Below are positions 1 to 64,000 of a stretch of 64,000 nt of DNA, piece by piece. The notes beneath the pieces are model-generated. The model was not told the origin of the DNA. It made no database searches and worked only from the letters and a program-made list of their open reading frames with translations. Positions within the stretch are counted from its first letter, which is position 1. The number at the start of each line of letters is the position of its first letter. The position numbers were made by a program, and so were the translations under genes. Origin of the DNA: a bacterium (lineage in GTDB: Bacteria > Patescibacteriota > CPR2 > UBA1875 > JAJYID01). The stretch spans positions 556,321 through 620,320 of the forward strand of contig JAJYLR010000001.1 of assembly GCA_021787535.1 (NCBI GenBank), written 5' to 3'.

Positions 1-1831
1 CCGGAGTTGTGACTTCCACTTTCATAATCGGCTCTAGAATAATCGGGTTTGCCTGTTTGACACCCGCCTGGAGCGCCATAGAACCGGCGATTTTAAAGGC
101 CATCTCAGAAGAATCAACTTCGTGGAATGATCCGTCATAGAGCGTGGCTTTGATATCGACTACCGGATAGCCGGCGATAACCCCGTTTGTCATCGCTTCT
201 TCGATACCTTTCTGGACAGGATTAATGTATTCCTTGGGAATCGCGCCGCCGACAATCTTATTTTCAAACTCAAAGCCGGTACCGCTTTCAATCGGTTCAA
301 GCTCAAGCCAGACATGGCCGTATTGGCCGCGGCCACCGGACTGCCTGATAAACTTGCCTTCAACTTTAGCTGTGCCTTTAATAGTTTCTTTGTATGCCAC
401 TTGAGGTCTGCCGACATTTGCTTCAACTTTAAACTCACGCTTCATTCTATCTACGATAATTTCCAGATGAAGCTCACCCATGCCCTCAATCAAGGTTTGG
501 CCTGTTTCTTCATTGGTTTTAATGCGAAATGTCGGATCTTCTTCGGCCAGCCGCGACAAAGCCACGCCCATTTTCTCCTGATCGGCTTTGGTCTTCGGTT
601 CGATAGCCACTTGGATAACCGGCTCCGGAAAAGTGATTTTCTCTAAAATAATAGATTTTTGCGTATCGCAAATCGTATCTCCGGTTGTAGTACCCTTTAA
701 GCCGACCGCGGCTGCGATTTCACCCGCATAAACTTCTTTCACTTCCTCCCGTGAGTTTGCATGCATTTTCAGGATTCGCCCGATTCTTTCCTTTGAACCG
801 GTTGTGGCATTTAGAACATAACTGCCGCTTGTCAGCACTCCCCTATAAACACGGAAAAAAGCCAGTTTGCCGACAAAAGGATCAGTGGCAATTTTAAATA
901 CTAGCGCAGCGAGCGGTGCGTCATCTTTCGGCTCAATAACGACTTCGTCGCCGGATTTGGCATCTTCGCCCTTTGCAGGCGGCACTTCTGTAGGCGCCGG
1001 CAGATAATCAACTACCGCATCAAGAATAGTTTCGACAATAACACCTCTGCCGTCTCCGCCGAGAACCGGGTAGAATTTGCCTGTCAAAACACTTTTTCTG
1101 ATGGCATCTTTAAATTCCGATTCGCTGATTTCTTCGCCGCCAAGATATTTTTCCATCAGAGCATCGTCGATTTCTACTACTTTTTCCAGAAGCTCTTCCC
1201 GATACTTTTTCACCTTATCCTGCATGTCGGCCGGCACTTCAGTTTCTTCCAGTTTTTTGTCAGTATACGCTTTATACTGATACGCTTTCTGAGTCACCAG
1301 ATCTATGACGCCGTGAATTTCTTGTTCAAAACCGATCGGGAGCTGGAGAGCGTAGGCATTTTTATTTAAACGTTCTCGGATAGAATCCAAACTTTTATAG
1401 AAATCACCTCCGGTCTGGTTGATCTTGTTGATAAAGCAGATTCTCGGGACGTGATATTTATCAGCTTGCCGCCAGACAGTTTCACTTTGAGGTTCTACCC
1501 CCATTTTTCCATCGAATACCACAACTGCGCCATCTAAAACTCGAAGAGATCTTTCTACCTCAACAGTAAAATCTACGTGACCAGGAGTATCGATAATATT
1601 AATGTTGTGATCTTTCCAGAAACAGGTGGTCGCAGCCGAAGTAATGGTAATGCCCCGCTCTTTCTCCTGTTCCATCCAGTCCATAGTCGCTTCCCCCTCA
1701 TGAACTTCACCAATTTTATGGGTACGCCCCGTAACGTACAAAATACCCTCCGTGACAGTCGTTTTTCCGGCGTCGATGTGGGCGATAATCCCGATATTTC
1801 TCATTTTTTCCAAGCTGTATTTTCTGGGCAT
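1..1831 (-). CDS. fusA: Elongation factor G, 3' part truncated by window edge
   Basis: Reverse-strand translation from 1831 gives [25 protein letters not shown]...GHVDFT (GTPase G1-G3 motifs). The reading frame stays open to position 1, ending in ...[12 protein letters not shown] (EF-G domain V). Confidence 0.9.
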
Positions 1832-1893
1832 TCTAATTCCTAATCAAACTTAAATTTATCCTAATTACTAATTAACTAGTCCTTGTGACTTGA

Positions 1894-2370
1894 TTAATAT
1901 CTGGCAAAGTGAGCAAAGGCCTTGTTCGCTTCAGCCATTCTATGCGTATCTTCTTTTTTCTTGAAAGCCGTGCCGGCGCTATTATAAGCGTCAATGATTT
2001 CTTCCGCCAAACATTTGTCGTATGACTTTCCTTTTCTGCTACGCGCTGCATCACGAATCCAGGTAAAAGCATAGTGAACTTTTCGATTGCCTTTTACTTC
2101 TATCGGCACCTGATAAGTAGCTCCACCAATTCTCCTGGATTTAATCTGAACTTGGGGAGATACATTTTTAACAGCTGTTTCAAAGACTTCCAGCGGATCC
2201 GCCTTCAAAGTTTCCTGCACATTATCAAAAGCTTGATAAACCAGCTTGGTGGCTAGATTTTTCTTGCCGTTTAACATAGTTTTATTAATAAACTCAGACA
2301 CCAGAACGCTTTTGTATCTGGCATCCGGCGCGATAGGTCTTTTTGCTACTTTTCTTGGATCTCTTGGCAT
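1894..2370 (-). CDS. rpsG: 30S ribosomal protein S7
   Basis: 158 aa, MPRDPRKVAKRPIAPDARYKS...; typical S7 sequence and its position in the str operon. Confidence 0.95.
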   Translation of the reverse strand: MPRDPRKVAKRPIAPDARYKSVLVSEFINKTMLNGKKNLATKLVYQAFDNVQETLKADPLEVFETAVKNVSPQVQIKSRRIGGATYQVPIEVKGNRKVHYAFTWIRDAARSRKGKSYDKCLAEEIIDAYNSAGTAFKKKEDTHRMAEANKAFAHFARY

Positions 2371-2402
2371 TTAAATTCCTTATTTGATTTATTATAGTTG
2401 TT

Positions 2403-2430
2403 GAATCGCTTCGCTTGTTGGAATTGTCAT
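2403..2430. repeat. Degenerate copy of the dispersed GAATCGCTTCGCT...GGAATTGTCAT palindromic repeat (rpsL-rpsG spacer)
   Basis: gaatcgcttcgcttgttggaattgtcat shares the GTCATTCC/GGAATGAC ends and CGCTTCGCT core with copies at 60416 and elsewhere. Confidence 0.45.
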
Positions 2431-2474
2431 TTCGTTTCTAAGCTTTCCTACAATTCCCACATCTCTAACATTTT

Positions 2475-2882
2475 CTACGACTTTTTGGCTCCGTATTTGC
2501 TTCTTCCTCTTTTTCTATTTTGAACCCCAGCGGTATCAAGCGTACCTCTGACGATGTGATACCTGACGCCCGGCAAATCTTTCACTCTCCCGCCTCTGAT
2601 CATGACCACACTGTGTTCCTGAAGATTATGACCGATACCTGGAATATAAGCGGTGACTTCCATGCCATTAGTCAAGCGCACTCTCGCAATTTTTCGAAGC
2701 GCTGAGTTTGGTTTCTTAGGCGTGGTAGTTGAAACTTTGACGCAAACACCTCTTTTCTGGGGAGAATTAGCGAAAACTGCTTTTGATTTCAAAGCATTAT
2801 AAGACCTGGCCAAAGCCGGAGATTTGCTCTTTTTGATCTTATCTTTTCTGGGTTTCCTAATCAGCTGATTTACTGTTGGCAT
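2475..2882 (-). CDS. rpsL: 30S ribosomal protein S12
   Basis: 135 aa, [13 protein letters not shown]...KKPNSALRK...[17 protein letters not shown]. Confidence 0.95.
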
Positions 2883-2956
2883 TTCTTTCTCTTAAATTTA
2901 TTTAACCTGTTTATTTTATCATTTCTAGCTTAATCTTTCAACTCTAAGTTTCAATA

Positions 2957-5900
2957 CTATTGTTCGCCATGAAACCCTGTCCCTACCGGCACAAGTTTGC
3001 CGATAATCACATTTTCTTTGAGTCCACGAAGATTATCGACCTTGCCTTTGGTAGCCGCATCTATCAGAATTCTATTCGTTTCCATAAATGATGCCGCTGA
3101 AAGGAAGCTGTCTGTTGAAAGCGATACTTTGGTGATCGACAGCAAGAGGTTCGTTGCAGTTGCGGGTTTGCCGCCGGTTTTCTTAACTCTTTCATTCTCT
3201 TCCAGAAAACTGGTTCTGGAAACAATATTTCCGGAAACAAAGGTAGTATCGCCAGGTTCATCAACCTTAAGCCGCGAGAACATCTGCCGAATGATTACTT
3301 CTATGTGTTTATCATTAATAGTTTGGCCCTGTGAAGCATAAATCTGCTGTACTTCCGTAGTAATATATCGCTGTATCGCATTTTCACCGAGAAGTTCCAA
3401 AGCATCCTGTAAATTCCAAGATCCCTCAGTAAGCTGCTGGCCAAGTGAAACTTCATCCCCGTCTTTCACTAAAATACTAATATTATTTGCAACAATATAT
3501 TCTTTAATGTCTGCTTCTTTGACAACTGTTATAGTATTTTTATCCTTGGATATTTTAACAATTCCGCTGTTTTTAGCTTTGACAGATTTGCCATGGGCAT
3601 TTTTGGCGAGTACATCCTTGGCCTCGACCGTTTGGTTATTTTTGACTGATATTTCACCGCCCTTTACCTCATACTCATCTTTTTCAATAATTGTAGAAGC
3701 CACTGTTATAATTTTCTGGTTTTGCTTTGATGCAATATGCACTTTACCGGCAATCTCGGCCAGAACCGCTTGGCCTTTCGGCGGTCTGGCTTCAAAAATT
3801 TCTTCAACTCTTGGTAGTCCTTGAGTAATGTCAGCTCCGGCTACACCACCTGCATGAAAAGTTCTCATGGTTAGTTGAGTGCCGGGCTCGCCGATACTTT
3901 GAGCAGCAATAATGCCGATAGCTTCGCCCAGTGAAATCAATCCGCCGCGCGCCAGATCAGCTCCGTAACATTTCTGGCACACTCCCCATCTGACTTTACA
4001 AGTAAGAACGGAACGGATTTTTATTTCATTAATACCGGATTTTTCCATTTTCTTATAATCTTCTTCTGTTACAAGAGTTCCCTTTTTGACCACAACTTCG
4101 CCTGTTTTCTTGTTCATCGCATTCTCCGCCAAAACCCTGCCGATAATTCTAGCTGAGAAGTCCTCGCCTATCGTCTCACTCTCTTCCTTTGAAATAAGCA
4201 TACCTTCCGTATCTTTACAGTCACTCTCGGTAATCATAACGTCTTGAGCCACATCAACCAATCTCCTCGTTAGATACCCGGCATCTGCGGTTTTGATAGC
4301 GGTATCAGATAATCCTTTTCTAGCGCCATGGGTTGAGATGAAATATTCGAGAGAGGAGAATCCCTCTTTATAGTTTGATTTAATAGGAAGCTCAATGGTC
4401 CGGCCTATTGCATTCACTACATTGCCTTTCATGCCTGCAAGCTGGACAAGCTGCCCGATCTCTCCTCTAGCCCCTGAATCCATCATAATATAGAGCGGAT
4501 TGAGTTTATCCATTTCATCTACCATTGTCTTTTGAATCTTAGTCTTTGTCTTTTCCCAAAGTTCAAGATTCCTATTATATTTCTCTTCTTCCGTTATTAG
4601 CCCCTGTCCTACCATTTCCGTCAGCTTATCTACCCTTGCCTCGGCTTCCTTAATAGTTTCTTCCTTTGACCCTGGTATCTTTAAATCATCCATCGAGAAA
4701 GAAATGCCGGATAGAGTGGCATAATGGAATCCCATATCTTTAATATCATTGACAAATCTTGCTGTTTCTTCTTGACCATAGCTGTCGAAAATAAGTTTAA
4801 TAATTTCAGCCAGCTTTTTCTTGGTCAAAACTTCATTTACAAATTCGGTTCCTTTCGGCATCAGAGCATTGAATTTAAGCCGCCCGACCGTGGTCTCTAT
4901 TATCTTTCCGCTAATTCTAACTTTTATTTTAGCAAGCAATCCCGCATATCCGTTTTGGTATGCTAAAATCGCCTCATCAGAGTCCGAAAAATATTTGCCT
5001 TCGCCTTCCTCTCCGTCTTTAATTAAAGACATATAGTAGCATCCAAGTACTATATCCTGACTGGGATTCATGACCGGTTCCCCGGCGGCGGGCTTCAAAA
5101 TATTTTTTGTTGAAAGCATAATTTCGCGGGCTTCTTCTTGAGCTTTGCCGGATAAAGGAACATGCACGGCCATCTGGTCTCCATCAAAGTCTGCGTTAAA
5201 AGCGGCGCAAACCAGCGGATGAATCTGGATCGCCTTGCCTTCTATTAAAACCGGCTGGAAAGCTTGAATACCGAGACGATGCAAAGTCGGAGCGCGGTTT
5301 AGAAGAACATATTTATTTTTAATAATCTCATCGAGCGCATCCCAAACTTCGCTTGTGCCCATTTCTATAAGCTTGGAAGCATTTTTTATGTTATGGGCGA
5401 TGCCGCCGGTAATGAGTTTAGAAATTACAAAGGGCTTAAAGAGTTCCAGAGCCATCATTTTAGGAATGCCGCATTGGTGAAGTTTCAGATCGGGTCCGAC
5501 AACGATCACACTTCGGCCTGAGTAATCAACACGTTTTCCAAGCAGGTTTTGTCTGAAGCGGCCGTGTTTGCCTTTCAGCATATCGGCTAAAGATCTAAGT
5601 TTCTTTTTCTGGCCCGCCCCTTGAGCCGCTTTTTCCCTTTTTGAGCTGGAATCAATCAGAGAATCAACTGCTTCCTGCAGCATTCTTTTTTCATTTCGGC
5701 AAATCACGCCGGGCGCATCCATAGCAAGAAGTTTTTTCAAGCGGTTATTTCTGTTTATCACTCTCCGATATAGATCGTTTAAATCACTGGCGGCAAATCT
5801 GCCCCCGTCAAGCTGAACCATAGGGCGAAGATCAGGCGGGATAACCGGCAAAACGTTCATAATCATCCATTCCGGCTTAATTCCTGCATTCTTAAAACCC

Positions 5901-6700
5901 TCGGCCCATTTAAGGCGTTTGAGAGCTTTTTTTCTTTTTTGGCCGTGTGACACATTAACCTCATTTACCAATTCTTTCACAAGAGTATCAATATCAACTT
6001 TCTTTAAAAGCTCTAAGATGGCCTCAGCTCCTATCCCGGCTTTGAAAAGGTGGCCGTATTTCATGGAATATTCTCTGTATTTGGCTTCTGTTAAAGTAGA
6101 TCGCTCCTTTAATTCTTCAATTTCTTTTTTGGCCGCATTTCTGGAGTTTTCCAAGTCCTCGATTGCCTTTTGGGCAGCACGGGCATCTTTTTCTTCGCTT
6201 AAAACAGCTTTCTTTTTACTCTTTAGTTCATCATCCAAAGAGGCGATCATCTCTTTTTTTGCCTTTTCATTCACTTCTGTCACAGCGTAATTTGCAAAAT
6301 AAACTACTCTTTCCAGATCTTTTACACCGATTTCAAGCAAAAGCCCGACAGAGCTTGGGATACCTTTTAAAAACCAAATATGAGCGACAGGAACCGCGAG
6401 TTTAATATGGCCCATTCTTTCTCTTCGAACTAAGCTTCGAGTTACTTCAACCCCGCATTTATCGCAAATAATGCCTTTGTACCGGATTTTTTTATATTTT
6501 CCGCAGTAACATTCCCAGTCTTTAGTCGGACCGAAGATTTTTTCGCAGAAAAGGCCGTCTTTTTCCGGTTTCTGGGTTCGATAGTTAATCGTTTCCGGCT
6601 TTGTAACCTCACCGTGCGACCATTTTAAAATCTGTTCCGGCGACGCTACCGAAATTTTGACCGCATTAAATATTTGGCTTTGTTCGTCAATTTTTGGCAT
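2957..6700 (-). CDS. rpoC: DNA-directed RNA polymerase subunit beta'
   Basis: 1247 aa; zinc-binding CxxC...CxxC N-terminus, [12 protein letters not shown] catalytic motif and [19 protein letters not shown]. Confidence 0.97.
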
Positions 6701-6734
6701 CTTGAAATTCCTTAAAACTTATAAATTTAATTAA

Positions 6735-9700
6735 CTAATCACTCGTCACATCTATCTCAGGCAAATCCGCTCCTTTGCCCTCGATAATTTCCGCATCTTT
6801 CAATTCTTCAATATCTTCTTCATACTCAGTTTCTATAACTTCTTCGGCTGTCGCTTCTCTTTTGATCCGATCTTTAGCATCTTTCTGCAAGAGTTCAATA
6901 TTCAAACCTAAACCTTGCAGCTCTTTAGTTAAAACATTGAAAGACTCCGGTATACCCGGCTCTTTAATTTGTTCACCTTTAATAGTAGATTCATAAACCT
7001 TGCTTCTGCCGATTACATCATCACTCTTCACTGTTAACATTTCCTGCAAAGTATGGGCGGCCCCATAAGCTTCAAGTGCCCAGACTTCCATCTCTCCAAA
7101 TCTCTGGCCTCCGTTTTGGGCTTTTCCGCCGAGCGGCTGCTGCGTCACCATGGCATATGGGCCGATTGATCTGGCATGAACTTTATCCTCTACCAAATGA
7201 AGTAATTTTAAAATGTAGTTATAACCGACTGTTGTTTTCTGATTGAAGTATTCACCGGTCCTGCCGTCTCTCAGCCGGATCCGGCCGTCTTCCGGCAAAC
7301 CGGCTTTTGCAAGTTCTTCCTTGATATTTTCAATGTTTACGCCATTAAAAACAGGTGAAGCCACTTTATAGCCAAGCGCTTTAGCCGCCCATCCAAGATG
7401 AGTCTCTAAAACCTGCCCGATGTTAAGGCGGGAAACAACCCCTAGAGGATTTAAAATGACGTCAACCGGCGTGCCGTCTTCAAGATAAGGCAGGTCTTCA
7501 ACCGGCAGAATTCTGGCAATCACTCCTTTGTTTCCGTGGCGCCCGGCCATCTTATCCCCGACCGCTACCTTTCTCATTTGAGCAACGGTAACAAATACCT
7601 GCTTTATAACCCCGACCGGCAGCTCGTCGCCTTTATCCCTGGACTTAATTCTGACATCGATCACTTTGCCATTCAGCCGCGACGGCAGCCGAAGCGACGT
7701 GTCTTTCACATCACGGGCTTTTTCACCGAAAATAGCACGGAGCAGTCTTTCCTCAGCCGTTAGCTCGGTCTCGCCTTTTGCAGTAATCTTACCGACCAAA
7801 ATATCGCCCGACGTTACTTCGGCGCCGATTCTCACTATCCCATCCTCATCCAGATCGCGAAGAGCTTCTTCACCGACATTTGGAATATCGCGGGTAATCA
7901 CTTCGGGACCAAGTTTGGTATCACGAACATCTATAGGAAACTCTTCCAGGTGGATAGAAGTATATCTATCATCCGAAACGAGCCGTTCTGAAATAATAAT
8001 AGCATCTTCGTAGTTGCCTCCTTGCCAATTCATGTATGCCACAAGGACATTCTGGCCTAAAGCTATCTCTCCGTCTTCTGTGGCAGTCCCGTCTATTAAA
8101 AGATCGCCTTTTTTAATTTTCTGTTCTTTTTCAACAACAGTTTTTTGATTGATGCAGGTTCCCTGATTAGACATCGCAAATTTATCTAGCGCATAAATTT
8201 CTTCTTTGCCATCTGTGTATTTAACAGCTACGGAATCAGCCGTAGAAGCAATAACTTCTCCGCCTGTGCGAGCTCTCACAATTTGCCCGGACGATTCCGC
8301 TACATTCCCTTCAACGCCGGTTCCTACAACCGGTGACTCCGGTTTCACAAGAGAAACGGCCTGGCGCTGCATGTTTGCGCCCATCAGGGCTCTCTTTGCA
8401 TCATCATGTTCCAAAAATGGTATGAGAGCTGTTGAGATGCTGACAGATTGTTTAGTTGAGACGTCAAGATAATCTATTTCTTCCACTAGCGCTTCGTCTG
8501 CTTCCAGTTTTCTCCTGACCGGAAGAATTTTATCCTTGAAATATCCCTTTTCATCCAGAGGTGTGCTGGCTTCGGCAATAATAGAATTTTCTTCCTGAGC
8601 TGCATTTAAATAAACTATATCGTCTGATACTCTTGATTTGATTTTAATGATATCTTTTTTCACCTTTTGAAGCTGCGCAGCTATTTTTTGAGTGATAACA
8701 TCTCCGCTGTCCACAACCTTTCTCGCTCCGTCTTTGATGGTTTCAGCTGAAATTTCTCCAACCGGAGATTTGCCGTCATTTTTCACTTCTTTCAGTACTT
8801 TACGGTACGGCGCTTCTAAGAATCCATATTCATTGACTCTCGCATATGAAGCAAGAGCATTCACAAGACCAATATTCGGCCCTTCGGGAGTTTCTATCGG
8901 ACAAATGCGGCCGTAATGCGTACGGTGCACATCTCTAACCTCAAAACCTGCCCTTTCGCGGGTTAAACCGCCGGGACCGAGAGCTGATAATCTTCTTTTA
9001 TTTGAAAGTTCAGCGAGCGGATTTGTTTGATCCATAAATTGCGAAAGCTGAGATGAAGCAAAGAATTCTTTAATAGAAGCAACAACCGGTCTCACATTTA
9101 CCAGCTGGCTCGGGGTAACCGTTTCGGGGTCATTGGTACTCATCCGGTCTTTGATGATTCTCTCAGTCCTTAGCATCCCTACCCTGAATCTCTGTTGTAG
9201 TAGCTCGCCCATAGTTCTGAGCCGTCTGTTTGCTAAGTGATCAATGTCATCATGTTCTCCCTGTGCATTGTTCAGTTTAATAATTTCTTTAATAACTTCA
9301 ACCAGATCGCTCACCTGAAATACTCTGTGTTTTCTATCTTCCGGCAAATTCAAACCCAACCGTTGGTTTATCTTGAATCTGCCAACGCGCGAAAGATCAT
9401 ATTTTCTATGGTCAAAAAACATTCCGTCAATCAAAGATTTGGAATTATCGGCAGTTGCAAGATCACCGGGACGGATCTTTTTATAAGTTTCTATATAGGC
9501 CTCTTCTCTATTGGAGGAAGTGTCTTTTTCTAAAGTAGCATTTATATAGTCATGTTCCTTATCAGTATTAACTGAAGTGAAAAGCTTTTTTATATCTTCA
9601 TCCGCGGCATAACCAAAAGCTCGAAGCAAAGTTGTAACAGGAAATTTTCTCTTGCGGTCGATTTTGACATAGATCACATCCTGAGCCGATGTTTCCAGTT

Positions 9701-10211
9701 CAAGCCAAGCGCCATAGACCGGAATAATTTTGGCGCCGAAATATTTTCTTCCGCTTATCCAGTCAACAGTAAAAAATGCACCCGGTGAGCGCATTAGCTG
9801 GCTAATTATGACTCTCTCGACACCATTGATAATAAAAGTCCCTCTCTCTGTCATAATAGGCAAGTCGCCGAGAAATATCTCTTGATTCCGAGTTTTCCCG
9901 GTAACCTTGTTTTTGAGCTCTAGATTGACTCTGATAGGAGCTTCATAAGTCATCTTTTTTTGTTTGGCAACTTTTTCCGAATGTTTTTCTTCTTCTAGAT
10001 AATAATCTTTAAAAGACAGCTCTAAGTTCTGTTTGGTAAAATCTTCTATCGGAGAGAGTTCTTCGAATATTTCTCCTATGCCTTCTTTAACAAACCAGTT
10101 GTAACTATCGGCCTGAATTTCAAGAAGATTTGGCAGCGGCAAGATCTCCTTTGTTTTATTAAAATACTTCCTTTGTGTTTTCGATGCGGTCACAGAGTCG
10201 CTTTTTGCCAT
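6735..10211 (-). CDS. rpoB: DNA-directed RNA polymerase subunit beta
   Basis: 1158 aa; conserved RpoB blocks (GEMEVWALEAYGAA, ...RHGNKGV...), directly upstream of rpoC. Confidence 0.97.
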   Translation of the reverse strand: MAKSDSVTASKTQRKYFNKTKEILPLPNLLEIQADSYNWFVKEGIGEIFEELSPIEDFTKQNLELSFKDYYLEEEKHSEKVAKQKKMTYEAPIRVNLELKNKVTGKTRNQEIFLGDLPIMTERGTFIINGVERVIISQLMRSPGAFFTVDWISGRKYFGAKIIPVYGAWLELETSAQDVIYVKIDRKRKFPVTTLLRAFGYAADEDIKKLFTSVNTDKEHDYINATLEKDTSSNREEAYIETYKKIRPGDLATADNSKSLIDGMFFDHRKYDLSRVGRFKINQRLGLNLPEDRKHRVFQVSDLVEVIKEIIKLNNAQGEHDDIDHLANRRLRTMGELLQQRFRVGMLRTERIIKDRMSTNDPETVTPSQLVNVRPVVASIKEFFASSQLSQFMDQTNPLAELSNKRRLSALGPGGLTRERAGFEVRDVHRTHYGRICPIETPEGPNIGLVNALASYARVNEYGFLEAPYRKVLKEVKNDGKSPVGEISAETIKDGARKVVDSGDVITQKIAAQLQKVKKDIIKIKSRVSDDIVYLNAAQEENSIIAEASTPLDEKGYFKDKILPVRRKLEADEALVEEIDYLDVSTKQSVSISTALIPFLEHDDAKRALMGANMQRQAVSLVKPESPVVGTGVEGNVAESSGQIVRARTGGEVIASTADSVAVKYTDGKEEIYALDKFAMSNQGTCINQKTVVEKEQKIKKGDLLIDGTATEDGEIALGQNVLVAYMNWQGGNYEDAIIISERLVSDDRYTSIHLEEFPIDVRDTKLGPEVITRDIPNVGEEALRDLDEDGIVRIGAEVTSGDILVGKITAKGETELTAEERLLRAIFGEKARDVKDTSLRLPSRLNGKVIDVRIKSRDKGDELPVGVIKQVFVTVAQMRKVAVGDKMAGRHGNKGVIARILPVEDLPYLEDGTPVDVILNPLGVVSRLNIGQVLETHLGWAAKALGYKVASPVFNGVNIENIKEELAKAGLPEDGRIRLRDGRTGEYFNQKTTVGYNYILKLLHLVEDKVHARSIGPYAMVTQQPLGGKAQNGGQRFGEMEVWALEAYGAAHTLQEMLTVKSDDVIGRSKVYESTIKGEQIKEPGIPESFNVLTKELQGLGLNIELLQKDAKDRIKREATAEEVIETEYEEDIEELKDAEIIEGKGADLPEIDVTSD

Positions 10212-10430
10212 AAAAACAAGTGCTCCTTAAATAAATTTAAATTAACTTCTCTTGTTAGGAGTTTCTTTTTCCGTTATTTTTGGGAATGGAACCTGGTGCA
10301 AATCTCATGATCGACAAGTTCATTTCTATAGTTTTCAGAGCGTTGAGATTTTTGAACAGGCCTAGTCTTGGTCAAAGTATTCCCTTTTCTGTATATAATA
10401 AAGACTAAAAAACAATATACTCTTTTTGTC

Positions 10431-10450
10431 AAAAACTGTCAACAGTTTTT
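10431..10450. terminator. Palindromic hairpin aaaaactgtcaacagttttt between rpoB start and upstream operon end
   Basis: Perfect 8-bp inverted repeat flanked by A/T runs. It could terminate the upstream tig-clpP-NIF3 unit and/or act as an operator ahead of an rpoB promoter (tatataat at about 10395). Confidence 0.35.
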
Positions 10451-10472
10451 ATAAAAAATAATTTTTTATAAG

Positions 10473-11444
10473 CTATTTAAGGTTATTTTTAAATCTTTTC
10501 ACTCTTATTAATCCCGAGCATGGAATAACTTTCACGCCTTTTTTCTCGATTTCATCCAGCAATAGATTCGTCCCTAGAGAATCCGAGGATATATGGCCGG
10601 CAATCACAATATTAATATGGTTTTTTGCCGCTTCCTTTCTATCTTTTTCATTAACATGCATAGCTATCACAGTACCGATGCCTGCCTGCGCCATCTTCTC
10701 ATAAACTTCTGACCCCATGCTTGTTCCGCCGGTAATACCGGCCGCCACTATTTTTCCAGCTTTACTCTTCGGGCTGCCGGAGAAAATCTTGGGTCCGGCT
10801 CCAATTTTCACCGCTTCCTTATATTCCGGAACTTCTTTCAAAATATCCAGAATTTCGCCGACAGTTTCGGGTTTTTTCTTCTTCATCAGATTCTCTATAA
10901 AAGTGTAAACGCTATTATCAGCCGGGGTATGGGCGCATAAAAATGGAATATCGAGAATTTTAGCGGTATCTACCGGACGATTGTGGTTAGCCGGAGCAAT
11001 ACCCCGATCAACTTCACCGATTCTTTCCATGGAAACACCCTCAGCAATATTGATCGGCACTCCCCCAATATGCATAACATCAATATTTAAATCCATTACA
11101 TCGGCAAGTCTCGCATAAGCTTTTCCCTCCGGATGGTGGGCAAAAACAAGATCAATATTTTCTCCTTTTTCTTTCAATCTATCGGCTAGAAGTATCTCTG
11201 GAGTTTCCATATCGATACCGGCTAAAACAGTTTTCACCTCTGTTTTGGGATCGCCGTACAGAATGCGCGTGTCGGCAAAGGGATTAGCCAGTTTTTCTTT
11301 GTCAAACTCATCTTTTTTCTTTTTATCCAGCTTGGCATATTCACCCTCGAGCTTTTTTAATCTCTTTTCGATTTCTTTTTTACCGCGTGGATCCGCGTCA
11401 ATGCCCTTTTGGATAAAAAGATTATAAATCTCTTCAAGTTTCAT
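10473..11444 (-). CDS. NIF3/YbgI-like putative metal-binding protein
   Basis: 323 aa; VFAHHPEG and C-terminal IAGHISSDS motifs resemble the HHxx / GHHxxE metal-ligand motifs of NIF3-family proteins. The N-terminal coiled-coil segment is atypical. Confidence 0.35.
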   Translation of the reverse strand: MKLEEIYNLFIQKGIDADPRGKKEIEKRLKKLEGEYAKLDKKKKDEFDKEKLANPFADTRILYGDPKTEVKTVLAGIDMETPEILLADRLKEKGENIDLVFAHHPEGKAYARLADVMDLNIDVMHIGGVPINIAEGVSMERIGEVDRGIAPANHNRPVDTAKILDIPFLCAHTPADNSVYTFIENLMKKKKPETVGEILDILKEVPEYKEAVKIGAGPKIFSGSPKSKAGKIVAAGITGGTSMGSEVYEKMAQAGIGTVIAMHVNEKDRKEAAKNHINIVIAGHISSDSLGTNLLLDEIEKKGVKVIPCSGLIRVKRFKNNLK

Positions 11445-11445
11445 G

Positions 11446-12066
11446 CTATCTCCTCGATTCGATTATTTTATCAACCATACCATAAGTTTTAGCTTCCCGA
11501 GCGCTCATAAAGTAGTCTCTTTCAACATCCTCGGCAACTTTTTTAACGCCTTGGCCCGTATGTTTGGCTAAAATATTATTCAGATTTTCTTTGAGTCTTC
11601 TTATTTCTTTAGTGTGGATTTCAATATCAGTCACTTGTCCGCCCATACCCATAATATGCGGCTGATGAATCATAATCTGAGAGTTTGGCAGTGAAAATCT
11701 TTTATTCTTTACTCCTGCACCCAGCAGTATAGCCGCGCCGCTCGCAGCAAGTCCAACACAAATCGTTGAAACATCGGGCTTTATATATTGCATGGTGTCA
11801 TAGATTGCCAGTGCTGAAGAGACTGCGCCTCCCGGCGAATTAATGTACAAATTAATATCTTTTTTAGGATCCTCACTTTCTAAAAATAGAAGCTGGGCAA
11901 TAATAATATTTGCCACGGTATCATCGATCGGAGTCCCCAGAAAAACTATGCGGTCTTTCAAAAGCCGCGAATAAATATCATAGGCCCTCTCACCCATGTG
12001 AGTTTTTTCAATGACTGTGGGAATAAGTATTTGGTTTTTAGGTGTCATATTCTTCCTTTCTGTCAT
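11446..12066 (-). CDS. clpP: ATP-dependent Clp protease proteolytic subunit
   Basis: [19 protein letters not shown]...INSPGG(S)...MIHQP... catalytic Ser/His context. The ATG for MTERKNM is preceded by AAGGAGG; the ORF track starts 6 nt earlier at GTG. Confidence 0.9.
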
Positions 12067-12147
12067 TCCCACCCTCCTTTGTCATTCCCGCGCAGGCGGG
12101 AATCCAGAATTTATTTGTATAGATTCCGGATCAAGTCCGGAATGACA
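12061..12147. repeat. Cluster of 3 palindromic repeat units (tgtcattcc / gtcattcccgcgcaggcgggaatcc / gattccggatcaagtccggaatgac)
   Basis: Imperfect hairpin units with GTCATTCC...GGAATGAC ends in the clpP-tig spacer, overlapping the clpP RBS and start. The last unit is the reverse complement of the copy at 56788-56812. Confidence 0.7.
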
Positions 12148-12153
12148 TATGAA

Positions 12154-13440
12154 TTACTTTACGCAATATTCAAATAATTTATCAATTGTCTTTTTTGATA
12201 TAATTCCGTTTTCTATCTGGTGTTCAGTTTCATGATCGGCAAGCTGTTTTTTGACCTCTGCTTTCCTGTCTTCGCCGACTGACGCGAGAATGGTGTCTTT
12301 TTCCGCCTGTATTTCTTTATCTGTCGCTTTTATCTTCTCAAGTTCGGCAATTTTTGACAAGATCAGTCCGTATTTTACCCTTTTTGAAGCATCGCCTTCC
12401 ATTTCATGTTCCAGCTCTTCCCTTGTCTTCTTTGTCATTTCCATATATCTATCCATAGTGATGCCGGATTGGGCCAGATTGGCCTCGGCGTCGTGCCACA
12501 TCTTATGGACTTCCTGATGGATAAGCGCTTTTGGCAGTTCTATTTTGACCATATCCGATATCTTTTTCATTATCTCTTCTTCCAAACGCCTTTTCTCTTC
12601 CATTTCCTTCGCTTCTTCCATGTTTTTCTTAACTCCGGCTTCAAGCTCAATAACGTTTTTGAAAATACCAAACTTTTTGGCAAAATCATCTGTAACTTCC
12701 GGCAGAACCTTCTCGGAGATCGACGCTATTTTTACTTTGAAAGTAACTTTTTCTCCCTGCAATCTTTTCTCATGATAATCTTTCGGGAAAGTCACGTCGA
12801 AAGTTTTCTCTTCGCCTTTTTTCATGCCGACCAGGTTTTCTTCAAAACCGGGTATAAACATGCCGGCGCCAATCGTAATCGGATACTTTTCAGCTTTCGT
12901 TCCTTCAACCGGCACACCGCCTTTCGTCCCTTCAAAGTTAATCTCAGTCCGATCATCTTTTTTAGCCGCTCTTTTGACCTCTTTAAATTCCGCATATCTT
13001 TCACGCAACTCTTGAATAGAATCCTTCATTTCTTTATCCGTTACTTTGGCCGCTACGCGCGAGACTTTGATTTTTTTATAATCCGGCATCGTAAAATCAG
13101 GCAAAATCTCCACTTCCGCTTCAAATGTCAGGCCGCCGGTCGGAGCAAACTTGGTAACTTTAATCTCCGGCCGGCTAACCGTAATCAGGTTTTCTTTTAT
13201 AATGGCATTGTAATAAGCTTCAGGCAGAACAGCATCCATGACTTCCGCATAGAACTTATCCTGTCCCACTTCTTTCTCAACAATAAACTGCGGGGCTTTT
13301 CCCGGCCTGAAACCGGCAATTTTCAAGTTTTTAGCCAGATTCTTATACACTTTTTCAATATGGGGCTTGAGCTCGGTCTCTGGCACATCAACTGTCAGCT
13401 TTACCTTTACTTTCGATAAATCTTCCCTTTTAGTCTGCAT
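12154..13440 (-). CDS. tig: Trigger factor
   Basis: 428 aa; N-terminal ribosome-binding GFRPGKAPQ motif and tig-clpP adjacency. Confidence 0.9.
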   Translation of the reverse strand: MQTKREDLSKVKVKLTVDVPETELKPHIEKVYKNLAKNLKIAGFRPGKAPQFIVEKEVGQDKFYAEVMDAVLPEAYYNAIIKENLITVSRPEIKVTKFAPTGGLTFEAEVEILPDFTMPDYKKIKVSRVAAKVTDKEMKDSIQELRERYAEFKEVKRAAKKDDRTEINFEGTKGGVPVEGTKAEKYPITIGAGMFIPGFEENLVGMKKGEEKTFDVTFPKDYHEKRLQGEKVTFKVKIASISEKVLPEVTDDFAKKFGIFKNVIELEAGVKKNMEEAKEMEEKRRLEEEIMKKISDMVKIELPKALIHQEVHKMWHDAEANLAQSGITMDRYMEMTKKTREELEHEMEGDASKRVKYGLILSKIAELEKIKATDKEIQAEKDTILASVGEDRKAEVKKQLADHETEHQIENGIISKKTIDKLFEYCVK

Positions 13441-13510
13441 TAATCCCCTTTCTCATCAACAAATTTACAAGTTATAAAATTATATAATAAATAAAAACTT
13501 TGATCAATAG

Positions 13511-13540
13511 AAAAGCGCCCCAAAATTTAAGGGCGCTTTT
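13511..13540. terminator. Rho-independent terminator hairpin aaaagcgcccCAAAATTTAAgggcgctttt
   Basis: 8-bp GC-rich stem with A/T tracts on both sides, immediately downstream of the minus-strand small gene ending at 13559. Confidence 0.6.
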
Positions 13541-13558
13541 GATGAAACTGAAGATCAT

Positions 13559-13858
13559 TTAACTCTGTGTGAGTACGCCATACTCAGAGGGTGTCAGCAC
13601 AATCTCCCTCCCCGGTACTTCAACTTTGAACCTTTCTCCGTTTTCGGCGACTTTAACAACAACATCATCACCCATTACCACATAGTCACCTTCTTCGGTT
13701 TTTCTTATTGACGGAAAGTTGCGCTTTCTATATCTCTTCTGAGAGATAAAGGTTGCGCTCTCTCTCCCTGAGAGTATGCAACAACCCGGAGGTGCACCGC
13801 TTATAACAACAGCGAAAACTCCTAAACTAGCCGGCTGGTAATCGTTATGATCGTTCAT
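13559..13858 (-). CDS. Hypothetical small protein (about 100 aa) with consensus promoter, strong RBS and terminator
   Basis: ORF MMNDHNDYQPASLGVFAVVISGAPPGCC...; GAGGAGG sits 5-8 nt before the tandem ATG ATG. It is GC-richer than its surroundings, and no family was recognised. Confidence 0.55.
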   Translation of the reverse strand: MNDHNDYQPASLGVFAVVISGAPPGCCILSGRESATFISQKRYRKRNFPSIRKTEEGDYVVMGDDVVVKVAENGERFKVEVPGREIVLTPSEYGVLTQS

Positions 13859-13909
13859 CATTCCTCCTCGGTGCGCCAAACAAGAATTTATAGAAAACTT
13901 GGTGATCGG

Positions 13910-13938
13910 ATTATACGATAAAACCCTTAAGATGTCAA
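13910..13938 (-). promoter_or_regulatory. Near-consensus sigma70-type promoter (TTGACA-17-TATAAT) for the small gene at 13858
   Basis: On the minus strand: TTGACA (revcomp of 13933-13938), a 17-nt spacer, then TATAAT (revcomp of 13910-13915). Confidence 0.55.
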
Positions 13939-13962
13939 TCGATAGTTCTGTTTAATACAAGA

Positions 13963-13997
13963 GGGCTCGGGAACCAAAAGTTCCCGAGCCCGTTTCA
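13963..13997. terminator. Hairpin gggctcgggaacCAAAAgttcccgagccc + T-rich tail; likely pyrFE terminator
   Basis: 12-bp perfect stem downstream of the pyrE stop (14012); the minus-strand continuation is T-rich (tcttgtatt). Confidence 0.5.
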
Positions 13998-14011
13998 TTT
14001 CAACAGGAGAA

Positions 14012-14754
14012 TTATGCCGCTTCGGACATTGCTTTTTCAAGCGCATCCCACTTGTCTTTCGGTTTCCAGACGACATTGCCTGCTTCGATGTCGTCTTTGA
14101 CGTAAGGATCATCCTGACAATAATCCTTCATCTTGATGCGTACCAACTCTGTGACAGGAATGGATAAACCACCTTTGGTCATATAGGAACCATCCACATC
14201 CATAGACCGATTAAGAAGGCAAATAATTCTCCAAACATTACCTCCTCCGGCCTGAATCAGCGGAACCAGCTTCTCAGTTGTCGAGAAGTTATTGCAAACA
14301 TCCTCGACAATGGCATACCTGACGCCCGGTTCCACCGAGTCGCGAGCGAATACCAGATCCGTTTCCTCGCGCGAAGATTCCGTTGCCAGGGCAGTTACTT
14401 TCTTCTCGGCTTTTATGACGGGTACGCCATAGACGAGGCCGAGGATGGCGGCAAATGAATAACCGCCAAGAGGAGCGCCGCAAAAGGCCTGAATTGCACC
14501 GTAAAAGAGGTGGCCGATATCAAGGTCACGAGCATAATGCTCAAGTATCCAAGGATAGTTATCGGCTTTAGCGAAGTTACAGTAAACTTCACCGACTTTC
14601 TGCTTCTTCACTCCGTTCTCGTCTTCGTATGTGCCGGCATAGCCGACAAGCGGACCAATCCTTTTGCCGGACGCATCTTTCGGACACTCATAGTAACCCT
14701 TGATGGCCCGGAGAGTCCTGAGAGAATCACCCGGAACTATTTCTGCCTTCATTT
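14012..14754 (-). CDS. pyrE: Orotate phosphoribosyltransferase-like protein
   Basis: PRTase signature YAIVEDVCNNFSTTEKLV (VxDVxxTG-like PRPP-binding loop). It sits directly downstream of pyrF, and its start at MKAEIVPG follows AGGAGGAG. Confidence 0.6.
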
Positions 14755-14762
14755 GACTCCTC

Positions 14763-15635
14763 CTATTCTGGAATTGCGTTTTGTATCTGATCGCGAAGTT
14801 TGCGCGCTTCTTCCGCCGGATCGTCGGCGAAGATGATACCAGAAGACGAATTGATCGCAATAGAACCATATCCTGTCCACGCCGCCTTTACCGTTTCTTC
14901 GACATAACCGCCTTGAGTGCCAACGCCGGGGATTAAGAACCAGAGATCATCACCGACGATTTCACGGCAGCGAGTTAAATGCTTAGAATAGACATTCTCG
15001 GAACCTTTAGGACTCTCATACGCTGCGGCCATGACGAGACCGGCATTTTCAAGGACTCCCAGATCCTTTGCCCAACCGAGCGTTGTCTCGGCAATGAATT
15101 CCCAATAACGCCTGCCGTCTATCAGACCGATATCCTGAACTTCCCGCGCTGCCGGATTGCTAGTGTAGCAAAGTCCGACGATGGCGCGACCCGGATATTT
15201 CTCTTTGTCAACGAGAGCTGACATGCAATCCATTCCCATATAGGGCGAGAAATTCATACCGTCCACGCCGTCGAGGCCAAAGTGGGCTTCGCGATAGCGA
15301 GCTTGGGTCCGCCCGATATCACCGCGCTTGCAGTCAAGAAAGACAGGAATGTCTGGATAGTCTGTCTTGATATAATTAATCACTGCCCTAAGCGCCTTTT
15401 CCCCGCCGGGGATTGCCTCCCAATGAGCGCGCTGCGGTTTGAACATGCAAGCATAGGGAGCCGTTTCACCGATGACTATTTCTATTTCCATTCTTGCAGT
15501 TTCGGCCTCAGTAAAAGAAAGTCCCTTAACTTGCATTTTTTCGGCTAGCGGATCCAATCCCACACAGAGAAGTGACCCTGTCTTTTCCTGACGTTCCTTA
15601 AGCATTTGCCGAAAACCTTTCTGCAACTTCCTCAC
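14763..15635 (-). CDS. pyrF: Orotidine 5'-phosphate decarboxylase, long (type 2) form
   Basis: 290 aa; LCVGLDP, the DxKxxDIG-like motif (FLDCKRGDIGRT) and a C-terminal PGVGTQGG phosphate-binding loop. Confidence 0.8.
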   Translation of the reverse strand: MRKLQKGFRQMLKERQEKTGSLLCVGLDPLAEKMQVKGLSFTEAETARMEIEIVIGETAPYACMFKPQRAHWEAIPGGEKALRAVINYIKTDYPDIPVFLDCKRGDIGRTQARYREAHFGLDGVDGMNFSPYMGMDCMSALVDKEKYPGRAIVGLCYTSNPAAREVQDIGLIDGRRYWEFIAETTLGWAKDLGVLENAGLVMAAAYESPKGSENVYSKHLTRCREIVGDDLWFLIPGVGTQGGYVEETVKAAWTGYGSIAINSSSGIIFADDPAEEARKLRDQIQNAIPE

Positions 15636-15816
15636 CTATCCTTTCAGTTGTTTAATGTACAAAAGCAAAAACCAACCCTCCAGTTGGCTATAAACCCTTT
15701 GCCTCGCAGAAATAATCTACATTATTTTTTGGATTTTCGCAAATTTGGTTTGAATAATTCATTAATCAATCTCTTATGTTATACTTATTTTATAAGGTTA
15801 TAGGGAGAAGATTATT

Positions 15817-16704
15817 ATGGTAGAAGAACAAAGTTTCGGTGAACTCAACGGCCATGCGGTCGGCATCATAATGAAAGAACTCGTCTCAAGAGCTATAGCC
15901 GCTATTCAGGAAAGGCGCTTTATTTTCCAGAGTGAAGAAAAAGAATCTGACTATAAATCAGACACAGATTTTGTCACGGACGCAGATTTTCGCGCCCAAG
16001 AGATATATGTTAAATCTCTTATAGAATGTTTCCCGGACTTTGGCATCGTGGCAGAAGAAAAAAACCTAAAGAAAGAACCGGCATCAGGAATAGATGCTTG
16101 GTTTACAATTGACCCTCTGGACGGCACCAAAGCTTTCACCAGAACCGCTTCCAGCGGTATCGGCACCATGGTATCTCTAGTTGTAAACGGCCAAATAGCC
16201 GCCGCTTATATCGGTGATGTCATGACTGGGGAAATCTATGGTTTCCGGCCGGGTTCAGAAAAGACAAATAGGATTTCCAGACCGCATGGCGCTTTTAATC
16301 TTTCAGATAAGTTTGATAAAAAATCTCCTGCCGAAAAATATGCGGTATATCGCGGTTTGCCGTCAAGTTTTTCAAAAACTCTTTCTCCGCTTTTAAAGCC
16401 GGGCGGATTTTTCAAGGATGCGATCGTTGACAACGGCAGTATTGGCATTACCTTCACCCGCCTCTGGAAAGGAGAGGTATCCGGAGTCTTTTTAAAAAAT
16501 TTTGTTGAAACCCCTTGGGATTTGTGTCCCGTTCTTGGCATTTCAGAAAGACTGGGATATCACTTTATAGACATTGGCAAATCCGCTGATACCTTTAAAA
16601 TAGATCCTTTTACACCCAGCAAGGAGAACCAAAAGCCGATCGGTGATGTTGCTGTGATCCGTGAAGATTATATTCCATCTTTGAAAACCGCGCTTTATTC
16701 CTGA
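15817..16704 (+). CDS. Inositol monophosphatase / CysQ family phosphatase
   Basis: 295 aa; metal-binding WFTIDPLDGTKAF motif plus upstream EE and DAD residues typical of the IMPase/FIG superfamily. RBS AGGGAGAAG. Confidence 0.75.
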   Translation: MVEEQSFGELNGHAVGIIMKELVSRAIAAIQERRFIFQSEEKESDYKSDTDFVTDADFRAQEIYVKSLIECFPDFGIVAEEKNLKKEPASGIDAWFTIDPLDGTKAFTRTASSGIGTMVSLVVNGQIAAAYIGDVMTGEIYGFRPGSEKTNRISRPHGAFNLSDKFDKKSPAEKYAVYRGLPSSFSKTLSPLLKPGGFFKDAIVDNGSIGITFTRLWKGEVSGVFLKNFVETPWDLCPVLGISERLGYHFIDIGKSADTFKIDPFTPSKENQKPIGDVAVIREDYIPSLKTALYS

Positions 16705-16713
16705 TTTAAATAT

Positions 16714-17202
16714 TCACATCAAATATTTCTCTTTGACAAATTTATCAAAGCTGAGATCATAAAATTCTTGTATCGGATAAGAAATAAATTTATTTTCTTG
16801 CGGTAATACAACCTCGCTAATGCCGGATTCCATTAAGATTCTGCTGCAATGTGCGCAGAAAGAATCTTCCGTGGAATAGAGTTTATCTCCTTTGGCATAA
16901 GTCGAGTACAGAGTCGCGCCTTTCGGATCATGGCCTTTCTCGAGAGTATCAACGAGCGCTCTTTCTTCCGCGTGCATGGCAAAGCAAAGTTCGGTTTTCA
17001 CGCCTTTCTCTAGCATATCTAAGAGACAGGTTTCACAGCTATGTTGAAGCGGACCGTTATATCCTTCCCCTATTACTTTCCCGTCTTTTACTAAAACCGC
17101 GCCGATTCTTCTAACCGGACAAATCACTTTGCCTGAGATGCCGGCCGCTTTTTCCAAATATTTTTTAGCGCTTTCGCGCTCTTTGCTCTCTAATATTTCC
17201 AT
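16714..17202 (-). CDS. CMP/dCMP deaminase zinc-binding protein (dCMP deaminase/ComEB-like)
   Basis: 162 aa; HAEERAL (H-A-E zinc and catalytic motif) and a downstream CAHCSRIL (CxxC) motif. Confidence 0.7.
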   Translation of the reverse strand: MEILESKERESAKKYLEKAAGISGKVICPVRRIGAVLVKDGKVIGEGYNGPLQHSCETCLLDMLEKGVKTELCFAMHAEERALVDTLEKGHDPKGATLYSTYAKGDKLYSTEDSFCAHCSRILMESGISEVVLPQENKFISYPIQEFYDLSFDKFVKEKYLM

Positions 17203-17247
17203 AAAAAATAATTCAATAGGGATTTTCGTTATTCAAACACCAAACTT

Positions 17248-17334
17248 TGGTGCCGCGGGGGAGACTCGAACTCCCAATCCGGTTAAGGAACTAGTTCCTA
17301 AGACTAGCGCGTATACCAATTCCGCCACCGCGGC
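17248..17334 (-). tRNA. tRNA-Leu (anticodon UAG), with encoded CCA
   Basis: Reverse complement GCCGCGG...CTAGT-CTTAGGA-ACTAG...GGGAGTTCGAGTCTCCC-CCGCGGC-A-CCA. It has a 7-bp acceptor stem, anticodon loop CU-UAG-GA, a long variable arm and a GTTCGAGTC T-loop. Confidence 0.85.
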
Positions 17335-17432
17335 TAAATGTTGAACTATTCTATCATGTATCCTTACCGAAGTTAAGCATAAAAATCAAGTATTGGTTCC
17401 ATTCAATTACCAAAAAATTATGCAAAGAGAAA

Positions 17433-17454
17433 GGGCGCCTTTATTAAGGCGCCC
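17433..17454. terminator. Hairpin gggcgcctTTATTaaggcgccc flanked by A/T runs
   Basis: 8-bp GC stem. The minus-strand reading is followed by tttctctttgcataatttttt, so it could terminate a minus-strand transcript from the ORF-free region 17460-18300. Confidence 0.45.
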
Positions 17455-18030
17455 AGTTGCGATCAATAAAACGTGGGGAAATAAGAGATCGCAATATTCA
17501 CACAGTGCACTTATTACTTAAATTAATGAGATGACTTTCCCCAAAATCATCTCTTTCATCATAGCTTTTCCGTTTCTGTCTTTTTATCTAAGATGGTCTT
17601 CCATCAAGTGTGAAGCACTTTGACCCTTCAGAGTTGGAGTTATAGAACTCGAGCTCGGATCTAGTATTTACAACACTCTTTAAAAGGTCTTAGCATCGAC
17701 AACTACGGTACTTGCTACGACGGCTACTGATCTTTTCTTTTGCCCCTAACAATCTACCGTCGGCCGGAGTGCAAGTGATTTTGCCTACTCAAGACCGATT
17801 TCGGTCAAGGGAAACTGGCGCAATTCTCTTACAGCTACTCGAGCCCAATTGGTAAAGGGTATGTGACGACAAAAGTACCCAATCAGTAACACTAAATATG
17901 ATACACTAACTTCAAAATTTTGTCAACATTTTTCTGGCTCTCTAACCTTTAGCGTGGTAAATTCGTGCTTACTTGAGCACAAAAAAGTTGTCCGGACAAG
18001 TTTTAGAGTAAATTAATTTTTTTGCGTCTT

Positions 18031-18108
18031 GTCATTCTGGCTTGTCCAGAATCAATTTTTAAGATTTAAGGAAAAGGATTCCGGTCTCCTAATCGTCGCC
18101 AGAATGAC
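18031..18108. repeat. Composite palindromic repeat gtcattctggcttgtccagaatc ... gccagaatgac
   Basis: An inner hairpin attctgg/ccagaat plus an outer inverted repeat gtcattctggc/gccagaatgac 55 nt apart. The same 23-mer recurs at 21171, 55912 and 60215. Confidence 0.65.
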
Positions 18109-18448
18109 AATACTCATAAGATTTATTATTGCCAAGATTTACCACGCTAATCGGCGAAGAGTCCCATTTTTCTGATTTTTTAATTCCCTAAATTAAAAAG
18201 TCCCTTACGAGATCAAAAAACGTTTCGCATTAATTAGTGAAAAATGAAAAACAAACTAGAGTCTTCTTCCTTAGCAACTTACTAGCTTATCAACCATATT
18301 TCTTATTTAAAAGGCGCGGGGTCGCCGCGCCTTTCCGCTCGGATAGCGGCAATCCTGCTTATAAAGATAAGCACATATAAATTACTTATCCACCACCCTT
18401 AGATAAATTTTACAGCCGCCAAAAATCCAAAACAAGTATACAAAAATT

Positions 18449-18480
18449 AGCGGAGACTTACGTAAGTCTCCGCTTTTGTT
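18449..18480. terminator. Bidirectional terminator agcggagacttACGtaagtctccgct + TTTT
   Basis: 11-bp perfect stem with T tracts on both strands, immediately after the stop of the minus-strand 77-aa gene at 18480. Confidence 0.65.
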
Positions 18481-18713
18481 TAGCCATTTTCTGCTTCCTT
18501 GATGATCTCTTCCGGAATGTCCAATTTGTGTTTTTTGCAAAAATCACTTAACGACATTCCCGAATCAGCATCAATCCATATTGCCTCCAAATCAGGACAA
18601 TCATCGATACCCCAGAGGAGTATTTCCAGAACCTTCTCGGCACTTTCTATAGAGATATTCCATTTTTGGCTGGCATACGATGCAAGGGTTGTTTCGTCCA
18701 CCTTCATGCCCAT
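18480..18713 (-). CDS. Hypothetical small acidic protein (77 aa)
   Basis: ORF MGMKVDETTLASYASQKWNISIESAEKVLEILLWGIDDCPDLEAIWIDADSG...; 13-nt spacing to the upstream gene and shared terminator. Confidence 0.5.
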   Translation of the reverse strand: MGMKVDETTLASYASQKWNISIESAEKVLEILLWGIDDCPDLEAIWIDADSGMSLSDFCKKHKLDIPEEIIKEAENG

Positions 18714-18725
18714 TTCGCTTCCCCC

Positions 18726-19382
18726 TTACCCAGTATAGGTTTCGTAAATGTGGTAAGCCATGAGAACCTTGTCCATCCATCTTTCCTTGTGAACATCCTT
18801 TACAAGTTCCTCTAGCATCTCCCAGAGCGTTATGTCGGGAAGAGCGCGGAAATCGTCCTCGCCGATTCTGATACCACCCTTGGTATGCCAGTAGTCCGGC
18901 ACCTGGTAGAACTTCTTCTCTCCGAGAAGGCATGTCTGAATGTTGAAGAAAGACCTGCCTTTTGAGAGATTATATCTCTCGATCGGCTCCTTCATCGACT
19001 CTTCTTCATCCGCCTCGTCGAGAATATTGAACATCGGCCAGATAATACTCTCATCCGAAATGCCAACTTTGCAATAACTATTGTTCCTCTCGTCAATGTT
19101 TTCCACGACAATGAAAGGAACCGTCATGTCATTTGGCATCTGATTCCAGACTTCTTTGCATTTTAAGCAAGGCAGACCCGGCAAATCTCTCTCAAACAGA
19201 TCCGGCGAAAACACAAAGTTGTTGACGCAAGGATTATCTTCAATCCCCAGAGCCGCTTTGGCATGCCGCTTGCAACAAAAAAGCATTTTCCCCATTGGCC
19301 AGGCGCTGCCAACCAAATCGACGCCACAATTTCTATAACCGCACTGTCCCATCGAATGCAAAGCTCTAGCTGCTTCGGTCAT
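18726..19382 (-). CDS. Hypothetical Cys-rich protein (218 aa), putative zinc-binding N-terminus
   Basis: N-terminal CGYRNC...CCKRH...C...C..C cluster. GC-richer than its neighbours. Its own promoter has an extended -10 (TGCTAAAAT, minus strand about 19440). Confidence 0.5.
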   Translation of the reverse strand: MTEAARALHSMGQCGYRNCGVDLVGSAWPMGKMLFCCKRHAKAALGIEDNPCVNNFVFSPDLFERDLPGLPCLKCKEVWNQMPNDMTVPFIVVENIDERNNSYCKVGISDESIIWPMFNILDEADEEESMKEPIERYNLSKGRSFFNIQTCLLGEKKFYQVPDYWHTKGGIRIGEDDFRALPDITLWEMLEELVKDVHKERWMDKVLMAYHIYETYTG

Positions 19383-19498
19383 CTTAGGTCATCCTTTCGA
19401 AAATAAAGGTACAGTTAGCATAAAAGCTCTCAGATTTTAGCATAAAAATATTTTTTCTACTAGCAAGAAGCGGTTGTCTAGAAAAATCATTAAAAAGA

Positions 19499-19945
19499 CT
19501 AAAAAAGTTCTTTTATTTTCCGCCAATCTAAGGTTTGAATGTAGTCTTCCGGCAATCCGCAATCCTTAGCACCCTCAAGAACAATGCCTTGATACTTTTC
19601 ACCCGGAATATCTTCAACTGGATTGGGACGAATATAAACAATGGCCTTTGTTTTATTGCCTTCATCATCTTTCACTAAAACAATCTGTCTCTCATAAAGC
19701 CGTTCCTTATACCTCTCATATTCGTCAAGATTAGTGAGATCCTTTTTGTGAATGTCAAAAAGCCCTCCCCAAACAATATCTCCTTCAGCCGCGGCAATAT
19801 TACCGCAAGTGTACCAGAAACCGCATCCGCCATCGTAAACGAAGCGATAATTTTCCAGATGGGCCCTTTTCATAAACTTCGCCTCAGGACATCTCTCCCT
19901 CATCTGTTCAAAATTCATATTCGATCCGTAAGCAAAATATTTCAT
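19499..19945 (-). CDS. Gamma-glutamyl cyclotransferase-like (AIG2/GGCT family) protein
   Basis: N-terminal YFAYGSNM motif characteristic of the GGCT/AIG2 fold; 148 aa. Confidence 0.75.
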   Translation of the reverse strand: MKYFAYGSNMNFEQMRERCPEAKFMKRAHLENYRFVYDGGCGFWYTCGNIAAAEGDIVWGGLFDIHKKDLTNLDEYERYKERLYERQIVLVKDDEGNKTKAIVYIRPNPVEDIPGEKYQGIVLEGAKDCGLPEDYIQTLDWRKIKELF

Positions 19946-20631
19946 TTCATTTTCTCAATTCTTCTTTTAATCGGTTCACTTTTTAGCTCTCGGAGCGCGT
20001 CAGCCGCGATCCAGCGCCCTGGCCTCGAGCCAGTCTTTTGAATTTCTTCCGCTGTTTGAATCGCCTTTTCATAAAGATTTCGGTTTCTCATTTTTCCGAT
20101 GTTTCTAAGCGCCCAGTTGGCCGCTTTTTTGACAAAGTTTCGCTCATCCGCCGACTCTCTTTTAATAATTTTTAAAAATTCGATGAATTTCTCATCATCC
20201 GCTTCTTTATCATGCGCCGCAAGACCGGCCATCAGCGAGAAAGCGGCGCGTTTCACAAACTCTTCATCTCGGCCCGCCCACTCGATCGCCTTTTTGTAGG
20301 CAAACGCGGTCTGATCGAAAAGATCGGTTGTAGTAATATCGCACAACCCCCACGAATCAAAGTCGTTGGCCCAAACGTCCATCTGCTCTTCCGTCACCTT
20401 CTCCGGCTCATCGATCAAGGCCGCCAGCTGTTTGGCATCGCGAATTGGCTGCTGCCAAAGTTCAAGTGCCAGTTCATGGCTTTTGCCGATTTCTTTGGCT
20501 AATTTTCGTAAATTCGGCAGTGAAACTCCGATAGATCCCTCGACCGGACAGGCAAAACGCTCATTTCTCGCCAAATACTCAGGATCAGCAAGCTTATTCA
20601 ATCTTCCTATAATCTCTTCAACTTTAGTCAT
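19942..20631 (-). CDS. DNA alkylation repair protein (AlkD/AlkC-like HEAT-repeat family)
   Basis: 229 aa all-helical; matches the DNA alkylation repair enzyme family by pattern (…NFVKKAANWALRNIGK…, …WANDFDSWGLCD…). Confidence 0.6.
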   Translation of the reverse strand: MTKVEEIIGRLNKLADPEYLARNERFACPVEGSIGVSLPNLRKLAKEIGKSHELALELWQQPIRDAKQLAALIDEPEKVTEEQMDVWANDFDSWGLCDITTTDLFDQTAFAYKKAIEWAGRDEEFVKRAAFSLMAGLAAHDKEADDEKFIEFLKIIKRESADERNFVKKAANWALRNIGKMRNRNLYEKAIQTAEEIQKTGSRPGRWIAADALRELKSEPIKRRIEKMK

Positions 20632-20981
20632 TTTTTACTCTCTAGGACTTGGATCCTTATCCCAAGCGCACCATATTTTTCCTCTTTTTCCTTCGGATAG
20701 TAGTTCACATAAGTTGATGATATAAAATCTTCCCTGTTCCAGTTTCTAAAATGCCTTTCGCCCAGCAAATCATAAAGTTCGCCAAACGTTTTGCAAGATA
20801 TTAGTTCAACTACCTCAACCAAGAGTTTTTCAGCTAAATCAGGTCTTTTTAAGAACTCAATTTTGTCGCCAATCCTAAGTTTCTGCCTTTTCTCATCATT
20901 AAGCCGCACTTCGACAGTCTTTTCTCCGCTTTTCAGCTCTTCGAAGGGTCGTGCATTTAATCTCATATAATGTGTTTTCAT
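20628..20981 (-). CDS. ASCH domain protein
   Basis: 117 aa; MKTHYMRLNARPFEELKSGEKTVEVRLNDEKR... resembles the ASCH (PUA-like) beta-barrel N-terminus. 4-nt start/stop overlaps with both neighbours. Confidence 0.55.
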   Translation of the reverse strand: MKTHYMRLNARPFEELKSGEKTVEVRLNDEKRQKLRIGDKIEFLKRPDLAEKLLVEVVELISCKTFGELYDLLGERHFRNWNREDFISSTYVNYYPKEKEEKYGALGIRIQVLESKK

Positions 20982-21418
20982 AAACTTACCTGATTCTTAA
21001 TTTGCTCAAATTTACTTTCTCCGATTCCCGGCACTTTTTTCAAATCTTCCAGTACTTTAAATAATCCGTTTTGGTTGCGCCAATCAATGATTTTTTGTGC
21101 CGTTGCCGGACCGATGCCCTGTAGCTTATCTAAATCTTGCAAATCGGCGGTGTTTATATTAATTTTTGCCGTCATTCTGGCTTGTCCAGAATCTGTCTGC
21201 CCGCCCTTTACTTCAGAATTTGTCTGAATGTCAGTCTTTTGCGGCTGGACAATTTTAATCGGCTCTTTGCCGTCATCCGAATATTTAATAAAGAGCAGTC
21301 CTGTCCCGCCGATAATACCGATCACCAGTAAAATGCCTATGTTATTATAGATTCTCTGTCTTCTATCCTTTTTTTGATCTTGATCCATAAAACCTTTAAT
21401 ATTCAATGCCGAAAACAT
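20978..21418 (-). CDS. comEA: ComEA-like helix-hairpin-helix DNA-binding protein
   Basis: N-terminal TM segment and C-terminal INTADLQDLDKLQGIGPATAQKIIDWRNQNG.F..LEDLKKVPGIG (tandem HhH). Contains an in-frame copy of the 23-nt repeat encoding DSGQARMT. Confidence 0.75.
   Translation of the reverse strand: MFSALNIKGFMDQDQKKDRRQRIYNNIGILLVIGIIGGTGLLFIKYSDDGKEPIKIVQPQKTDIQTNSEVKGGQTDSGQARMTAKININTADLQDLDKLQGIGPATAQKIIDWRNQNGLFKVLEDLKKVPGIGESKFEQIKNQVSL
21171..21193. repeat. Palindromic repeat gtcattctggcttgtccagaatc inside comEA coding sequence (in frame)
   Basis: Identical 23-mer to 18031 and 55912. On the minus strand it translates as ...DSGQARMT... within the ComEA ORF. Confidence 0.7.
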
Positions 21419-21428
21419 GGTACGGACA

Positions 21429-22019
21429 TCAGTCTCCCTCGCCCTTCTTTGTATTTTTGATTAATCCGCCGTGACCGGGAATGATGTAGTCCGCCACTTT
21501 TAATATCTTCAAGCGGCTCTTCACCAAGTCTTCCTGGGTGTTGGCATACGGATCTTCCTCGGGAGTAAAATCCTCGTACCACCAGAGATCGCCCGCCACA
21601 CAGACCAGTCCGATATCAGTTCGAACCAGAAGCGAAGCATGAATGTCTCCGCCATGGCCGGGAGTGGCAACCATTTTGACATCCGGCGTAATATCAATCT
21701 CTTCATCGCTTGAGTGAAACCTATGCTCATCTCCTCTATGATATCCCCACCTGTCCATAATGGTCGCATTTTCAAAGACGGCCCGGTTCATGGAGTGGTC
21801 TAAGTGCTCGTGAGTGGTAAAAACTAAGTTAATATCTGAAATAGTCAGTCCGAAGTCGCCAAGAGCAAAAATATACATGCCGATCGACTGATGTGAGCCC
21901 GGGTCTACAATGATATTCTTATCCCGATCGCGAACCAGCGTGCAAGTGCAGGCATATTTATGAAATTGCTGATTCAGCTCTTTGTTATAACCCTTGATTA
22001 AAACGTCAACTTGTGCCAT
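21429..22019 (-). CDS. Metallo-beta-lactamase fold hydrolase
   Basis: THEHLDH (HxHxDH) zinc motif; 196 aa. Confidence 0.75.
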   Translation of the reverse strand: MAQVDVLIKGYNKELNQQFHKYACTCTLVRDRDKNIIVDPGSHQSIGMYIFALGDFGLTISDINLVFTTHEHLDHSMNRAVFENATIMDRWGYHRGDEHRFHSSDEEIDITPDVKMVATPGHGGDIHASLLVRTDIGLVCVAGDLWWYEDFTPEEDPYANTQEDLVKSRLKILKVADYIIPGHGGLIKNTKKGEGD

Positions 22020-22418
22020 TTATACTCCTACTTTCTCTATTTCCTTAATATCTTCAAATTCTATCACTTTATCCGCCATTTCGCGTAAAAATGTAGTTTC
22101 GATTCCTTTTCGGATAAACAAAACTACCTTTTTCTTCTTTACCAGCGCGTATCCGAATTCGATTAACATGCCTTCGCTCTTTGTTTCAGAATTAACAAAA
22201 GTGAAAACCAGATCTGCTCTATCCAATTCCCTAAATGCATATTCCAAAAGTTTTTTGTTTGAGTAATTATTTTCCTTAAAAAACCCGCTCTTGCTTTCCC
22301 AGTAAGTACAGAAAACTTCATGGCCGGCTTCTTTCAAACCAGAACAAATAGTTTTAATATTTCGGTCAAGCTCAGCCGAATCTTCACCCGTAAATCTGTA
22401 TGACACAAATATTCTCAT
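22020..22418 (-). CDS. Nucleoside 2-deoxyribosyltransferase-like / TIR-like (flavodoxin-fold) protein
   Basis: 132 aa. MRIFVSYRFTGED..., GHEVF, ADLVF...SEG..EFGYA..KKKV pattern resembles NDT/Rcl-like and TIR-like families. Confidence 0.45.
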   Translation of the reverse strand: MRIFVSYRFTGEDSAELDRNIKTICSGLKEAGHEVFCTYWESKSGFFKENNYSNKKLLEYAFRELDRADLVFTFVNSETKSEGMLIEFGYALVKKKKVVLFIRKGIETTFLREMADKVIEFEDIKEIEKVGV

Positions 22419-22705
22419 TCAGCTTTAAATCCGATGTTTTGATCAGGTTCCTGAGCCGCTTCGATCTTCCCGAACTGATCCTCGTATTTTTTTACGTTAT
22501 CTTTAAGAGCATTTAAGATTCTTTTCGCATGACCGGGACTGGTGAAAACTCTGGAAACTAATGACCCTTGCGGTGGAAACACATTCAAAAAATCGAGCAC
22601 AAACTCTTCTTTGGTATGTCCAATAATTAAATTATTTGTGTAGACACCTTTCGCCGTCTGATCATCAGCTTTGATTTGTATTTGTTGTTGTGGCTGCTGA
22701 TTCAT
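22415..22705 (-). CDS. DUF3467-like small protein
   Basis: 96 aa; ...YTNNLIIGHTKEEFVLDF...SRVFTSPGHAKRILNAL... matches the DUF3467 pattern. 4-nt overlap with the downstream gene. Confidence 0.45.
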   Translation of the reverse strand: MNQQPQQQIQIKADDQTAKGVYTNNLIIGHTKEEFVLDFLNVFPPQGSLVSRVFTSPGHAKRILNALKDNVKKYEDQFGKIEAAQEPDQNIGFKAE

Positions 22706-22818
22706 TTTTTATTCTCCTTTTTAAAATTATACCCCAAAAACCCCTTTTTTATAAGCCCTATGCAAAAGGACCGGTGTCGATATACCGGCCCTTTGATTTT
22801 TATAGGAGACTTGAGTTG

Positions 22819-23400
22819 CTAAGCAAGCTTGCTCAGGTAAGCCCGTAGCTCTGTTCTCCTCAGACCCGGAAGCCGCCACCCGAAACGACTGTTCACTTTT
22901 AAAGTAAACCGATCACTCCAGATAACCTTCGACCGAACCTTGAACTTGGCTCCCGTCATGTAATGGCTGATGTGACTGGGATCGAAAAAGTCGAATGTCT
23001 TTTTATGAATGATGCGAACATGTGTTGGGTCAAGCGTAGCATTTGGATGCTTCCAGAATGGTACTCTTACCTCCGCCACCCCATGCGTCCCAAGGATTCT
23101 ATAAACCTCCTCAAAGAAAGCATAGAATCCATCTCCCGGAACCCCCGGAATTGCATGAGGGATATGCTCCGCCAGATGGCTTATCAGGATCTGGTCAAAA
23201 TACGAGTCAGGAAGATCCCATGGAAAGCTAAAGGCATCGAAGTGCTGATCCGCCCTTACCTCAGGGGAAAGGTCTACATTCAGCCAACCTGCATGATAAT
23301 CATTTCCGCACCCTAGGTTGAGTAGCCGAGGTAAAGATGGAGTAACGCGGTTCTCGCTAATGGAAACAACTTGACTCTCTTTGGTAGCCACAGAAGCCAC
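22819..23400 (-). CDS. Class I SAM-dependent methyltransferase
   Basis: LNLGCGNDYHAGWLNVDL (motif I GxGxG). The gene is noticeably GC-richer than the surrounding DNA. Confidence 0.7.
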   Translation of the reverse strand: MASVATKESQVVSISENRVTPSLPRLLNLGCGNDYHAGWLNVDLSPEVRADQHFDAFSFPWDLPDSYFDQILISHLAEHIPHAIPGVPGDGFYAFFEEVYRILGTHGVAEVRVPFWKHPNATLDPTHVRIIHKKTFDFFDPSHISHYMTGAKFKVRSKVIWSDRFTLKVNSRFGWRLPGLRRTELRAYLSKLA

Positions 23401-23464
23401 CTCCTTTTAATAGTTGAATGAGCGCCCCACCTTAAGTTTTTTATATTATACAGTAACACAAGAG

Positions 23465-25528
23465 TTATTCCAAACTTGCTACCCCGTCATATTTTTTAAT
23501 TTTCTCATCAAGCAGCGGAAAATCGTCTAGGTTATTCTTTTCGAGGAATTTTTTGGCCTCGGTTTTGGTACGTTTGATTAGTTCCACATTCATCAAGTTT
23601 TTAGTGTTTATATCAGGAAGGCCATGCTGGCGTTCACCGAGAACTTCACCCGGCCCGCGGATTTCCAGATCTTTTTCTGCTATTTCAAACCCATTGCTTG
23701 TTTTAGTTATCGCATCCAGTCTCTTTTCAACTGTTTCCGACCGGCTATCAGTAAAAAGGAAACAATAAGATTGAAATTTACCCCGTCCGACCCGGCCGCG
23801 AAACTGGTGAAGTTGGGCCAGACCAAACCTGTCCGCGCCTTCGATGATCATAATAGTCGCATTCGGCACATCGACGCCAACTTCGACTAGTGAGGTGGAT
23901 ATTAAAATATTCGTCTTGCCTCCGGCAAAGCCATTCATGGTTTTTTCTTTTTCTTCCGGCCGCATTTTGCCATGTAGCATGGCGATCTTTAGATCAGGAA
24001 ATATCATTCTAGAGAGCCGCTCATATTCTGCCGTTACGCTTTTTAGCTCCATCATTTCCGAGTCGTCAATTAATGGGCATATAACGAATATTTGCCGGCC
24101 TTTTTTCACCTCTCGGCGCATAAACTCATATGAATCCTCTTTCTTCTCGGGAGGAATGACAAATGTCCCGACTTTCTTTCTGCCCGGAGGCATCTCATCG
24201 ATAATCGAAATATCAAGGTCGCCGTAAACCCCAAGCGTTAAAGTTCTGGGGATCGGTGTGGCCGACATTGAAAGAAAATGCGGCATCGTGCCATCTGAGC
24301 CGCTTCTTTTTTTGAGAGCCGATCTCTGGCTAACCCCGAAACGATGCTGTTCGTCAACGATGACAAATGCCAGATTCCAAAACTCAACCTCTTCTTTTAA
24401 AACCGCATGAGTGCCGACCAGAACCTGCACTTCCCCTTCCTTTAATCTCTTTAAAATGTGTTTTCTTTCCGATTTTTTAGTTTTTCCAGTTAGAAGCTCG
24501 ACATCGACCTCAAAAGGTTCAAGCATTTTTTTCAAGCCCTCATAATGCTGGGTGGCCAGGATTTCAGTCGGCGCTATAAAAGCGGTCTGAAAACCGTCCG
24601 AGGCAACCATGAGAGCCGCCATAGCCGCCACCACGGTTTTGCCTGAACCGACATCCCCTTCCAGCAATCTGTTCATGGGGACAGGCCTCTCCAAATCCCG
24701 AATAATTTCCCAAGCCGACTTTTTCTGGGCATTTGTCAGCTTAAAACCGAGAGATTTCACAAAACTTTTCGAAAGATCTTCGTTAAATCGGATAGCTATC
24801 GCTCTGTTTTGGTCTAGCGCTTTCCGCTGGTTCAAAATAGCAACCTGAAGCAGGAACATTTCATCAAAGTTTAGACGGTCTCGAGCTCTTTCCAGTTGGA
24901 ATGAATTATCTGGAAAGTGAAGCTGGCGGATCATGGCCGAGTAACCGATCAAACCCTGGCGCTTTAGAACCTCCGCCGGCAGATATTCTTTGAGCGAATA
25001 GATAACTTTAACAAGTTTAGACATCTCATTTCTGAGCCATTTCGAGCTTAAACCCTCCGTTTCTTTATAGACCGGGATAATTTTTCCCAGATGTTTTTGC
25101 TTGTCTGACTTTTTTTCGTAAGCCGGAGACATCATCTGAGCCGTACCGAAGTTGTTTTCCACTCTTCCGGCCAGAAGCACCTCATCGCCCTGCTTCATAT
25201 TTTTTATAAGGAATGGCTGATTAAACCAGACAGCTTTTAGAGTCCCTGTTTTATCGGCGATAATCGCTTCTGTGATCGTCATTCTTTTGCGAGCCGAGCG
25301 TTTGTTGCCGATACTCCAAATACTGCCTTCTACGCAATATGCGCCCGGCGGCCGCACCTCGGCGATGGATGTGATTTTCGAGAAATCCTCCCACTTTCTA
25401 GGTAAATACAAAAGCAGATCCTCGACTGTCTCTACGCCGAGTTTTGCCAGTTTCTCCTGATATTTTGAGCCCACCCCCTGGAGTTCAGTTACTTTTGTTT
25501 TGAGAGTAATAGTCATTTTAATTTCCAA
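23465..25528 (-). CDS. recG: ATP-dependent DNA helicase RecG
   Basis: 687 aa; N-terminal wedge/OB domain, Walker A GDVGSGKT, DEQHRFG (DExH) and helicase C motifs. Confidence 0.92.
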   Translation of the reverse strand: MEIKMTITLKTKVTELQGVGSKYQEKLAKLGVETVEDLLLYLPRKWEDFSKITSIAEVRPPGAYCVEGSIWSIGNKRSARKRMTITEAIIADKTGTLKAVWFNQPFLIKNMKQGDEVLLAGRVENNFGTAQMMSPAYEKKSDKQKHLGKIIPVYKETEGLSSKWLRNEMSKLVKVIYSLKEYLPAEVLKRQGLIGYSAMIRQLHFPDNSFQLERARDRLNFDEMFLLQVAILNQRKALDQNRAIAIRFNEDLSKSFVKSLGFKLTNAQKKSAWEIIRDLERPVPMNRLLEGDVGSGKTVVAAMAALMVASDGFQTAFIAPTEILATQHYEGLKKMLEPFEVDVELLTGKTKKSERKHILKRLKEGEVQVLVGTHAVLKEEVEFWNLAFVIVDEQHRFGVSQRSALKKRSGSDGTMPHFLSMSATPIPRTLTLGVYGDLDISIIDEMPPGRKKVGTFVIPPEKKEDSYEFMRREVKKGRQIFVICPLIDDSEMMELKSVTAEYERLSRMIFPDLKIAMLHGKMRPEEKEKTMNGFAGGKTNILISTSLVEVGVDVPNATIMIIEGADRFGLAQLHQFRGRVGRGKFQSYCFLFTDSRSETVEKRLDAITKTSNGFEIAEKDLEIRGPGEVLGERQHGLPDINTKNLMNVELIKRTKTEAKKFLEKNNLDDFPLLDEKIKKYDGVASLE

Positions 25529-25587
25529 TTACCAATATCCAATGACCAATCAAGTTCCAATTTTTTAATTTAATAATTGAAAAATGT

Positions 25588-25713
25588 GTCATTCCGACTG
25601 ACACCACGCCAGTGGCGAATGGAGGAATCCTTTTCCTCTAGTAACTTACCAACTTATAAACTCTTTCAAGGGATTTCTCGACTCGTCGCTCCGCGAAGTC
25701 GTTCGAAATGACA
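25588..25713. repeat. Two palindromic repeat units (gtcattccgactgacaccacgccagtggcgaatggaggaatcc; ggatttctcgactcgtcgctccgcgaagtcgttcgaaatgaca) upstream of recG
   Basis: Same GTCATTCCGA...GGAGGAATCC family as 30699, 55004, 56480 and 56750. They are preceded by an AT-rich CCAAT array (25535-25568). Confidence 0.7.
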
Positions 25714-25736
25714 AAGCAGGGATGACTATTTGGTTA

Positions 25737-26990
25737 TTAGCCATTTAATTCTATAAACCTTCTTTTCCCGACTTGCACGACATGCTTTCCTAAATCTAAT
25801 GCGTAATCGATATCAGTAACAGTTCTGTCATTGTCTTTGACGCCGTTTTGCTGAATCAGGCGCCTTGCTTCGGATTTTGAACTAATAATTTTCGCATTAA
25901 CCAAAATGTCGACCAGCTTATCGCCTTTTTTGAAACTCGCTTTTGGCATCTCTGATGGCTTTTCTTTATTTTTAAATATTTTTTCAAACTCTGCCGCCGC
26001 TTTCTCAGCTTCCTTCTCGCCGTGATATAAGGAAACAATATCTTTTGCTAGCTGGAATTTTAAATCTCTTGGGTTTTCACCGTCTTTTAAATCTTTTTCA
26101 ATTTTTTTAACCTCTTCATCGGTTCTATCCGTACAAAGCGTAAAATACTGGACGATCAGCTCATCTTTAATGCTCATCACTTTCCCGAACATATCGTTTG
26201 CCGGATCGGTAACACCGATAACATTTCCATAGCTTTTGCTCATTTTCCGCCCGTCTGTGCCAACAAGCAAAGGCACAGTTAATACCTGCTTTTCCTTTCC
26301 CTTGAGAGCTTTCATGAGAGTCCTTCCGGCTAGCATATTAAATGTTTGGTCGGTTCCTCCCATTTCCACGTCTACATCCAGAGCCACCGAGTCATACCCG
26401 ACCATTAAAGGATAGAGAAACTCATGAAGACCGATCGGTTTACCCCCTTTCAGCCGCTCTTGGAACATATCCCTCTCTATCATCTGCTGAACTGTAAAGT
26501 TTGCGGCAAGTTTTACGACATCTTCAAATTTCAGTTGATCGAGCCACTCGGCATTGTATCTGATCTCCGCTTTTTTGATATCTAAAATTTTTCCCGCTTG
26601 ATCAAGATATGTCTTAGCATTTTCCAGAACTTCTTTCTCAGTCAAAGGCACTCTCTGTGCCTTTTTATCTGTCGGGTCGCCAATTCTTCCCGTAAAGTCT
26701 CCTATTAGAAAAATAACTTGATGGCCGAGATCCTGAAATTCTTTCAGCTTTCTAAGTCCCACTGCATGACCGATGTGGATGACGGGACTTGACGGATCAA
26801 CACCTATATAAATTCTTAGATTTTTACCTGAAAGAAGCGCTTTTTTAAGATCCTTTCTGACGATCACTTCCGACACATTTCTCGTCAGGAGATGTTCAAC
26901 TGCTTCTTCGTTTGTATTTACCATTTCAAAACCCTTTTCTGATTTAATAAAAACTTGTTCAATTATACTTTCTTTTTTGCTATAATTCAA
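25737..26990 (-). CDS. tyrS: Tyrosine--tRNA ligase
   Basis: HIGH-type motif (IHIGHAVG) and KMSKS (KMSKSYGN), plus a C-terminal S4-like domain. Confidence 0.92.
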   Translation of the reverse strand: MNYSKKESIIEQVFIKSEKGFEMVNTNEEAVEHLLTRNVSEVIVRKDLKKALLSGKNLRIYIGVDPSSPVIHIGHAVGLRKLKEFQDLGHQVIFLIGDFTGRIGDPTDKKAQRVPLTEKEVLENAKTYLDQAGKILDIKKAEIRYNAEWLDQLKFEDVVKLAANFTVQQMIERDMFQERLKGGKPIGLHEFLYPLMVGYDSVALDVDVEMGGTDQTFNMLAGRTLMKALKGKEKQVLTVPLLVGTDGRKMSKSYGNVIGVTDPANDMFGKVMSIKDELIVQYFTLCTDRTDEEVKKIEKDLKDGENPRDLKFQLAKDIVSLYHGEKEAEKAAAEFEKIFKNKEKPSEMPKASFKKGDKLVDILVNAKIISSKSEARRLIQQNGVKDNDRTVTDIDYALDLGKHVVQVGKRRFIELNG

Positions 26991-27029
26991 TGCACTACCA
27001 GTAATAAGAAATTTTTACTTTTCAAATAA

Positions 27030-29633
27030 ATGGCTAGAAGAAGATACAAAAGCAGAAGAACTGCTTTCCGAAACCCTAGAAGCAGAAAAACAGTTAAAAA
27101 TCCTTTCAGGCAATACGGCATCATTGCCGGCTCAAAGGAGTTTTTGCTAAATCTTTTTACTACAAAAGAAGGATGGAAAAAGATTGGAATTGGCGCTGGT
27201 ATTCTCGTGGGGCTTATTATACTTCTGGCCGCCTGGTACGCCAAAGACCTGCCCTCTCCGAGTAAAATTAACTCTAAAGTTTCCGCGCAATCGACTCAGA
27301 TATTTGATCGCAACGGCAAGATTCTCTATGAAGTGCATGGAAATGAAAATAGAATCTTAGTTGACTGGAACCAAATACCCAATAATGTCAAAAACGCTAC
27401 CATAGCCGTGGAAGATAAAAATTTTTACCACGAGCCGGGCTTTGACGTGAAAAGAATTGTCGGCGCCTTCATTTATGACATCATTCACAGCGATAAAAGC
27501 CAGGGCGGCAGTACTATTACACAGCAGTATGTGAAAAATGCTCTGCTTTCAAACGAGAAATCAATTTCCAGAAAGATTAAGGAAATGATGCTGTCAGTAA
27601 TGATTGAGCAGATGTATTCGAAAGATGATATTTTGAAAATGTATTTAAACGAAATCCCATACGGATCAAACGCATATGGCATACAGGTTGCCGCCAAAAC
27701 TTATTTCAATAAAGATGCGAAGGATCTGGATTTGGCTCAGTCGGCAACACTCGCAGCACTGCCCAATGCACCGACTTACTATTCCCCTTACGGCCAGCAC
27801 AAAGATGAGCTCATGAAGCGAAAAGATATGATTCTCGATCTTATGGCTGATCAAAAATATATTACCCAAGCTCAGGCAGATGCAGCCAAAAAAGAACAGC
27901 TTGTTTTCTCAAATAATCCGTATGGATCTATTACCGCTCCGCATTTCGTCATGTATGTCAAACAAAAGCTGATAGAAAAATACGGTGAAAATACTGTTAA
28001 CACCGGCGGACTGAAAGTTTACACCACTTTAGATCTGGATAAACAAAAATTAGCTGAAGAAGCTGTCGCCAAATATGCCGGCAAAAATGCAAAAAGCTAT
28101 AATGCCACTAATGAATCGCTTGTTGCCGAAGATCCCAAAACCGGACAAGTCTTAGCTATGGTTGGCAGCAAAGATTTCTTTGATACAAAAATCGACGGCA
28201 ATGTTAACGTTGCGATAAGCGGCCGCCAGCCGGGTTCGTCATTTAAACCATATGTTTATGCAACGCTCTTTAAGTCAGAAAACTGGGGTGCAGGCAGCAC
28301 TATTTATGATGTTAAGACTGACTTCGGCGGAGGATACATTCCCGCGAATTATGAAGGCAACTTTATGGGTCCGCAATCCATTCGATCTGCTCTCCAGGGA
28401 TCCAGAAATATCCCAGCAGTAAAAGCTATTTATATGGCAGGTGTTAATAATTCAATCGCTACTGCCAAAAGCATGGGTATTACGACTCTTGGTGATTCAT
28501 CCCAATATGGCCTCTCGCTTGTGTTGGGAGCGGGCAATGTCACACTCTTAGACCATACGAGCGCCTATGGCGTTTTTGCAGACGGAGGTGTCAAGCATGA
28601 TTCTACTGTGTTTCTAAAAATCGAAGATGCTAGCGGCAAAACATTAGAACAATATAAGGATTCTTCCGGCCAGAGAGTGTTGGACCCTCAGGTTGCATAC
28701 CTAATGAGTAATATTCTCTCCGATGACCCGGCCCGGGGATATGTTTTCGGACGAGGAGGTTATTTAACTTTAAATGGCCGTCAAGTTGCCGCAAAAACAG
28801 GCACAACCGATAACTTTAAGGATGGATGGACTATGGGTTATACGCCTTCTCTTGTCACTGGAGTTTGGGCGGGAAACAGTGACGGCACTCCGATGAAATG
28901 GGGCTCAGACGGATATTATGTAGCGGCGCCGATTTGGCACGAGTTTATGAGCAAAGCTCTCGCCGGTACAAGAGTTGAACAGTTCTCGAGGCCTTCAGGT
29001 ATTAAAACCGTAACTTTAGACGCCATCACCGGCAAAAAACCAACCTCAGCCACAAAAGAGGCCAGAACTGATATTTTCCCCAGCTGGTACCAAGTCCCTT
29101 CAAGCGATGCCGGCAGTACTTACAAAATTGATAAGACAAACGGACTGCTAGCCACAGATAGCTGCCCCGCCGACCTTGTACAGATCGTAACCAGAAGTAA
29201 TGCTTTAACGGCCGAGATTCCCAAAAGCGACCCGGCGTATCAGAGATGGTTTGCGCCTATCGCCGCTTGGGCCCAAGGACACGGATATTCGATAAGCGAT
29301 AACTCGCCGCCAACCCAAGTTTCACCAAATTGTAGCGCATCTCAGAATACTTCAAACAATTTAGAAATAAATATCACAGACCCGGCTGACGGCTCTAATG
29401 TCACAAGCCCTACCGTGATCGATATGTATGCCAGCGCTTCGGGCGGTATAGATTCTGTCACTGTTACTGTCGATAATCAGACCAGTTACTTGGCTTCTCA
29501 AATGGCAAATGGCAACGGTTATACGGCCAATATCCCGATCGCGAATGGTAATCACACAATCTTTGCCACATTAAAGGACAAAAACGGCAATACCAAACAA
29601 TCATCAACCATCACCGTCAATGTCCAGCATTAA
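27030..29633 (+). CDS. Bifunctional class A penicillin-binding protein (glycosyltransferase + transpeptidase) with C-terminal Ig-like extension
   Basis: GT51 motifs (EDKNFYHEPGFD, GGSTITQQ), transpeptidase SSFKP (SxxK), SRN, KTGTT. N-terminal basic tail and TM. About 150-aa S/T/N-rich beta-rich C-terminal domain. Confidence 0.9.
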   Translation: MARRRYKSRRTAFRNPRSRKTVKNPFRQYGIIAGSKEFLLNLFTTKEGWKKIGIGAGILVGLIILLAAWYAKDLPSPSKINSKVSAQSTQIFDRNGKILYEVHGNENRILVDWNQIPNNVKNATIAVEDKNFYHEPGFDVKRIVGAFIYDIIHSDKSQGGSTITQQYVKNALLSNEKSISRKIKEMMLSVMIEQMYSKDDILKMYLNEIPYGSNAYGIQVAAKTYFNKDAKDLDLAQSATLAALPNAPTYYSPYGQHKDELMKRKDMILDLMADQKYITQAQADAAKKEQLVFSNNPYGSITAPHFVMYVKQKLIEKYGENTVNTGGLKVYTTLDLDKQKLAEEAVAKYAGKNAKSYNATNESLVAEDPKTGQVLAMVGSKDFFDTKIDGNVNVAISGRQPGSSFKPYVYATLFKSENWGAGSTIYDVKTDFGGGYIPANYEGNFMGPQSIRSALQGSRNIPAVKAIYMAGVNNSIATAKSMGITTLGDSSQYGLSLVLGAGNVTLLDHTSAYGVFADGGVKHDSTVFLKIEDASGKTLEQYKDSSGQRVLDPQVAYLMSNILSDDPARGYVFGRGGYLTLNGRQVAAKTGTTDNFKDGWTMGYTPSLVTGVWAGNSDGTPMKWGSDGYYVAAPIWHEFMSKALAGTRVEQFSRPSGIKTVTLDAITGKKPTSATKEARTDIFPSWYQVPSSDAGSTYKIDKTNGLLATDSCPADLVQIVTRSNALTAEIPKSDPAYQRWFAPIAAWAQGHGYSISDNSPPTQVSPNCSASQNTSNNLEINITDPADGSNVTSPTVIDMYASASGGIDSVTVTVDNQTSYLASQMANGNGYTANIPIANGNHTIFATLKDKNGNTKQSSTITVNVQH

Positions 29634-29978
29634 AGTTGTTGTGATGTTTCTCTTTTTGCAATAAAATGTCTTTGTATAGTCGGGTAAGCCAGATTTCTTA
29701 AATTTTTAGTGGAGGGCTCCGCTTTCCCGGCTAGACTGAAAGATGACGATGCCATGGCTAGGACATTCCGAGCAGTTCGGCCTTGGCGAACAAAAAGAAG
29801 CCGAGGCATTTGCTGCTTACAGTTCAAGCCCTATCCGAGTCTTTCTGTTCGATGCAAAGGAGAGATCTTTTCTTTCGGAAGCTGCCCAAAAGTAGGCATC
29901 CGATATCTAGGGAAAGGTTGGAGTCGGGTGTGAAGTTCTTCTAGAAGGGCTTCTCATCCGGCTTCTTGTATTTATTAA

Positions 29979-30051
29979 AAGGACATTCCTTGTCATTGTA
30001 ACAACCGAAAAAGGACATTCCTTACTTTCGCATTTTGCAAGGTGTGTCCTT
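29979..30051. promoter_or_regulatory. Three spaced palindromic operator-like sites (AAGGAcatTCCTT x2, AAGGtgtgTCCTT)
   Basis: Sites at 29979-29991, 30011-30023 and 30039-30051, centre-to-centre 32 and 28 bp, in an ORF-free region between convergent genes. Confidence 0.35.
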
Positions 30052-30177
30052 TTCTTATTATAATTGCTTGATATGCTGGATTACTTCGCTTGTTATAATT
30101 GTTGAAGTTGTATTAAAGAAGGTCGAACCTCACCTCTAACGAGGTTCAATCTTCACAGAAAAAATTATTTTTCATCG

Positions 30178-30558
30178 CTACATTTCCCAGTATGGGATAA
30201 GATCATTCAGCCTAACTTTAAAAGGTCCATTTTCTTTCTTGAGAATCACATAAGGATTTCCAAACTGTCTTATCATTTCCCTACACTTTCCGCAAGGCGG
30301 TAAAATTTGTCCTTCTGAAGTCACGGCTACTATTGTTTCTATTTCTTGGTCGGCCTTTGAGTGCATTTTTCCTATTGCCGCATACTCAGCACACATCGAA
30401 CACGGACTTGAATGTATCTGTTCGATATTGACTCCTGTATAAATTTCGCCGTTAGTTGTCATTAAGGCAGACCCAACAGTAGAAAGATCGCTCTTTCTTT
30501 TTTTTATTAGCTTTTCTGCGATACTCATCAACTCTTTATCTTGATCATTAATTTCCAT
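30178..30558 (-). CDS. cdd: Cytidine deaminase
   Basis: 126 aa; CAEYAAI (zinc/catalytic Glu) and PCGKCRE motifs. Confidence 0.85.
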   Translation of the reverse strand: MEINDQDKELMSIAEKLIKKRKSDLSTVGSALMTTNGEIYTGVNIEQIHSSPCSMCAEYAAIGKMHSKADQEIETIVAVTSEGQILPPCGKCREMIRQFGNPYVILKKENGPFKVRLNDLIPYWEM

Positions 30559-30578
30559 ATTTCGGATTATAGCACAAA

Positions 30579-31232
30579 CTACTGAGACACAAATTTATTG
30601 TCTTTGATTGTAAACCGCCAAAGCTTATCGCGGTAAATGTCGGCATAGTCTATGCCAATGCGTTTTGAGGTTTCGATTTTAAATTTATTAAAGAAAGAGA
30701 TTCCTCCACTCGTCGCTCTGCGAAGTCGGTCGGAATGACAGAGAAAAGGATCCTCAACCCAAACGCGATCTGAATCCGTAATGTCTTCATCGTAGAATGT
30801 TTTATCCAGATTAAGGGCGGCGCACAGTTTACCCGGCCCTTTCATGAAATCTTTGTCCGAGCGAACCCGGCCGAAATTTCTTAAATTTTCTCTGGCAAAT
30901 TCAATTCCGCCAACCGGTTCAAGGGCGCGGATTAAAACTGCCTCCGGCACATGTTCCTTTGCAGTTACAATATTGAAGTTATAGTACATCCCATAAATCA
31001 GATAGATGTAAATATGGCCGGCTGCACCATACATGACTTTGTTGCGCTCGGTTTTGCCATTACGCGCGTGGCAAGCCAGGTCTTCTTCGCCGACATAGGC
31101 TTCAGTCTCGACAATTTTGCCGCTAATAATACCTTGATCGGTTTTTCTGACTAATATTTTACCTAGGAGTTCCGGCGCCACCTCTAGCACCGGCCGCTCA
31201 AAGAATGTTCGATCCAATTTTGAATTTTGCAT
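30579..31232 (-). CDS. DNA-3-methyladenine glycosylase (Mpg/AAG family)
   Basis: VETEAYVGEEDLACHARNGKTERN...YGAAGHIYIYLIYGMYYNFNIV matches the Mpg family. The C-terminus contains an in-frame palindromic repeat. Confidence 0.8.
   Translation of the reverse strand: MQNSKLDRTFFERPVLEVAPELLGKILVRKTDQGIISGKIVETEAYVGEEDLACHARNGKTERNKVMYGAAGHIYIYLIYGMYYNFNIVTAKEHVPEAVLIRALEPVGGIEFARENLRNFGRVRSDKDFMKGPGKLCAALNLDKTFYDEDITDSDRVWVEDPFLCHSDRLRRATSGGISFFNKFKIETSKRIGIDYADIYRDKLWRFTIKDNKFVSQ
30699..30740. repeat. Palindromic repeat gattcctccactcgtcgctctgcgaagtcggtcggaatgaca inside the 3mA-glycosylase coding sequence (in frame)
   Basis: Same family as 25671-25713; translated as LCHSDRLRRATSGGI within the ORF. 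Confidence 0.7.
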
Positions 31233-31248
31233 TTTTAATTTTGAATTG

Positions 31249-32166
31249 TTAAAGATATCTTACCTCTGGTTCCAGTTCAATCCCAAATTTATCGAAAACC
31301 TCTCTTTTAACCTCTTCTGCCAGCTTTTTGATATCATCGGCTGTGGCATTGCCTTTATTTATTAGAAAGTTTGCATGAGTATTTGACACCTCGGCGTCCC
31401 CAATACTCATACCTTTACCTCCTACATCTTCGATTAATTTGCTTGCAGGTATTTTCCCGTTTATTTCCCACTCTAAGATTTTATCCAGAGTTTCTTTAGA
31501 CAAACCATTGACATCCACATTTTTAAAATAACTTCCACAAGATCTGCCTACAGGATGTTTACCGCTTCTCTTTAATAAAATTTCCCTAACCCTATTGCCA
31601 ACATCATGGGGTTTGGATTTTTGAAGAATAATATCGGCCCCAAGAATAATCCCTTGCATCTTTTTAAAACTACTATCCCTATATGAAAAATCGAGATCTT
31701 CCTTGGAAATTTGCCGAATCCCGTTTTTATCCATAAATTCCACTGATTCTATAATATCATCAAGCGACTTTCCCCAAGCTCCGGCATTTCCCAGAATAGC
31801 ACCTCCAAAGCTCCCCGGAATTCCCGCCAGAAACTCCACCCCAGCCAGGCCTTCCTGTACTGTATACTTCATAAGTTCTGCCGTAGAAGTACCGGACTCT
31901 ACGTGAAGATTATCACCAGACCGCCCGATACCTTTAGATCTATTTACAATGACAAGTCCTTTATATCCGCTATCGGAAATCAAGACATTGCTGCCCTTAC
32001 CCAAAATCACATAAAAAATATGTTTTTCTTTTGCAAAATTTAATGCGTCTATCAAATCCTGTCTGCTTTCTGCAATAACTAAGTAGCGAGCTTTACCGCC
32101 GATATAGTATGTATTATATTTTTTGAGATCAATATTATTTTCTGGTTTCAGCATGTTCTGTGCCAT
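31249..32166 (-). CDS. murB: UDP-N-acetylenolpyruvoylglucosamine reductase
   Basis: 305 aa; FAD-binding N-terminal domain (YNTYYIGGKARYL..., GKGSNVL), MurB C-terminal domain. Confidence 0.88.
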   Translation of the reverse strand: MAQNMLKPENNIDLKKYNTYYIGGKARYLVIAESRQDLIDALNFAKEKHIFYVILGKGSNVLISDSGYKGLVIVNRSKGIGRSGDNLHVESGTSTAELMKYTVQEGLAGVEFLAGIPGSFGGAILGNAGAWGKSLDDIIESVEFMDKNGIRQISKEDLDFSYRDSSFKKMQGIILGADIILQKSKPHDVGNRVREILLKRSGKHPVGRSCGSYFKNVDVNGLSKETLDKILEWEINGKIPASKLIEDVGGKGMSIGDAEVSNTHANFLINKGNATADDIKKLAEEVKREVFDKFGIELEPEVRYL

Positions 32167-33088
32167 TCATTTTTGAGAAATACATCTTGCCGGCCGGGGT
32201 CTGTAAAATCCTTGTAATAGTCACATCAAGTTTCTTGCCGACAGATTTTCCGCCTTTTTCGACAACAATCATCGTTCCATCCGGCAAATATCCGACACCT
32301 TGTGTTTTGTCTTTTCCGAGCTGGATAATTTTCAAGTTCAGCTTTTCGCCTGGGATAATGATCGGCTTTATTGCCTCAGAGAGTTCATTGATATTCAAAA
32401 CCCTGACTCCCTGAATTTTTGCAACTTTGTTAAGATTATAATCTGTTGTGAGAATAATGGCATCCTTTTGCTTGGCAAGTTTGACTATCTTCGCATCCAC
32501 TTCCTGAATATCTTTCGCATCCTCGCTAGAGATCTCAAGCCGTACCCCTTTTTCTTTTTTCAGAGTGTCCAGGATTTCAAGACCGCGTTTGCCTTTTTCC
32601 CGTCTTAGGTTATCGCTTGAATCAGCGATGTTCTGGAGTTCATGCAATACAAATCTGAAAAGCAGAAACCTCCCTGTGAGAAATCCGGTTTTTACCACTT
32701 CTAAAAACCTTCCGTCAATGATGGCTGAAGTATCAAGCACTATTTTATTTTTCTCTTTGCTTTTAACAGTTTCTTCGAACTTGGGTATCTTCACCAGTTT
32801 TAAAAGGTCGGTAAAGAACTTTTCTATTCCCTCTGTTTTTGCATAGAAAAGATAAAGCGATGCAACGACACAGATAGTCGTTACTGTCACCGGAACCCAA
32901 ATGCCAAAGTCGCCCGGCAGTTTTTGGAATGGTAAGGAGATTAGTGCTCCTATAATAAGTCCTATGATAATTGCTGGTATGCCGATAAAAATCCTCTTTG
33001 CCGGCATGGAAACAAAAATTCTTGTGGCAAAAATGCCTCCAAAAACTAAGGCGAGAAGAACCAAAAGCAAAACCGTGTTTGCTGCCAT
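32135..33088 (-). CDS. PIN/TRAM domain membrane protein (YacL-like)
   Basis: N-terminal TM helices, PIN domain (IVLDTSAIIDGR...), C-terminal TRAM-like domain. Conserved position downstream of radA. Confidence 0.7.
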   Translation of the reverse strand: MAANTVLLLVLLALVFGGIFATRIFVSMPAKRIFIGIPAIIIGLIIGALISLPFQKLPGDFGIWVPVTVTTICVVASLYLFYAKTEGIEKFFTDLLKLVKIPKFEETVKSKEKNKIVLDTSAIIDGRFLEVVKTGFLTGRFLLFRFVLHELQNIADSSDNLRREKGKRGLEILDTLKKEKGVRLEISSEDAKDIQEVDAKIVKLAKQKDAIILTTDYNLNKVAKIQGVRVLNINELSEAIKPIIIPGEKLNLKIIQLGKDKTQGVGYLPDGTMIVVEKGGKSVGKKLDVTITRILQTPAGKMYFSKMNGTEHAETRK

Positions 33089-33116
33089 TTGATTAATCCT
33101 TTTTATTTATAAGGTG

Positions 33117-34457
33117 CTACTCAAGCGCTGCTTTAATGGCTTCTTTAACGTTCGCTGCTTTTATAATTTTAATCTTGTTTGAGGTGAGTTTCGTATTTTT
33201 CGGTATAATGACCGCCTTGAAGCCGAGTTTTGCTACTTCCTTGATCCGCGCTTCTATATTATCCACATTTCTTACCTCTCCTGCAAGACCTATTTCTCCA
33301 AAGACAGCCATATCTTTTTTTACCGGCTTGTTTTTATAGGCAGAGGCCACAGCGAGCGCTACCGCCAGATCCAGAGCCGGCTCTCTGATATTCAAGCCGC
33401 CGACAATATTGATAAAAACGTCCTGATTTGTCAGGTTAAGCCCTGCTCTTTTGGTCAGAACGGCAATTAGAAGCTGCAAACGGTTTAAATCCATCCCGCT
33501 AGCCGTTCTTTTGGGGTAACCAAAATTTGTTATAGAAGTAAGTGCCTGTATTTCAACGAGGAGCGGTCTAGTACCTTCCATTGTCGGAAATATCACGGTA
33601 CCTGACGCCGATTCTTCTCTCTCAGACAAAAGAATCTTTGACGGGTTCTCCACTTCGCGCATTCCGTCTTTTGCCATCTCATATATACCGGTTTCGTTCG
33701 TGGAGCCGAAACGGTTTTTCATACCCCTCAAGATTCGAAAACCACCGTAACGGTTGCCTTCTAAATATAAGACAACGTCTACCAAATGCTCTAGCAGTCT
33801 GGGGCCGGCCAAGTTTCCTTCCTTGGTCACATGGCCGATGATAATAATAGCGATATGTTCGCTCTTTGCGGTTTCCATAAGCTTCTGAGCACAAACAGAT
33901 ACTTGTGAAACACTGCCGGCATTTCCCGGTATATCCTCGGAGTAAATCGTTTGAATAGAGTCGACAACTGCCACCTTCGGTTTCTCTGCCTTAATCTCCG
34001 CAATAATGGTCTCCACATTTGTTTCAGAAATCAAATATAACATCTCTGATGTAATCTGCAGTCTGGATGCCCTCATCCCAACTTGCCGTACCGACTCCTC
34101 TCCGCTTATATAAAGAACTTTTGCTTTATCGGCAATCCTGCCCGATATTTGCAAAATCAAAGTTGACTTTCCTATCCCCGGATCTCCACCAACGAGCACA
34201 AGCGAACCCGGCACTATTCCCGAACCGACTACTCGGTCAAACTCTGAAATCCCGCTGGCAAGACGCAAAAGATTTTCTTCTTTGGCATGTTTAATTGATT
34301 GGGCCTTTACAGTATGCTGCACTGTGTTTGAGCGGGATTTGGCGACCTGAGTTTCCGTCAGAGTATTCCATTCCCCGCAATTTGAACATTTCCCCTGCCA
34401 ACGCTCGAAAGCCGCCCCGCAAGCCGAACAAATAAACTGTGATTTAATCTTCGCCAT
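33117..34457 (-). CDS. radA: DNA repair protein RadA/Sms
   Basis: Zinc finger CSACGAAFERWQGKCSNCGEWNTL, Walker A GDPGIGKST, KNRFG motif, Lon-like C-terminal domain. Confidence 0.93.
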   Translation of the reverse strand: MAKIKSQFICSACGAAFERWQGKCSNCGEWNTLTETQVAKSRSNTVQHTVKAQSIKHAKEENLLRLASGISEFDRVVGSGIVPGSLVLVGGDPGIGKSTLILQISGRIADKAKVLYISGEESVRQVGMRASRLQITSEMLYLISETNVETIIAEIKAEKPKVAVVDSIQTIYSEDIPGNAGSVSQVSVCAQKLMETAKSEHIAIIIIGHVTKEGNLAGPRLLEHLVDVVLYLEGNRYGGFRILRGMKNRFGSTNETGIYEMAKDGMREVENPSKILLSEREESASGTVIFPTMEGTRPLLVEIQALTSITNFGYPKRTASGMDLNRLQLLIAVLTKRAGLNLTNQDVFINIVGGLNIREPALDLAVALAVASAYKNKPVKKDMAVFGEIGLAGEVRNVDNIEARIKEVAKLGFKAVIIPKNTKLTSNKIKIIKAANVKEAIKAALE

Positions 34458-34460
34458 ATC

Positions 34461-35033
34461 TTATTCTACCTCTATATCTAAGTGTGACAAAAGCCCTATC
34501 ACTTGCGGAAATGTAAACCTTGCTCTTTTAATATTATTAAGATTTGGATTAATTTGATAATTACTTGCATGAGATAGATTAGCACCAGTTATTTTCGTAT
34601 TTGAAAAAATGCTTTCAGAAAAATCAGTACCAGTGAGAGAAGATTCTGACAAATCAGTATCTGTGAAATCACAATCCCTCGCTTCGCAATTTTCGATCTT
34701 AATTTTTTTCCAATTTAACCCCGAAAATATCGAATGATTAAGTTTGCATTCCTTAAAACTGATATCCAAAAACATTTTTGAACTTTTTGTCCAATCAATG
34801 CCAACCAGTTTTGAAGACTGAAATACCACATCCGTAAAACGACAGTTCATTAGCTTACTTAAGCTAAAATCACAATTCTTAAAAAGACAATCTTCAAAAC
34901 TGGTTTCGTTAAAAACTAATTCATTAAAATAACAATTAGAAAACTGACATTTTATAAAAGCTTTATTTTTGAGTGTTTGATCTTTAAATGAGATTTTGTG
35001 AAAGTTTTCTTTTTCAGATATTTCCATGTCCAT
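34461..35033 (-). CDS. Pentapeptide repeat protein
   Basis: 190 aa dominated by A(D/N)LxX-type pentapeptide repeats (CQFSNCYFNELVFNETSFEDCLFKNCDFSLSKL...). It sits 3 nt upstream of radA on the same strand. Confidence 0.75.
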   Translation of the reverse strand: MDMEISEKENFHKISFKDQTLKNKAFIKCQFSNCYFNELVFNETSFEDCLFKNCDFSLSKLMNCRFTDVVFQSSKLVGIDWTKSSKMFLDISFKECKLNHSIFSGLNWKKIKIENCEARDCDFTDTDLSESSLTGTDFSESIFSNTKITGANLSHASNYQINPNLNNIKRARFTFPQVIGLLSHLDIEVE

Positions 35034-35078
35034 ATCTCAAGAATACGAAATACAGAGAATGAAAACAAGTAGACAAAA

Positions 35079-35351
35079 CTAGTTTTTTGCCGGAACTTTT
35101 CGGTATTTATATATAAGAGCAATATTTGAACCAACAACTAACATTGAGAGGCCATTTGTAAGAATCAGCGGCAAATCTTTGATATGAAAACCATAATAAA
35201 GCCAAAGAACTTCTGCGATTATCAGGATGAAGAACATTCCTAAAGACAAATCCTCAACTTCTTTTGTTTTTGTTATCTTAATTAGTTGAGGCAGAGTTGT
35301 AAAAATAATCATAGCTCCGGCAACCATTGCAATTGTTTGATATATATCCAT
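35079..35351 (-). CDS. SemiSWEET / PQ-loop family small transporter
   Basis: 90 aa, 3 TM, with a PQ motif (TTLPQLIKITKTK) typical of SemiSWEET. Confidence 0.65.
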   Translation of the reverse strand: MDIYQTIAMVAGAMIIFTTLPQLIKITKTKEVEDLSLGMFFILIIAEVLWLYYGFHIKDLPLILTNGLSMLVVGSNIALIYKYRKVPAKN

Positions 35352-35421
35352 AAAGATATCCTACCACATAAAAAGCCTTCTTTCGAAGACTTTTTATTGT
35401 TTAATCCCTATACCTAATACT

Positions 35422-37956
35422 CTATACTGTCCTTGCCTTGCCTCGGCCGGTTTTTACTTCAAGCACATAAAACTGAAGCGAGTCTTCCATTTTCATAACA
35501 GAGATCAGATCGCCTTCTTTGAATTTGCCGGAAAGCATGCCTTCGGCAAGCGGAGATTCTACATAGTTTTCTATAGCCCGCCTCATCGGCCTTGCGCCAT
35601 TTTCGACATCATAGCCCTTTTCCATCAGAAATTTCTTGGCGCTTTCGGAAACTTTGATTACGATATTTTTCTCTTTCAATCTGTCCCCGAGTTCCTTCAG
35701 TTGAAGATTGACAATTTGTTTGACATCCTTTTTTGACAGGGCTTTGAAAACTACAATTTTATCGATACGGTTAATAAACTCCGGCCTGAACTTCGTCTTT
35801 ACTATGTCCAGTACTTCTTCGCTGATTTTCTTATGCAGCATTTCAAGCTCTTTCTCCTCAGTCCCGCTTACGGCGTTAAACCCAAGTTTTGCGGTCCTAA
35901 ACATTTTCTCAGCCCCGACATTTGAGGTCATGATAATGATGGTATTTTTAAAGTCAACCTTTAACCCTTTGGCATCGGAAAGATAGCCGTCTTCCATGAT
36001 CTGCAGGAACATGTTGAAGACATCCGGATGGGCTTTTTCTATTTCATCAAGCAAAATGACTGAATACGGCTTGCGCCTGACGATTTCCGTCAGCTGGCCG
36101 GCTTCCTCATAACCGACATAACCGGCCGGCGCGCCGATCAGCCGGGCTACATTATGCTTTTCCATAAATTCGCTCATATCCAGTTTTATGAGCATATCCT
36201 CGGAGTTAAACATTTCCGCTGCCAGAGCTTTCGCCAGTTCGGTCTTTCCTACACCGGTAGGACCTAAGAAAATGAATGTGCCGATCGGTTTTTTCTCATT
36301 TGATATGCCGGTTCTGGCCCGCCTGATAGCTGCCGCTACTTCATGAATCGCCTCATCCTGACCGATAATTCGTTTTTTTAGATTTCTTTCCATATTCAGA
36401 AGACTTTCACTCTCTTTTTTGACTAACCGGGTAATAGGAATGCCGGTCGTGATTGCTACAACTTCTGCAATATTTTCTGAGGTAATCTCCGGTTCCTGAT
36501 ATTCTTTGGTAATCTTCTTCAGATTGCGAATCTTTGCCTCCAGAAGCTCTTCTTTCTGCTTATACTCAGCCGCTATGATATATTTCGCCCCGATAACCGC
36601 GTCTTCTTTTTTGCCCACCACGTTTTTCAGCTCTTTTTCGAGTTCTTTCAGAGTTTTGGAAGGATTTTTGCCGGTTTTGATTTTTAAAAGACTGGCCGCT
36701 TCATCTATTAGATCAATAGCTTTATCCGGCAAAAACCTGTCTGAGATGTAGCGTTTAGAAAGTTTCACGGCTGATTCAAGCGCCTCATCGCTAATTTTGA
36801 CCTTATGATAATCTTCGTAACTATTTCTGATGCCTTTCAAAATCTGCAAAGTTTCTTCGGGAGTCGGTTCGGTCAGAGTCACCGGCTGAAAGCGCCTCTC
36901 AAGAGCGGCATCTTTTTCGATGTACTTTCTGTAGTCATCAAATGTAGTTGCGCCGATCACCTGAATTTCTCCCCGCGACAGCGCCGGCTTTAAAATATTT
37001 GCCGCATCTATTGCCCCTTCGGCCGCACCGGCGCCAACAATGGTATGGATTTCATCGATGAAAAGAACTATTTCCTTGTTGGTTTTTAAATTCTCAACAA
37101 TTTTCTTCAGCCGTTCTTCGAACTCGCCCCGATACTTAGTCCCCGCAATGACGCTTGCCATATCCAGCATTAAGATTTTTTTGCCGATAAGCTGTTCCGG
37201 AACTTTTTCTGCAATAATTCTTTGAGCGAGGCCTTCAACTAACGCCGTTTTGCCTACTCCCGGTTCACCGATAAGCACCGGGTTGTTTTTAGTTCTGCGG
37301 TTTAGAATGGAGATCACCCGGGAAATTTCTTTTTCCCTGCCGACTATGGGATCAAATTCTTTATTCCTTGCTTTTTCTGTAAAATCAACGCTGTAAGATT
37401 CTAGAGCTTTGTCCCCATTTGCGCTTTGCCTGCCCATATACCCTCTGCTCGGCCCATTCATCGGCTGATCAACTGTAAAATCTTCACCATAAGCCGCCAT
37501 GTTCTCACCCGAGGCCCGTTCCAGAAATCTATCCAGTTCACTTGATAAGGCCACTACTCCTACACTGCTTTTTTTCAACGCTTCGTAGGCCTTTGATCTT
37601 TTATCCATCAGAAGCGCCCTTAAAATATGCTCGGTGCCGATGTAGTTGGACTGATAATTCTTACCGAGACCCATAGCCACTTCTAAGGAATTTTTTGCGG
37701 TTTCAGTTAAGGTAGCTAAAGTACTTTGCGTTTGGATCTCATTGCCAATATGGCCCATTGAGAATTTCTCTTTTTCACCCAGAAAGCCCTGGCTTTTCAA
37801 AAGGCGCGAACCGACTGAGTCGCTCACAAGGAAAATTCCCAGCAAAATATCATCGGTATCAATGTCTGACTTTTTTGCCTTTGCTATCTCCTGAGCATTC
37901 AGCAAACTTTGTTTAGCATTGCTTGTAAATCTCGCAAAAAGATTGAATTTTTCCAT
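35422..37956 (-). CDS. clpC: ATP-dependent Clp protease ATP-binding subunit ClpC-like (two AAA+ modules)
   Basis: Clp_N repeats, Walker A GEPGVGKT and [11 protein letters not shown]+ sensor motifs. Start assigned to MEKFNLF (SD AAGGGGGA). Confidence 0.9.
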
Positions 37957-38018
37957 TTGTCCCCCTTTCTTACTTATGAAGCCCATATCAACTTCAAAAG
38001 AATTTTAAAATCCTGCAA

Positions 38019-39506
38019 TTATTTATTTTCACTCGATGACTCTTGTTTTTCTTCTTGGCCTAATACATCTTCAACGCTCTGCTCATCTGCTTCTTCTGTA
38101 TTCTCAATTTCCTTTTCTTTTTTTTCGCCATCGATAGGTTCACGGACATCTTTTACAATCTTAGATGGTTCTTCTGTGTTTTCCTGAGCAGGATTCTCTG
38201 TCTTTTCGGACGGCTCAGCTTGTTCATTTTTTGGTTTTTCAGCCGCTTCCTTATCCTCTTCCTCCTGTTTGTCCGGCGCAGCTTCTTTATTATCAGAATT
38301 TTCAATAGATGTTGCAGAGACAGTTTCTCCTTCCTTGCTTTGTTGTTCATCCGCTTTATCCTCTGGCTTTTCCTCATCACCTTGAGAAGCAATATTCTTG
38401 ATAATCTCATCTTCGAGATCAGCTGCTCTCTTCGGTTTTACTTCCTCGGCTGCTGCCTGAACACCTTCTACCCCGGACTCATCTGCGCCGGCAATGTCAA
38501 CATTCCAACCGGTTAGTTTAGCTGCCAGCCGAACATTCTGGCCTTTTTTGCCGATAGCAAGCGAAAGCTGGTCTTCAGGTACTTTGACGATTGCTTTCTT
38601 TTCTTTTTCGTCGATCTGAACATCCACAACTTTCGCCGGCGATAAAGCGTTTATGATATAAGTTTGAATATCCGGATCCCAGAGGATAATATCTATCTTT
38701 TCATCGCCTATCTCACTCATAACCGACTGGACTCTGCTTCCGCGCTGGCCAACGAGCGCACCGACCGGATCCAAACCTTCCTGATCGGTACTGACGGCAA
38801 TTTTAGTTCTCTCTCCGCCTTCTCTGGCAATGGATTTAATTTCAATAGTTCCGGCTAGGATTTCAGGCACTTCCATTTCAAAAAGTTTTCTAATCATATC
38901 CGGGTTTGATCTGGAAAGCACTATTTGCGGTCCACGCGCAGCGCTTTCGACTCTGAGAACAAAGACTTTAAACCTCTGTCCGGTGTAATAATGTTCGCCG
39001 GACATTTGCTCTGATTTATACAAAACTCCGGTAGCTTTCCCAAGATCTACGATCACAGTATCACCCTCAACTCTCTGGACTACACTATTAACTAGCTCGC
39101 CTTCTTTGTCTTTAAATTCTTCAAAAACCATATCACGCTCAGCTTCACGGATTCTTTGAATAATGACTTGTTTGGCGGTCTGGGCAGCTATCCGTCCAAA
39201 GTCTGCCGGAACATCCAAAATCTCAACGGTATCGCCTGCTTTAGCGCCTTTTTTGATTTTGTTTGCGTCAACCACGTTTATCTGAGTGAATCTGTCTTCT
39301 ACTGTATCAACGACTTCTTTAATAACGTAAACTTTAATGGCTCCGCTATCTTCCTCTATCTCAACTTTAACTTCCTGATCTTTCGAGCCGTAATCTTTTT
39401 TATAGGCGCTAGCCAAGGCCGCCTTGACTGTTTCCATGACAACATCGCGAGAAAGGTTTTTCTCGTCGCATATTTGATCTATTGCCGCTGTAAATTTTGT
39501 TTGCAT
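38019..39506 (-). CDS. nusA: Transcription termination/antitermination factor NusA with long acidic low-complexity C-terminal tail
   Basis: N-terminal domain, S1 and tandem KH (GxxG) motifs; about 150-aa E/K/D-rich tail. Start assigned to [12 protein letters not shown] (SD GGAGA). Confidence 0.9.
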
Positions 39507-39789
39507 TTTTTCTCCATCCCCATTTCCGGTATTTATAATAACCGGTTTCATATTTAGTTGTTATTTAATTGTTTAATTATACTAATGTATCCGCTTTAAA
39601 ATTACTCTGTATAGATACCTGATTCAACTGACATTTCACCAAAAAACAAGCTCATTTTTGCATATCAAGACTATAAAAGCCGGAAAACTTCCGACCTGTT
39701 AGTATTATAGATGAGACAAATATGAATGTCAAGCTGGAATCTCATAACCCAAAATCTCCATAACTAAAAGAAGCGGTAAAGTCCTAATC

Positions 39790-39895
39790 AGCAATTTCCA
39801 ATTCCCATTCAATATCCAATGTTTTAATTTTAGATTTTTTAAATTTAGATTTGATTGGAAATTAGATATTGGTAATTGGTAATTGAAATTACCAC
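39790..39895. repeat. AT-rich inverted array of CCAAT / ATTGG pentamers upstream of nusA
   Basis: Left half ccaattcccattcaatatccaat, right half ttgattggaaattagatattggtaattggtaattg. Similar arrays occur at 25535, 51037 and 55076. Confidence 0.5.
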
Positions 39896-40344
39896 TTTCC
39901 ATGCTCAACTTTTCCGGAATTAAGCGTATTAAGCCGCCTTTTTGTCGCCGGCGAGACATTTTCAGGTAAGCTGTTTAAAGGGAAAAAAGAAAACCGATCA
40001 ATTTCAGGGCTATCCGGCCTTTTACTCAGCCGAAAATCATCAATATAAAAAAGCGATATGTGGTCGTTTTTGAATTCGGTTTTGTTTTCGTACTCGCCGA
40101 TCAGGTGGCACTTCAAAACCTCTATTCCCGTCTCTTCTTTCAGTTCACGCTTTACAGTTTCCTCCGCTGTCTCTCCTCTTTTAATGCCGCCGCCGGGAAT
40201 CGTAAACTGCCTGGAATAGGTAGTTTTGACAAGCAGAATTTTCCCATCGTCAATTAGAAGACCTTTGGCGCCAAATGTACTAGGGCGAAAGATAAACCAA
40301 TATATCTTCCTCAAAAACCCGGCAACTTTATAAACGGTTTTCAT
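39889..40344 (-). CDS. Nudix hydrolase
   Basis: Nudix box GGGIKRGETAEETVKRELKEETGI. Confidence 0.8.
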   Translation of the reverse strand: MKTVYKVAGFLRKIYWFIFRPSTFGAKGLLIDDGKILLVKTTYSRQFTIPGGGIKRGETAEETVKRELKEETGIEVLKCHLIGEYENKTEFKNDHISLFYIDDFRLSKRPDSPEIDRFSFFPLNSLPENVSPATKRRLNTLNSGKVEHGKW

Positions 40345-40377
40345 AGTTACTAATTATTCAAAGTAATGCTTAATAGC

Positions 40378-41418
40378 TTAATTAAATCTTAATTTACCTT
40401 TATAAACTTCTATGTTTTTAAAATTACCTAAGGATATTATATTTGAATCAATTTCTTTCAAAGATCCGAATATTTCTTTATACTGGTTCTGCGACACAAC
40501 TCTCATAACTATTTTGTCTCCCCTATCTTCCAAGACACCTCTACCACTCCAGAAATCTACTGTCGAAGCATAGGTCGAGCCAAGAGTCAGCCAATTATCA
40601 AAATTTTCATTGCAAAGCCCCCAAGATAAAACTAAGGGGATATGGTTGTCGCCAACAAAATAATCTCCCCGAAAATCAAAGTCAACTTCATAGTAGAGCT
40701 CATTGATTATCTTCGACTTCTCGATTCTTTCTTGGCGTTCTTTCTCATTTAGCCCAGTCAGATCCTCTTTGCCATCCCACAAGATACACTTTGGCGAACG
40801 ATGCAGACGATACTCCTTTTCCTCCTTGGGTAGTTTCTGCCAGTTCTTTTTGGCTTCAGGGAATCTTTTCCTCACCTCTTGCAGAAGCTTTTCAGTATCA
40901 CACTGGTCCTGTGAACGAACATAATTTATTTTCAAATTGTCCGGAAAGTTCTTTGCGAAAACACCGATTAGTTTTTTGAAGCTTTTGGCATACTTATCCA
41001 GTGCTTCCTCTGGAAAGTTATCTATCATGGGCAAAATCACATCTTCCGATTCATAATCCAAGATCACGCCCGGTCTATGAACTGCTAATATTGGTGCGAC
41101 AAAGTCCAGCATAAATCTCAGATTAAAAAACTCAGCCCAGTCAACTTCGGGGTAAGAAGGATTCCAGAAGTGCTTATAACCGCCAAAGGCAACTATCAAA
41201 TACACGGGCTTATTATCATCAATGCTTTTTTGAATTTTCTCTAGAATATCTTTCCGAGTGTTTTCTTTGACCGAAGCTTTTCGAAATTTTTTGGCAGTTA
41301 TTTTGCCTGTAATCCACTCTGCCTTACCTTGATTTTTTATTTTTTTCTCATCATCGGGCAGTAAAGTATACTTTTTTAATTTTAATTGCTCTTCTAAAAA
41401 CTTACTATATTTGTCCAT
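40378..41418 (-). CDS. Hypothetical protein (346 aa), AT-rich, no recognised family
   Basis: Long intact ORF on the operon strand between yraN and Nudix. Contains a VAFGGYKHFWNP glycine-rich segment. Confidence 0.5.
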   Translation of the reverse strand: MDKYSKFLEEQLKLKKYTLLPDDEKKIKNQGKAEWITGKITAKKFRKASVKENTRKDILEKIQKSIDDNKPVYLIVAFGGYKHFWNPSYPEVDWAEFFNLRFMLDFVAPILAVHRPGVILDYESEDVILPMIDNFPEEALDKYAKSFKKLIGVFAKNFPDNLKINYVRSQDQCDTEKLLQEVRKRFPEAKKNWQKLPKEEKEYRLHRSPKCILWDGKEDLTGLNEKERQERIEKSKIINELYYEVDFDFRGDYFVGDNHIPLVLSWGLCNENFDNWLTLGSTYASTVDFWSGRGVLEDRGDKIVMRVVSQNQYKEIFGSLKEIDSNIISLGNFKNIEVYKGKLRFN

Positions 41419-41457
41419 TTGCGCCCTTTAAATATTATGCCTTTATTATAGCACAAA

Positions 41458-41826
41458 TCACTTATCTTCAACCGCATTTTTCAGCCACTCTATGTGTCCG
41501 CTTTCGTAATCGATGGATACGATATCTATCCGCCAATCCTGCTTTTCCGGATCTATGTCCTGTTCAATCAAATAATTCTTGGACGTTACAATAAGTTTTT
41601 TCTTTTTCTTCTCCGTGACCATCTCATATGGTTTTCCAAATCTTGAAGTATTTTTTGCCTTCACTTCGACAAAAATTAGTTGTTTTCCAGATTTGGCGAC
41701 AATATCTATCTCGCCAAATCTGGTGCGATAATTTCTCGTGACAATTTTAAGTTTGTTGTCTGATAAAAAATCACATGCCAGCTCTTCGCCTGATTGTCCG
41801 ATCAAGTGAGTATTAACCATTTGCAA
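41458..41826 (-). CDS. YraN family (UPF0102) predicted endonuclease
   Basis: GEELA..FL...G..I..RN.R...GEIDIVA......FVEVKA pattern. Conserved rnhB-yraN pairing with a 14-nt overlap. Confidence 0.8.
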   Translation of the reverse strand: MQMVNTHLIGQSGEELACDFLSDNKLKIVTRNYRTRFGEIDIVAKSGKQLIFVEVKAKNTSRFGKPYEMVTEKKKKKLIVTSKNYLIEQDIDPEKQDWRIDIVSIDYESGHIEWLKNAVEDK

Positions 41827-42418
41827 ATGCCTTTACCGGTTTGAAGCTTTTTCGGTGAACGCGCGAAACCCCATGTTTCTTAATCAACTCTTGATGCTCC
41901 TTTGTTCCATATCCTTTGTTTTTGTCAAAGCGATAAATTGCCGCCTCCGGCACCTCTGAAATATGTCTGTCTCTTTCAACTTTTGCAAGTATCGAAGCAC
42001 AAGAAATGGAGTAGCAGACACTATCTCCACCCTTTACCGCTATCGAATCTTGTTCGCTGTAGCTAAAGGCGTCAATTAACAAAGTATCGACCTTCATCCC
42101 GAGTGCTCCGACTGCCCTTTTTATCGCAATATTTGTAGCCGCTGTCATGCCAAGCTCGTCTATCTCATAATGTTCAGCCCGGCCAGTTGAATAAGTTTTG
42201 GCTCGCTTTTTAATTTCCGTACATAACTTTTCTCTTTGCTTCGCCGTAAGCTTCTTCGAATCGTCTGCTCCGCGAATTTGGCGGCAATTTTTGGGAAATA
42301 CGACAGCCCCAACATATAGCGGACCAGCCCAAGAACCTCGTCCGACCTCGTCTATGCCGCAGAGGATTTCTTTTCCTTCCGCCCAAAGTGATTTTTCATA
42401 TTCTAAACTCGGCGCCAT
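41813..42418 (-). CDS. rnhB: Ribonuclease HII
   Basis: GIDEVGRGSWAGPLYVGAVV (DEVGRG catalytic motif); 201 aa. Confidence 0.9.
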   Translation of the reverse strand: MAPSLEYEKSLWAEGKEILCGIDEVGRGSWAGPLYVGAVVFPKNCRQIRGADDSKKLTAKQREKLCTEIKKRAKTYSTGRAEHYEIDELGMTAATNIAIKRAVGALGMKVDTLLIDAFSYSEQDSIAVKGGDSVCYSISCASILAKVERDRHISEVPEAAIYRFDKNKGYGTKEHQELIKKHGVSRVHRKSFKPVKAFANG

Positions 42419-42496
42419 AACTCAAGTGTAAAATGTCAAAGGTTAAATGTAAAATGTGAAATTTTATTTTTTCTTAATGATAGATATAATTAATGT

Positions 42497-43039
42497 ATGT
42501 TTAATTTTGACATGGAATTTGCTTTTAAAGGAGAATCTGGGAAACATAGACCAGAGGTTGTTTCAGATACACTTCTTTTAACCATACCTCCCTTAAGAGA
42601 AGGGTCTCCGTATCATGTGCTTGAATCAATTGAGGAAATCAACAGCTACGTTGAGGAACCTTTGCGAGAAACAGTAAGATCTTTGTACAAAAAGAATATT
42701 GAGACAACATCATCTTCGGCAAATAAAAACGATGTGGAGCGAAAATTCGCGAGTATTGGGATCCTTTATGACCAGCTATCTCTGGAAAATAAGGCAATAG
42801 CCGATATGCTAGTTAAAGAAAAAGCTGCTGACAAAGAATATTTCTTATTTCCTCCCGAGGTTGGAGAGTTTGCATTCAGTATAGAAACTTGTAAAAGCTT
42901 TATGAGAACAAAAGAATACAAGGTTTTGAATATCCTATTAGGAGTCAACGGGGAGACAACAGCAGGAGATATAGAAGAAAAATTTGCGATAATTACAAAA
43001 AAATTCAAAGATCAAAGTCCAGAAAAAACAGGCAAATAG
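42497..43039 (+). CDS. Hypothetical protein (180 aa)
   Basis: Plus-strand ORF divergent from rnhB; no family recognised. Confidence 0.4.
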   Translation: MFNFDMEFAFKGESGKHRPEVVSDTLLLTIPPLREGSPYHVLESIEEINSYVEEPLRETVRSLYKKNIETTSSSANKNDVERKFASIGILYDQLSLENKAIADMLVKEKAADKEYFLFPPEVGEFAFSIETCKSFMRTKEYKVLNILLGVNGETTAGDIEEKFAIITKKFKDQSPEKTGK

Positions 43040-43079
43040 AAAAATTCCCTTTCGGGAATTTTTCTAAATAGTTTTTTAA

Positions 43080-43793
43080 TTAAGCTTGACCTTCTCCTGC
43101 ACCTTTATCCTCTTCATCCTGCTTTTTGGCTTGTTCATCCTCAGACACCTTTTCAGCTAACTCACCTTCTCTGGCTTGTCCTTTCCCTAGATCTGCTTCG
43201 GCTTCTTCCAAACCTTCCTCAATTTCTTCTCGAGGATCCTTCTGCTCATCCTCAGCGACAGGACCGGCCTCTTCGTCTTTATCTATATCTTTTTCCTCGG
43301 ATTTCTCGATGTCTTCAATGCTTTCCGTATCCGCTTGAGCCATAACATCTTCAGAGATCTCGACCGGTTCTTCCTCATTTATTTCTTCCTCAATTTCCGC
43401 TTTATCCGCTGGAGACAGTTCCTCTTCCTTGACGTTCACAGCTAGAGCGTCAAATTGTTTTTCCTTCAGTTTAGCCGATTTACCGGTCAGATTTCTGAGG
43501 TAACTAATGTTTGCCCGGCGTACTTTAGCTCGTTTCACTACTTGAATTTTTTCTACCAGCGGCGAATGCAGAAGAAAAGTCCGCTCGACGCCAATGCCGT
43601 ATGACATTTTTCTGACAGTCGCAGAAGCGCCAATACCATCACCGCCCTGTTTTTTAATGACCACTCCTTCAAAAACTTGAGTTCTTTCTTTGTTGCCTTC
43701 TTTAATTTTTGTATGGACACGAACAGTATCACCCGGCTTTAAAGCAGGCAGTTTTTTGAGGTTTTGACGATCGAAGTTTTTTATTTTATCCAT
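43080..43793 (-). CDS. rplS: 50S ribosomal protein L19 with long acidic C-terminal extension
   Basis: N-terminal 115 aa are typical L19 (...[26 protein letters not shown]...). It is followed by about 120 aa of E/D/K-rich tail. Confidence 0.9.
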
Positions 43794-43810
43794 TTTTCTT
43801 ATTTAAAAAT

Positions 43811-43826
43811 ATTAGCCGAAGCTAAT
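43811..43826. terminator. Small hairpin attagcCGAAgctaat + T-rich tail downstream of dnaE
   Basis: 6-bp stem, followed on the minus strand by atttttaaataag. Confidence 0.35.
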
Positions 43827-43889
43827 TTTCTTAATCTCTAACTTTAAGATTATAGTGTCTGCGCGCTAAAAAGTCAATCGTCAAAGTCA

Positions 43890-46800
43890 CTAGCTTAGGA
43901 TTTCTATAATATCTTTTTCCAAATCTTCAGAAAAATCTATACCTTGGGGCATTTTTACTTTGCGTTTCCCACTATCCGAATTTAAGTGGATAATTACTTC
44001 ATTTTTACCCGGCCACTCCATAAGTGATTTTTTCAGGCCGGCTAGTTTAGCCGTTTCAGTATCTTTCGGTACATAAATATTCAAAAGATTGCCCTCTAGT
44101 TTGAGTAATGGCTGTTTGTCTTGAATATCTTCGCCTATTTCTTCATCAATACTGCGAATACTATCAACGAGAATTTTAGGATCGCCGTCTTTCATATTGA
44201 CTTTGCCGTTTACAAGAACAACTTTACCCTCCACAAAGAAATCGCCGTAAGAAGCTAAAATCTTTGGGAAAACCACTAGTTCTCCGCTGCCGCTTTTATC
44301 TTCAACTTTAACGAATAGCATACTCTCCTTGCTGCGGGTAAGGATCTTATGGATATTTGATATAACACAAGCAACTCGCACTTCTTGAGATGCTCCTATT
44401 CTCCCTAGATCAATCATCTTTGTAATAGAGGAAGAATCCAAAATATCTTTATAGGTGTCCAAAGGATGCTCGGATATATAAATCCCCAGAAGCTCTCTCT
44501 CCCAAGAAAGTTTTTCTTTGGAAGATATTTCACTCGGAGCTTTGGCGAGATTGAGCCCCGGCATTTCTATGCCAACTCCGCCAAAGAGGTCAACCTGGCC
44601 GTTTTGCGCATGCTTTTGCGACTTTTGGGCAAAGTCTAAAATCTTTTCTAAGTTATGGAGCAGAGTGGCGCGATCACCAAAGGCGTCCATAGCCCCGCTT
44701 TTTATAAATGATTCCATAACCTTTTTATTAATTTCTTTTGAATCTACTCTCTTGGCAAAATCTTCTATTGACTTAAACTCACCTCCTTTTTCTCTGGCTT
44801 CTATAAGAGCGTTTATAATGCCAGTTCCGACATTTTTAACAGCCAGAAGACCGAATCTGATATTGCCGGTTTCCTTTACTACCGCAAATTCTAGAAATGA
44901 TTCATTGACGCTTGGCGGCAAGACTTCTATGCCAAGTTTTCGGCACTCGTCGATATCGATGGCGATACGGTCAGTATCAGAATAGTCGCTGGTCATAAGA
45001 GCCGCCATAAAAGCCGCCGGAAAGCGGGCTTTCATATAAGCTGTCCAATAAGCAATCAAGGCATAACAGGCCGCATGAGCTTTTACAAAACCGTATTGGG
45101 CAAATTTTTCAAAGTCGTCAAAGACTTGCTCCGCTGTTTTTCTCTTAACCCCATTGACTACCGCGCCTTCGATAAATTGAGCTCTCATCTTCTTCATCAT
45201 CCGGGCAATTTTCTTGCCCATGGCTTTTCTAAGAGTATCTGCTTCACCGCCGGTAAAACCGGCCATTTCCTTGGAAATCTGCATCACCTGCTCCTGATAG
45301 ATAATAACGCCATATGTATTTTTGAGAGCATTTTCCATAAGGGGATGGGTATAGGCAACCTTTTTCTTGCCTTGTTTACGGGCGATAAACTCGTCAATAA
45401 ACTGTATCGGTCCGGGACGATATAGCGCTACCATAGCCACAATATCTTCAAAAACGGTGGGTTTTAGGGCTTTCAAATATCTTTTCATGCCGGCCGACTC
45501 AAACTGGAAAACTCCTGTTGTCTCACCCTTCGCCAGAAGAGTATAAGTTTTTTTGTCATCGAGAGAAATATCAGCCAGTTCAACTTCTTTCCCATAAACT
45601 TTTTTTACTATGCGGATAGCGTTCTTTAAAATCGTAAGGTTCGAAAGCCCCAGAAAATCCATCTTTAATATCCCAATGTCTTCCAATGGGAACATTGAAT
45701 ACTGGGTGTTTGTGGCAATATCACCCTTGGTCGCCTTTTGAAGCGGGGTGTAGTTCACCAAGGGCTCTTTAGAAATGACAACTCCGGCTGCATGAGTCGA
45801 TGAGTGCCTGGAAACGCCTTCCAGCCGAAGCGCTATATCAATCAATTTTTTGACCCTCTCGTCGGTATTATAAAGCGACCTCAGCTCAGCTACATCTCGG
45901 ATTGCATCAGCCAAATGCGTAAACTGCGGCACCATTTTGGCAATTTTATCCACTTCTGTGTATGGCATTCCGAGTACTCTGCCCACATCGCGTACAGCAG
46001 CCCTTGCCGCCATAGTACCGAAAGTTATAATCTGCGCCACGTGATCTTTGCCGTATTTTTCCGCCACGTAATCGATAACTTCATGCCTTCTGTCATCGGC
46101 AAAGTCCATATCAATATCAGGCATAGAGATTCTATCCGGATTTAGAAATCTTTCAAAAAGGAGATCAAACTTTGTCGGTTCCAGCTCGGTAATGTTGAGT
46201 GCGTACGAAACCACAGAACCGGCGGCCGAACCTCTCCCCGGCCCTACCACAATACCGCGGTCTTTCGCCCATTTTACAAAATCCCAAACGATTAAGAAGT
46301 AAGATTCGTAGCCCATACGCTCGATAACTGACATTTCATAATCGACTCTTTCGCGCATTTCCGGCGTAATTTTTCCGTATTTTTTTACCAGGCCTTCCTC
46401 CACCAGCTTTTTGAAGTAGCTCTGAATTGTTTCACCCTCAGGAACATCGAAGTTCGGGATTAAAATTTTCCCGAGATCCAGCTCTAGGTTGCATTTTTCG
46501 GCAATTTTAACCGTATTTTCGAGCGACTCGGGCACATCTTTAAAGGCCTCGGCAATTTCATCGGGAGAAACAAAAGAGATATCTCCTTCCATTTTCATTC
46601 TGTCAACGTCTGAGACAAGTTTCCCGGTCTGTAAGCACAAAAGAGCATCGTGCGCTTCGGCGTCTTCCTTTTCGATATAATGGACATCTTTGGAAACTAT
46701 CAGAGGAATATCCAGTTTTTTAGACAATTTAATAAGTTCCTTGTTTACATTTTCCTGTTTATCCCAGCCGGGATGGTACTGAAGCTCCAGATAAAAATCC

Positions 46801-47309
46801 CCGCCAAAGAGATTTTTATAAAACAGCGCTGCTTCTTCAGCTTTTTTAAGATCGCCGTTATCAATATAGCCTGCAACCTCACCTTTCAGGCATGCGCTGC
46901 AAGCGATTAAACCTTCTGAGTGTTCAGCTAGAACCTCTTTGTCGATTCTTGGCTTGTAATAGTAGCCCTCAAGATGGGCAATACTTGAGAGTTTCATAAG
47001 GTTTTTATATCCGGTTTCGTTTTTTGCCAGTAGAATTAAATGGTTTGGCCGAGTATCGAGCCGGGCTGTCTTGTCTGTCAGCTTTCTGGGAGCTACATAA
47101 ACCTCGCAACCGATAATCGGCTTGATATCGCGAGCCCGCGCCTCTTTATAAAAGTCAATGGCTCCGTACATAACTCCATGGTCTGTAATAGCCACAGCCG
47201 GCATCCCGTACTCTTTCGCTTTATCCAAGAGCGCCGGCAGCTTGCACATCCCATCAAGAAGCGAGTAGTGCGTATGGACATGAAGATGGACAAATTGTTT
47301 TTTAGCCAA
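43890..47309 (-). CDS. dnaE: DNA polymerase III alpha subunit
   Basis: 1139 aa; N-terminal PHP domain (FVHLHVHTHYSLLDG), polymerase core, OB-fold. Confidence 0.95.
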   Translation of the reverse strand: MAKKQFVHLHVHTHYSLLDGMCKLPALLDKAKEYGMPAVAITDHGVMYGAIDFYKEARARDIKPIIGCEVYVAPRKLTDKTARLDTRPNHLILLAKNETGYKNLMKLSSIAHLEGYYYKPRIDKEVLAEHSEGLIACSACLKGEVAGYIDNGDLKKAEEAALFYKNLFGGDFYLELQYHPGWDKQENVNKELIKLSKKLDIPLIVSKDVHYIEKEDAEAHDALLCLQTGKLVSDVDRMKMEGDISFVSPDEIAEAFKDVPESLENTVKIAEKCNLELDLGKILIPNFDVPEGETIQSYFKKLVEEGLVKKYGKITPEMRERVDYEMSVIERMGYESYFLIVWDFVKWAKDRGIVVGPGRGSAAGSVVSYALNITELEPTKFDLLFERFLNPDRISMPDIDMDFADDRRHEVIDYVAEKYGKDHVAQIITFGTMAARAAVRDVGRVLGMPYTEVDKIAKMVPQFTHLADAIRDVAELRSLYNTDERVKKLIDIALRLEGVSRHSSTHAAGVVISKEPLVNYTPLQKATKGDIATNTQYSMFPLEDIGILKMDFLGLSNLTILKNAIRIVKKVYGKEVELADISLDDKKTYTLLAKGETTGVFQFESAGMKRYLKALKPTVFEDIVAMVALYRPGPIQFIDEFIARKQGKKKVAYTHPLMENALKNTYGVIIYQEQVMQISKEMAGFTGGEADTLRKAMGKKIARMMKKMRAQFIEGAVVNGVKRKTAEQVFDDFEKFAQYGFVKAHAACYALIAYWTAYMKARFPAAFMAALMTSDYSDTDRIAIDIDECRKLGIEVLPPSVNESFLEFAVVKETGNIRFGLLAVKNVGTGIINALIEAREKGGEFKSIEDFAKRVDSKEINKKVMESFIKSGAMDAFGDRATLLHNLEKILDFAQKSQKHAQNGQVDLFGGVGIEMPGLNLAKAPSEISSKEKLSWERELLGIYISEHPLDTYKDILDSSSITKMIDLGRIGASQEVRVACVISNIHKILTRSKESMLFVKVEDKSGSGELVVFPKILASYGDFFVEGKVVLVNGKVNMKDGDPKILVDSIRSIDEEIGEDIQDKQPLLKLEGNLLNIYVPKDTETAKLAGLKKSLMEWPGKNEVIIHLNSDSGKRKVKMPQGIDFSEDLEKDIIEILS

Positions 47310-47442
47310 AAAAAGCTCCTTCCGAAGTCTATTATCTACGTCCCGTTTCTCTTATTTTATCACAATAAGAGCAATACAAAAATCAAATTTTACCGCATAA
47401 AATTTTTTGCATGAATGAGATGCAGTTAGACTTCCTTAGAAT

Positions 47443-47835
47443 TCATTCAATTTCGCTGAAAGCTGATATGAGAGCGGTAATAATGTAAATCACAATATAA
47501 TAAAACGCCATCGCCGCCAGGGTCTCGAGTTCGAACCTCGGCGAAACCACACTGATGCTGCCAAGACTGTTAAAAAGGTAAAAGAAAAACCAGACAAAAG
47601 GATAGCTGATAGTATAGAAAAACGCGCTTAGCATGTTTCCTCCGACCGCCCCGAAGGCCGCAAGCACTAGGCGAATCAAAAGAATGACCTCAGCTAGTCC
47701 AAGTACCCACCAAAGCAATTTTTCGATGAAAAGCGCAGTAACATGAACCTCTCTAGGACGGGCTAATGGTTGCGCAATCGGGTGCGCTTTATAGAAAATT
47801 TCTCCTTTTGCCAAGTCTTTATTCCTTTTTTTCAT
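47443..47835 (-). CDS. Small membrane protein, paralog A (YggT-like?)
   Basis: 130 aa. N-terminal motif (GEIFYKAHP) is shared with the next two genes; the TM region is 40-50% identical by eye to paralog B. Confidence 0.5.
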   Translation of the reverse strand: MKKRNKDLAKGEIFYKAHPIAQPLARPREVHVTALFIEKLLWWVLGLAEVILLIRLVLAAFGAVGGNMLSAFFYTISYPFVWFFFYLFNSLGSISVVSPRFELETLAAMAFYYIVIYIITALISAFSEIE

Positions 47836-47856
47836 GTTTTCTCTCCTTTTAGAACA

Positions 47857-48258
47857 TTAATGTTGACTTTTTAATGCCCTTATAATTTTTAAGGCGCCAT
47901 AGAAAATGACAAAGTAAATTATCATGATCGCCAAATTTTCATACAAAAACTGGTTATTTATGAGCGGAACCTGTTGCTGGTTTGAACTTACAACCATAAC
48001 AAAGGGATAACTGGAAGCATACAAGAGATAAGTCATAAGATTGCCTCCATTTATGCCAAACATCATCAGAATCACGCGAAGCAAAAGCAATATCTCAGCC
48101 GTCCCTAGAGAGAAAAAGATTATGCCTTCCAGAAATTCCGCAACCCTTACGCTAATACGAGGCAGTTCCAGCTCATGCGAACCCGCTGCTGCTGCCGGAA
48201 TGGCTTCATAAAAAGTATTACTCTCTTCTTTCTTTTCCCTCCTTGCATCTTTTTGCAT
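47857..48258 (-). CDS. Small membrane protein, paralog B (YggT-like?)
   Basis: 133 aa; SNTFYEAIPAA motif, LGTAEILLLLRVILMMFGINGGNLMTYLLYASSYPFV aligns with paralog A. Confidence 0.5.
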   Translation of the reverse strand: MQKDARREKKEESNTFYEAIPAAAAGSHELELPRISVRVAEFLEGIIFFSLGTAEILLLLRVILMMFGINGGNLMTYLLYASSYPFVMVVSSNQQQVPLINNQFLYENLAIMIIYFVIFYGALKIIRALKSQH

Positions 48259-48382
48259 AAGAGCCTCCTAAACTTTTAGCCCAATAGTTTAACTGTTTCC
48301 AGAATAGATGAAAGATTTTTAAAGCGCCTCTGGCAGAGTTCTAATTTTTTCAAGTTATTTTGTATGAAAGTTGTCGCAAGTA

Positions 48383-48423
48383 CCAAATGGAAAAACAGCA
48401 TTTCCAGCTGTTTTTCCATTTGG
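48383..48423. terminator. Perfect 17-bp stem hairpin (ccaaatggaaaaacagc-ATTTCCA-gctgtttttccatttgg)
   Basis: Directly downstream of the HdeD-like gene stop (48438). Confidence 0.5.
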
Positions 48424-48437
48424 TAGCGCCAACTATT

Positions 48438-49055
48438 TCACGTAGTTAACGAATGTGCTCCCGTACCTAAAGCTGCCAGCGAGAACCCGCCAATGACAAG
48501 ATCTACTCCCACCAGAAGACCTAGAAACCATATCGCGCTAAGCGGCCAGCTGAAGAATACTATTACTCCAAGTACCACAGCAACTATACCACTGAAGAGC
48601 ATCCAGCCCCAGTTGCTTGCATGCCTTGAGACAGCCGATAAAACGATTTTGAAGATTCCGGATAAAACGAAGTAAATAGATAAGAGCAGAGTCAGGGTTA
48701 TAAGTCCCCCTAGAGGATAGACGAGCAACAAGATGCCAATAACCGCGTAAGTGAGAGCTACAAGAATGTGCCAGAAAAAGCCGCCCCAACCGCGGATGTT
48801 GAGCGCATGAATAAACTGCACTAAACCGGCAACCAAAAGAACAATTGCAAGCAGAATAACCGCTCCCACCGAAGTGATAGCCGGGTAAACTATGGCTAGC
48901 GCTCCAAGCAGTATCATGACTATCCCCACAGCTACTGCCCAAGCCCAATGCCTCGAAATAGCTTCAGTTTCATTTCTATCCGCATACATCGCACCGGTTG
49001 CAACTGATCGATAGAATGTTTTGCTTTTCTTTTTTTCCTGAGCCACTTTAATCAC
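48438..49055 (-). CDS. HdeD/DUF308-like membrane protein with N-terminal FYR motif
   Basis: 205 aa; N-terminus SKTFYRSVATGA is like the two downstream paralogs. The body has repeated GxLxxxxGxxLL glycine-zipper TM segments typical of DUF308/HdeD. GC-richer than neighbours. Confidence 0.55.
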   Translation of the reverse strand: MIKVAQEKKKSKTFYRSVATGAMYADRNETEAISRHWAWAVAVGIVMILLGALAIVYPAITSVGAVILLAIVLLVAGLVQFIHALNIRGWGGFFWHILVALTYAVIGILLLVYPLGGLITLTLLLSIYFVLSGIFKIVLSAVSRHASNWGWMLFSGIVAVVLGVIVFFSWPLSAIWFLGLLVGVDLVIGGFSLAALGTGAHSLTT

Positions 49056-49215
49056 CTCCTTTCTTACTTGCTTACCCCCATTATAAAAAAGGGGCTCCTA
49101 AAAACCTCTTTCATAATTACAAAAAGTATGTTGGTTATGTTTCTAGATGTTGGATCGCTTTGCTTGCGGGGACTGTATTTGCATTTCCCGCATTTCCAAC
49201 AATGCTGCCATTTCT

Positions 49216-49500
49216 TTAATCTATACCCCAAAACCTCTTTTTGTAATGAGTGCTTGAACCGTAAATTTTAAATTCTGACATATCCTCGAGATTACTTATC
49301 ACGAGTCCCATACCCAACGCAATCAAACTCAAGGAAAACTTATCCTCAAAAAGAAAGAGATAACTCGTCATCCCTGCAAATGCAAAAGCTGTACCAAAAA
49401 CCCAAAGATGAGGCATTTTGGTCTTTCTGTTTAAAATCCGTATGATACGGCCCGCGATAAAGCTAGCCGATAAAATTAAAATGTCAATCAAAACCTGCAT
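49216..49500 (-). CDS. Hypothetical small membrane protein (94 aa)
   Basis: Two predicted TM helices; sits between gatB and the HdeD-like gene on the same strand. Confidence 0.35.
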   Translation of the reverse strand: MQVLIDILILSASFIAGRIIRILNRKTKMPHLWVFGTAFAFAGMTSYLFLFEDKFSLSLIALGMGLVISNLEDMSEFKIYGSSTHYKKRFWGID

Positions 49501-49511
49501 ATTTCTTTTCC

Positions 49512-50999
49512 CTAATTACTATTTCCTAATTTCCTGGCTAAAGTTTCGTTCACTGCCTTCGGATTTGCTTGGCCGCGCGTCTTCGCCATCACCTGGCCGA
49601 CTAGAAATCCGAATGCTTTTTCTTTGCCGGATTTATAATCTTCCACAACTTTGGGATTCGCCTCCAAAACATCGTCAATGATTTTCCCGATTTCGCCCGT
49701 ATCTGTAATCTGTTTCATTCCTCTTTCTTCGATTATACCATAGCAACTTTTGCCTGTCTTAAACATTTCGGCGAAAACTTGCTTTGCCTGTTTGCCGCTA
49801 ATTGCGCCTTTTTCTATTGAAGCCATAAGCTCTGCCATGTTTTCCGGCTCGATTTTAATTTCACTAATTCCAATAGAGATCTCATTCATTTTTCCGGCAA
49901 GTTCCGAGGTCATCCAGTTGGCTAATCTAATAGCGTAATTTTTCATAATCTCGGAGTTCTTGGCCGTCTCCCCGATGTGTTCCAGTGTTTTTTCGAAATA
50001 ATTTGCCATATCTAGATCATCGGCCAGATAATTGGCGTCTTTCTTATTTAATCCATATTCCAAAGCAAATCGCGCCTTTTTCTCCCAAGGTAGTTCCGGC
50101 ATCATACTCTTGATTTTTTCAAGATCAATCGCATTCTCGTCGCCTTTTCTTGTGGTAATCGGCGGAATATCCGGCTCCGGAAAGTAACGGTAATCATGGG
50201 CTTCTTCCTTTGACCTTTGCCCCAAAGTTTTTCCTTTTGAGTCATCCCAGCCGCGAGTTTCCTGATATATTTTCTTACCGTCATTTAAAAGATCAGATTG
50301 TCTCTCGATTTCGTAGTTCACAGCCCGTTCGATCATTTTGAAAGAGTTCATATTTTTGACCTCGACCTTGGCGCCGAGCTTTTTCTCATCATATTTACGC
50401 AGTGAAATATTAACGTCGCAACGCAAATTCCCCTGCTCCATGTTTGCATCTGATATTTGTAGATGTCGCAGAAGAGATCGCAAAGTCTGCATAAATACCC
50501 GAGCTTCCGCCCCGCTTCGGAGATCCGGTTCCGTCACCATCTCAACAAGCGGTGTACCGGCACGGTTGAGGTCGACAAGCGAAGTGCCGTTTTTAGCATG
50601 CACCAGCTTCCCGGCGTCTTCCTCCAGATGAATGTGATGCAGGTGAATCTCTCTCTCGGCACCATTAACGTCAATCTTTAAGCCGCCTCCAATTACCGGC
50701 GGATTGGTGGCTGAGGAAATCTGATACGCTTTAGGCAGATCAGGGTAAAAATAGTTTTTGCGTTCAAAGTTAAACTCCTCGGCTATTTTTGCCTCCAGTG
50801 CCATACCGAGTAGCATCGTCCACTCGATGGCCTGCCGGTTCGGCACCGGCAAAGTTCCGGGAAATCCCATACACACCGGACAAACATTTGTATTCGGGTC
50901 TGCTTCGATGGAATGATTGTCGCTCCCGCAAAACATCTTAGACCTAGTCTTAAGCTGGGCGTGTATCTCAAGCCCTATCACTGCTTCATATTCTTGCAT
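49512..50999 (-). CDS. gatB: Aspartyl/glutamyl-tRNA amidotransferase subunit B
   Basis: 495 aa; MQEYEAVIGLEIHAQL...; CxxC zinc ligand, GatB/YqeY C-terminal domain. Confidence 0.93.
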   Translation of the reverse strand: MQEYEAVIGLEIHAQLKTRSKMFCGSDNHSIEADPNTNVCPVCMGFPGTLPVPNRQAIEWTMLLGMALEAKIAEEFNFERKNYFYPDLPKAYQISSATNPPVIGGGLKIDVNGAEREIHLHHIHLEEDAGKLVHAKNGTSLVDLNRAGTPLVEMVTEPDLRSGAEARVFMQTLRSLLRHLQISDANMEQGNLRCDVNISLRKYDEKKLGAKVEVKNMNSFKMIERAVNYEIERQSDLLNDGKKIYQETRGWDDSKGKTLGQRSKEEAHDYRYFPEPDIPPITTRKGDENAIDLEKIKSMMPELPWEKKARFALEYGLNKKDANYLADDLDMANYFEKTLEHIGETAKNSEIMKNYAIRLANWMTSELAGKMNEISIGISEIKIEPENMAELMASIEKGAISGKQAKQVFAEMFKTGKSCYGIIEERGMKQITDTGEIGKIIDDVLEANPKVVEDYKSGKEKAFGFLVGQVMAKTRGQANPKAVNETLARKLGNSN

Positions 51000-51087
51000 A
51001 AAATCAATTTTAGCAGAATAGGCGTTTTTTTGAAATTTGAAAATTAGAAATTGATTGAAAATTGAGACTTGAAAATTGGAAATTTCA

Positions 51088-51573
51088 TCACAGTTTATCC
51101 ATCAACTCTTTCTTCTTCTCGTCGTATTCTTCCCGAGTGATAATCTTCTCATGGAAAACCTGGGCTAGCTGCTCCATTTCTTCAACAACACTGGCCGTTG
51201 CCTTTCTTCTGCTTGAAGGGTTATGCAGAATCAGCTGCCTGTTCATTTCGCAGAAAAACTGTACCGTTCTTTTTCTATTTTTCCTGAAAAACTGCAAGCG
51301 AAACTTCTGGCCGTAATAATCAACAAAAATGGTGTCAAAAATGACACCTTCATTCATATCCGCGCTAAGCGCTCCCAGATACATCGGCCAGATATCATAG
51401 GAAATACCAAATGGCCATCTTATGATACAAATCATCCTCCTGTCAGTCAGAATAGTCCATCTTTGCCACTTAACATAACTCCAAGGTTCTTTCACCGCAT
51501 CAACAATTTTTTCGCCCTGATCCAATACAGAAATCAGCTGATTTCTTACACCGCTCGGCAATAAAATTTTCAC
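51088..51573 (-). CDS. PH-like domain + SHOCT domain protein (paralog 1)
   Basis: KEPWSYVKWQRWTILTDRRM (bacterial PH-like core); C-terminal EKIITREEYDEKKKELMDKL matches the SHOCT motif. Confidence 0.55.
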   Translation of the reverse strand: MKILLPSGVRNQLISVLDQGEKIVDAVKEPWSYVKWQRWTILTDRRMICIIRWPFGISYDIWPMYLGALSADMNEGVIFDTIFVDYYGQKFRLQFFRKNRKRTVQFFCEMNRQLILHNPSSRRKATASVVEEMEQLAQVFHEKIITREEYDEKKKELMDKL

Positions 51574-51689
51574 TTTTTACACCCCCTCTCGCCCAATGTT
51601 CGCACTGCTTGCTAACATAAAAGTAATGTTTTCGATGATGCAAAAACATATGTCAAATACCAAAAAAACCAGTATTTTTTTAGATAATT

Positions 51690-52184
51690 TTATAACTTAT
51701 CTATTAACCTTTTTTTCTTGAATTCATATTCTTCTGACGTAATTTTGTTTTCATAAAATGTCCGAGCTAATGCCTCAAGCTCAGTCTTGGCGGCTGTTTT
51801 TTCTCTCTCTTCCTGTTCCTTTTCCAAATCTCTAAACATCTCATCGCGCGCTTTTTCTATTTCGTTGACAAACCTGATAGTACTTTCGCGAACTGAAGGG
51901 AAAAAATTGATCATGCGTTCACCAGTTGAATCGCGAATATAAATCGTGTCCATAATCACGCCTTCGATCATTTCAAAATTCGCCCCGGATAAAACAATCT
52001 GGATGATATCGAAGCTCAGTCCGAAGAAAACCCTCTTTATAAGGTAGAGTCTTTTGCTCGTTAAAATCACCCACCTATTCCTTTTATAGAAACTCCAGGG
52101 CTCTTTGCGAAAATCTATCGGCTTTTCATCATCTTCAAGAAATCTCGCCAGTTCTTTTGCGATGTCTTTTGGCAATCCCAGCAT
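51690..52184 (-). CDS. PH-like domain + SHOCT domain protein (paralog 2)
   Basis: KEPWSFYKRNRWVILTSKRLYLIKR; C-terminal ENKITSEEYEFKKKRLIDKL (SHOCT). Same architecture as the upstream paralog. Confidence 0.55.
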   Translation of the reverse strand: MLGLPKDIAKELARFLEDDEKPIDFRKEPWSFYKRNRWVILTSKRLYLIKRVFFGLSFDIIQIVLSGANFEMIEGVIMDTIYIRDSTGERMINFFPSVRESTIRFVNEIEKARDEMFRDLEKEQEEREKTAAKTELEALARTFYENKITSEEYEFKKKRLIDKL

Positions 52185-52247
52185 ACAAATATACTAAGAA
52201 TTTATAGGCCAAAAAACATTATGAAAAATTACGAAAACCCTTACAAC

Positions 52248-52277
52248 TTGACATGCAAGCTGTGCATAAGCTTTAAT
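52248..52277 (+). promoter_or_regulatory. Putative sigma70-type promoter TTGACA-18-TTTAAT for the 52305 gene
   Basis: TTGACA at 52248-52253, TTTAAT at 52272-52277, RBS AAGGAAGGAAG before the ATG at 52305. Confidence 0.4.
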
Positions 52278-52304
52278 TGGGTAAAGTAAAAGGAAGGAAG
52301 AAAT

Positions 52305-52655
52305 ATGAGTAAAGACATCATAACAGCTGACCAGCAAGAAAGCTCCACCCAGTTTAAAGCCCATGCACGGCTTTTGGTGCTTTTTGGGATCTTTCTTATT
52401 TTGGCCGCGGGAGCGGGAATTTCACTTCTCACCCTCAGGGGCAGTGGTCAAAAAACAACAAACACAATCTCATCCGCAAACCATAATGCTAGCCCAAGCC
52501 CTTCGGCCAGTACCGTAACCAGCGCTAACACCTCGGATAGCCAGTTAAACAGCGATGTAAATACTCTAAACAGCCAGTTGAACAGTATCGACCAAGGCTT
52601 AAACAGCACAAATAGCGCCATGAGTGACCAGCAAACTAACCTAAACTCAAACTAG
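52305..52655 (+). CDS. Membrane-anchored S/N-rich low-complexity protein
   Basis: 116 aa; one TM (LLVLFGIFLILAAGAGISLLTL) then S/N/T-rich repeats (LNSQLNS...). Confidence 0.45.
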   Translation: MSKDIITADQQESSTQFKAHARLLVLFGIFLILAAGAGISLLTLRGSGQKTTNTISSANHNASPSPSASTVTSANTSDSQLNSDVNTLNSQLNSIDQGLNSTNSAMSDQQTNLNSN

Positions 52656-52663
52656 GAGGAAAT

Positions 52664-53467
52664 ATGAGAAACAAAATACTTGCATATTTAACCATCGCGG
52701 CCACAGCCATAATGCCGGTACAATCCTTAGCTATAGGAAAGATGAATGTGAATGCTATGCCAAACACTGCTAATCAGCAAGCTGCTCAAACACAAGCAAA
52801 CAGCCAGAAGATGACAAACCTGCGCCAAAGAGGAGATCAGGAAATCAACCGAAGAATCACCGCCCTCAATCGGTTAATTTCTATGATTAATGCCATGAAA
52901 AAGATAAGCGGAGACCAAAAATCATCATTTGTGAGCCAGGTCAACTCCTACATTACAGAGCTTAACAACTTAAAGAATAAAATTGATGCTGACACCGATC
53001 TTGACACCATGAAAACTGACATTCAATCGATTGTGAGTGATTATAGAGTTTTTGTTCTCTTTATGCCCAAGATTACCATTCTAGCCACGGCCGATAAATT
53101 AAGCGACATTTCCGACCAACTAACAACATTTGCCGGTAAATTACAGACCAGAATTACTGCCGATCAGCAAGCCGGGAAAGATGTAACGTCATTGAATACG
53201 GAATTGTCTGATATGCAAGCAAAGATCGCTGATGCCAAAACTCAGGCCGCAAATGTAGAAAACGCTGTTATGACACTTGATCCAAGCGGTTACCCGGGAA
53301 ACAGAACAGGGCTTGAAACCGGACGAACTGACCTTCAAACCGGTAGAACAGATGTAAAAAATGCTATTGCCGATGCCCGAGAAATTATCCAAGGATTAAA
53401 AACACTGGAAGGCACAGGCACAAATACAACACCGCCTTCAGGTACAGCTGCTCCAACTAATCAATAG
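52664..53467 (+). CDS. Secreted coiled-coil protein (signal peptide)
   Basis: 267 aa; N-terminal signal peptide (ILAYLTIAATAIMPVQSLA), Q/N/T-rich helical repeats. Confidence 0.5.
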   Translation: MRNKILAYLTIAATAIMPVQSLAIGKMNVNAMPNTANQQAAQTQANSQKMTNLRQRGDQEINRRITALNRLISMINAMKKISGDQKSSFVSQVNSYITELNNLKNKIDADTDLDTMKTDIQSIVSDYRVFVLFMPKITILATADKLSDISDQLTTFAGKLQTRITADQQAGKDVTSLNTELSDMQAKIADAKTQAANVENAVMTLDPSGYPGNRTGLETGRTDLQTGRTDVKNAIADAREIIQGLKTLEGTGTNTTPPSGTAAPTNQ

Positions 53468-53486
53468 CTATTACGAGAATTAACCT

Positions 53487-53513
53487 AAAAACCCGCCGAA
53501 ATAGCGGGTTTTT
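53487..53513. terminator. Bidirectional rho-independent terminator aaaaacccgcCGAAATAgcgggttttt
   Basis: Perfect 5-bp GC stem flanked by A5 and T5 tracts, between convergent genes. Confidence 0.75.
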
Positions 53514-53958
53514 AGATAGCCCTTAGTTCTTTCAGTGCTTTCTCATAATATTCCATGGCCCTTTTTACTTCCGGGTACAGGAGCTCGTGTCCGGCTTCAT
53601 GAGCGACTCGATTTCTAACCTTATGAGCTTTCCAAAGGTTGTCATAGTCGCTATAGTTTACGAAGCAGCTTCTTGATTTTTTAAGACGGTCGGCCATAGT
53701 TCCGTTAACACCGACTTTAGATTTTAAAACATAATCAACCAGCTTATCAGCCTCAACTATTGCCGCCTTATAAGCACTGGGCTGTTTTTGCTTAACAAGA
53801 CTCTCGGCCTCTTGCCATTTTTGCCAGATCATCCTCCGGTCAAGCGGTCCTTTCTTATTAACAAATCCTTTAAATATCCAGCCCTTTTTAATAAGCACAG
53901 CAAAGACAGCCGCGAAAACTCCGACAAAAAGTATTAAATATAAAAATGTTGTGTCCAT
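53512..53958 (-). CDS. Hypothetical membrane-anchored protein (148 aa)
   Basis: N-terminal TM, then a soluble domain with a HEAGHE segment; no family recognised. Confidence 0.4.
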   Translation of the reverse strand: MDTTFLYLILFVGVFAAVFAVLIKKGWIFKGFVNKKGPLDRRMIWQKWQEAESLVKQKQPSAYKAAIVEADKLVDYVLKSKVGVNGTMADRLKKSRSCFVNYSDYDNLWKAHKVRNRVAHEAGHELLYPEVKRAMEYYEKALKELRAI

Positions 53959-54236
53959 ATTTTGAAATTCTATTTTCTAAAACCTAAACAAATTCTAATG
54001 GCCAAATCCCAAAAAATCAAACCAGAAACGTCATGCGGCTATCGGATCGAAAAGCGAGCCTGGGAGTGAACGAACCTTTAAAAATAATTTTGTCTGAGCT
54101 TGCGAGTTAATTTTTTTAAAGATGAGAGAACGAACCAGACGACACTTTGAAATACCGCCTAAGCCGCGATTTTTACTATACTTTTTCTAAAAAAGTAGAA
54201 AATATTTCAAATAAATAAGATGTGAATTTGGGGGGG

Positions 54237-54989
54237 CTATTTTCCCGTTATTTCAATCGATTCAATCACGACCTTTTCCTTCGGTTTCGACTCTTCCCCG
54301 CCCGCGCTTTTCTCTACCGGCGTGGCGGCTATTTTCTGAACTGTGTCCATACCGCTTGTCACATTACCGAATATAACATAATTTTTAGGCAATTTACCAC
54401 CCGAGTAGTCGCTTGTCATAATGAAAAATTGCGAGCCGTTGGTGTCTTTGCCGGAGTTTGCCATAGCGATTGTTCCGGGAAGATAATCTTTTGTGATCGG
54501 TTCATCGGGAAATTTGTAGCCAGGCCCGCCGGTACCATCACCTTTCGGGTCTCCGCCCTGAATCATAAAGTCTTTAATGATTCTATGAAATGTCAGACCG
54601 TCGTAAAATCCGCTTTTGGCCAGAAATACGAAATTGTTTACTGTCTTCGGCGTGTCTTTGGCGTCAAGCTCGATAGTAATATCACCATCGCTCGTCTTCA
54701 TGACCACCGTGTACTTTTTGCTTGGGTCTATCACCATCTCCGGATATTTATCGTAATGTTTCACGCTTGCCTCCTTTTTTATCGCGCTCAATTTGCTAGT
54801 TGTTTGGTTAGCCGCCTTCTTGTTTGGCATAAATTTAGCGTAACCATAAGCCCCCACAAGCCCCAACATAATCACTACAAATCCCACAGAAAAAATCTTC
54901 AATAATTTTTTTCGATTTTCCCTTTTCCGTTTTTCCTCCTTAACCCTTTCGATCTTTCTTTCTAGCTTGAGTTTTTGATTTCTTCCCAC
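54237..54989 (-). CDS. Peptidyl-prolyl cis-trans isomerase, cyclophilin type, membrane anchored
   Basis: Cyclophilin signature FHRIIKDFMIQGGDP, with a basic N-terminus and a TM segment. Confidence 0.88.
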   Translation of the reverse strand: MGRNQKLKLERKIERVKEEKRKRENRKKLLKIFSVGFVVIMLGLVGAYGYAKFMPNKKAANQTTSKLSAIKKEASVKHYDKYPEMVIDPSKKYTVVMKTSDGDITIELDAKDTPKTVNNFVFLAKSGFYDGLTFHRIIKDFMIQGGDPKGDGTGGPGYKFPDEPITKDYLPGTIAMANSGKDTNGSQFFIMTSDYSGGKLPKNYVIFGNVTSGMDTVQKIAATPVEKSAGGEESKPKEKVVIESIEITGK

Positions 54990-55003
54990 AGTTTTCTCCT
55001 AAT

Positions 55004-55051
55004 TACACTTGCTGTCATTCCGAGCGATCCGACAACCGCCGGACGACAAGC
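55004..55051. repeat. Palindromic repeat gtcattccgagcgatccgacaaccgccggacgacaagccgaggaatcc
   Basis: GTCATTCCGAGCGA...GAGGAATCC family member in the PPIase upstream region, followed by a CCAAT/ATTGG array at 55076-55175. Confidence 0.65.
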
Positions 55052-55178
55052 CGAGGAATCCCTTGGCTTTTAATTTACAATTTACAAGCCCCAATTTTCA
55101 ATGAATGAGTCAATGTTTCAATTTTCAAATTTATTAATTGGGACTTGATTGGTTATTAGTTATTGGAAATTGGTCATT

Positions 55179-56669
55179 CTAAACCTTTGGTTTATATTTT
55201 CTCCACTCTTCATTCCCTGTTGCTTTTTCGAACTGATGCGCAACATTCAGTATCTTCGCCTCTTCAAAATGTCCTCCAATAATCTGTATCCCGATCGGCA
55301 ATTTATCAGTTGAAAATCCAGCCGGGACAGAGATTGCCGGAAGACCTGCCAGACTTACCGGAACCGTGAAAACGTCCGCCAAATACATAGAAACAGGATC
55401 TGCCTTTTCGCCAATTTTAAACGCCGGGGTCGGCGCCGTCGGTGTCAGTATCACGTCAACGTGCTCAAATGCCTTTATAAAATCATCATGAATTAATCTC
55501 CTGACTTTGGCCGCCTTCATAAAATATGCATCGTAGTAGCCGCTTGATAAAACATAAGCCCCAAGCATAATTCTCCTCTTTGCCTCGTCGCCGAATCCTT
55601 CATCGCGTGTTTTGAAGTAAGAATCAATTAAATCCTTTGAATTTTTGGCTGAAAAGCCGTATTTTACCCCATCATATCGACCCAAGTTTGAGGATGTTTC
55701 GGCTGTCATTATGATGTAGTACGCCGCCAGCGCATATTCCGTATGAGGCAGGCTGATTTCAATAACTTCTGCTCCCATTTTTTCAAGGGTTAACAAAGAT
55801 TGCTTAAACACCTCGCCAACCTCATCAAATAGTCCCAGCCCAAAATACTCTTTTGGTACGCCTATTTTTAGGCCTTCGATGCCCTTATTCAAATCCTTGG
55901 TGAAATCGGTTGTCATTCTGGCTTGTCCAGAATCGTCCTTTAGTGTGGTCGCATCCTTCGGATCTTCCCCTGCAATCACATTCAAAACTATTGCCGCATC
56001 CTCCACTGTCTTCGTTATCGGCCCGGGACAATCCAGCGATGAGCCCATGGCAATCAGCCCATAACGCGAAACCCTGCCGTATGTCGGCTTTAGGCCTACC
56101 ACCCCGCAGAAACTCGCCGGCTGGCGAATAGATCCGCCGGTGTCTGTGCCAATGGAATATGGCACTTCGCCTGCCGCTACAGCTGCCGCCGAGCCTCCTG
56201 AAGAACCGCCGGAAACCCGGGCCAAATCCCAAGGATTGGGCGTCACACCATAATCGGAGTTCTCAGTTGAGGAACCATGCGCCCAAGCATCACAGTTGTT
56301 TTTTCCGACAACTATTGCTCCGGAGTCTTTTAATTTCTTAACTACGGTCGCATCATACGGCGGAACAAAGTTATCCAGCATCTTGGCACTCGCCGTCGTC
56401 CGCAAATTCCTCGTACAAATCACATCCTTAATCCCCACCGGAATACCTTGCAGAGGACTGTCCTCTGCACTACCGCCTTTGTCATTCTGAGCGACTTCCT
56501 GAAAGGACGAGTCGAAGAATCCCTTTCCCTCGACATCTTCCGCCGTAAGTGTCGTCACGAAAGCATGCAGCTTCGGCTCAACTTCCTTAATCCTACTCAA
56601 ACAAGCAGACAAAATCTCCCGCTTATCCTCTTTTTCTAATTCTTTAATTGGTAAATCTGTAATTTTCAT
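55179..56669 (-). CDS. gatA: Glutamyl-tRNA(Gln) amidotransferase subunit A
   Basis: Amidase signature ([20 protein letters not shown]...T.AS). Start assigned to [11 protein letters not shown]. Carries two in-frame palindromic-repeat insertions. Confidence 0.92.
55912..55934. repeat. 23-nt palindromic repeat gtcattctggcttgtccagaatc inside gatA (in frame, encodes DSGQARMT)
   Basis: Identical to the copies at 18031 and 21171. Confidence 0.7.
56480..56522. repeat. Palindromic repeat gtcattctgagcgacttcctgaaaggacgagtcgaagaatcc inside gatA 5' region (in frame, encodes [14 protein letters not shown])
   Basis: GTCATTC...GAATCC family. It replaces the normally variable loop between the N-terminal helix and the GIP(V/I)(A/G)IKD motif. 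Confidence 0.7.
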
Positions 56670-56749
56670 TTCTCTTTCCCTAAATAGGTCGGATCCTTGC
56701 GTGCTCGCCAGGCCCGACCTCCCAGCAAGCAATTTTTTATTATTCTCTT

Positions 56750-56855
56750 GTCATTCCGACCAAAGTGGAGGAATCCCTTTCCTATTTGTCATTCCGGACT
56801 TGATCCGGAATCTATATAAATCATTCCTGGATCCTGAATCAAGTTCAGGATGACA
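56750..56855. repeat. Cluster of three palindromic repeat units in the gatC-gatA spacer
   Basis: gtcattccgaccaaagtggaggaatc; gtcattccggacttgatccggaatc; tcattcctggatcctgaatcaagttcaggatgac. Confidence 0.7.
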
Positions 56856-56859
56856 TAAT

Positions 56860-57156
56860 TTATTCCAACACCGACTTTACTTTTATAAATCCATCCTCAT
56901 GTTTCGGCGCTTCTGATATAAGCTCTGCCGGCGTACCTTCAATCTTCTCAACTTTATCTTCACGCATCTCGTTTCTCTGCTCTATCCCCGCCGCCATCGG
57001 CTCAACTTTATCCGTATCCACTTCGTTTAATTTTTCTACATAACCTAAAATATCCGCCAAGTCTTTCTGGTACTTGGTAATTTCCTTTTCGGTCAGCCCA
57101 ACCCTCGCCAGCTTCGCCAAATATTCAACTTCTTCTTTTGATATTTTTCCCACCAT
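56860..57156 (-). CDS. gatC: Glutamyl-tRNA(Gln) amidotransferase subunit C
   Basis: 98 aa; ...LAKLARVGLTEKEI..YQKDL..IL.YVEKL.EVDT..VEP... typical GatC. Confidence 0.85.
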   Translation of the reverse strand: MVGKISKEEVEYLAKLARVGLTEKEITKYQKDLADILGYVEKLNEVDTDKVEPMAAGIEQRNEMREDKVEKIEGTPAELISEAPKHEDGFIKVKSVLE

Positions 57157-57166
57157 AACTCACTAA

Positions 57167-57733
57167 TTATACCTTATTTTGTTCTGGTATTAAATTTAAT
57201 CCCCAAAATTCATCTAGGGTTTTCTCAAATTTTTTTCTCAAGCCATGGGTATCATTCTCAAGATCATTGAGATACTCATTCATGCCATCAATTAAATCCT
57301 GTCCAAAGTCTTTAACACTAATATTCAAACACTGAGCTTGCCCCATTTTAGTCATTTTTAGATGAGATTGTTTATTGCTGTAGTGTATTCTCCAGGTATA
57401 AATATTATCTTGATAATCCGTTAGTGGCGCTGGCATCCCTGAATGTACTAATTTATGACGATATATCTGCTGAACTAATTTCATTTGATCCTTAGAGTAA
57501 TGCATATATTTAACCATAAATTTTTTAGCGTTATCCGCTTCTTTTCTTTTGTCATACCGACCAGTTAAGTAAGCTCCCATCAAGTCAATATTTGAGAAAC
57601 AATAAAGTAAAGCTACATAGGGAGCTGCTTCAATATGTGAATTTAAACAAAGAGAAACAATTTGGCTAATCGATTCCATCCTTAATTGTATTTGAGCAGC
57701 CCCAAAATATTTATGTGGATCATTAATATTCAT
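57167..57733 (-). CDS. Hypothetical protein (188 aa) embedded between ligA and gatC
   Basis: Intact ORF, 10 nt from gatC and 2 nt from ligA; AT-rich; no family recognised. Confidence 0.5.
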   Translation of the reverse strand: MNINDPHKYFGAAQIQLRMESISQIVSLCLNSHIEAAPYVALLYCFSNIDLMGAYLTGRYDKRKEADNAKKFMVKYMHYSKDQMKLVQQIYRHKLVHSGMPAPLTDYQDNIYTWRIHYSNKQSHLKMTKMGQAQCLNISVKDFGQDLIDGMNEYLNDLENDTHGLRKKFEKTLDEFWGLNLIPEQNKV

Positions 57734-57735
57734 GT

Positions 57736-59718
57736 TTATTTCACCATCTTCAAGAACTCTTGTTCGTTTAGAATTTTAATTCCTAATTGTTCGGCTTTGG
57801 CGGCTTTGGAGCCAGGATTATCACCAACTACTACAAAATCAGTGGTTTTGGAAACTGAGCCGGATGCGCTGCCGCCATTTGAACGAATCATTTCTTCCGC
57901 CTCATCTCGAGTTAATCCAGAGAGTGAACCGGTGATGACAAATGTCTTGCCGTCCAGCTTATGACGAACTTGCTCGTAGCGAATCTCCACCCCATTTTGC
58001 TGTAATTTCTTGACCAGCTCCAAATTCTTTTTGTTATGAAACCAGTTGTAAATACTTTCTGCTCCGACTGTGCCAATACCTTCAACTCCTTCAAAATCTT
58101 CCTTCTCCGCCTTTTCCAAGTCTTCCAACTGAGCAAATTTTCTGCTCAAATCTGACGCTGTGATAGCGCCGATGTGGCGGATGCCGAGCGCATTTATAAA
58201 CCGCCTGAATGATACCTTTTTGCGCTCATCAATTGACTCGACTAGGTTCTTGGCAGAGGTTTCGGCAAATCTCTCAAGCGGTGTCAGATCGCCCTCGGTA
58301 AGCGCGAAGAGGTCGGCCGCATCCTCAATCAATCCTTCTTCAATTAGCTGCGTAACAATTTTTTCGCCGAGGCCTTCTATATTAAACGCGCTTTTTGAGA
58401 CAAAGTGGCCTATCTTTTGAAGTTCAATGGCAAAGCAGTTGTCGGCCACACATCTTGCTACCGCCTCACCTTCCGGCTTAACAATCGGCCCGCCGCAAAT
58501 CGGACAAGTTTTAGGCATTTTGAAGACTTTTTCTTGTCCTGTGCGCAGATTGGGCAGCGATTGCACCACTTCCGGGATAATATCTCCTGCCTTTTGGATA
58601 ACCACCGTGTCACCGATACGGATGTCTTTCCTGTGGATTTCATCTTCGTTATGAAGTGTCGCCCGAGAAACGGTTGTGCCGGCAACTTTTACCGGCGTGA
58701 AGACAGCAAAGGGCGTCACTGCACCGGTCCGACCAACGTTAACCCTGATGTCTTCCAGTTTTGTTGTTACTTGCTCGGCCGAGAATTTGTAAGCCGCTAC
58801 CCCGCGAGGAGCTTTTCCGACTATACCAAGCCGGCGAACTAAGTCTTCGGAATTTACATTGACCACGGCTCCATCGGTTTGATACGACAGTTTCTTACGC
58901 TTGTCTTCCCACTCTTCTAAAAATTTCTCGGCATCTTTCATAGTCTTGCAATGCCGTGAGTTCGGCTCGACTTTGAATCCTAGCTTTTTTGCCACCTCGT
59001 GTTCTTCCTGATGGGTTTGAATGCCTTCCTTATAAATCGCCCATGCCATGAACTTGAGTTTTCTCTCGGCTACAATGCGCGCATCCAGCTGGCGAAGTGT
59101 GCCGGCCGCCAAGTTTCGAGGATTGGCATATGTTTTCTCTCCCTTTTTCTCCTGCTCGGCATTAACTTTCTCGAATTGTTTATAGTCCATGTAAACCTCA
59201 CCGCGCACCTCCACATCGACAGCTTGGGTTAGCTTCAGAGGAATGCTTTCGATAGTACGAATATTCTGCGTCACATCCTCACCAATCTGGCCGTCGCCTC
59301 TCGTCGCCGCTGTTTTTAAAAATCCTTTTTCATAAGTTAAATAAACGCTTAGTCCGTCCAGTTTCAGCTCCGCATAATAGTCGAGTTTCTCGTTTGGAAT
59401 TAATTTTTGAATCCTCTTTTCCCATTCTTCGAGTTCGCCGAAATCAAACACATCATTGAGTGAAAGTCCGGGGTGAGCATGACGAATTTTTTGAAACTTT
59501 GATAATGGTTTGCCGGCTACCCTTTGAGTCGGCGAATCGGGAGTGACGAGTTCAGGATACTTCTCTTCAATTTGTGAAAGCTCGTGCATCAGGGATGTTT
59601 TGGCCGCTTCGGACACAATCTCCTTATCCAAAACATGGTAGGCGTATCTGATGCGATCAATTTCTTTTCTGAGTTTTTCCGCCCTTTTTCGCGCCTCAAT
59701 TAGAGAAATCTTTTCCAT
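57736..59718 (-). CDS. ligA: NAD-dependent DNA ligase
   Basis: KxDG adenylation motif (ELKLDGLSV), OB domain, 4-Cys zinc finger (CPICGGP...C..C), HhH and C-terminal BRCT domains. Start assigned to MEKISLIEARK. Confidence 0.93.
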   Translation of the reverse strand: MEKISLIEARKRAEKLRKEIDRIRYAYHVLDKEIVSEAAKTSLMHELSQIEEKYPELVTPDSPTQRVAGKPLSKFQKIRHAHPGLSLNDVFDFGELEEWEKRIQKLIPNEKLDYYAELKLDGLSVYLTYEKGFLKTAATRGDGQIGEDVTQNIRTIESIPLKLTQAVDVEVRGEVYMDYKQFEKVNAEQEKKGEKTYANPRNLAAGTLRQLDARIVAERKLKFMAWAIYKEGIQTHQEEHEVAKKLGFKVEPNSRHCKTMKDAEKFLEEWEDKRKKLSYQTDGAVVNVNSEDLVRRLGIVGKAPRGVAAYKFSAEQVTTKLEDIRVNVGRTGAVTPFAVFTPVKVAGTTVSRATLHNEDEIHRKDIRIGDTVVIQKAGDIIPEVVQSLPNLRTGQEKVFKMPKTCPICGGPIVKPEGEAVARCVADNCFAIELQKIGHFVSKSAFNIEGLGEKIVTQLIEEGLIEDAADLFALTEGDLTPLERFAETSAKNLVESIDERKKVSFRRFINALGIRHIGAITASDLSRKFAQLEDLEKAEKEDFEGVEGIGTVGAESIYNWFHNKKNLELVKKLQQNGVEIRYEQVRHKLDGKTFVITGSLSGLTRDEAEEMIRSNGGSASGSVSKTTDFVVVGDNPGSKAAKAEQLGIKILNEQEFLKMVK

Positions 59719-60163
59719 AAGTAAATTATAGCGTAAAAAACACCGATTAACCACTGCCAATGCACTGATTTTTTTAGATTCCTTTGCCACTTTTTTCTCC
59801 GTTCCGGTAGTAAATCTCCATTTTGCTATTGACTTCTTAATAGAGATGACGTAATGTGTGAATATTCGTGCTTTTACTTCATTTTTTCGCTAGTATTTCT
59901 TGTAGCAATTGAACCTTTCATTTCAGCGTCGCGCTGGCACAATTCCTTTGCTTTCTCTTTATTGGATTGCTAGTGTAACCAGCAAAATAAAGCTTGAACG
60001 GAAACAGAGGGCTGACCCTCACATCTAATGATGTTAGGGCCGTAGGTTAAAACGTGTTTGCGAGACGGTTTTACCCGACGCCTACTGAATCTGTTCAATT
60101 GAGGTCTATGAAGCAGCTCTCTCCAGCTAACTTCCTCTAGGCCTCTTTTTCTTGCTCTTCTAA

Positions 60164-60196
60164 AGAAATCTTTTCCATAAAGCTATTATAACAAAC
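60164..60196 (-). pseudogene. Duplicated fragment of the ligA start region (RBS + first ~6 codons; ORF ends after 13 codons)
   Basis: agaaatcttttccataa + [A/T]-rich upstream matches 59706-59722 (17/17 nt). It would encode MEKISLEEQEKEA*, versus the ligA N-terminus MEKISLIEARKRA. Confidence 0.4.
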
Positions 60197-60214
60197 TTAA
60201 CCCTCTAATTCATC

Positions 60215-60296
60215 GTCATTCTGGCCTGCCCAGAATCCCGTAGAAATAGATCCTGGTCAAGCCAGGATGACAAAAAAACGGGATCCGAAATGACAT
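60215..60296. repeat. Composite palindromic repeat (gtcattctggcctgcccagaatc + atcctggtcaagccaggatgac + gggatccgaaatgac)
   Basis: Three consecutive hairpin units with GTCAT/ATGAC ends; the first is a 2-mismatch variant of the 23-mer at 18031. Confidence 0.65.
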
Positions 60297-60415
60297 GGTG
60301 AGCGGTAAATTATGCCAAAAAAGAGAGCCGAAACCTCTCTTTTTTACTATGTTCTAACTTGTTCAAATGATGGAATTGTTGGAATGAAACATTTAAGGAA
60401 AATGTAGGAGTTGAG

Positions 60416-60444
60416 TAATCGCTTCGCTTATTGGAATCGTTGGA
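60416..60444. repeat. Degenerate repeat copy taatcgcttcgcttattggaatcgttgg
   Basis: Matches 2403-2430 (gaatcgcttcgcttgttggaattgtcat) at 22/26 positions. Confidence 0.45.
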
Positions 60445-60494
60445 GACGTATGCAATAAGTCACAACTAAAGCAATGCAAAATTTCAAACTTTTT

Positions 60495-61478
60495 CTAGAT
60501 TTGCATTTCTTTGGCTTGGTTCTCCTGATCACCAGAGCTTTCATTGTTTATAGGAGAAGGAGCAGTGTCAACTGATTGCGGTATGGATTGTGGTTCTGAA
60601 GCCACCGGAGAAGTTGCAACTACTGTATCATTTGCCGGTTCTGGCGCCTGTGGAACAGCTTGAGGTGATGATTGCAATGTATCGGCAACCGGCGGTGTTG
60701 AAGGAGTGAGATCTGAATCCTGGCCACCAACATCTCCTTGTACTCCAGGGTTAACCTCGGGAACATAAGTGGTATCTGGAACAAAAGCTGAGTTTTCAGT
60801 CGGTACAGTTTGAGGTGCATTATTTTCTTCTGTCACTGGCGGAACTTCGCTGATTTCTGTGTCATTAACCTCCGCTTCAACTTGGCTTAGATGCTCATCT
60901 TCCTTCGTCACCGGCACAGTCGCATCGGCAATGCCGCTGTCCACTGAATCATCTATAGATTGTTGCGGCGTCGGACTTACTGCGGACTGTTCATTATCCA
61001 TCAAACTCCCGGTTAAGTTTGCTTCCAGCGGACTCGTACCCCCAGCGTTTGAAATGTTACTATCCTGAGCGACAGGAGTATTATCAGTACCAGAGGACAC
61101 ATTATCAAAATCTGTTTGTGAAGGGAAATCATGATTAACCATCGGCTGTTCTTGTGACTGCATCGGCGCAATAGGCGGTTGCGGAGCCTCGGGAGCACTC
61201 ATAGGCGGCTGAGATCCGACTATATCATTCATTACAGGAGCTTGACTCTGCGCCATGACATTCGTCCCTTGGGTTTGCTGGGTAGCATCAAAATTATCTG
61301 GAACCGGTGCATTAACTTGAGAATCCGGCGCCGGCATGCCATAACTCGGCACATTGCTATAATCAGCATTTTCTGCCGCCTCTTTTTTATGTTTGGACTT
61401 AAAAAGTAAAAAGTATGCTGCAGCACCAACGCCTGCAACTACCAACAGAGCTATAATGATAATAATAAGAATACCCAT
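60495..61478 (-). CDS. Membrane-anchored intrinsically disordered P/Q/S/T/D/E-rich protein
   Basis: N-terminal TM (ILIIIIIALLVVAGVGAAAYFLLF) followed by about 290 aa of low-complexity sequence. Confidence 0.45.
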   Translation of the reverse strand: MGILIIIIIALLVVAGVGAAAYFLLFKSKHKKEAAENADYSNVPSYGMPAPDSQVNAPVPDNFDATQQTQGTNVMAQSQAPVMNDIVGSQPPMSAPEAPQPPIAPMQSQEQPMVNHDFPSQTDFDNVSSGTDNTPVAQDSNISNAGGTSPLEANLTGSLMDNEQSAVSPTPQQSIDDSVDSGIADATVPVTKEDEHLSQVEAEVNDTEISEVPPVTEENNAPQTVPTENSAFVPDTTYVPEVNPGVQGDVGGQDSDLTPSTPPVADTLQSSPQAVPQAPEPANDTVVATSPVASEPQSIPQSVDTAPSPINNESSGDQENQAKEMQI

Positions 61479-61679
61479 CCTCCCTCCTTAGAGTCAAAAT
61501 TTATTTGTAAATTTATCATAACAAAAGAAAAAAATAATGCAAGGGTTAATAAGATACAAGCCACAAGATGCAATAACTAAACAAATCTCAATATTCAAAA
61601 AACAAACCTGTACAAAAAATTTAGTATTTGATAATTGGGTATTGTTTGTAACTTGTTTCTTGGTCTATTGTATCTTCGC

Positions 61680-62579
61680 TTACATTTCTCTTAATCTTTT
61701 AATTCTCTCCTCTATCGGCGGATGAGTGTCAAAAAGTCCGCTAAACCATCCGCGGGAAGTACCCTCATGCTCTTTCAAAGGATTGGTAATATAGAGATGT
61801 GCCGTAGCTTTGTTCGCCACTTCCAAAGGTTCACGATCGGCTGAGATTTTCTCGAGTGCCCGAGCCAAACCTTCCGGATAACGAGTCAGGAGAGCGCCTG
61901 AAGAATCGGCTAAATACTCTCTGTTTCTGGAAAGTGCCAGCTGTAAAATAACAGCAAAAACAGGAGCTAGAAGCGCGAGAACGATGCCGACAACCATCAG
62001 TATCAGACCTAGCTGTCCTTCGTCTCTATCTCTATTGCCGCCAAAGAAACTGATCCGTAAAAACCAGTCAGATATGAGCGCCACAAAACCGACTAAGATA
62101 ACCACAACTGTCATGAGGCGTATGTCATAGTTGCCGATGTGCGAAAGCTCATGAGCGGTCACTCCTTCAAGCTCGACTTTTTCCAATTTTTGAATTATGC
62201 CAGTCGTATAGCATATGACTGCATGATCAGGATCACGGCCGGTAGCAAAGGCATTTGGCGCCGCATCGTCAATAACATAAATTTTCGGCATAGGAAGACC
62301 TGCCGCGATACAAAGATTCTCGACTAAATGAAAAAGTTCCTTGTTATCATCATGGGTGATTTCTCTGGCCTTTGAGATAGATAATGTGATTTTATCGCTG
62401 TACCAGTAGCTGATTAGCGCTTGGAAACAAGCAAAGATGATAGCCGCCGGAAAGATCCAGTAAATGTTTAAGGCAAGCGAGAAAACCCACCCAAGCGCCA
62501 TAATGAAAATCAAAAAACCCAGTATTAAAAATACCGTTCGCCTTTTGTTTGATGAGATTTCAGTATAAGTTGTAGCCAT
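61680..62579 (-). CDS. htpX: Zinc metalloprotease HtpX (M48 family)
   Basis: HELSH (HExxH) at the expected position, 4 TM segments, C-terminal E...THPP..ERI motif. Confidence 0.85.
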   Translation of the reverse strand: MATTYTEISSNKRRTVFLILGFLIFIMALGWVFSLALNIYWIFPAAIIFACFQALISYWYSDKITLSISKAREITHDDNKELFHLVENLCIAAGLPMPKIYVIDDAAPNAFATGRDPDHAVICYTTGIIQKLEKVELEGVTAHELSHIGNYDIRLMTVVVILVGFVALISDWFLRISFFGGNRDRDEGQLGLILMVVGIVLALLAPVFAVILQLALSRNREYLADSSGALLTRYPEGLARALEKISADREPLEVANKATAHLYITNPLKEHEGTSRGWFSGLFDTHPPIEERIKRLREM

Positions 62580-62591
62580 AGTTTAGTAAAC

Positions 62592-63662
62592 TCACAATTT
62601 CTCTAAAGAGTCATATAATTTAATCTTATATTTTCGCTCAAATGGTTTGGCTCTTGGCAGCCGGATATCTTTGCCTGTTAGTTTCTCAATTTTTACATCG
62701 GTAGGTTTATCAGCAGTAGCCCCTTTAAAATAGTATTTCAGAAAAAATTCTCGCCTTTCCTCGTCTAGCTCTTCAGGGTCGTGGGCAAACCGTGCAAAGC
62801 TGACCGCAAAATCTTCCTCTGGCCTTGTTCCTGCATATTCAGTTGGTACCTCTTTTGAGGCATGCCATCCATTTTCAATCCCGTTGGTCCAACCGCCAAT
62901 TTCTAGCCAATCTTTTACATTTTGGCCGCAACCAGGCCTGTGGGATCTTGTAAAACTTCCTACAGAATCGTGTTCAAGTAAATGCCCAAACTCATGGTAA
63001 ATATGTTTATCTGTAAATACGTCATGAGTTCCGTTTTCTGTTAAAATAATCGATTTTATACTGGATTCGGCATACCCGGCTGGGTCATCTTCTCTACCAA
63101 GAGCATCAGTGACAGTTTTGCCCGGCTTCAAAAGAATGGCTGGACAAATCAAAGCAGCTTTATCACCGAATAGTTCAAAAAGCCGTTTAACCCCCTGGCA
63201 TATTTGATCTAGTTTTCTTTTATAATACACATCTTTTTCGTTAAACGGTTTTTGAAAATTAAAAATTTCAATAGCTTTATCGTTATGTGATATTCTAATT
63301 TGTTCACATAACTTACCTTCTTTAAGCAGCTTTTGCCACTCTTCTTCTAACCACCACCGACCACTAGCTAGTGCTACTTCATTTGTCCCTTGAATATGCT
63401 CATTAAGATAGTTCTTTTGAGCTTGATTAAGCTTGCCACTTTCCACGAAGCCAATGTCCTGACCTTGAAGGGCGGGAACAGTGATTGTTTCTGCTTCTTT
63501 ATAACCAGGTTCACCTGGCTTAACCTCGGTTGAAGTAATACCAGCCGCAAATTCTTGCGGAGTTTGGTAAGAATATTCTAGATGTTCAGTTGTAGCGCTA
63601 GAATCAAAAATGCCTTTTTGAAGCTCCTGTACATTATCAGGCGGGAAAGCACCTTCCTTCAT
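62592..63662 (-). CDS. Putative neutral zinc metallopeptidase-like protein (HExxH)
   Basis: 356 aa with a HEFGHLLEH motif. Its position between lemA and htpX resembles the common lemA / YpfJ-type zinc-peptidase neighbourhood. Family assignment is tentative. Confidence 0.45.
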   Translation of the reverse strand: MKEGAFPPDNVQELQKGIFDSSATTEHLEYSYQTPQEFAAGITSTEVKPGEPGYKEAETITVPALQGQDIGFVESGKLNQAQKNYLNEHIQGTNEVALASGRWWLEEEWQKLLKEGKLCEQIRISHNDKAIEIFNFQKPFNEKDVYYKRKLDQICQGVKRLFELFGDKAALICPAILLKPGKTVTDALGREDDPAGYAESSIKSIILTENGTHDVFTDKHIYHEFGHLLEHDSVGSFTRSHRPGCGQNVKDWLEIGGWTNGIENGWHASKEVPTEYAGTRPEEDFAVSFARFAHDPEELDEERREFFLKYYFKGATADKPTDVKIEKLTGKDIRLPRAKPFERKYKIKLYDSLEKL

Positions 63663-63683
63663 CTATAAGTCCTTCTAACTATT

Positions 63684-64000
63684 TTATTTTTCCTCAAAGT
63701 CCACTTTGACCGGTTCCTTTTCGCTCTCTTCAGTCTGGAAGAAATCCCGCGCTTTATAGCCCAAAATACCGGCTAACAAACTATTTGGGAATACCTGGAT
63801 TTTGGTATTGAAGTCTCTGACATTACTGTTATAAAATCTGCGAGCCGCTTGGATTTTGTCTTCTGTATCGGTCAGCTCGTCTTGAAGTTTCATAAAGTTT
63901 TCATTCGCCTTTAGCTGAGGGTAGTTCTCAGCTACGGCAAACAAGCTTTTTAAAGTATCGGAAAGCATATTTTCAGCTTTTCCCTTTGCCTCTAAGCCAT
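63684..64000 (-). CDS. lemA: LemA family protein, 5' part truncated by window edge
   Basis: ...LFAVAENYPQLKANENF..LQDEL..TE..I..AR..YN..V..FNT.IQ.FP matches the LemA C-terminal half; the frame remains open to position 64000. Confidence 0.75.
   Translation of the reverse strand, partial: GLEAKGKAENMLSDTLKSLFAVAENYPQLKANENFMKLQDELTDTEDKIQAARRFYNSNVRDFNTKIQVFPNSLLAGILGYKARDFFQTEESEKEPVKVDFEEK

Follow-up and report, generated by a model that had tools for sequence, protein, structure and literature searches.

What occupies the kilobase upstream of a tRNA-Leu gene in an otherwise tightly packed bacterial genome, when no protein-coding gene is apparent within it? In the 64,000-nucleotide stretch analysed (hereafter the window), ORFs cover 90% of the sequence. 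The segment 17345–18479 is overlapped by no ATG-, GTG- or TTG-started ORF of at least 60 aa in any of the six frames, its longest stop-to-stop frame being 58 aa, and it is the longest ORF-free gap in the window, the runner-up being 59791–60494 (704 nt). Absence of ORFs by itself lies within chance, since shuffled copies of the window yield ORF-free gaps of 1.6–3.6 kb, and the gap is therefore notable only against the coding density of this genome. A preliminary description of the locus had drawn attention to the missing ORFs amid tight packing, to three GC-rich stem-loops, to an inverted repeat and to a GC-richer middle. All of these are borne out, with stem-loops at 17433–17454, 18310–18334 and 18449–18474, the inverted repeat GTCATTCTGGC/GCCAGAATGAC at 18031–18041/18098–18108, and a GC content of 45–46% across 17600–17900 vs 32–37% on both flanks. 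Two readings had been offered for them, a large noncoding RNA or the degraded remnant of an element integrated at the tRNA.

The region is a row of separate minus-strand units, neither one 1.1-kb RNA nor a decayed island. Along the minus strand the order is the terminator of an upstream operon, a putative small RNA (sRNA) gene of ~93 nt, a genome-specific palindromic insertion of ~355 nt, a putative large RNA gene of ~467 nt, and the promoter and gene of tRNA-Leu (Table 1). The ORF-free kilobase is thus probably made up of tandem, independently transcribed RNA genes disrupted by one repeat insertion, with both RNAs representing new families, although we infer transcription of both units from sequence signals only. 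The features expected of independent noncoding RNA genes are present, namely promoter and terminator in order across genomes and compensatory base changes, in small samples. The stem-loops taken earlier for terminator hairpins belong to three separate minus-strand transcription units. The suggestion of a large noncoding RNA holds for the conserved and structured ~467-nt unit, which accounts for only 40% of the region, the rest being the sRNA gene and the repeat insertion.

Table 1. Features of the ORF-free region and its borders, in window coordinates.
Feature	Position	Strand	Description	Basis
tRNA-Leu	17248..17334	-	anticodon TAG	ARAGORN; Rfam 58.7 bits
tRNA-Leu promoter	17348..17376	-	TTAACT, 17 nt, TG-TAGAAT	promoter scan
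Large-RNA intrinsic terminator	17425..17454	-	GGGCGCCUU-AAUA-AAGGCGCCC then UUUCUCUU	
Hairpin Y	17458..17493	-	7-bp stem UGCGAUC/GAUCGCA, loop carries UUUCCCCA	
Hairpin X	17528..17553	-	7-bp stem, 12-nt G-rich loop, UUUUGGGGAAAG	
Domain 2	17557..17722	-	hairpin domain, ~165 nt, closed by CGUCGUAGC/GCUAUGAUG	MFE fold
Domain 1	17723..17892	-	long irregular hairpin, ~170 nt	helices from MFE fold
Large RNA (putative)	17892->17426	-	~467-470 nt, promoter to terminator	
Large-RNA promoter	17898..17926	-	TTGACA, 17 nt, TATCAT; 11/12 consensus positions	best match in promoter scan
Palindromic insertion	17940..18300	strand-less	~355 nt relative to closest relative	
sRNA (putative)	18308..18400	-	~93-95 nt, inferred start near 18400	covariance model R1
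sRNA terminator	18334-18310	-	followed by U's	
sRNA hairpin H2	18349-18335	-	CCGCU/AGCGG	
sRNA hairpin H1	18372-18357	-	GCUUA/UAAGC	
sRNA promoter	18407..18435	-	sigma-70 type: -35 TTGTTT (18435-18430), 17-nt spacer, -10 TAAAAT (18412-18407)	read from sequence
Terminator of upstream minus-strand operon	18449..18474	-	bidirectional, intrinsic; operon includes 77-aa gene (18480-18713)	11-bp stem + T-run; position occupied in each relative by a different hairpin

The segment 18305–18449, which contains the sRNA and its promoter, is the only part of the region conserved in distant relatives (nhmmer, blastn). The predicted fold of the sRNA comprises three short hairpins, and a conserved segment within it reads UUAUCUCGAGCUUAU. 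The promoter, which is absent from the automated promoter-scan list and whose coordinates were taken from reading the sequence, is preceded by a conserved motif, TTTTTGTATAC. In the first four genomes to be aligned, -35 TTGnnT and -10 TAnnAT are retained at a distance of exactly 17 nt, and the -10 element, downstream sequence and terminator persist in 10 of 10. Covariance model R1 finds one match per locus at 83–148 bits in 10 distinct genomes, which are all the related genomes recovered. Each of the 20 base pairs is canonical in 100% of cases compared with 28–51% for slid controls, six pairs carry compensatory changes, and none of 500 shuffles reaches the observed score. Since indels of 1–3 nt fall inside its conserved parts, the sRNA is noncoding. 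Metagenome and viral contigs scanned for an exact sRNA pattern yielded no matches.

The large RNA was recovered from fewer genomes. Homologues occur in four genomes as a type A (the window, L082, L085 and L081) and in two as a divergent type B (L002 and L101), and the TTGACA-17-TATCAT/TATCGT promoter and the terminator are kept in all six. The promoter flanks are likewise kept in the five relatives. Wherever found, the large RNA directly adjoins the sRNA; it is missing at the locus in four of 10 genomes, including L003, L005 and L089. Window and L082 (GCA_027342015.1) are 88% identical across 603 nt, and nhmmer joins the window with L085 and L081 at E = 4e-11 to 2e-28, and L002 with L101. Types A and B share only the promoter, a 5′ segment UUUUGUCG, position and architecture. 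At 63% identity of a neighbouring protein, the body of the RNA has already diverged beyond alignment. The predicted fold is more stable than that of shuffled sequence, with MFE z-scores of -4.1 for the window copy, whose plus strand is nearly as low (-3.7), and -4.3 for L002. By independent shuffles the window copy scores -3.7, the lowest of 24 segments compared (background mean -0.96, sd 1.1), with one coding segment at -3.59. Differences between window and L082 fall on 12 of 222 confidently paired nucleotides vs 50 of 247 unpaired ones (Fisher p = 2e-6), and nine of 11 changed pairs remain canonical. Plain sequence alignment of more distant pairs shows no depletion of changes in stems.

Within the large RNA, four modules can be recognised ahead of the terminator. 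Plain MAFFT alignment followed by RNAalifold gave a poor consensus or none for the six large RNAs or for domain 1, and a pairing-profile alignment was therefore used for the latter. Across four genomes it yields 42 pairs of which 91.7% are canonical and 13 compensatory, compared with 34–46% canonical and one to four compensatory in slid controls. Domain 1, ~97% identical between window and L082, pairs the conserved 5′ strand with GGCAAAAG and includes the apical hairpin GACCG-AAAU-CGGUC. Domain 2 ranges from 165 to 240 nt among relatives and its closing helix covaries, a C-G pair of the window being U-A in L082, with CAUCGUG/CGCGAUG in L085 and CAUCGUG/CACGAUG in L081. The stem of hairpin X covaries too (UGA/UCA vs UAG/CUA in L081), and part of its loop, UUUUGGGGA, is invariant across the four type A genomes, the corresponding position in type B genomes holding UUUAGGGGA or CAGGGGA. 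In hairpin Y compensatory changes affect three of seven pairs and in the terminator stem five of nine. A CCCC loop stands immediately before the terminator in all six large RNAs, on differing stems, and the hairpin Y loop that carries it is complementary to the loop of hairpin X. This complementarity is not significant against shuffled loops in any single genome, and the GGGG/CCCC core, being invariant, is incapable of showing covariation. Model R3 of the 3′ module (23 pairs, 97.8% canonical, nine compensatory, matched by none of 500 shuffles) was built with L081 left out and recovers that genome at 39.5 bits (E = 8e-6); the two type B sequences are found only weakly, at 20 bits (E = 0.085) and 16 bits (E = 0.5). 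A pattern search with hairpin X returned Hainich contigs already in the set and one high-GC match, L097, which is probably due to chance.

The comparative check for compensatory changes proposed at the outset comes out positive for the sRNA, the 3′ module and domain 1. As the distinct sequences recovered are few (10 for the sRNA and six for the large RNA) and some are closely related, the covariation statistics are thin, and the alignments behind them, model-fitted or guided by pairing profiles, lean toward structure. Contigs carrying homologues of the dCMP-deaminase were mostly too short to extend as far as the region.

Independent transcription has to be weighed against the idea that the units are cis-acting parts of neighbouring transcripts, for instance a long 3′ UTR or attenuator belonging to the operon upstream, or else a tRNA-Leu leader or precursor. 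All the units do lie on the same strand, their terminators could serve as attenuators, and the T-run of the terminator upstream extends into the sRNA promoter. However, the flanking genes differ among genomes: in L003 and L089 the sRNA comes after unrelated genes and is followed by a GGDEF gene in convergent orientation, while L085, L081 and L101 have the two RNA genes in the reverse order. Each unit also keeps its own promoter and terminator, and tRNA-Leu is served by a conserved promoter beyond a strong terminator, kept in L082 and in L002 (29 of 38 positions). A cis-acting role is consequently improbable, if the best placed of the alternatives.

Could the ~467-nt unit instead be a highly divergent housekeeping RNA that the available models miss? 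In favour are a size near that of tmRNA and RNase P RNA, the strong promoter, the tRNA neighbour, the single copy per locus and the lack of any other housekeeping RNA in the window. RNase P RNA is recognised by its P4 helix, CR-I (GGAAAGUCC-like), CR-IV/V (ACAGAA...GGCUUA-like) and a match to RF00010 or RF00011; tmRNA by a tag reading frame together with a tRNA-like domain that has an acceptor stem, a T-arm and a 3′ CCA context; 6S RNA by a rod-like hairpin of ~180 nt with a central bubble; and SRP RNA by the helix 8 of domain IV, its GNRA loop and its conserved loops, both symmetric and asymmetric, the last two RNAs also by a match to the Rfam model. With cmscan against Rfam 15 (4227 families), neither RNA matches at the gathering score in the 64-kb window. 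Neither matches at E<=10 with permissive filters across 17200–18600 or at E<=5 in four homologous loci, and at gathering and permissive thresholds the window and nine related loci return the tRNA only. The large RNA is accordingly not ROOL, GOLLD, OLE, HEARO, RNase P, tmRNA, 6S or SRP RNA as modelled in Rfam, and raiA, like the other large noncoding families, gave no covariance-model match. The preliminary description had found no RNase P, tmRNA or SRP motifs in the correct order. ACAGAA and GGAAAGUC occur in the window copy only, in the wrong order, and are conserved in none of L082, L085 and L081. No conserved P4 motif or tRNA-like acceptor or T-arm is seen, ARAGORN finds tRNA-Leu and no tmRNA in the window and related loci, and the three short hairpins of the sRNA and the multi-domain fold of the large RNA do not correspond to 6S or SRP RNA. 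A body that cannot be aligned at 63% neighbour-protein identity is unlike a universal catalytic core, and the unit is absent from the locus in four of 10 genomes. We regard a disguised housekeeping RNA as very unlikely. Rejected as well were a permuted or two-piece tmRNA, for want of a T-arm and a CCA context; a retron msr-msd, for want of a reverse transcriptase nearby; and a leader of the T-box or riboswitch type, as the downstream genes are not conserved.

The only part of the region that resembles a mobile element is the ~355-nt insertion, which holds the inverted repeat noted earlier. It is absent from L082 and L002, in which the sRNA terminator abuts the large-RNA promoter, and its predicted DNA fold is a long hairpin (z = -4.65) with a perfect 14-nt outer pair (17949–17962/18137–18150), an inner pair (18014–18041/18098–18125) and a dispersed 25-mer, CTTGTCATTCTGGCTTGTCCAGAAT, at 18028–18052. 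Further copies of the repeat occur at 21168, 55909 and 60215–60270 of the window and in L003 and L006. Hallmarks of MITE and REP-like repeats are inverted repeats at the termini, multiple copies at dispersed sites, and presence in some relatives but not in others. The insertion, with inverted repeats, dispersed copies and presence or absence between relatives, looks like such an element of a dispersed repeat. As in REP/BIME and MITE sequences, it consists of nested inverted repeats that share the 25-mer and an 11-nt terminal motif (the left arm of the inverted repeat given above) with the other copies, it varies in presence among close relatives, and it is intergenic, between convergent signals. 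It differs in that neither a target-site duplication nor a partner transposase was identified, and in that half-copies also occur in frame within coding sequences (ComEA, ‘SGQARMT’), an unusual setting for REP elements.

That the whole region is what is left of an element integrated at the tRNA and since decayed, whether island junction or pseudogenes, with hairpins and repeats as leftovers, is largely refuted and we give it hardly any weight. A tRNA does adjoin, the insertion is missing from the closest relative, and the genes beside the sRNA vary among relatives. Integrases usually act at the 3′ end of tRNA genes, where an island would be bounded by a direct repeat of the tRNA 3′ segment and carry integrase or cargo remnants. 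The region, however, lies 5′ (upstream) of tRNA-Leu, and the 25-mer at the tRNA 3′ end recurs nowhere else in the window even when three mismatches are allowed. No att-like repeat or gene remnant was found: tblastn of ORFs of at least 40 aa from related loci recovers only RNA and repeat segments conserved as DNA, blastn against phage and plasmid collections gives no match, and both RNA units are syntenic in several genomes, with conserved promoters and compensatory changes.

Equally implausible is that the units encode proteins of fewer than 60 aa with their conserved structure incidental: several ORFs of 20–48 aa exist, including a 14-codon ATG ORF over hairpin X preceded by GGA and, as the longest minus-strand ORF of the large-RNA unit, a 35-aa GTG ORF at its 5′ end, but in L082 the GTG is GCG and a 2-nt indel breaks the ATG-started frame, the only one of its kind, indels of 1–2 nt relative to L085 shift every frame of the large RNA as those of 1–3 nt do in the best-conserved parts of the sRNA, substitutions avoid paired positions, and three-base periodicity is lacking.

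If the locus does comprise tandem RNA genes, as we favour, the two RNAs might act in trans as regulators, a proposal that we put forward tentatively. The large RNA would present a C-rich loop (UCCCC) just before its terminator. C-rich loops of RNAIII and RsaE/RoxS, from low-GC Gram-positive bacteria, pair with G-rich ribosome-binding sites, and S. aureus RNAIII, at 514 nt, is similar in length to the large RNA described here. Shared with these RNAs are the multi-hairpin architecture, the presumed independent transcription, the intrinsic terminator at the end and a C-rich (UCCC/CCCC) hairpin loop beside it that could pair with G-rich ribosome-binding sites. In contrast, there is no sequence or structural homology to them and no Rfam match, the large RNA lacks a delta-haemolysin-like ORF, the lineage is unrelated and uncultured, and here an invariant G-rich loop is complementary to the C-rich one. 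Lying 24–38 nt upstream, this G-rich loop could mask the C-rich loop, or the two may make an intra- or intermolecular loop-loop contact. Ribosome-binding sites in the window are commonly AAGGAG-like, with GGGG in only three of 53 upstream regions, which weakens an anti-Shine-Dalgarno reading. Duplex prediction between sRNA and large RNA gave nothing better than shuffles and no conserved site.

Cryo-EM structures of ROOL, GOLLD and OLE reveal assemblies built by kissing loop-loop contacts (PMC12286853), and ROOL and GOLLD often lie near tRNA genes. Like these RNAs, the large RNA exceeds 400 nt and is highly structured, and it has complementary conserved loops and a tRNA neighbour. It is shorter, however, its sequence evolves much faster, and Rfam match, prophage context and phage similarity are all lacking. 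By analogy, the large RNA might constitute a new class in which a kissing contact between UUUUGGGGA and UCCCC[A] yields homo-oligomers, or an RNA or RNP particle with the ~95-nt sRNA. We consider this improbable, and oligomerisation of the large RNA in particular is pure speculation. If true, assemblies resembling those of ROOL, GOLLD and OLE would exist on a chromosome, outside phage, in an uncultured candidate phylum.

As far as sampled, both RNA families appear confined to a sparsely sequenced uncultured lineage, probably candidate division WS5 (the label of one relative) or a lineage related to it. Searches of the literature on WS5 and on CPR noncoding RNAs turned up no description of either RNA. 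In public MAG annotations, gene callers place spurious ORFs on the two RNAs. Few bacterial noncoding RNAs exceed ~400 nt and have a conserved structure, and every such class known to date (OLE, GOLLD, ROOL, HEARO and raiA) has led to unexpected biology. The locus described here would add two new RNAs, one large and one small, that occur side by side in a sparsely sampled candidate phylum, and its coordinates, promoter and terminator boundaries and conserved loops are precise enough for both to be synthesised and tested directly.

The ORF-free region beside the tRNA-Leu gene makes sense when it is read on the minus strand, from 18480 down to 17335, which is the key to ordering all of its signals (see table). 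Comparison with related loci shows two separate, conserved, structured and, on sequence criteria, noncoding units that are always adjacent, each with its own predicted promoter and terminator: a small RNA and a large RNA. The gap itself is real. No ORF of at least 60 aa exists in any frame over 17345-18479, in line with the preliminary description, and stop-to-stop frames there do not exceed 58 aa. No other gap of this kind in the 64-kb window, which has 90% ORF coverage, is as long, the runner-up being 59791-60494 (704 nt). Shuffled copies of the window contain ORF-free gaps of 1.6-3.6 kb, and the gap is therefore unusual only relative to the coding density of this genome. The three GC-rich hairpins and the inverted repeat at 18031-18108 were recovered exactly where first placed, and GC content reaches 45-46% over 17600-17900.

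Predicted features of the ORF-free region in minus-strand order; the architecture of the large RNA is that shared by minimum free energy (MFE) folds of all six homologues
Feature	Position	Strand	Length	Remarks
Terminator	18474-18449	-		directly 3' of the 77-aa gene
Small RNA, putative transcript	~18400 to 18308	-	~93 nt
Terminator	18334-18310	-
Palindromic insertion	roughly 17940-18300		~355 nt	perfect 14-nt pair 17949-17962 / 18137-18150; inner pair 18014-18041 / 18098-18125
Promoter TTGACA-17-TATCAT	17926-17898	-		11/12, best match in region
Large RNA	17892 to 17426	-	~467 nt	between promoter 17926-17898 and terminator 17454-17433
Domain 1			~150-190 nt	contains helix UUUGUC/GACAAA
Domain 2			165-240 nt	closing helix CAUCGUG/CACGAUG-like
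Hairpin X				G-rich loop: UUUUGGGGA, invariant in type A; UUUAGGGGA or CAGGGGA in type B
Spacer between X and Y			24-38 nt
Hairpin Y				CCCC loop; stems unrelated among genomes
Strong terminator	17454-17433	-		3'-most element, after hairpin Y
TG-extended promoter	17376-17348	-		just 5' of tRNA
tRNA-Leu(TAG)	17248-17334	-

Related loci were reached by two routes. Only seven proteins in a 5.8-billion-protein collection are related to the flanking dCMP deaminase, and the loci on genome contigs (L002-L005) show 52-63% protein identity. Homologues of ComEA led to further loci (L081, L082, L085, L089-L091, L095 and L101), of which L082 is the closest relative, L081 is labelled candidate division WS5 and L085 comes from Hainich groundwater. 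The shared order is ComEA, variable small genes, the RNA region, tRNA-Leu, then dCMP deaminase or trigger factor. Immediately 5' of the small RNA, two genes of 77 and 218 aa (18480-19382) lack a significant Pfam match, and unrelated genes replace them in relatives, which indicates a variable slot beside the RNA genes.

In distant relatives DNA conservation is confined to 18305-18449 (~71%), a stretch that holds the small RNA and its promoter. The alignment defines a promoter whose -35 box TTGnnT and -10 box TAnnAT are set exactly 17 nt apart. Next come a 5' segment that varies, the conserved single-stranded stretch UUAUCUYGWGCUUAU, the two hairpins H1 and H2, and the terminator. A covariance model of the small RNA gives a single hit at each locus, in 10 distinct genomes altogether (83-148 bits). 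All 200 of 200 pair cells are canonical, with compensatory changes in 6/20 pairs; the alignment score was reached by 0/500 shuffles and slid controls pair at 28-51%. Indels of 1-3 nt within the conserved parts exclude coding. Since its neighbours vary by genome and the next gene is convergent in two loci (L003 and L089), a leader or 3' UTR was also rejected. Abutting the -35 box upstream, the motif TTTTTGTATAC (18436-18446, and the equivalent site in all relatives) did not vary among the four genomes that were aligned first; GTATAC is a palindrome. The motif, which extends into the T-run of the terminator before it, may be an UP element or regulator binding site. The 5' third of the small RNA (18373-18400) is strongly unlike L082 11540-11575, which there resembles L003, despite 88% identity in the adjoining large RNA, and flanking-gene identity spans 72% to 89%. 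This mismatch and uneven identity suggest that the locus may have undergone recombination.

The large RNA of L082 is 88% identical to that of the window over 603 nt, and nhmmer connects the window to L085 (E = 4e-11) and L085 to L081 (E = 2e-28); these four form type A. Type B (L002 and L101) is equal in length and shares the promoter and the 5' UUUUGUCG segment, but has a body alignable only between its two members. The large RNA lies just downstream of the small RNA in the window, L082 and L002, and just upstream in L085, L081 and L101; L003, L005 and L089 lack it at this locus. The swapped genes (L085 11453-12236, L081 12283-12958 and L101 6884-7531, compared with 17426-18400 in the window) remain adjacent and on the same strand. 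Identity of the large RNA between the window and L082 is 87% overall and ~97% in domain 1, compared with 56-82% at fourfold-degenerate sites of the flanking genes, the neutral reference. Judged by its reading frames, the large RNA is noncoding: the longest minus-strand ORF is 35 aa, with a GTG start that reads GCG in L082, the sole ATG-started mini-ORF is frameshifted by a 2-nt indel, and domain 1 differs from L085 by 1-2-nt indels throughout. In L081 (12573-12773, 66 aa, minus strand) and L101 (6733-7089, 118 aa), publicly annotated genes run across the large RNA or its promoter; these are probably spurious ORF calls on the RNA gene.

Folding and base-pair comparison both point to a conserved structure. 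The MFE z-score is -4.1, and -3.7 in our own shuffle control, the lowest of 24 windows (background mean -0.96, sd 1.1); a coding segment, 35800-36267 within an 854-aa gene (35422-37986), scores -3.59, nearly as low. Differences between the window and L082 fall on 12/222 confidently paired versus 50/247 unpaired nucleotides (Fisher p = 2e-6), and 9/11 changed pairs are still canonical, one being fully compensatory. For the 3' module, a covariance model based on the window, L082 and L085 recovers L081 (39.5 bits, E = 8e-6); when all four genomes are aligned, 97.8% of cells are canonical and 9/23 pairs compensatory, matched by 0/500 shuffles. For domain 1, alignment by pairing profile gives 42 pairs, 91.7% canonical and 13 compensatory, against 34-46% and 1-4 in slid controls. 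These structure alignments are small samples, either model-fitted or guided by pairing profiles. The type A model recovers type B weakly (20 and 16 bits), and distant pairs under sequence-only alignment are uninformative on structure.

In L082 and L002 the large RNA promoter begins within ~15 nt after the small RNA terminator; the window carries an insertion here, part of which had been noted as a composite palindromic repeat. Its nested inverted repeats fold into a long hairpin (DNA z = -4.65), and its core 25-mer and 11-nt motif GTCATTCTGGC have further copies at 21168, 55909 and 60215-60270 and in L003 and L006. In its behaviour the insertion resembles a MITE or an element of the REP type. 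Two copies of the palindromic 25-mer lie inside genes, at 21168-21192 (ComEA-like, 20978-21418) and 55909-55933 (517-aa ORF, 55179-56732). The former translates as SGQARMT, a peptide identical in L003 ComEA, and the repeat or a half-copy thus appears tolerated in frame within a variable linker. The gap at 59791-60494, with a composite copy GTCATTCTGGC...GCCAGGATGAC at 60215-60270, GC-richer sequence at ~60000-60140 and no Rfam match, could hold another unannotated RNA.

The preliminary description weighed a large ncRNA against a decayed island junction. A predicted large ncRNA is indeed present, although it is new and makes up just one element of a composite locus. None of the 4227 models of Rfam 15 matches either RNA or any of the homologues. 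The island remnant is rejected. The minus-strand order of signals places the ORF-free region on the 5' side of the tRNA rather than by the 3' end, whose sequence has no second copy anywhere in the window; phage and plasmid records show no similarity, and no gene remnants were found. ARAGORN detects no tmRNA, the RNase P-like words reported earlier are not conserved even in L082, and the speed at which the large RNA body diverges speaks against its being a catalytic housekeeping RNA.

With low confidence, we propose that both RNAs would be trans-acting regulators. RNAIII and RsaE/RoxS are regulatory RNAs with seed loops, which the C-rich, terminator-adjacent loop of the large RNA resembles; the invariant G-rich loop, complementary to it, may mask it or make a loop-loop contact. 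Counting against trans-regulation, the prevailing ribosome-binding site is AAGGAG-like, with GGGG in only 3/53 upstream regions, and no conserved pairing was found between the small and large RNAs. More speculatively, the large RNA might self-assemble through its loops, as do ROOL, GOLLD and OLE, which form RNA-only complexes built by kissing loops, a tRNA neighbourhood being common for ROOL and GOLLD (PMC12286853). The small and large RNAs each appear to represent a new RNA family, in a candidate phylum that has been under-sampled.

What the first reader, a model, noticed from the sequence alone, without database searches (positions are those of the whole stretch)
18480..19498. Self-contained two-gene cassette (Cys-rich 218-aa protein + 77-aa acidic protein) with own promoter and terminator, GC-richer than surroundings
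The pair has an extended -10 promoter (TGCTAAAAT with upstream direct repeats tagcataaaa x2, about 19420-19450 on the minus strand), a 13-nt intergenic gap and a strong bidirectional terminator at 18449-18474. Composition differs from neighbouring genes. The large protein has an N-terminal multi-Cys cluster (CGYRNC...CCKRH...C..C). The small partner is highly acidic (D/E-rich) and could mimic nucleic acid or neutralise a basic partner. The architecture resembles a toxin/immunity or effector/chaperone pair acquired horizontally next to a tRNA.
Basis: partly seen in the sequence, partly recalled or inferred. Interest (0 to 1): 0.6.

Follow-up and report, generated by a model that had tools for sequence, protein, structure and literature searches.

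The report
Orphan two-gene zinc-protein operon
This is a real two-gene unit with its own promoter and terminator, encoding a cysteine-rich (probably zinc-binding) protein and a very acidic helical partner; it occurs in only three uncultivated bacterial lineages, matches no known family, and nothing supports the proposed toxin/immunity or tRNA-island reading.

Summary
Two minus-strand ORFs (218 aa, 18726-19382; 77 aa, 18480-18713) lie 12 nt apart. They sit between an extended -10 promoter (TGCTAAAAT, 19434-19442) and an 11-bp hairpin terminator (18449-18474).

Both genes are real. Orthologous pairs exist in two other lineages (87% and 77% identity for the large protein), with dN/dS of 0.05-0.07. 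Promoter, Shine-Dalgarno sites and terminator are conserved, and the terminator stem shows compensatory changes.

The unit is an accessory cassette. Similarity between carriers starts at the promoter and ends at the terminator. Four related genomes or contigs lack it at the syntenic place.

It is not a tRNA island. tRNA-Leu lies 1.1 kb away, behind two conserved RNA loci that non-carriers also have. There is no integrase and no att-like repeat. All three copies sit in the same variable stretch downstream of ASCH/GGACT.

Function is unknown. There were no hits in Pfam, NCBIfam, PHROGs, PADLOC, PDB, phages, plasmids, 5.8 billion proteins or 1.84 billion cluster representatives. Both proteins are acidic, so "acidic partner neutralises a basic protein" fails.

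Overall GC is unremarkable; only GC3 of the large gene stands out. My best guess is a zinc-finger binding protein with a cognate acidic modulator. Interest is low to moderate.

The parts
19434..19442 (-). Extended -10 promoter element TGCTAAAAT (TG 19442-19441, TAAAAT 19439-19434). There is no canonical -35: TTGCTA at 19466-19461 lies 21 nt upstream.
   Evidence: Read from the sequence. It is conserved as TGATACAAT at the same distance from the ATG in L001 and L047, which do have TTGTGC-17 nt-TACAAT. The motif is enriched in the window, 23 copies against 12.8 expected.
19383..19433 (-). 5' leader with a conserved block (CTTTT..GC....TGTACCTTTA) and an AGGA/GGGTGG Shine-Dalgarno. It includes the second copy of the window-specific repeat TTTTATGCTAA (19415-19425).
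   Evidence: Three-lineage alignment; repeat family D1.
18726..19382 (-). CDS of 218 aa: acidic (pI 5.0, net -11), rich in Cys and Trp, cytoplasmic. Candidate metal ligands kept in all lineages are C14, C19, C36, C/H37, H40, C52, C72 and C75, plus C151 and H166. Residues 128-175 and the C-terminal amphipathic helix are almost invariant.
   Evidence: ORF. Orthologues at 87% and 77% identity. dN/dS 0.05-0.07. No family hit. The AlphaFold2 model is unusable, pLDDT 34.
18714..18725 (-). 12-nt spacer carrying the GGGGGA Shine-Dalgarno of the second gene.
   Evidence: L001 has GGAGGTG and L046 has GGGGGTG at the same place.
18480..18713 (-). CDS of 77 aa: very acidic (pI 4.2, net -10), predicted to be five helices. 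It evolves faster than its partner.
   Evidence: ORF. Partners of 78 and 79 aa follow the large gene in L001 and L046/L047; the L001 partner is 53% identical. dN is 0.42 with synonymous sites saturated. Single-sequence AlphaFold2 gives pLDDT 79 and helices at 7-18, 22-35, 42-50, 55-61 and 68-75. No significant fold match in PDB or BFVD.
18449..18474 (-). Intrinsic terminator hairpin: 11-bp stem, 4-nt loop, then AATTTTTGT.
   Evidence: The hairpin is kept in L001 and L047 through compensatory changes: GCGGAGAC/GTCTCCGC, GCGGGGAC/GTCCCCGC and GCGCGGGC/GCCCGCGC.

Best explanation
This is a lineage-restricted accessory operon made of two orphan protein families. It is transcribed from its own extended -10 promoter and ended by its own intrinsic terminator. 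It lies in a fast-changing stretch of the chromosome, downstream of ASCH/GGACT and upstream of tRNA-Leu and the dCMP deaminase gene. It is gained or lost as one promoter-to-terminator unit.

Shown: both genes are protein-coding under strong purifying selection, they always occur together in the same order with conserved translation signals, and related genomes lack them at the syntenic site.

Inferred: the large protein binds two zinc ions through eight Cys/His ligands in its first 75 residues. These form a small treble-clef or zinc-ribbon-type module of the kind that docks onto nucleic acid or protein. Its nearly invariant C-terminal half would carry the activity. The small, strongly acidic, all-helical protein would be its stoichiometric partner, as modulator, inhibitor or adaptor. 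The biochemical activity cannot be read from the sequence. A dispensable, niche-specific regulatory or binding module is the most likely kind of function.
For: Coding and selection: dN/dS is 0.05-0.07 in all three pairwise comparisons of the large gene. For the small gene dN is 0.42 with synonymous sites saturated.

Constant pairing: partners of 78 and 79 aa follow the large gene after 12 nt in L001 and in L046/L047.

Unit boundaries: the window and L001 are alignable only over window 19448-18305. L046/L047 are alignable to L001 only from the -35 region to about 10 nt past the terminator. The -10 element, leader, Shine-Dalgarno sites and terminator are conserved, and the terminator stem shows compensatory changes.

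Accessory status: the order PBP-TyrRS-RecG-...-ComEA-(ASCH)-(DNA alkylation repair)-GGACT-[variable]-tRNA-Leu-deaminase-...-Tig-ClpP-NIF3 is largely shared with GCA_027342015.1 and GCA_030647205.1, and its upstream part with GCA_021794535.1 and the Logan contig L044. None of them has the pair there. In L003 the GGACT stop codon is directly followed by TTTTGTATACTTG, the sequence that follows the cassette terminator in the window.

Rarity: only three sequence variants exist among 5.8 billion proteins, and nothing credible among 1.84 billion cluster representatives.

Zinc-ligand set: C14, C19, C36, H40, C52, C72 and C75 are invariant, and position 37 is Cys or His. Cys content is four times the window mean.

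Partner: most acidic ORF of 53, with a five-helix model at pLDDT 79.
Against: - No structural or homology evidence links either protein to any activity. The AlphaFold2 model of the large protein is useless (pLDDT 34).
- The zinc-finger assignment rests on a Cys/His pattern. No zinc-finger profile in Pfam matches.
- With 77-87% overall identity, invariance of individual cysteines carries little statistical weight.
- Physical interaction of the two proteins is inferred only from operon structure and co-occurrence.
- Direction of change (gain or repeated loss) is unresolved. The carriers are not each other's closest relatives at flanking genes.
- The persistently high GC3 of the large gene is unexplained.
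Confidence: 0.55

Rival explanations
1. Toxin-antitoxin or effector-immunity (addiction or defence) module. The 218-aa protein would be a toxin or effector and the 77-aa acidic protein its neutralising partner. The pair would persist and spread because it is selfish.
For: - Bicistronic unit with its own promoter and terminator and a 12-nt spacer.
- Patchy presence within one clade, in a variable region.
- The small partner evolves faster than the large one, 53% against 77% identity.
- The partner is very acidic, as many antitoxins are.
Against: - No hit to any toxin, antitoxin or defence model in Pfam, NCBIfam or PADLOC.
- The putative toxin is itself acidic, net -11.
- No recognisable DNA-binding fold in the partner and no conserved operator repeat or palindrome at the promoter.
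- Known toxin-antitoxin and defence families are spread widely by transfer. This pair exists in three lineages of one clade and nowhere else: not in phages, plasmids, IMG/VR, JGI metagenomes or GTDB genomes.
- All copies are at the same chromosomal neighbourhood.
Confidence: 0.15
2. Horizontally acquired genomic islet integrated next to tRNA-Leu.
For: - A tRNA-Leu lies on the same strand 1.1 kb downstream.
- GC3 of the large gene is the highest in the window.
- The relative with the most similar GGACT gene lacks the cassette.
Against: - No integrase, recombinase or transposase in or beside the cassette in any of the three contexts.
- No repeat of the tRNA 3' end.
- A conserved small-RNA locus and a conserved ~470-nt RNA locus lie between the cassette and the tRNA, and non-carriers have them too.
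- No donor is detectable in any collection searched.
- Elevated GC3 is kept in all three lineages although synonymous sites are saturated. That pattern does not fit an un-ameliorated recent import.
- Overall GC is within 1 SD of the window genes.
Confidence: 0.07
3. Anti-restriction or nucleic-acid-mimic proteins. One or both strongly acidic proteins would imitate DNA to block a host or competitor enzyme.
For: The net charge is -0.135 per residue for the small protein and -0.05 for the large one; they rank 1st and 6th most acidic of 53 ORFs. From my own recollection, not checked here, the small protein's value is in the range of known DNA mimics.
Against: - No similarity to ArdA, Ocr or other PHROG or Pfam families.
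- No mobile-element context.
- The small protein's model is a compact five-helix bundle with no fold match.
Confidence: 0.05
4. Eukaryote-like RING plus SPRY/B30.2 ubiquitin-ligase mimic with a UBA-like partner.
For: Sub-threshold matches only:
- Residues 10-43 against the RING of E3 ligase CCNB1IP1, E=1.3.
- Residues 120-172 against the butyrophilin B30.2 domain, E=0.07.
- The partner model against the OTUD7A UBA-like domain, Foldseek E=0.88.
Against: - None of these hits reappears with the 4-sequence family profile or with the L001 orthologue.
- Pfam RING, PRY and SPRY models do not match, even on fragments at E<=10.
- Only about 50 residues follow the putative SPRY motif, and the last 30 look helical. 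That is too short for a SPRY sandwich.
Confidence: 0.02
5. The ORFs are chance reading frames or decaying pseudogenes in an intergenic region.
For: No homologues outside three lineages. The region is otherwise rich in non-coding DNA.
Against: - dN/dS is 0.05-0.07 with synonymous sites near saturation.
- Reading frames, start sites and Shine-Dalgarno sequences are conserved in three lineages.
- One copy (L047) has a TAC to TAA change that removes only the last 6 residues.
Confidence: 0.01

Closest known systems
Type II toxin-antitoxin modules with reverse gene order (higBA or mqsRA style)
   Same: Two co-transcribed genes in a self-contained accessory unit. The larger product comes first and a small acidic product second. 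Distribution among relatives is patchy, and the small partner evolves faster.
   Different: No homology to any toxin or antitoxin family. The large protein is acidic rather than basic. No DNA-binding fold or conserved operator was found. There is no sign of wide horizontal spread.
TRASH / FCS / L24e-type treble-clef zinc ribbons (C..C-G ... F-C-x3-C/H)
   Same: By eye, residues 14-44 (C-GYRN-C-G-x15-F-C-C-K-R-H-AKAAL) follow the same outline: a Cys knuckle followed by G, then about 16 residues, then F-C-x3-[C/H] entering a helix. This comparison comes from memory of the motif, not from a test.
   Different: The spacing is 16 rather than 19-22, and the last ligand is His. No Pfam zinc-finger model (YHS, zf-FCS, DUF2116 and others) matches, even on the isolated N-terminus at E<=10. 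Four further conserved Cys/His residues suggest a second site that the simple TRASH module lacks.
Lineage-specific orphan (ORFan) gene cassettes in flexible regions of small genomes
   Same: No homologues beyond a narrow clade. The pair lies in a hypervariable interval whose content differs in every relative examined. The genes are short and there are no mobility genes.
   Different: Here both genes are clearly under strong constraint, travel as a fixed pair with conserved expression signals, and the large gene keeps an atypically high GC3.

Membership tests
Type II toxin-antitoxin system | Two adjacent, co-oriented, co-transcribed small genes | tested here: met
   12-nt spacer, a single promoter and a single terminator. 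The arrangement is conserved in three lineages.
Type II toxin-antitoxin system | Either product belongs to a known toxin or antitoxin family | tested here: not met
   Pfam, NCBIfam, PADLOC and PHROGs gave no hit. The only near-hit was Sp-DndD, E=0.004 and below its cut-off, and it was absent for the L001 and L046 partners.
Type II toxin-antitoxin system | Antitoxin carries a DNA-binding domain (HTH, RHH or AbrB) and autoregulates through an operator at the promoter | tested here: inconclusive
   The partner model is five helices with no significant fold match. The window's direct repeat at the promoter is not conserved in the orthologous loci.
Type II toxin-antitoxin system | Toxin inhibits growth and the antitoxin neutralises it by direct binding | not testable with these tools
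   This needs expression experiments.
tRNA-associated genomic island | Integrase or recombinase gene at one end | tested here: not met
   No such domain in the neighbours in any of the three contexts.
tRNA-associated genomic island | Insertion directly at the tRNA 3' end, with a direct repeat of that end at the far boundary | tested here: not met
   The tRNA is 1.1 kb away. No repeat of tRNA sequence flanks the cassette. The intervening RNA loci are also present in non-carriers.
tRNA-associated genomic island | Composition deviating from the host genome | tested here: inconclusive
   GC is within 1 SD of the window genes. Only GC3 of the large gene is extreme, and it stays so in all three lineages despite saturated synonymous divergence.
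TRASH / FCS-type zinc ribbon | Match to a curated profile (YHS, zf-FCS, TRASH-containing families) | tested here: not met
   No Pfam hit for the full protein or for residues 1-62 of two orthologues at E<=10.
TRASH / FCS-type zinc ribbon | Conserved Cys/His ligand set C..C ... (F)C-x3-C/H | tested here: met
   C14, C19, C36 and H40 are invariant in all four sequences and F35 precedes C36. This is a pattern match only.
TRASH / FCS-type zinc ribbon | Zinc is bound and the fold is a treble clef | not testable with these tools
   The AlphaFold2 model is unusable (pLDDT 34). Metal analysis or a solved structure is needed.
RING / B30.2 (TRIM-like) E3 ligase | Significant, reproducible match to RING and SPRY/B30.2 domains | tested here: not met
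   Single-sequence PDB hits at E=1.3 and E=0.07 vanish with the family profile and with the orthologue. No Pfam hit.

The most novel reading that the evidence does not exclude
The pair is the founding example of a new two-protein module, for instance a new toxin-antitoxin-like or anti-defence pair built on an undescribed two-zinc domain. It would be confined to an uncultivated small-genome bacterial clade and selectively retained as a unit in a hypervariable chromosomal hotspot.
Probability: 0.12. Interest if true: 0.5.

Novelty: new variant of a known kind. Interest (0 to 1): 0.3.

Why it matters
If the pair turns out to have a defined activity, it would add two new protein families and possibly a new small zinc-binding domain from a poorly known, uncultivated bacterial lineage. 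As it stands it is a clean example of a promoter-to-terminator accessory cassette that comes and goes in a flexible chromosomal interval. That is useful for annotation and for studying gene turnover in small genomes, but it is not surprising to a specialist. The more unusual material is next to it: two conserved structured non-coding RNA candidates with no Rfam family.

Tried and rejected
Searches and tests that found nothing for the pair:
- Pfam, NCBIfam, PHROGs and PADLOC on both proteins, on fragments, and on the orthologous partners. The one sub-threshold hit, Sp-DndD, was not reproduced.
- Word-indexed search of 5.8 billion proteins, for each protein. Only the pair's own orthologues were found.
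- Exhaustive HMMER profile search of 1.84 billion cluster representatives. The only extra hit, P0004, is a tandem-repeat protein scoring over five repeats and I judged it spurious.
- Pattern plus tblastn scans of GTDB genomes, IMG/VR and JGI metagenomes with the large protein, and tblastn against phage and plasmid records.
- AlphaFold2 of the 218-aa protein with a 2-sequence alignment gave pLDDT 34, which is unusable.
- PDB sequence searches gave weak RING and B30.2 hits. I rejected them after they failed to reappear with the family profile and with the orthologue.

Ideas rejected:
- Target-site duplication: TTAAT..TTTT occurs at both cassette ends and once at the empty site in L003, but this is short and AT-rich, so I treat it as chance.
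- Pseudogene remnants of neighbours' genes (DUF2207, CYTH, Metallophos) in the 1-kb ORF-less stretch: no tblastn signal.

Other dead ends:
- Literature search for the run and assembly accessions returned no papers.
- The organism could not be named.

Full report
**1. What is in the sequence**

On the minus strand there is a 218-aa ORF (18726-19382) and a 77-aa ORF (18480-18713). They are 12 nt apart, not 13. The spacer, gggggaagcgaa, is a strong Shine-Dalgarno.

Upstream lies an extended -10 element, TGCTAAAAT (19434-19442). Downstream lies a hairpin terminator at 18449-18474 with an 11-bp stem, 6 G-C pairs and T-runs on both strands. The 11-nt direct repeat TTAGCATAAAA is present twice, at 19415-19425 and 19437-19447.

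The large protein has 9 Cys, 7 of them in the first 75 residues. Its Cys content is 4.1% against a window mean of 1.0%. The small protein has pI 4.2 and net charge -10, and is the most acidic per residue of 53 ORFs. The large protein is also acidic (pI 5.0, net -11). This removes the idea of an acidic partner neutralising a basic protein.

The GC claim is weak:
- The cassette is 0.442 against 0.422 for the window.
- The large gene is 0.469, about +1 SD above the window genes.
- The small gene is average.
- Only GC3 of the large gene (0.571) is extreme, the highest of 53 ORFs.

**2. Are they genes?**

Yes. The 5.8-billion-protein search found the large protein only in its own 90% cluster and in one relative at 77% identity. 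The cluster holds a further variant at 87% identity.

All three variants are followed after 12 nt by a partner of 77-79 aa; the L001 partner is 53% identical to the window's. For the large gene dN/dS is 0.05-0.07 in all three comparisons, with synonymous sites near saturation (pS 0.62-0.71). For the small gene dN is 0.42 with synonymous sites saturated.

The -10 element (TGCTAAAAT or TGATACAAT), a leader block, both Shine-Dalgarno sites and the terminator are conserved. The terminator stem shows compensatory changes. The second copy of the direct repeat is not conserved, so I do not treat the repeat as an operator.

**3. Context and distribution**

The window shares gene order with related metagenome-assembled genomes:

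PBP - TyrRS - RecG - ... - ComEA - (ASCH) - (DNA alkylation repair) - GGACT - [variable] - tRNA-Leu - dCMP deaminase - ... - trigger factor - ClpP - NIF3

The comparison loci are GCA_027342015.1 (L003/L004), GCA_021794535.1 (L005/L006), GCA_030647205.1 (L007/L008) and a Logan contig (L044). None of them encodes the pair (tblastn; gene tables).

In L003 the GGACT stop codon is followed directly by TTTTGTATACTTG. In the window the same sequence follows the cassette terminator. The window therefore carries about 1.05 kb extra at this point, and that extra DNA is exactly promoter + two genes + terminator.

The three carriers differ in what flanks the cassette:

| Carrier | Upstream of the cassette | Downstream of the cassette |
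|---|---|---|
| Window | GGACT | small-RNA-like element |
| L001 | DUF2207, then a reverse 108-aa ORF | small-RNA-like element, then a gene that I judge CYTH-like by eye |
| L046/L047 | ASCH, then a 107-aa ORF | reverse 87-aa ORF |

DNA similarity between carriers is confined to the cassette. For the window and L001 it also covers the adjacent small-RNA-like element.

All three contexts nevertheless belong to the same variable interval:
- L001's DUF2207 is 62% identical to the DUF2207 that follows GGACT in L007/L008.
- L047's 107-aa ORF is homologous to the ORF that follows GGACT in L044.

Carriers are not each other's nearest relatives at flanking genes. The GGACT gene most similar to the window's is that of the non-carrier L003. 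L047's ASCH is closer to that of the non-carrier L044 than to the window's. The pattern therefore needs repeated loss or exchange within the clade.

There is no integrase or transposase next to any copy and no repeat of the tRNA end. tRNA-Leu (17248-17334) is separated from the cassette by RNA loci that non-carriers also have. The 'island next to a tRNA' reading fails.

**4. What the proteins might be**

Homology and structure gave nothing usable:
- Pfam, NCBIfam, PHROGs and PADLOC: no hits.
- Exhaustive profile search of 1.84 billion cluster representatives: nothing credible.
- Genome, virome, metagenome, phage and plasmid collections: nothing.
- AlphaFold2 failed on the large protein (pLDDT 34).
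- The small protein gave a moderately confident five-helix model (pLDDT 79) with no significant fold neighbour.
- Weak single-sequence PDB hits to a RING (E=1.3) and to a B30.2 domain (E=0.07) did not survive the family profile or the orthologue. I regard them as chance.

What remains is the pattern of conserved ligands: C14, C19, C36, C/H37, H40, C52, C72 and C75. Eight ligands is enough for two zinc sites. The first four are laid out like a treble-clef or FCS/TRASH-type knuckle. That comparison is from memory; no profile supports it.

**5. Most likely mechanism (inference)**

I propose a dispensable, clade-specific module. A two-zinc N-terminal domain would dock the large protein onto a macromolecular target. 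Its nearly invariant residues 128-175 and C-terminal helix would provide the activity. The acidic helical protein would be its cognate modulator. A toxin-antitoxin-like or anti-restriction role is possible but unsupported, and I give these about 0.15 and 0.05.

**6. Novelty and verdict**

The toxin/immunity, charge-neutralisation and tRNA-island parts are not supported.

The protein families are new, but the kind of object is familiar: a lineage-specific orphan bicistronic cassette in a flexible region. Interest is 0.3.

The neighbouring non-coding RNA candidates are arguably more unusual and are listed under Noticed in passing. They are a small RNA conserved in six lineages and a ~470-nt structured RNA (z = -4.85), neither with an Rfam family.

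Noticed in passing
window 17425-17895 (minus strand); promoter 17898-17926, terminator 17433-17454; homologue at L003 10612-11078: An ORF-less stretch of about 470 nt lies between a near-consensus promoter (TTGACA-17-TATCAT) and a strong hairpin/T terminator, immediately upstream of tRNA-Leu. Its first ~340 nt are about 93% identical to the relative GCA_027342015.1, whereas the neighbouring GGACT CDS is only 79% identical. The MFE is -146 kcal/mol (z = -4.85). Of 134 predicted pairs, 14 changed and none broke. There is no Rfam match even at E<=10. I read it as a candidate new large structured non-coding RNA. Exact-match scans of IMG/VR and JGI metagenomes, and nhmmer on all fetched loci, found no further copies.
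   Followed up: partly
window 18305-18445 (minus strand); also L001 3085-3237, L003 10425-10563, L005 2040-2178, L007 13763-13915, L044 9270-9415: A small-RNA-like locus is conserved in six lineages. It has a promoter-like TTTGTATACTTG...TAAAAT or TAAGAT, a variable 5' part, a hairpin GCUUAU..AUAAGC, a second hairpin, and a terminator hairpin. Five base pairs show double compensatory changes. It has no Rfam family. It precedes different genes in different genomes (a CYTH-like gene by eye, Metallophos, or the 470-nt RNA). It occurs both with and without the protein pair, so it is independent of the pair.
   Followed up: partly
window 17934-18304, especially 17949-18150: About 370 nt here are absent from the otherwise collinear L003. 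The stretch contains nested inverted repeats: a perfect 14-nt pair TTAGCGTGGTAAAT / ATTTACCACGCTAA 174 nt apart, and inner 28-nt arms at 82% complementarity. It looks like a MITE or a structured insertion. There is no second copy in the window.
   Followed up: partly
window 18726-19382; L046 155-811; L001 2147-2803: The 218-aa gene keeps GC3 at 0.53-0.57 in all three lineages. Neighbouring genes have 0.37-0.45, with one exception: the 87-aa reverse ORF beside the L046 copy is at 0.545. Synonymous sites between the copies are near saturation, so something other than recent import maintains this composition. It is unexplained.
   Followed up: partly
interval between GGACT and tRNA-Leu/dCMP deaminase: window 17335-19498; L003 10421-11160; L005 2043-3390; L007 10442-15373: This interval is a hotspot of gene turnover. 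Its content differs in every relative: nothing but RNAs; a reverse GGDEF gene with a tandem GAGTCTTGTGAG repeat and a duplicated tRNA 3' end; or DUF2207 plus Metallophos plus small ORFs. Elsewhere the window also carries genes absent from L003, for example OMP decarboxylase and inositol monophosphatase between Tig and the deaminase.
   Followed up: partly
L047 1680-1690: In one metagenome copy of the large gene, a TAC to TAA change truncates the last 6 residues (212 aa). The ASCH gene upstream on the same contig also has a premature stop. This could be early decay or sequencing error.
   Followed up: no

Follow-up and report, generated by a model that had tools for sequence, protein, structure and literature searches.

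A tightly packed seven-gene cluster, probably a lineage-specific operon carrying interchangeable enzymes within a conserved ComEA to GGCT-like frame

The 64-kb window examined in this work (i.e., the whole stretch of DNA that was analysed) contains seven tightly packed minus-strand genes, which we consider to be, with somewhat better than even confidence, a lineage-specific operon where a conserved frame, extending from a ComEA-type gene to a gene for a gamma-glutamyl cyclotransferase-like (GGCT-like) protein, carries interchangeable stand-alone enzymes that do not form one pathway. This reading is based upon the anatomy of the cluster, the family and fold assignments of its products, the conservation of their catalytic residues and the presence or absence of these genes at related loci. 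The host is probably a small-genome bacterium of the CPR/Patescibacteria type, with the operon in its core chromosome; the genes surrounding the cluster include the housekeeping genes tig, clpP, PBP, murB, radA, nusA, dnaE, gatAB, ligA, and rpoBC. An earlier note on this DNA had described seven tightly coupled genes on the minus strand, and reading of the open reading frames (ORFs) in the window confirmed all seven of them at exactly the following positions:

22415..22705, minus strand, gene 1, DUF3467 protein (96 aa)
22020..22418, minus strand, gene 2, NDT-superfamily N-glycosidase-like protein (132 aa)
21429..22019, minus strand, gene 3, MBL-fold metallo-hydrolase, MBLAC1-like (196 aa)
20978..21418, minus strand, gene 4, ComEA-type membrane-anchored HhH DNA-binding protein (longest ORF 146 aa, but with the start probably at 21388)
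20628..20981, minus strand, gene 5, ASCH-domain protein (117 aa)
19942..20631, minus strand, gene 6, HEAT-like-repeat DNA_alkylation protein (229 aa)
19499..19945, minus strand, gene 7, GGCT-like protein (148 aa)

For the longest ORFs, the successive junctions from gene 1 to gene 7 are -4, 0, +10, -4, -4, and -4 nt, as had been described, apart from a probable shift in the start of ComEA. Because ComEA in the relatives starts at the equivalent of Met11, and the ATG at 21388 is preceded at a distance of 4 nt by an AAGG sequence, the spacer between the MBL and ComEA genes is probably 40 nt rather than 10. When each stop of the ORFs of 80 aa or more was checked for an overlapping start that opens an ORF of 60 aa or more, coding-strand ATGA overlaps were detected across the 64 kb at 19942, 20628, 20978, and 22415, together with two that involved short, probably spurious ORFs. 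Apart from the four within the cluster, the window has no credible ATGA overlaps, and its remaining junctions are mostly 10–300 nt in length. The tight packing is local to these seven genes and not a genome-wide habit; with about 55 junctions in all, a rough hypergeometric estimate for all four overlaps falling inside a run of six consecutive ones is ~4e-5. TGA serves as a genuine stop here, being the last codon of 7 of the 28 genes with Pfam support. The boundaries of the cluster are marked by the following features:

22726..22744, minus strand, promoter-like element GGGGTTTTTGGGGTATAAT, read from the sequence, with the -10 box TATAAT 19 nt before the GGAG ribosome-binding site of gene 1
22771..22788, minus strand, palindromic hairpin CCGGTGTCGATATACCGG, located past the methyltransferase-like gene and before the cluster promoter
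18480..19382, minus strand, two window-specific ORFs downstream of the cluster, encoding proteins of 218 aa (Cys-rich) and 77 aa
18449..18474, minus strand, first strong intrinsic terminator 3' of the cluster (11-bp stem with six GC pairs, followed by a T-run)

The view of the cluster as a tightly coupled unit, with a promoter-like element of its own, is supported. This element, GGGGTTTTTGGGGTATAAT, which would act as the promoter, occurs once in the window, and in L005/L006 and L021 it also heads the homologous operon, the first gene being different each time. A methyltransferase had been placed immediately upstream. A methyltransferase-like gene does adjoin the cluster, but its match in Pfam is sub-threshold, it is unique to this genome, and it is set apart from the cluster by the hairpin and the promoter-like element. 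The hairpin, with a T-run that is weak on the minus strand, probably divides the two transcription units. On the other side of the cluster, no convincing terminator was found between the GGCT-like gene and the two downstream ORFs, which are possibly co-transcribed with the cluster by read-through and are also preceded by a promoter-like sequence of their own (TTGCTA-N18-TGCTAAAAT). No matches for these two ORFs were detected in Pfam, PHROG, or PADLOC, and they are absent from L001.

The strongest evidence regarding the nature of this cluster comes from the related loci, viz. those sharing the tyrS-recG backbone. Besides the window, seven such loci were available, several of them on short contigs, and gene presence was scored at the locus. 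Their gene content is as follows, where D is DUF3467, N NDT-like, M MBL, C ComEA, A ASCH, K AlkD-like, and G GGCT-like:

Window locus: D-N-M-C-A-K-G
L001: D-C-K-G, with Macro and cupin
L005: M-C-K-G, with cupin, radical SAM, and transposase
L013: D-C-A-G
L020: C-A-G
L021: M-C-G
L022: C-G
L100: K-G

Only two genes are constant across these loci: the GGCT-like gene, which is found in all of them, and ComEA, which is present in every locus that covers its position. The genes for the DUF3467, MBL, ASCH, and AlkD-like proteins are each found in about half of the related loci in varied combinations and they assort independently, whereas the NDT-like gene is absent from all of them and is found only in this genome. 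Six of the genes are each shared at this locus by two or more other relatives, but the full septet does not recur in any of the seven. The 3' end of ComEA and its overlapping ATGA are retained in the relatives, with ASCH, AlkD, or the GGCT-like gene beginning at this point. Further cargo in the relatives includes cupins, radical SAM/SPASM proteins, and uncharacterised proteins of 187/188 aa and 237–263 aa. The earlier note had proposed a single pathway for handling damage or modification and had set conservation of the septet's neighbourhood as its test; because the septet never recurs, and the four genes assort independently, this single-module reading is unsupported.

The domain assignments proposed earlier were largely upheld by profile searches, in which six of the seven proteins exceeded the curated Pfam thresholds. 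The DUF3467 protein matches PF11950 (E = 5e-24) and PHROG 7919 (E = 4e-8) and its gene was found at three of six informative related loci; no relative of it was found in the PDB, and its single-sequence AF2 model (pLDDT 44) was unusable. For the NDT-like protein, the score of the single sequence against PF05014 (27.6 bits) is below the gathering threshold of 28.8, although this family is listed for the identical protein in the precomputed annotation of the sequence collection, and a profile of its family matches solved NDTs in the PDB (E = 2e-5). The 29 family members compared all have its residue E87, which aligns with the nucleophile Glu that solved NDTs carry in the motif DEGVMVELG. The AF2 model of this protein (pLDDT 90.9) confirmed an NDT-superfamily fold of the BcmB/DNPH1 type, as all top 50 Foldseek matches in the PDB were to BcmB, DNPH1, NDT, or MilB (probability 1.00), with TM-scores of up to 0.80 and with BcmB, DNPH1 (0.80), and NDTs as the best folds. 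The NDT half of the original NDT/TIR-like designation is supported by both the family profile and this model, whereas a TIR fold was rejected, the best TIR chain having E = 0.15 in the profile search and none appearing among the top 50 structural matches. With DNPH1, BcmB, MilB, and the classical NDTs (PF05014), the protein shares the fold and the nucleophile-Glu motif SEGMLxExG; however, it is only 14–21% identical to them and the N-terminal motif of its subfamily, F-x-S-Y-R-F-T-G-E, replaces the canonical substrate-binding motif. Gene 2 belongs to an uncharacterised NDT-superfamily subfamily. The MBL protein matches Lactamase_B in Pfam (E = 2e-12) and contains the metal motif HEHLDH; its closest match in the PDB is human MBLAC1 (4v0h; E = 1.7e-15), and its gene is present in L005 (75%) and L021 (74%).

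The ComEA protein is recognized by HHH_3 (PF12836; E = 9e-23, 80.7 bits vs. a cut-off of 27) and by TIGR00426 (70.5 bits vs. 53.1), but with the full-length TIGR01259 model its score of 80.8 is below the cut-off of 152. The hydrophobic helix at its N-terminus, IGILLVIGIIGGTGLLFI, is conserved, in agreement with a membrane anchor. The ASCH protein scored 33.4 bits with PF04266 (cut-off 21.2) and matched PHROG 19935 (E = 1e-21), its best matches in the PDB were Pyrococcus PF0469 and PH0355, and its gene is present in L013 (56%) and L020 (46%). Its ASCH domain (about 110 aa) is shared with YqfB, TthASCH, and the archaeal N4-acetylcytidine (ac4C) amidohydrolases, and direct reading of the gene 5 protein sequence reveals the octapeptide GEKTVEVR, which has the form GxKxxExR. 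The octapeptide of the ac4C amidohydrolases has been defined as GxK(T/x)xExR, with Lys and Glu/Thr, and related Pyrococcus ASCH proteins hydrolyse ac4C, although ZmASCH and TRIP4, which are also ASCH proteins, are inactive on free ac4C (bioRxiv 10.64898/2026.02.27.708502). The ASCH assignment itself is thus retained, but the protein is better read as a putative ac4C amidohydrolase type than as the reader of modified DNA bases that had been suggested, a role for which the analysis gave no support.

Gene 6, which had been called an AlkD-family glycosylase, contains a full-length DNA_alkylation domain (PF08713; E = 4e-30, 105.6 bits vs. a cut-off of 21; profile positions 4–206 of 213). Its residues W94, D98, and W173 are invariant across 31 homologues and in a profile-to-PDB alignment they correspond to W109, D113, and W187 of Bacillus cereus AlkD, i.e., to the catalytic Trp109-Asp113-Trp187 (PMC8626424). 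The family and the triad therefore support the earlier call; however, in overall score the protein is closer to AlkF (1t06/3zbo; E = 1e-15, 61 bits) than to AlkD (3jxz and others; E = 1e-5, 28 bits). AlkF, which has Y/D/N at the triad positions, and AlkG bind branched DNA and are inactive as glycosylases (PMC4433238). As gene 6 scores higher with AlkF and yet retains the AlkD triad, it belongs to a separate, widespread, and uncharacterised subfamily, in which an AlkF-like scaffold bears the AlkD triad, and its product is a putative enzyme. An AlkD-like gene is also present in L001 (89%), L005 (75%), and L100 (67%). The product of gene 7 matches AIG2_2 (E = 3e-18), GGACT (E = 1e-14), and PHROG 2520 (E = 3.5e-24), and its similarity to human GGCT (C7orf24; E = 8e-16) covers the whole domain with the YGSN and acidic LDEYE (LDExE) motifs aligned. 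The gene 7 family is also frequent among phage 'moron' genes. Catalytic residues are conserved in the AlkD-like, NDT-like, ASCH, and GGCT-like proteins.

The linkage of ComEA with the GGCT-like gene is specific to this lineage. No other cluster family was detected by HMM searches at 77 metagenomic GGCT-like loci (39 of them with at least 1.5 kb of upstream sequence) or at 66–67 viral ones. Outside the lineage, homologues of the cluster genes occur in unrelated contexts. Those of the NDT-like gene are located between gyrB and gyrA (in L008/L009, with 1-nt spacers), beside an integrase, or after rpoD; those of ASCH are likewise in unrelated contexts; an AlkD homologue that is 57% identical is flanked by polA and fpg and thereby has a base-excision-repair context; and no shared partners were found in the contexts of these three families.

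In the arrangement that we favour, the seven genes would be co-transcribed from the conserved operon head, the promoter-like element TTTTGGGGTATAAT, and would be translationally coupled, and small stand-alone enzymes would be gained or lost singly inside the ComEA to GGCT-like frame. Their products most likely work independently and not as successive steps of a pathway. ComEA would bind extracellular dsDNA; the AlkD-type HEAT-repeat protein may cut cationic or bulky alkylpurines from DNA with no base flipping; the ASCH protein may remove the acetyl group from N4-acetylcytidine in tRNA or from the free nucleoside; the NDT-superfamily protein may cleave the N-glycosidic bond of a (possibly modified) nucleoside or nucleotide by means of its conserved Glu; the MBLAC1-like enzyme is predicted to be a metal-dependent hydrolase, possibly a nuclease; and the GGCT-like enzyme would cyclise a gamma-glutamyl compound to 5-oxoproline. 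What these products have in common would be shared expression and, loosely, the upkeep or salvage of nucleic-acid components, and no mutual dependence among them was seen. Against their independence, the recurrence of six of the seven genes in at least two relatives leaves room for a selective reason for keeping them together, and the share of nucleic-acid or nucleotide cargo (AlkD, ASCH, NDT-like, Macro of L001, MBLAC1-like, and ComEA) seems to be above that of a random grab-bag, so that a shared process could be involved.

Such a process could be one coordinated pathway for damaged or modified DNA and nucleotides tied to DNA uptake, which gives the idea of the earlier note a narrower focus and in which ComEA would capture environmental DNA and cytoplasmic enzymes would strip alkyl, acetyl, hydroxymethyl, or ADP-ribosyl modifications, allowing safe nucleotide recycling in a bacterium without de novo nucleotide synthesis. 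This proposal accords with ComEA being the invariant anchor of the operon, with the sanitising or salvage role of the NDT-like relatives BcmB/MilB and DNPH1, a 'nucleotide pool sanitiser' (PMC10603095), with the relationship of other cargo to ac4C amidohydrolases (ASCH) and to AlkD (alkylated DNA) and the Macro protein in L001, and with a cytidine/dCMP deaminase about 2 kb downstream both here and in L001. We regard it as unlikely, however, as no cargo gene is required alongside ComEA, the gene that constantly accompanies ComEA encodes a GGCT-like enzyme of no obvious nucleic-acid role, the cupins, radical SAM/SPASM proteins, DUF3467, and the two size classes of uncharacterised proteins are off-theme, the gene association is confined to one lineage, and neither comEC nor any other competence gene was found in the 64-kb window.

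It is quite unlikely that the genes have no functional theme and are merely neighbours through common descent, the genome being a streamlined one and their ATGA overlaps resulting from deletion bias downstream of a convenient promoter. The functionally unrelated tyrS and recG are conserved neighbours at the same loci, the NDT-like homologue of L008/L009 is tightly packed with unrelated housekeeping genes, and many cargo proteins are unrelated or uncharacterised, all of which would fit such an origin. However, ATGA coupling within the 64 kb is seen only at this locus, its retention at the same junctions in relatives despite a changed downstream gene suggests selection for coupled expression, and the nucleic-acid-related share of the cargo appears high. 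NDT/SLOG-like, Macro, and PUA-like domains are known from nucleotide-centred conflict systems, and the earlier note had also raised a defence-related module. In favour of an anti-phage defence or counter-defence module of nucleotide-targeting domains (NDT/TIR-like, ASCH, Macro-like), besides this domain repertoire, are the ASCH, GGCT-like, and DUF3467 families that phage genomes also carry and the variable content of the locus, which resembles that of defence islands. It is nevertheless highly improbable: searches of PADLOC-DB 2.0 gave no matches at E <= 0.01 for the seven cluster proteins and three neighbours, the NDT-like fold is that of metabolic N-glycosidases, the window locus lacks nuclease/ATPase effectors, restriction-modification, toxin-antitoxin, integrase, and transposase genes, the cluster is embedded among core housekeeping genes, and no two cluster families occur together at the viral loci.

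Among known systems, the comE operon of Bacillus subtilis (comEA-comEB-comEC), in which ComEB is of the dCMP/cytidine deaminase type and ComEC carries an MBL domain, bears some similarity to this cluster. In both, a ComEA-type HhH receptor belongs to a small operon (heading it in comE) with a dCMP/cytidine deaminase nearby, and an MBL-fold protein adjoins ComEA here. In contrast to comE, the window contains no ComEC channel, the matches of the MBL protein are to MBLAC1 and to lactonases rather than to ComEC, and the deaminase belongs to another transcription unit, located past a terminator, a non-coding RNA candidate, and tRNA-Leu. The structured RNA candidate that adjoins tRNA-Leu is about 470 nt in length, conserved, and unannotated.

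The seven minus-strand open reading frames at 19499-22705, which encode in gene order the DUF3467, NDT-like, MBL, ComEA, ASCH, AlkD-like and GGCT-like proteins, lie exactly where the earlier note had placed them, and the tight packing that it described is borne out by four ATGA overlaps and short gaps. Based upon the longest ORFs, the successive junctions measure -4, 0, +10, -4, -4, and -4 nt; the remaining junctions in the window are mostly 10–300 nt in a crude gene map of the 64 kb. When the entire 64-kb window was scanned for start codons overlapping stop codons, coding-strand ATGA overlaps between substantial ORFs were observed only at 19942, 20628, 20978, and 22415, and two further overlaps involved short, probably spurious ORFs. 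As these overlaps are confined to the cluster within the window, the close coupling characterises this locus in particular and is no genome-wide trait. In relatives, ComEA starts at the position matching Met11 of the window protein (AAGG, then the ATG at 21388), and hence the gap between MBL and ComEA is probably 40 nt and not 10 nt as first reported. An alternative code, in which TGA is a sense codon and the ORFs are fused, was rejected because TGA ends 7 of the 28 Pfam-supported genes in the window, and is thus a real stop, and because the protein lengths match those of homologues. An integron-like cassette array was likewise rejected, since junctions of -4 to +10 nt are too small for attC and the locus is without an integrase.

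The AlkD-like, ASCH, and GGCT-like proteins led through their homologues to related loci, all of which share the tyrS-recG backbone with the window, with RecG identities of 77–86%. The gene content of eight loci, consisting of the window and seven relatives, is listed below. A search of genome contigs with RecG as a single protein, meant to provide an unbiased anchor, yielded only four distant loci and was uninformative.

Cluster families and other slot genes in the window and seven related loci
Window: DUF3467, NDT-like, MBL, ComEA, ASCH, AlkD-like, GGCT-like; no other slot genes
L001: DUF3467, ComEA, AlkD-like, GGCT-like; also Macro, cupin
L005: MBL, ComEA, AlkD-like, GGCT-like; also transposase, radical SAM/SPASM, cupin
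L013: DUF3467, ComEA, ASCH, GGCT-like; also a 188-aa unknown protein
L020: ComEA, ASCH, GGCT-like; also radical SAM, a 187-aa unknown protein
L021: MBL, ComEA, GGCT-like; no other slot genes
L022: ComEA, GGCT-like; no other slot genes
L100: AlkD-like, GGCT-like; no other slot genes

When the septet was checked for a conserved neighbourhood, only ComEA and GGCT-like proved constant across the related loci, where their position is covered. DUF3467, MBL, ASCH, and AlkD-like are each present in about half of these loci, in all kinds of combination, and the NDT-like gene is found among them in the window only. The parts of an obligate pathway or complex are expected to be gained and lost jointly. 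As the four variable families are not, and the septet instead assorts gene by gene in the relatives, the proposal in the earlier note that it constitutes a single functional module, acting in DNA or nucleotide damage, modification or defence, is unsupported.

The 3' end of the ComEA gene (…AGGTRAGTTTATGA) with its overlapping ATGA is conserved at 20978-20985 in the window and at 10001-10004 in L001, L005, and L021, and the gene begun at this ATG is ASCH in the window, AlkD in L001 and L005, and GGCT-like in L021. Entire genes have been exchanged or lost here with the translational-coupling junction kept. Further ATGA overlaps occur in the loci of relatives, and the expression architecture of the locus is preserved across them. 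Similar start sequences hinted at a precise deletion of ASCH in L001, but this scenario was set aside as over-readable. The source bacterium is probably of the CPR/Patescibacteria type; one relative was recovered from groundwater in the 0.1-µm filter fraction, and homologues carry the names Patescibacteria or Liptonbacteria.

The flanks of the cluster contain the following features.

22726-22744: G-rich promoter-like 19-mer GGGGTTTTTGGGGTATAAT, occurring once in the window
L005 7802-7820 and L021 9002-9020: the promoter-like element in relatives
18480-19382, minus strand: two ORFs, 218-aa (Cys-rich) and 77-aa, between the GGCT-like gene and the terminator
18449-18474: first strong terminator downstream of the cluster, 11-bp stem

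On the 5' side of the first gene, a hairpin after the preceding gene is followed by the 19-mer and then by a GGAG ribosome-binding site. With 2–3 mismatches, the same element is found in L005/L006 and L021 at the start of the homologous operon, and the first gene behind it differs in each of these genomes. The locus provides a clear case of gene turnover within an operon whose promoter and ATGA junctions are preserved. Sequence inspection revealed no convincing terminator directly after the GGCT-like gene, and we infer the boundaries of the transcription unit from the elements listed. The 218-aa and 77-aa ORFs, which have no match in Pfam, PHROG or PADLOC and are not found in the closest relative L001, appear to be a window-specific insertion. 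A prophage or mobile element at the tRNA-Leu is unsupported, as no integrase is present and the window-specific ORFs have no phage-family matches. The upstream methyltransferase of the earlier note is sub-threshold (22.6 bits against a Pfam cut-off of 27; PDB E 0.015), absent in relatives, and set apart from the cluster by the hairpin and promoter; its inclusion in the unit was rejected on these grounds. Just downstream of the strong terminator, an ORF-free segment (18305-18446) is 68% identical to L013 9263-9415, which immediately precedes tRNA-Leu in that locus.

The cluster is a heterogeneous operon of known families, and the domain calls made from the sequence largely hold, with refinements. 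Pfam assigns DUF3467 (E 5e-24), Lactamase_B for the MBL protein (E 2e-12), HHH_3 for ComEA (E 9e-23, with TIGR00426 also above its cut-off), ASCH (33.4 bits against a cut-off of 21.2), DNA_alkylation for the AlkD-like protein (E 4e-30), and AIG2_2/GGACT for the GGCT-like protein (E 3e-18). DUF3467 has essentially no literature and no relative in a PDB search, and its single-sequence structure model (pLDDT 44) is unusable. The best solved match of the MBL protein (E 1.7e-15) is human MBLAC1, an RNA 3'-end endonuclease (PMC6303110). The ASCH protein carries GEKTVEVR, an instance of the octapeptide GxKxxExR; deacetylation of N4-acetylcytidine requires the Lys and Glu of this motif, and related Pyrococcus ASCH proteins are active (bioRxiv 10.64898/2026.02.27.708502). 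The GGCT-like protein aligns with human GGCT (E 8e-16), and the alignment takes in the YGSN and LDExE motifs. Its L021 orthologue (10001-10483) has a Cys-rich, zinc-ribbon-looking insertion, CENCNSAESKKGICSKCGEDL, that is absent from the window protein.

As a single sequence, the NDT-like protein scores 27.6 bits against a Pfam cut-off of 28.8; a profile of 29 family members matches solved NDTs with E 2e-5, and the nucleophile-Glu motif of the latter aligns with the invariant E87 of the family. Its AlphaFold model (pLDDT 91) resembles the BcmB CMP N-glycosidase, DNPH1 (TM 0.80), MilB, and classical NDTs, and the TIR-like label given earlier is not sustained, as no TIR domain is found among the top 50 structural matches. 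The literature describes MilB/BcmB as (hm)CMP N-glycosidases and DNPH1 as an enzyme that sanitises the nucleotide pool (PMC10603095). The protein represents a compact, uncharacterised subfamily of the NDT superfamily in CPR/DPANN-type genomes.

The nearest solved relative of the AlkD-like protein in a PDB profile search is AlkF, a branched-DNA binder without glycosylase activity (PMC4433238). However, the AlkD catalytic residues Trp109, Asp113, and Trp187 (PMC8626424) align with W94, D98, and W173, which are invariant among 31 homologues, whereas AlkF has Y/D/N at these positions. The protein thus belongs to a distinct, widespread and uncharacterised HEAT-repeat subfamily in which the AlkD catalytic triad sits on an AlkF-like scaffold, and it is plausibly active. 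It is not the only alkylation-repair glycosylase of this genome, as a second alkylpurine DNA glycosylase, of the unrelated MPG/AAG type (Pur_DNA_glyco, E 3e-61), is encoded ~8 kb away (30579-31232, minus strand).

In the contexts covered outside the lineage, these families occur singly. The NDT-like homologues (40–60% identity) have gyrB and gyrA on either side, follow rpoD or, in an archaeon, neighbour an integrase; an AlkD-like homologue of 57% identity sits between polA and fpg; and ASCH homologues are found in unrelated contexts. Every ORF of 77 metagenomic GGCT-like loci from outside the lineage was searched with family HMMs, 39 of these loci having at least 1.5 kb of upstream sequence; 66 viral GGCT-like loci and one viral AlkD-like locus were searched likewise, and no second cluster family was detected in any of the loci. 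The ASCH, GGCT-like, and DUF3467 families are also present in phages (PHROG), which fits individually mobile small genes. In two out-of-lineage loci, gyrB and gyrA flank a 55%-identical NDT-like homologue (L008 6001-6408; L009 5467-5874) and a 144-aa protein, packed with 1-nt spacers, and AbiEii, HEPN, and nucleotidyltransferase genes are nearby.

Based upon these observations, the locus is probably a lineage-specific operon whose promoter and ComEA…GGCT-like frame are conserved and which carries small, interchangeable enzymes that act independently of one another; many of these would serve the upkeep or salvage of nucleic-acid components. If this simple reading is right, tight coupling and suggestive domain names do not by themselves indicate a pathway or defence system; if the upkeep or salvage theme is true, it would bear on how bacteria unable to make nucleotides handle modified building blocks. 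What survives of the single-pathway idea is a looser hypothesis of uptake-linked sanitation, which we regard as rather unlikely; ComEA is constant among the relatives, and comEC was not found in the 64-kb window. A purely structural explanation, without any functional theme, is possible at low probability; the varied gene content speaks for it and the apparently high share of nucleic-acid-related genes against it. A defence role is highly improbable; PADLOC gave no match for any of the ten proteins searched, and the surrounding genes in the window are housekeeping (rpoBC, NIF3, clpP, tig, PBP, the MPG-type glycosylase, murB, radA, clpC/B, nusA, RNase HII, L19, dnaE, gatAB, and ligA).

A more specific and quite speculative form of the interchangeable-operon reading would make the locus a 'plug-in' operon restricted to ultra-small bacteria that scavenge DNA. 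Its promoter and frame would hold translationally coupled cassettes. Each cassette would clear scavenged DNA, RNA or nucleotides of a different modification (alkyl, N4-acetyl, hydroxymethyl or other odd bases, ADP-ribosyl), whole-gene swaps would occur precisely at ATGA junctions, and cassette content would follow the modified nucleic acids of each habitat.

One further feature was observed beside the cluster.

17416-17926, minus strand: candidate structured ncRNA, ~470 nt, ORF-free, between the operon terminator and tRNA-Leu

This stretch has a consensus promoter (TTGACA-17-TATCAT) and a GC-rich hairpin terminator with a T-run at its 3' end. It is ~95% identical to L001 over ~400 nt, as compared to 77–87% for coding DNA of the same genomes, and its indels of 1–2 nt make it incompatible with coding. 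No Rfam or tmRNA match was found. Its predicted fold is more stable than that of shuffled sequence (z = -3.9), and a third, diverged copy occupies the same position in L021 (11087-11648). Compensatory changes affect 18 of the 119 predicted pairs and ~35 pairs are broken; the stretch may represent a new structured RNA. The minus strand carries nearly all genes of the window, and GC skew stays negative along its whole length (cumulative -8.95), which fits a single replichore with strong strand bias.

Follow-up and report, generated by a model that had tools for sequence, protein, structure and literature searches.

Comparative evidence establishes positions 29675-29975 (+ strand) of the window, the 64-kb stretch of DNA analysed here, as a predicted self-contained gene whose product is a structured non-coding RNA of ~300 nt, a member of a family not described before. 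The gene begins immediately 3' of the stop codon of ponA, which encodes PBP1A. We consider it highly probable that the region as a whole is explained by this new RNA gene together with a separate hairpin module, to which the palindromes downstream would belong, and a minus-strand terminator at 30118-30154. An initial annotation had suggested a small, independently transcribed structured RNA in this region, a suggestion now supported by a predicted promoter, a predicted terminator and extensive covariation.

Locus, gene boundaries and distribution

The RNA lies in a gap between two convergent ORFs, one for PBP1A (ponA; 27030-29633, + strand; its relatives carry PF00912 and PF00905) and one for a 126-aa deaminase (cdd; 30178-30558, - strand; PF00383). 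The ORF list confirms that this gap is poor in ORFs; those it does contain are short and overlapping (34-74 aa), as had been described, but five rather than two of them reach at least 30 aa. The GC-richer segment reported earlier also holds up, with GC of 0.48-0.51 across 29700-29950 as against 0.33-0.41 in both flanks. The + strand of 29670-29975 folds much better than its shuffles (z = -4.84), and the - strand does not (z = -1.21). A downstream gene was read in nine genomes besides that of the window: in the window and eight of these it is on the minus strand, convergent with the RNA, and in the ninth, L083, a + strand ORF lies ~230 nt 3' of the RNA.

The RNA was found in 16 loci, each time directly 3' of ponA, and as far as seen its range is one CPR/Patescibacteria clade ('candidate division WS5' and Howlettbacteria relatives), sampled only beside ponA by a genome-collection scan keyed on that gene. 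Homologous loci are L002-L007, L082-L088, L091-L095, L097 and L098, and the identity of their RNA to that of the window follows the DNA identity of ponA. Pattern scans returned no match to the RNA or to the downstream hairpin among viral contigs, and a single match among metagenome contigs (L082), this low number reflecting the strictness of the pattern; BLAST against plasmids and phages returned nothing matching. In L010 a run of 249 N follows ponA, and we considered whether it represents deliberate masking; an independent assembly, L090, has ordinary sequence there without the RNA, so the run is a scaffold gap.

A sigma-70-like promoter is predicted for the RNA gene at 29639-29667 (+ strand; TTGTGA, 17-nt spacer, TAAAAT; 9/12 match), ending ~10 nt before the first helix. 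Read by eye, 13 of 14 upstream regions have a -10-like hexamer 5-13 nt 5' of the 5' helix, and in the other (L003) the distance is 28 nt; a -35-like box with a 17-18 nt spacer is also present in 11 of the 14; the promoter scan program on its own flags the RNA promoter in the window and in L005 only. At the opposite end there is a predicted terminator hairpin with a U tract; terminator-like sites were flagged at the same position in L084 and L005, and in several relatives the convergent genes end at this terminator. Like trans-acting sRNAs, the element would therefore combine a promoter of its own with a Rho-independent terminator, both predicted; its 5' and 3' ends are likewise predictions.

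No terminator occurs between ponA and the RNA, and so the RNA terminator probably ends ponA transcripts too. The element might then act purely in cis, as a structured ponA 3' UTR that stabilises or terminates the mRNA, with no independent transcript and no function in trans. Such a role would fit its constant position directly 3' of ponA with no intervening terminator, the terminator common to the two, and the case of L097, in which the RNA begins at the ponA stop codon. However, the recG-tyrS-ponA-...-murB neighbourhood is syntenic across the clade, so that adjacency to ponA alone is weak evidence. Against a purely cis-acting element, which we judge very unlikely, are the promoter-like -10 (mostly with a -35) read ahead of the first helix in each of the 14 upstream regions, within a spacer that is otherwise unconserved, and a conservation of loops and linker far in excess of what a stabilising hairpin would need.

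Conserved fold

The fold comprises four consecutive domains: a 5' hairpin (SL1), a long rod (SL2), SL3 and a terminator hairpin (SL4). SL1 and SL2 abut directly, as do SL3 and SL4, and a ~13-nt linker joins the two halves. SL1 (29677-29733, + strand; 17 pairs, 10 of them compensatory, 90% of cells paired) pairs UAGUCGGG... with a nearly invariant 3' strand, CU(C/U)UCCCGGCUAG, and varies in length in its apical part. SL2, a rod of ~115 nt (29734-29850, + strand), carries conserved internal loops (GAUGCCAUGGCUAGGAC / GUUCAAGCCCUAUC) and a nearly invariant apical loop, GAACAAAAAGAA (29788-29799); by covariance model R1 and alignment A5, pairing extends to 91.6% of its cells, compensatory changes occur in 25 of the 34 pairs, and the covariation score is 0.558, slid partners reaching no more than 0.153. 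The linker that follows (29851-29863, + strand; GAUGCAAAGGAGA) lies outside every supported helix and contains the Shine-Dalgarno-like CAAAGGAG (29855-29862), which is unchanged across the 13 sequences of alignment A3 and replaced by CUAAGGAG in L097, a more distant member. In SL3 (29864-29919, + strand) two helices are stacked, the internal loop is asymmetric, and covariation supports the fold (16 pairs, 12 compensatory; 97-99% of cells paired); its apical loop carries the invariant CUGCCCAAA..AGGC. SL4 (29920-29975, + strand) is a hairpin at 29920-29965 (18 pairs, 12 compensatory) followed by CUUGUAUUUAUU; its apical tetraloop is self-complementary, CUAG in the window and CGCG in distant members.

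Combined, 92-94% of cells are paired and compensatory changes occur in 67 of 93 pairs. RNAalifold predicts 68 pairs, 43 of them with compensatory changes, and a plain MAFFT alignment gives a similar picture (93.8% of cells paired; compensatory changes in 42 of 59 pairs), its covariation score of 0.594 being matched by neither slid partners (at most 0.206) nor any of 500 shuffles. The many G-U pairs identify the + strand as the RNA strand. The long-range pairing given in the initial annotation, between ggctccgctttccc and gggaaaggttggagtc, can form in the window sequence but is not the conserved fold, in which these segments fall in three different covariation-supported helices (SL1 3' strand, SL3 3' strand and SL4 5' strand).

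Conservation outside the helices is concentrated in two A-rich loops and in the CAAAGGAG linker. Several single-sequence folds pair part of the linker, with inconsistent partners; of the pairings considered, with the 3' tail (CUUGU), the 3' strand of SL1 (UCUCC) and the 5' strand of SL3, none is consistent and none covaries. The UCUCC of the SL1 3' strand is itself invariant and could be an alternative partner of the linker. Inspection of the conserved loops for a K-turn, a tetraloop-receptor or a T-loop gave no convincing match.

Known RNA families and coding potential

Rfam returned no match for the window at the gathering threshold, no family match for the whole window at E<=1, and none for the region (801 nt) and five homologous loci at E<=10; low-threshold matches were to microRNA and snoRNA only, at chance level, and the sole match in the RNase P clade was RNaseP_nuc, at 7.9 bits, on the terminator. 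Rfam scans, ARAGORN and the absence of hallmark motifs uphold the earlier statement that the RNA is not RNase P, tmRNA or SRP. It is nevertheless worth weighing whether a highly diverged housekeeping RNA of this kind, or 6S, has been missed by Rfam in CPR, given that Rfam thresholds are known to miss RNase P RNAs of CPR bacteria (PMC8172020) and that a size of ~300 nt and strong conservation in a small genome would fit. RNase P of type A, including these diverged CPR forms, shares some features with the element: the size is near that of reduced forms, and the SL1 and SL4 stems of close members (AGUCGGG/CCCGGCU(U)) resemble the two strands of P4. These look-alike strands, however, pair locally in SL1 and SL4 as covarying hairpins, the resemblance is gone in distant members, and there is no long-range P4 pseudoknot. 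The SL4 stem is of unrelated sequence in L087, L091, L094 and L097, which makes a long-range helix between SL1-5' and SL4-3' impossible. RF00010 and RF00011 gave no match at E<=10, though diverged CPR forms can score very low; CR-I (GAGGAAAGUCC, leading into the 5' strand of P4), searched for as GGAAAGUCC with at most one mismatch, and the ACAGAA motif are absent from all 15 members.

The other housekeeping RNAs fare no better. ARAGORN found no tmRNA in the window, Rfam gave no tmRNA match at E<=10, and neither a T-arm-like GGUUCGAAUCC (absent from 15 of 15 members) nor a CCA-type 3' end is present. The SRP clade was not matched at E<=10, and there is no GNAR tetraloop such as caps SRP helix 8, the apical loops being A-rich and 11-12 nt long (GAACAAAAAGAA; GCCCAAAAGUA). 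6S RNA was likewise not matched at E<=10, and four serial stem-loops with unpaired ends do not make an end-paired rod of about 150-200 nt with a large central bubble. A diverged housekeeping RNA is accordingly a most improbable identity for the element. A riboswitch or cis-regulatory leader would be expected to precede a regulated gene on its own strand, within the 5' UTR, and, L083 aside, the next gene is convergent.

The idea that the region holds a small protein gene, also raised in the initial annotation, did not survive comparison. Plus-strand ORFs of 50-74 aa do exist, and one public annotation calls an ORF of 79 aa; but ORF frame and extent vary among relatives, helix indels are not multiples of three, helix substitutions are compensatory, and the 79-aa product matches only itself among 5.8 billion proteins, so that as a bait for non-syntenic copies of the RNA it also retrieved nothing else. 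We give coding almost no credence.

Palindromic hairpin module

Beyond the RNA lies an element at 29977-30053 (+ strand) in which AAGGACATTCCTT occurs exactly at 29979-29991 and 30011-30023 and AAGGTGTGTCCTT at 30039-30051. The three palindromes described in the initial annotation are thus present, each of them a 5-3-5 palindrome, but their even spacing is only rough (32 and 28 bp centre-to-centre). They are the arms of one long 46-nt hairpin, of which the 5' arm is duplicated in the window genome: the hairpin spans 30009-30053 (AAAAGGACAUUCCUUAC, loop, GCAAGGUGUGUCCUUUU), and the extra copy of the 5' arm lies at 29977-29991. Because the palindromes are located 3' of the RNA terminator and not at the promoter, they cannot be the operator of the RNA transcript, contrary to what had been proposed. 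Among five RNA loci inspected past the RNA they recur in L002 only, and no other copies were found in the 64 kb, nor further ones in ~100 related loci.

The 46-nt unit is 97.8% identical to L002 positions 7172-7217, where ponA DNA identity is only 76%, and 95% identical to L003 positions 3875-3835, which belong to a different locus, the divergent tyrS-ponA promoter region. A repressor site accounts less well for this pattern of identity than does a terminator-like hairpin module that may be mobile, mobility in this case being judged from three genomes. The element folds with z = -4.9 and has U runs on both sides. A stable hairpin followed by a U run, as in an intrinsic terminator, is predicted both in the window (-26 kcal/mol, then UUUUCUUAUUAU) and in L002 (-23.7 kcal/mol, z = -5.95, then UUUUUUAUUAUU), and in all three genomes the hairpin is strand-asymmetric, one orientation being more stable. 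Most likely the module would function as RNA, in the role of a back-up terminator or of one active in both directions, and most likely it has been moved or exchanged between genomes. It resembles bidirectional terminators and REP/BIME elements in that it forms a long, nearly perfect hairpin with an A run on one side and a T run on the other, is situated between convergent units, and has near-identical copies at non-homologous loci of related genomes; it differs from them in its single copy per 64 kb in three genomes, its conserved loop and its internally palindromic arms. No recognisable transposase-related ends or target duplications accompany it.

Two promoter-like boxes (repeat D2) overlap or follow the module on the + strand (30035-30099): TTGCAA, an 18-nt spacer and TATAAT at 30035-30064, and TGTTATAAT at 30091-30099. 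The possible -10 noted earlier is therefore present, at a slightly different position, 30094-30099. These boxes allow a reading in which the 13-bp palindromes are operators of a dimeric repressor that acts on a promoter at 30035-30099 and thereby controls either a short transcript or an RNA antisense to cdd. In keeping with it, the arms are palindromic in themselves and stand 28-32 bp apart, the third overlaps the -35-like TTGCAA of a 10/12 promoter match, and the L003 unit sits in a divergent promoter region. We nonetheless regard repressor operators as unlikely: the boxes are only partly conserved in L002, where TATAAT is lost, and no conserved transcript, ORF or terminator follows them; the loop between the arms is conserved as well as the arms are; in L003 an A-U pair has become C-G, a compensatory change that retains the long hairpin at the expense of the 13-mer palindrome; and strand asymmetry and the lack of further copies in the 64 kb and ~100 related loci also argue against operators.

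The stem-loop closest to cdd was likewise correctly noticed in the initial annotation, though its span is 30118-30154. It was flagged by the scan for terminator-like sites as an intrinsic-terminator-like hairpin on the minus strand, and most likely serves to terminate the operon on that strand, which ends in cdd. It is kept in L002, which is without cdd, and there both stem arms have changed with pairing preserved.

Possible function and relationship to described RNAs

We tentatively propose that the RNA acts in trans, by presenting its AAGGAG linker to a CU-rich partner, although we consider this only one possibility and would not call it probable. The partner may be the anti-Shine-Dalgarno arm that masks the ribosome-binding site of a target mRNA, which would then be activated by an anti-antisense mechanism, or alternatively 16S rRNA, at its 3' tail. 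Protein docking or tertiary contacts would be the role of the invariant A-rich loops in SL2 and SL3. A search of the 64-kb window with the linker complement (CUCCUUUG) found no target above chance. By a crude count, a Shine-Dalgarno-like motif precedes the first ATG in 13 of 41 long ORFs, which argues against the linker mechanism.

The same motifs might instead make the RNA a protein sponge or scaffold, either for a CsrA-like protein through GGA/AAGGAG and A-rich motifs, in the style of CsrB/RsmZ, or for Hfq through an (AAN)4 loop. The invariant AAGGAG is the kind of site that CsrA recognises, and the apical loop of SL2, AAC-AAA-AAG-AAG, is a perfect (A-A-N)4 repeat. However, the 5-10 GGA per molecule barely exceed the ~5 expected by chance, as against at least eight displayed GGA in RNAs of the CsrB/RsmZ type, and a single one is invariant and unpaired where CsrB-type RNAs carry many in hairpin loops; a sponge is in our view a decidedly doubtful reading. 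Ultra-small CPR cells are without several otherwise universal ribosomal proteins, and it is tempting to speculate that a lineage-specific RNP on the translation apparatus is built around this RNA, which would act as an mRNA mimic with its invariant AAGGAG docked on the anti-Shine-Dalgarno of the 30S subunit and with SL2 and SL3 contacting protein or rRNA. We rate this as a long shot. If true, it would represent an RNA-based way for CPR cells to store, silence or license ribosomes, and the position after ponA would couple the RNA to growth of the cell envelope.

In organisation, the gene brings to mind the 3'-UTR-type sRNAs with promoters of their own in enterobacteria, of the DapZ type and also CpxQ and SroC. 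As in these, the gene sits in the 3' end of a protein-coding unit with a promoter at or just past the stop codon, a terminator common with the parental mRNA and a conserved single strand between stem-loops. The CPR RNA differs in having 3-4 times their length and a much more elaborate structure, in which internal and apical loops are conserved; it is not known to depend on Hfq, and its conserved single strand is G/A-rich and Shine-Dalgarno-like, with no sequence homology. The proposed mode of action has its counterpart in DsrA, RprA and ArcZ, anti-antisense activator sRNAs acting on rpoS: a seed resembling a ribosome-binding site could compete with the Shine-Dalgarno sequence for an inhibitory CU-rich arm and so release it from masking, a task to which the AAGGAG linker is suited. 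This is an analogy of function and not homology, and the window yielded no leader that carries a complementary arm. In general character the RNA also resembles orphan structured RNAs from long GC-rich intergenic regions, such as the raiA motif, OLE and ROOL/GOLLD (surveys of the Breaker laboratory, for example PMC5737381 and PMC11109978), with which it shares a GC-richer, ORF-free intergenic block, multiple helices, strong covariation, invariant unpaired nucleotides and a narrow phylogenetic range. In contrast to these, it matches no Rfam model, is smaller than OLE, ROOL and GOLLD, and has CPR bacteria as its hosts.

Significance

In the literature we found no lineage-specific non-coding RNA or structured-RNA motif described for CPR/Patescibacteria. 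Given the tiny genomes of these bacteria and the strong structural selection on the RNA, an element of 300 nt is unlikely to be dispensable. There is an immediate gain for annotation, in that at least one public record places a bogus 'hypothetical protein' over the RNA. The near-identical 46-nt hairpin at different loci of diverged genomes is a hint that small mobile terminator-like modules exist in CPR. With its clean covariation, clear boundaries and invariant Shine-Dalgarno-like strand, the RNA itself offers a testable entry into RNA regulation in uncultivated, host-dependent bacteria.

Results

Between the PBP1A gene ponA (27030-29633, + strand) and cdd, a 126-aa ORF of the cytidine/dCMP-deaminase family (30178-30558, - strand), there is, as the initial annotation held, a real gap with short overlapping ORFs only. 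The GC-richer segment described there is likewise present, with GC of 0.48-0.51 across 29700-29950 vs 0.33-0.41 on both flanks. On the + strand, 29670-29975 folds at -117 kcal/mol (z = -4.84 vs dinucleotide shuffles); the - strand shows no such advantage (z = -1.21). Rfam/ARAGORN recognise a tRNA-Leu (17248-17334, - strand) as the sole RNA gene within the 64 kb, and sub-threshold weak matches to rli52 (48340-48423) and FtrB (12011-12171) look like chance. The PBP1A start is itself ambiguous (27030-27144), the longest ORF being 867 aa and an identical public protein 829 aa; the true start may lie ~114 nt downstream, leaving a larger tyrS-ponA intergenic region.

Using BLASTN, nhmmer and a covariance model, we found the segment 29675-29975 directly after ponA in 16 loci (the window, of which contig L001 is the same sequence, and L002-L007, L082-L088, L091-L095, L097 and L098), a count behind which stand ~15 distinct sequences, some locus ids being duplicate contigs from one organism. 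Relatives of the PBP1A are all CPR/Patescibacteria known from metagenome-assembled genomes, those with names including 'candidate division WS5' (70% identity) and Howlettbacteria (58%), and synteny holds throughout the clade: recG-tyrS (-), ponA (+) and, further on, 3-methyladenine glycosylase-murB-PIN/TRAM (-). Loci bearing the segment have ponA protein identities to the window from 91% down to 58%; it was not found after ponA in L096, L090 and L009 (56-60%). Its identity to the window parallels that of ponA DNA, at 82.5 vs 82.9% in L083 and 64-70% vs 70-76% in the next group. A 249-N run directly after ponA in L010 (6547-6795; identical to L089, a UBA7522 assembly) was considered as hidden sequence and rejected: the independent assembly L090 has ~137 nt of ordinary sequence there, without the RNA, so the run marks a scaffold gap and misstates its length.

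RNAalifold on 13 sequences yields 68 pairs, with compensatory changes in 43. The fold was tested twice, in a plain MAFFT alignment of the 13 sequences (A3) and, for the rod of the second stem-loop, in a covariance-model alignment. In A3, stem-loops SL1, SL3 and SL4 and the tip of SL2 (59 pairs) have 93.8% paired cells and double changes in 42 pairs, and the covariation score of 0.594 (vs <=0.206 with partners slid 1-3 columns) was reached by 0/500 shuffles. For the SL2 rod the model was built from seven simple members and all 14 were aligned to it. In this alignment, whose fitting to the model somewhat inflates pairing, 91.6% of cells are paired, 25 of 34 pairs have compensatory changes, and the score is 0.558 vs <=0.153. 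Frequent G-U pairs identify the + strand as the RNA strand. On it lie SL1 (29677-29733), SL2 (29734-29850, apical loop 29788-29799), a linker (29851-29863), SL3 (29864-29919), the predicted terminator hairpin SL4 (29920-29965) and a U tract up to 29975. SL1/SL2 and SL3/SL4 adjoin without spacers, and each pair may therefore stack coaxially. The pairing of 29715-29728 with 29911-29926, offered initially as an example, falls outside the conserved fold.

Helix tips carry variable-length insertions (two in L005, one each in SL1 of L004 and L085), and the L002 and L003 RNAs have an additional branch; such length variation is what structured RNAs commonly show, and no reading frame could accommodate it. 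The insertions of L005 and L085 are large and lineage-specific: in L005 (6636-7028) both sit at branch tips of SL2 and measure ~45 nt, and in L085 (5628-5979) one of ~50 nt in the SL1 tip contains three ATTCGTAA repeats. The SL4 apical tetraloop (29941-29944) is self-complementary, being CUAG in close members and CGCG within UUCGCGAA in the distant L087, L091, L094 and L097; this may allow loop-loop dimerisation or merely reflect a perfect DNA palindrome.

Conserved segments listed apart from the helices comprise the SL1 3' strand CUC(C/U)CGG(C/U)UA(G/A), an internal loop GCCA(U/A)GGCU, the SL2 apical loop GA..AAAA(A)GAA and the SL3 loop CUGCC(C/U)AAA..AGGC. The linker CAAAGGAG is identical in all 13 A3 sequences (L097 has CUAAGGAG) and is a textbook Shine-Dalgarno (SD) sequence, with no start codon or conserved frame after it; an AUG just 5' of it is missing in L082, L087, L091 and L094. 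Single-sequence folds give it inconsistent partners. One possible internal partner is UCUCC of SL1, both sides being invariant and hence incapable of a covariation signal, and no complementary target above chance occurs within the 64-kb window.

A -10-like hexamer ends 5-13 nt before the first helix in 13 of the 14 upstream regions read (28 nt in L003), and 11 of the 14 have a -35-like box at 17-18 nt spacing, the spacer sequence being otherwise unconserved. Predicted promoters include TTGTGA-17-TAAAAT (window), TTGTCA-17-AATAAT (L003, L005) and TGATATAAT (L087). At the 3' end a hairpin precedes CUUGU(A/U)UUU; the site is flagged terminator-like in L084 and L005, and convergent genes end there in several relatives. 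From the ponA stop codon to the RNA no terminator was found, so that of the RNA probably ends ponA transcripts as well. What these comparisons show is an RNA of several helices, conserved and specific to one strand, with boundaries like those of a gene.

Discussion

The initial proposal of an ncRNA or small protein gene survives in its first half, as a structured RNA. The small protein does not: a search of 5.8 billion proteins gave no homologue of the only ORF ever called over the RNA, 79 aa in a public annotation of the WS5 genome (L084 5671-5910, 'hypothetical protein C4544_06965'), frame-breaking indels occur, and that call is almost certainly spurious. An Rfam scan of the window and five homologous loci gave no match at gathering threshold and nothing meaningful at E<=10; the earlier failure to recognise RNase P, tmRNA or SRP is borne out by Rfam, ARAGORN and motif checks. 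Rfam thresholds are known to miss RNase P RNAs of CPR bacteria (PMC8172020), and this identity was therefore examined explicitly. The two P4 strands have look-alikes in the SL1 and SL4 stems of close members (AGUCGGG/CCCGGCU), but these pair locally, with covariation, the SL4 stem is unrelated sequence in L087, L091, L094 and L097, and neither GGAAAGUCC nor ACAGAA was found in any member, so RNase P RNA was rejected. Also rejected were tmRNA, for which ARAGORN was negative, SRP RNA, since a helix 8 with a GNAR cap is lacking, and 6S RNA, since the ends do not pair into a rod with a central bubble.

Downstream of the RNA (29977-30053), two exact copies of AAGGACATTCCTT and one AAGGTGTGTCCTT occur where they were first reported, with nothing comparable elsewhere in the 64-kb window, but being 3' of SL4 they cannot gate the RNA's promoter as operators of a dimeric repressor. 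Copies 2 and 3 are the arms of one ~15-bp hairpin, copy 1 being an extra 5' arm; the hairpin is very stable (z -4.9 to -6.2), more so in the same orientation in all three genomes carrying it, and in the window and L002 it has A and U runs at its sides, as a bidirectional terminator would. Identity to L002 is 97.8% over the 46-nt unit (vs 64% for the RNA and 76% for ponA DNA), L002 being the only other RNA locus with inspected downstream sequence to have the unit at this position; L003 has a 95% copy elsewhere, between tyrS and ponA, and the unit is absent from L083. That the palindromes serve as three operators is improbable: the third arm does overlap a promoter-like TTGCAA-18-TATAAT, yet an A-U to C-G double change in L003 keeps the long hairpin and weakens the 13-mer palindrome. 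Given this change, the stability and the copies across genomes, we take the unit for a hairpin module, a putative back-up or bidirectional terminator that is possibly mobile. The arm 10-mer AGGACATTCC (29980-29989, 30012-30021) also lies inside SL2 at 29760-29769, in the window genome only, relatives having AGGACUAUCC or AGGACUUUAC; either coincidence or a relic of the arms' origin could explain this.

Beyond the module, cdd separates the terminator hairpin from the glycosylase gene in the window's genome only, among those with downstream genes read, and looks like a lineage-specific insertion or loss. A terminator-like stem-loop (30118-30154, - strand) is retained in L002, which is without cdd, with changes on both stem arms that preserve pairing; on this retention and its minus-strand orientation, it most likely ends the minus-strand operon. 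The closest relative, L083, whose PBP1A is 91% identical, carries a 210-aa ORF (6182-6814, +) where the window has the palindromes and cdd; the ORF matches nothing in Pfam and separates the RNA from the glycosylase gene.

The RNA would be transcribed independently and act in trans, its two structured halves presenting an invariant 8-nt single strand and its end serving as a terminator common to the upstream mRNA, the same architecture as in base-pairing small RNAs of the 3'-UTR type. Two kinds of RNA would be expected to carry a G/A-rich, SD-like seed: one that frees a masked ribosome-binding site by displacing its CU-rich anti-SD arm (anti-antisense activation), and one that pairs with the 16S 3' tail. 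We advance a seed of either kind tentatively, as possible though on balance unlikely; the main alternative, a protein sponge or scaffold acting via AAGGAG and the (AAN)4 loop, seems to us less probable still. No structured RNA described for Patescibacteria was found in our literature searches. The architecture is ordinary, and the RNA, while outside every family tested, is similar in kind to bacterial small RNA genes already known; it is new within reach of our searches, and a new structured non-coding RNA family in a CPR lineage is well supported.
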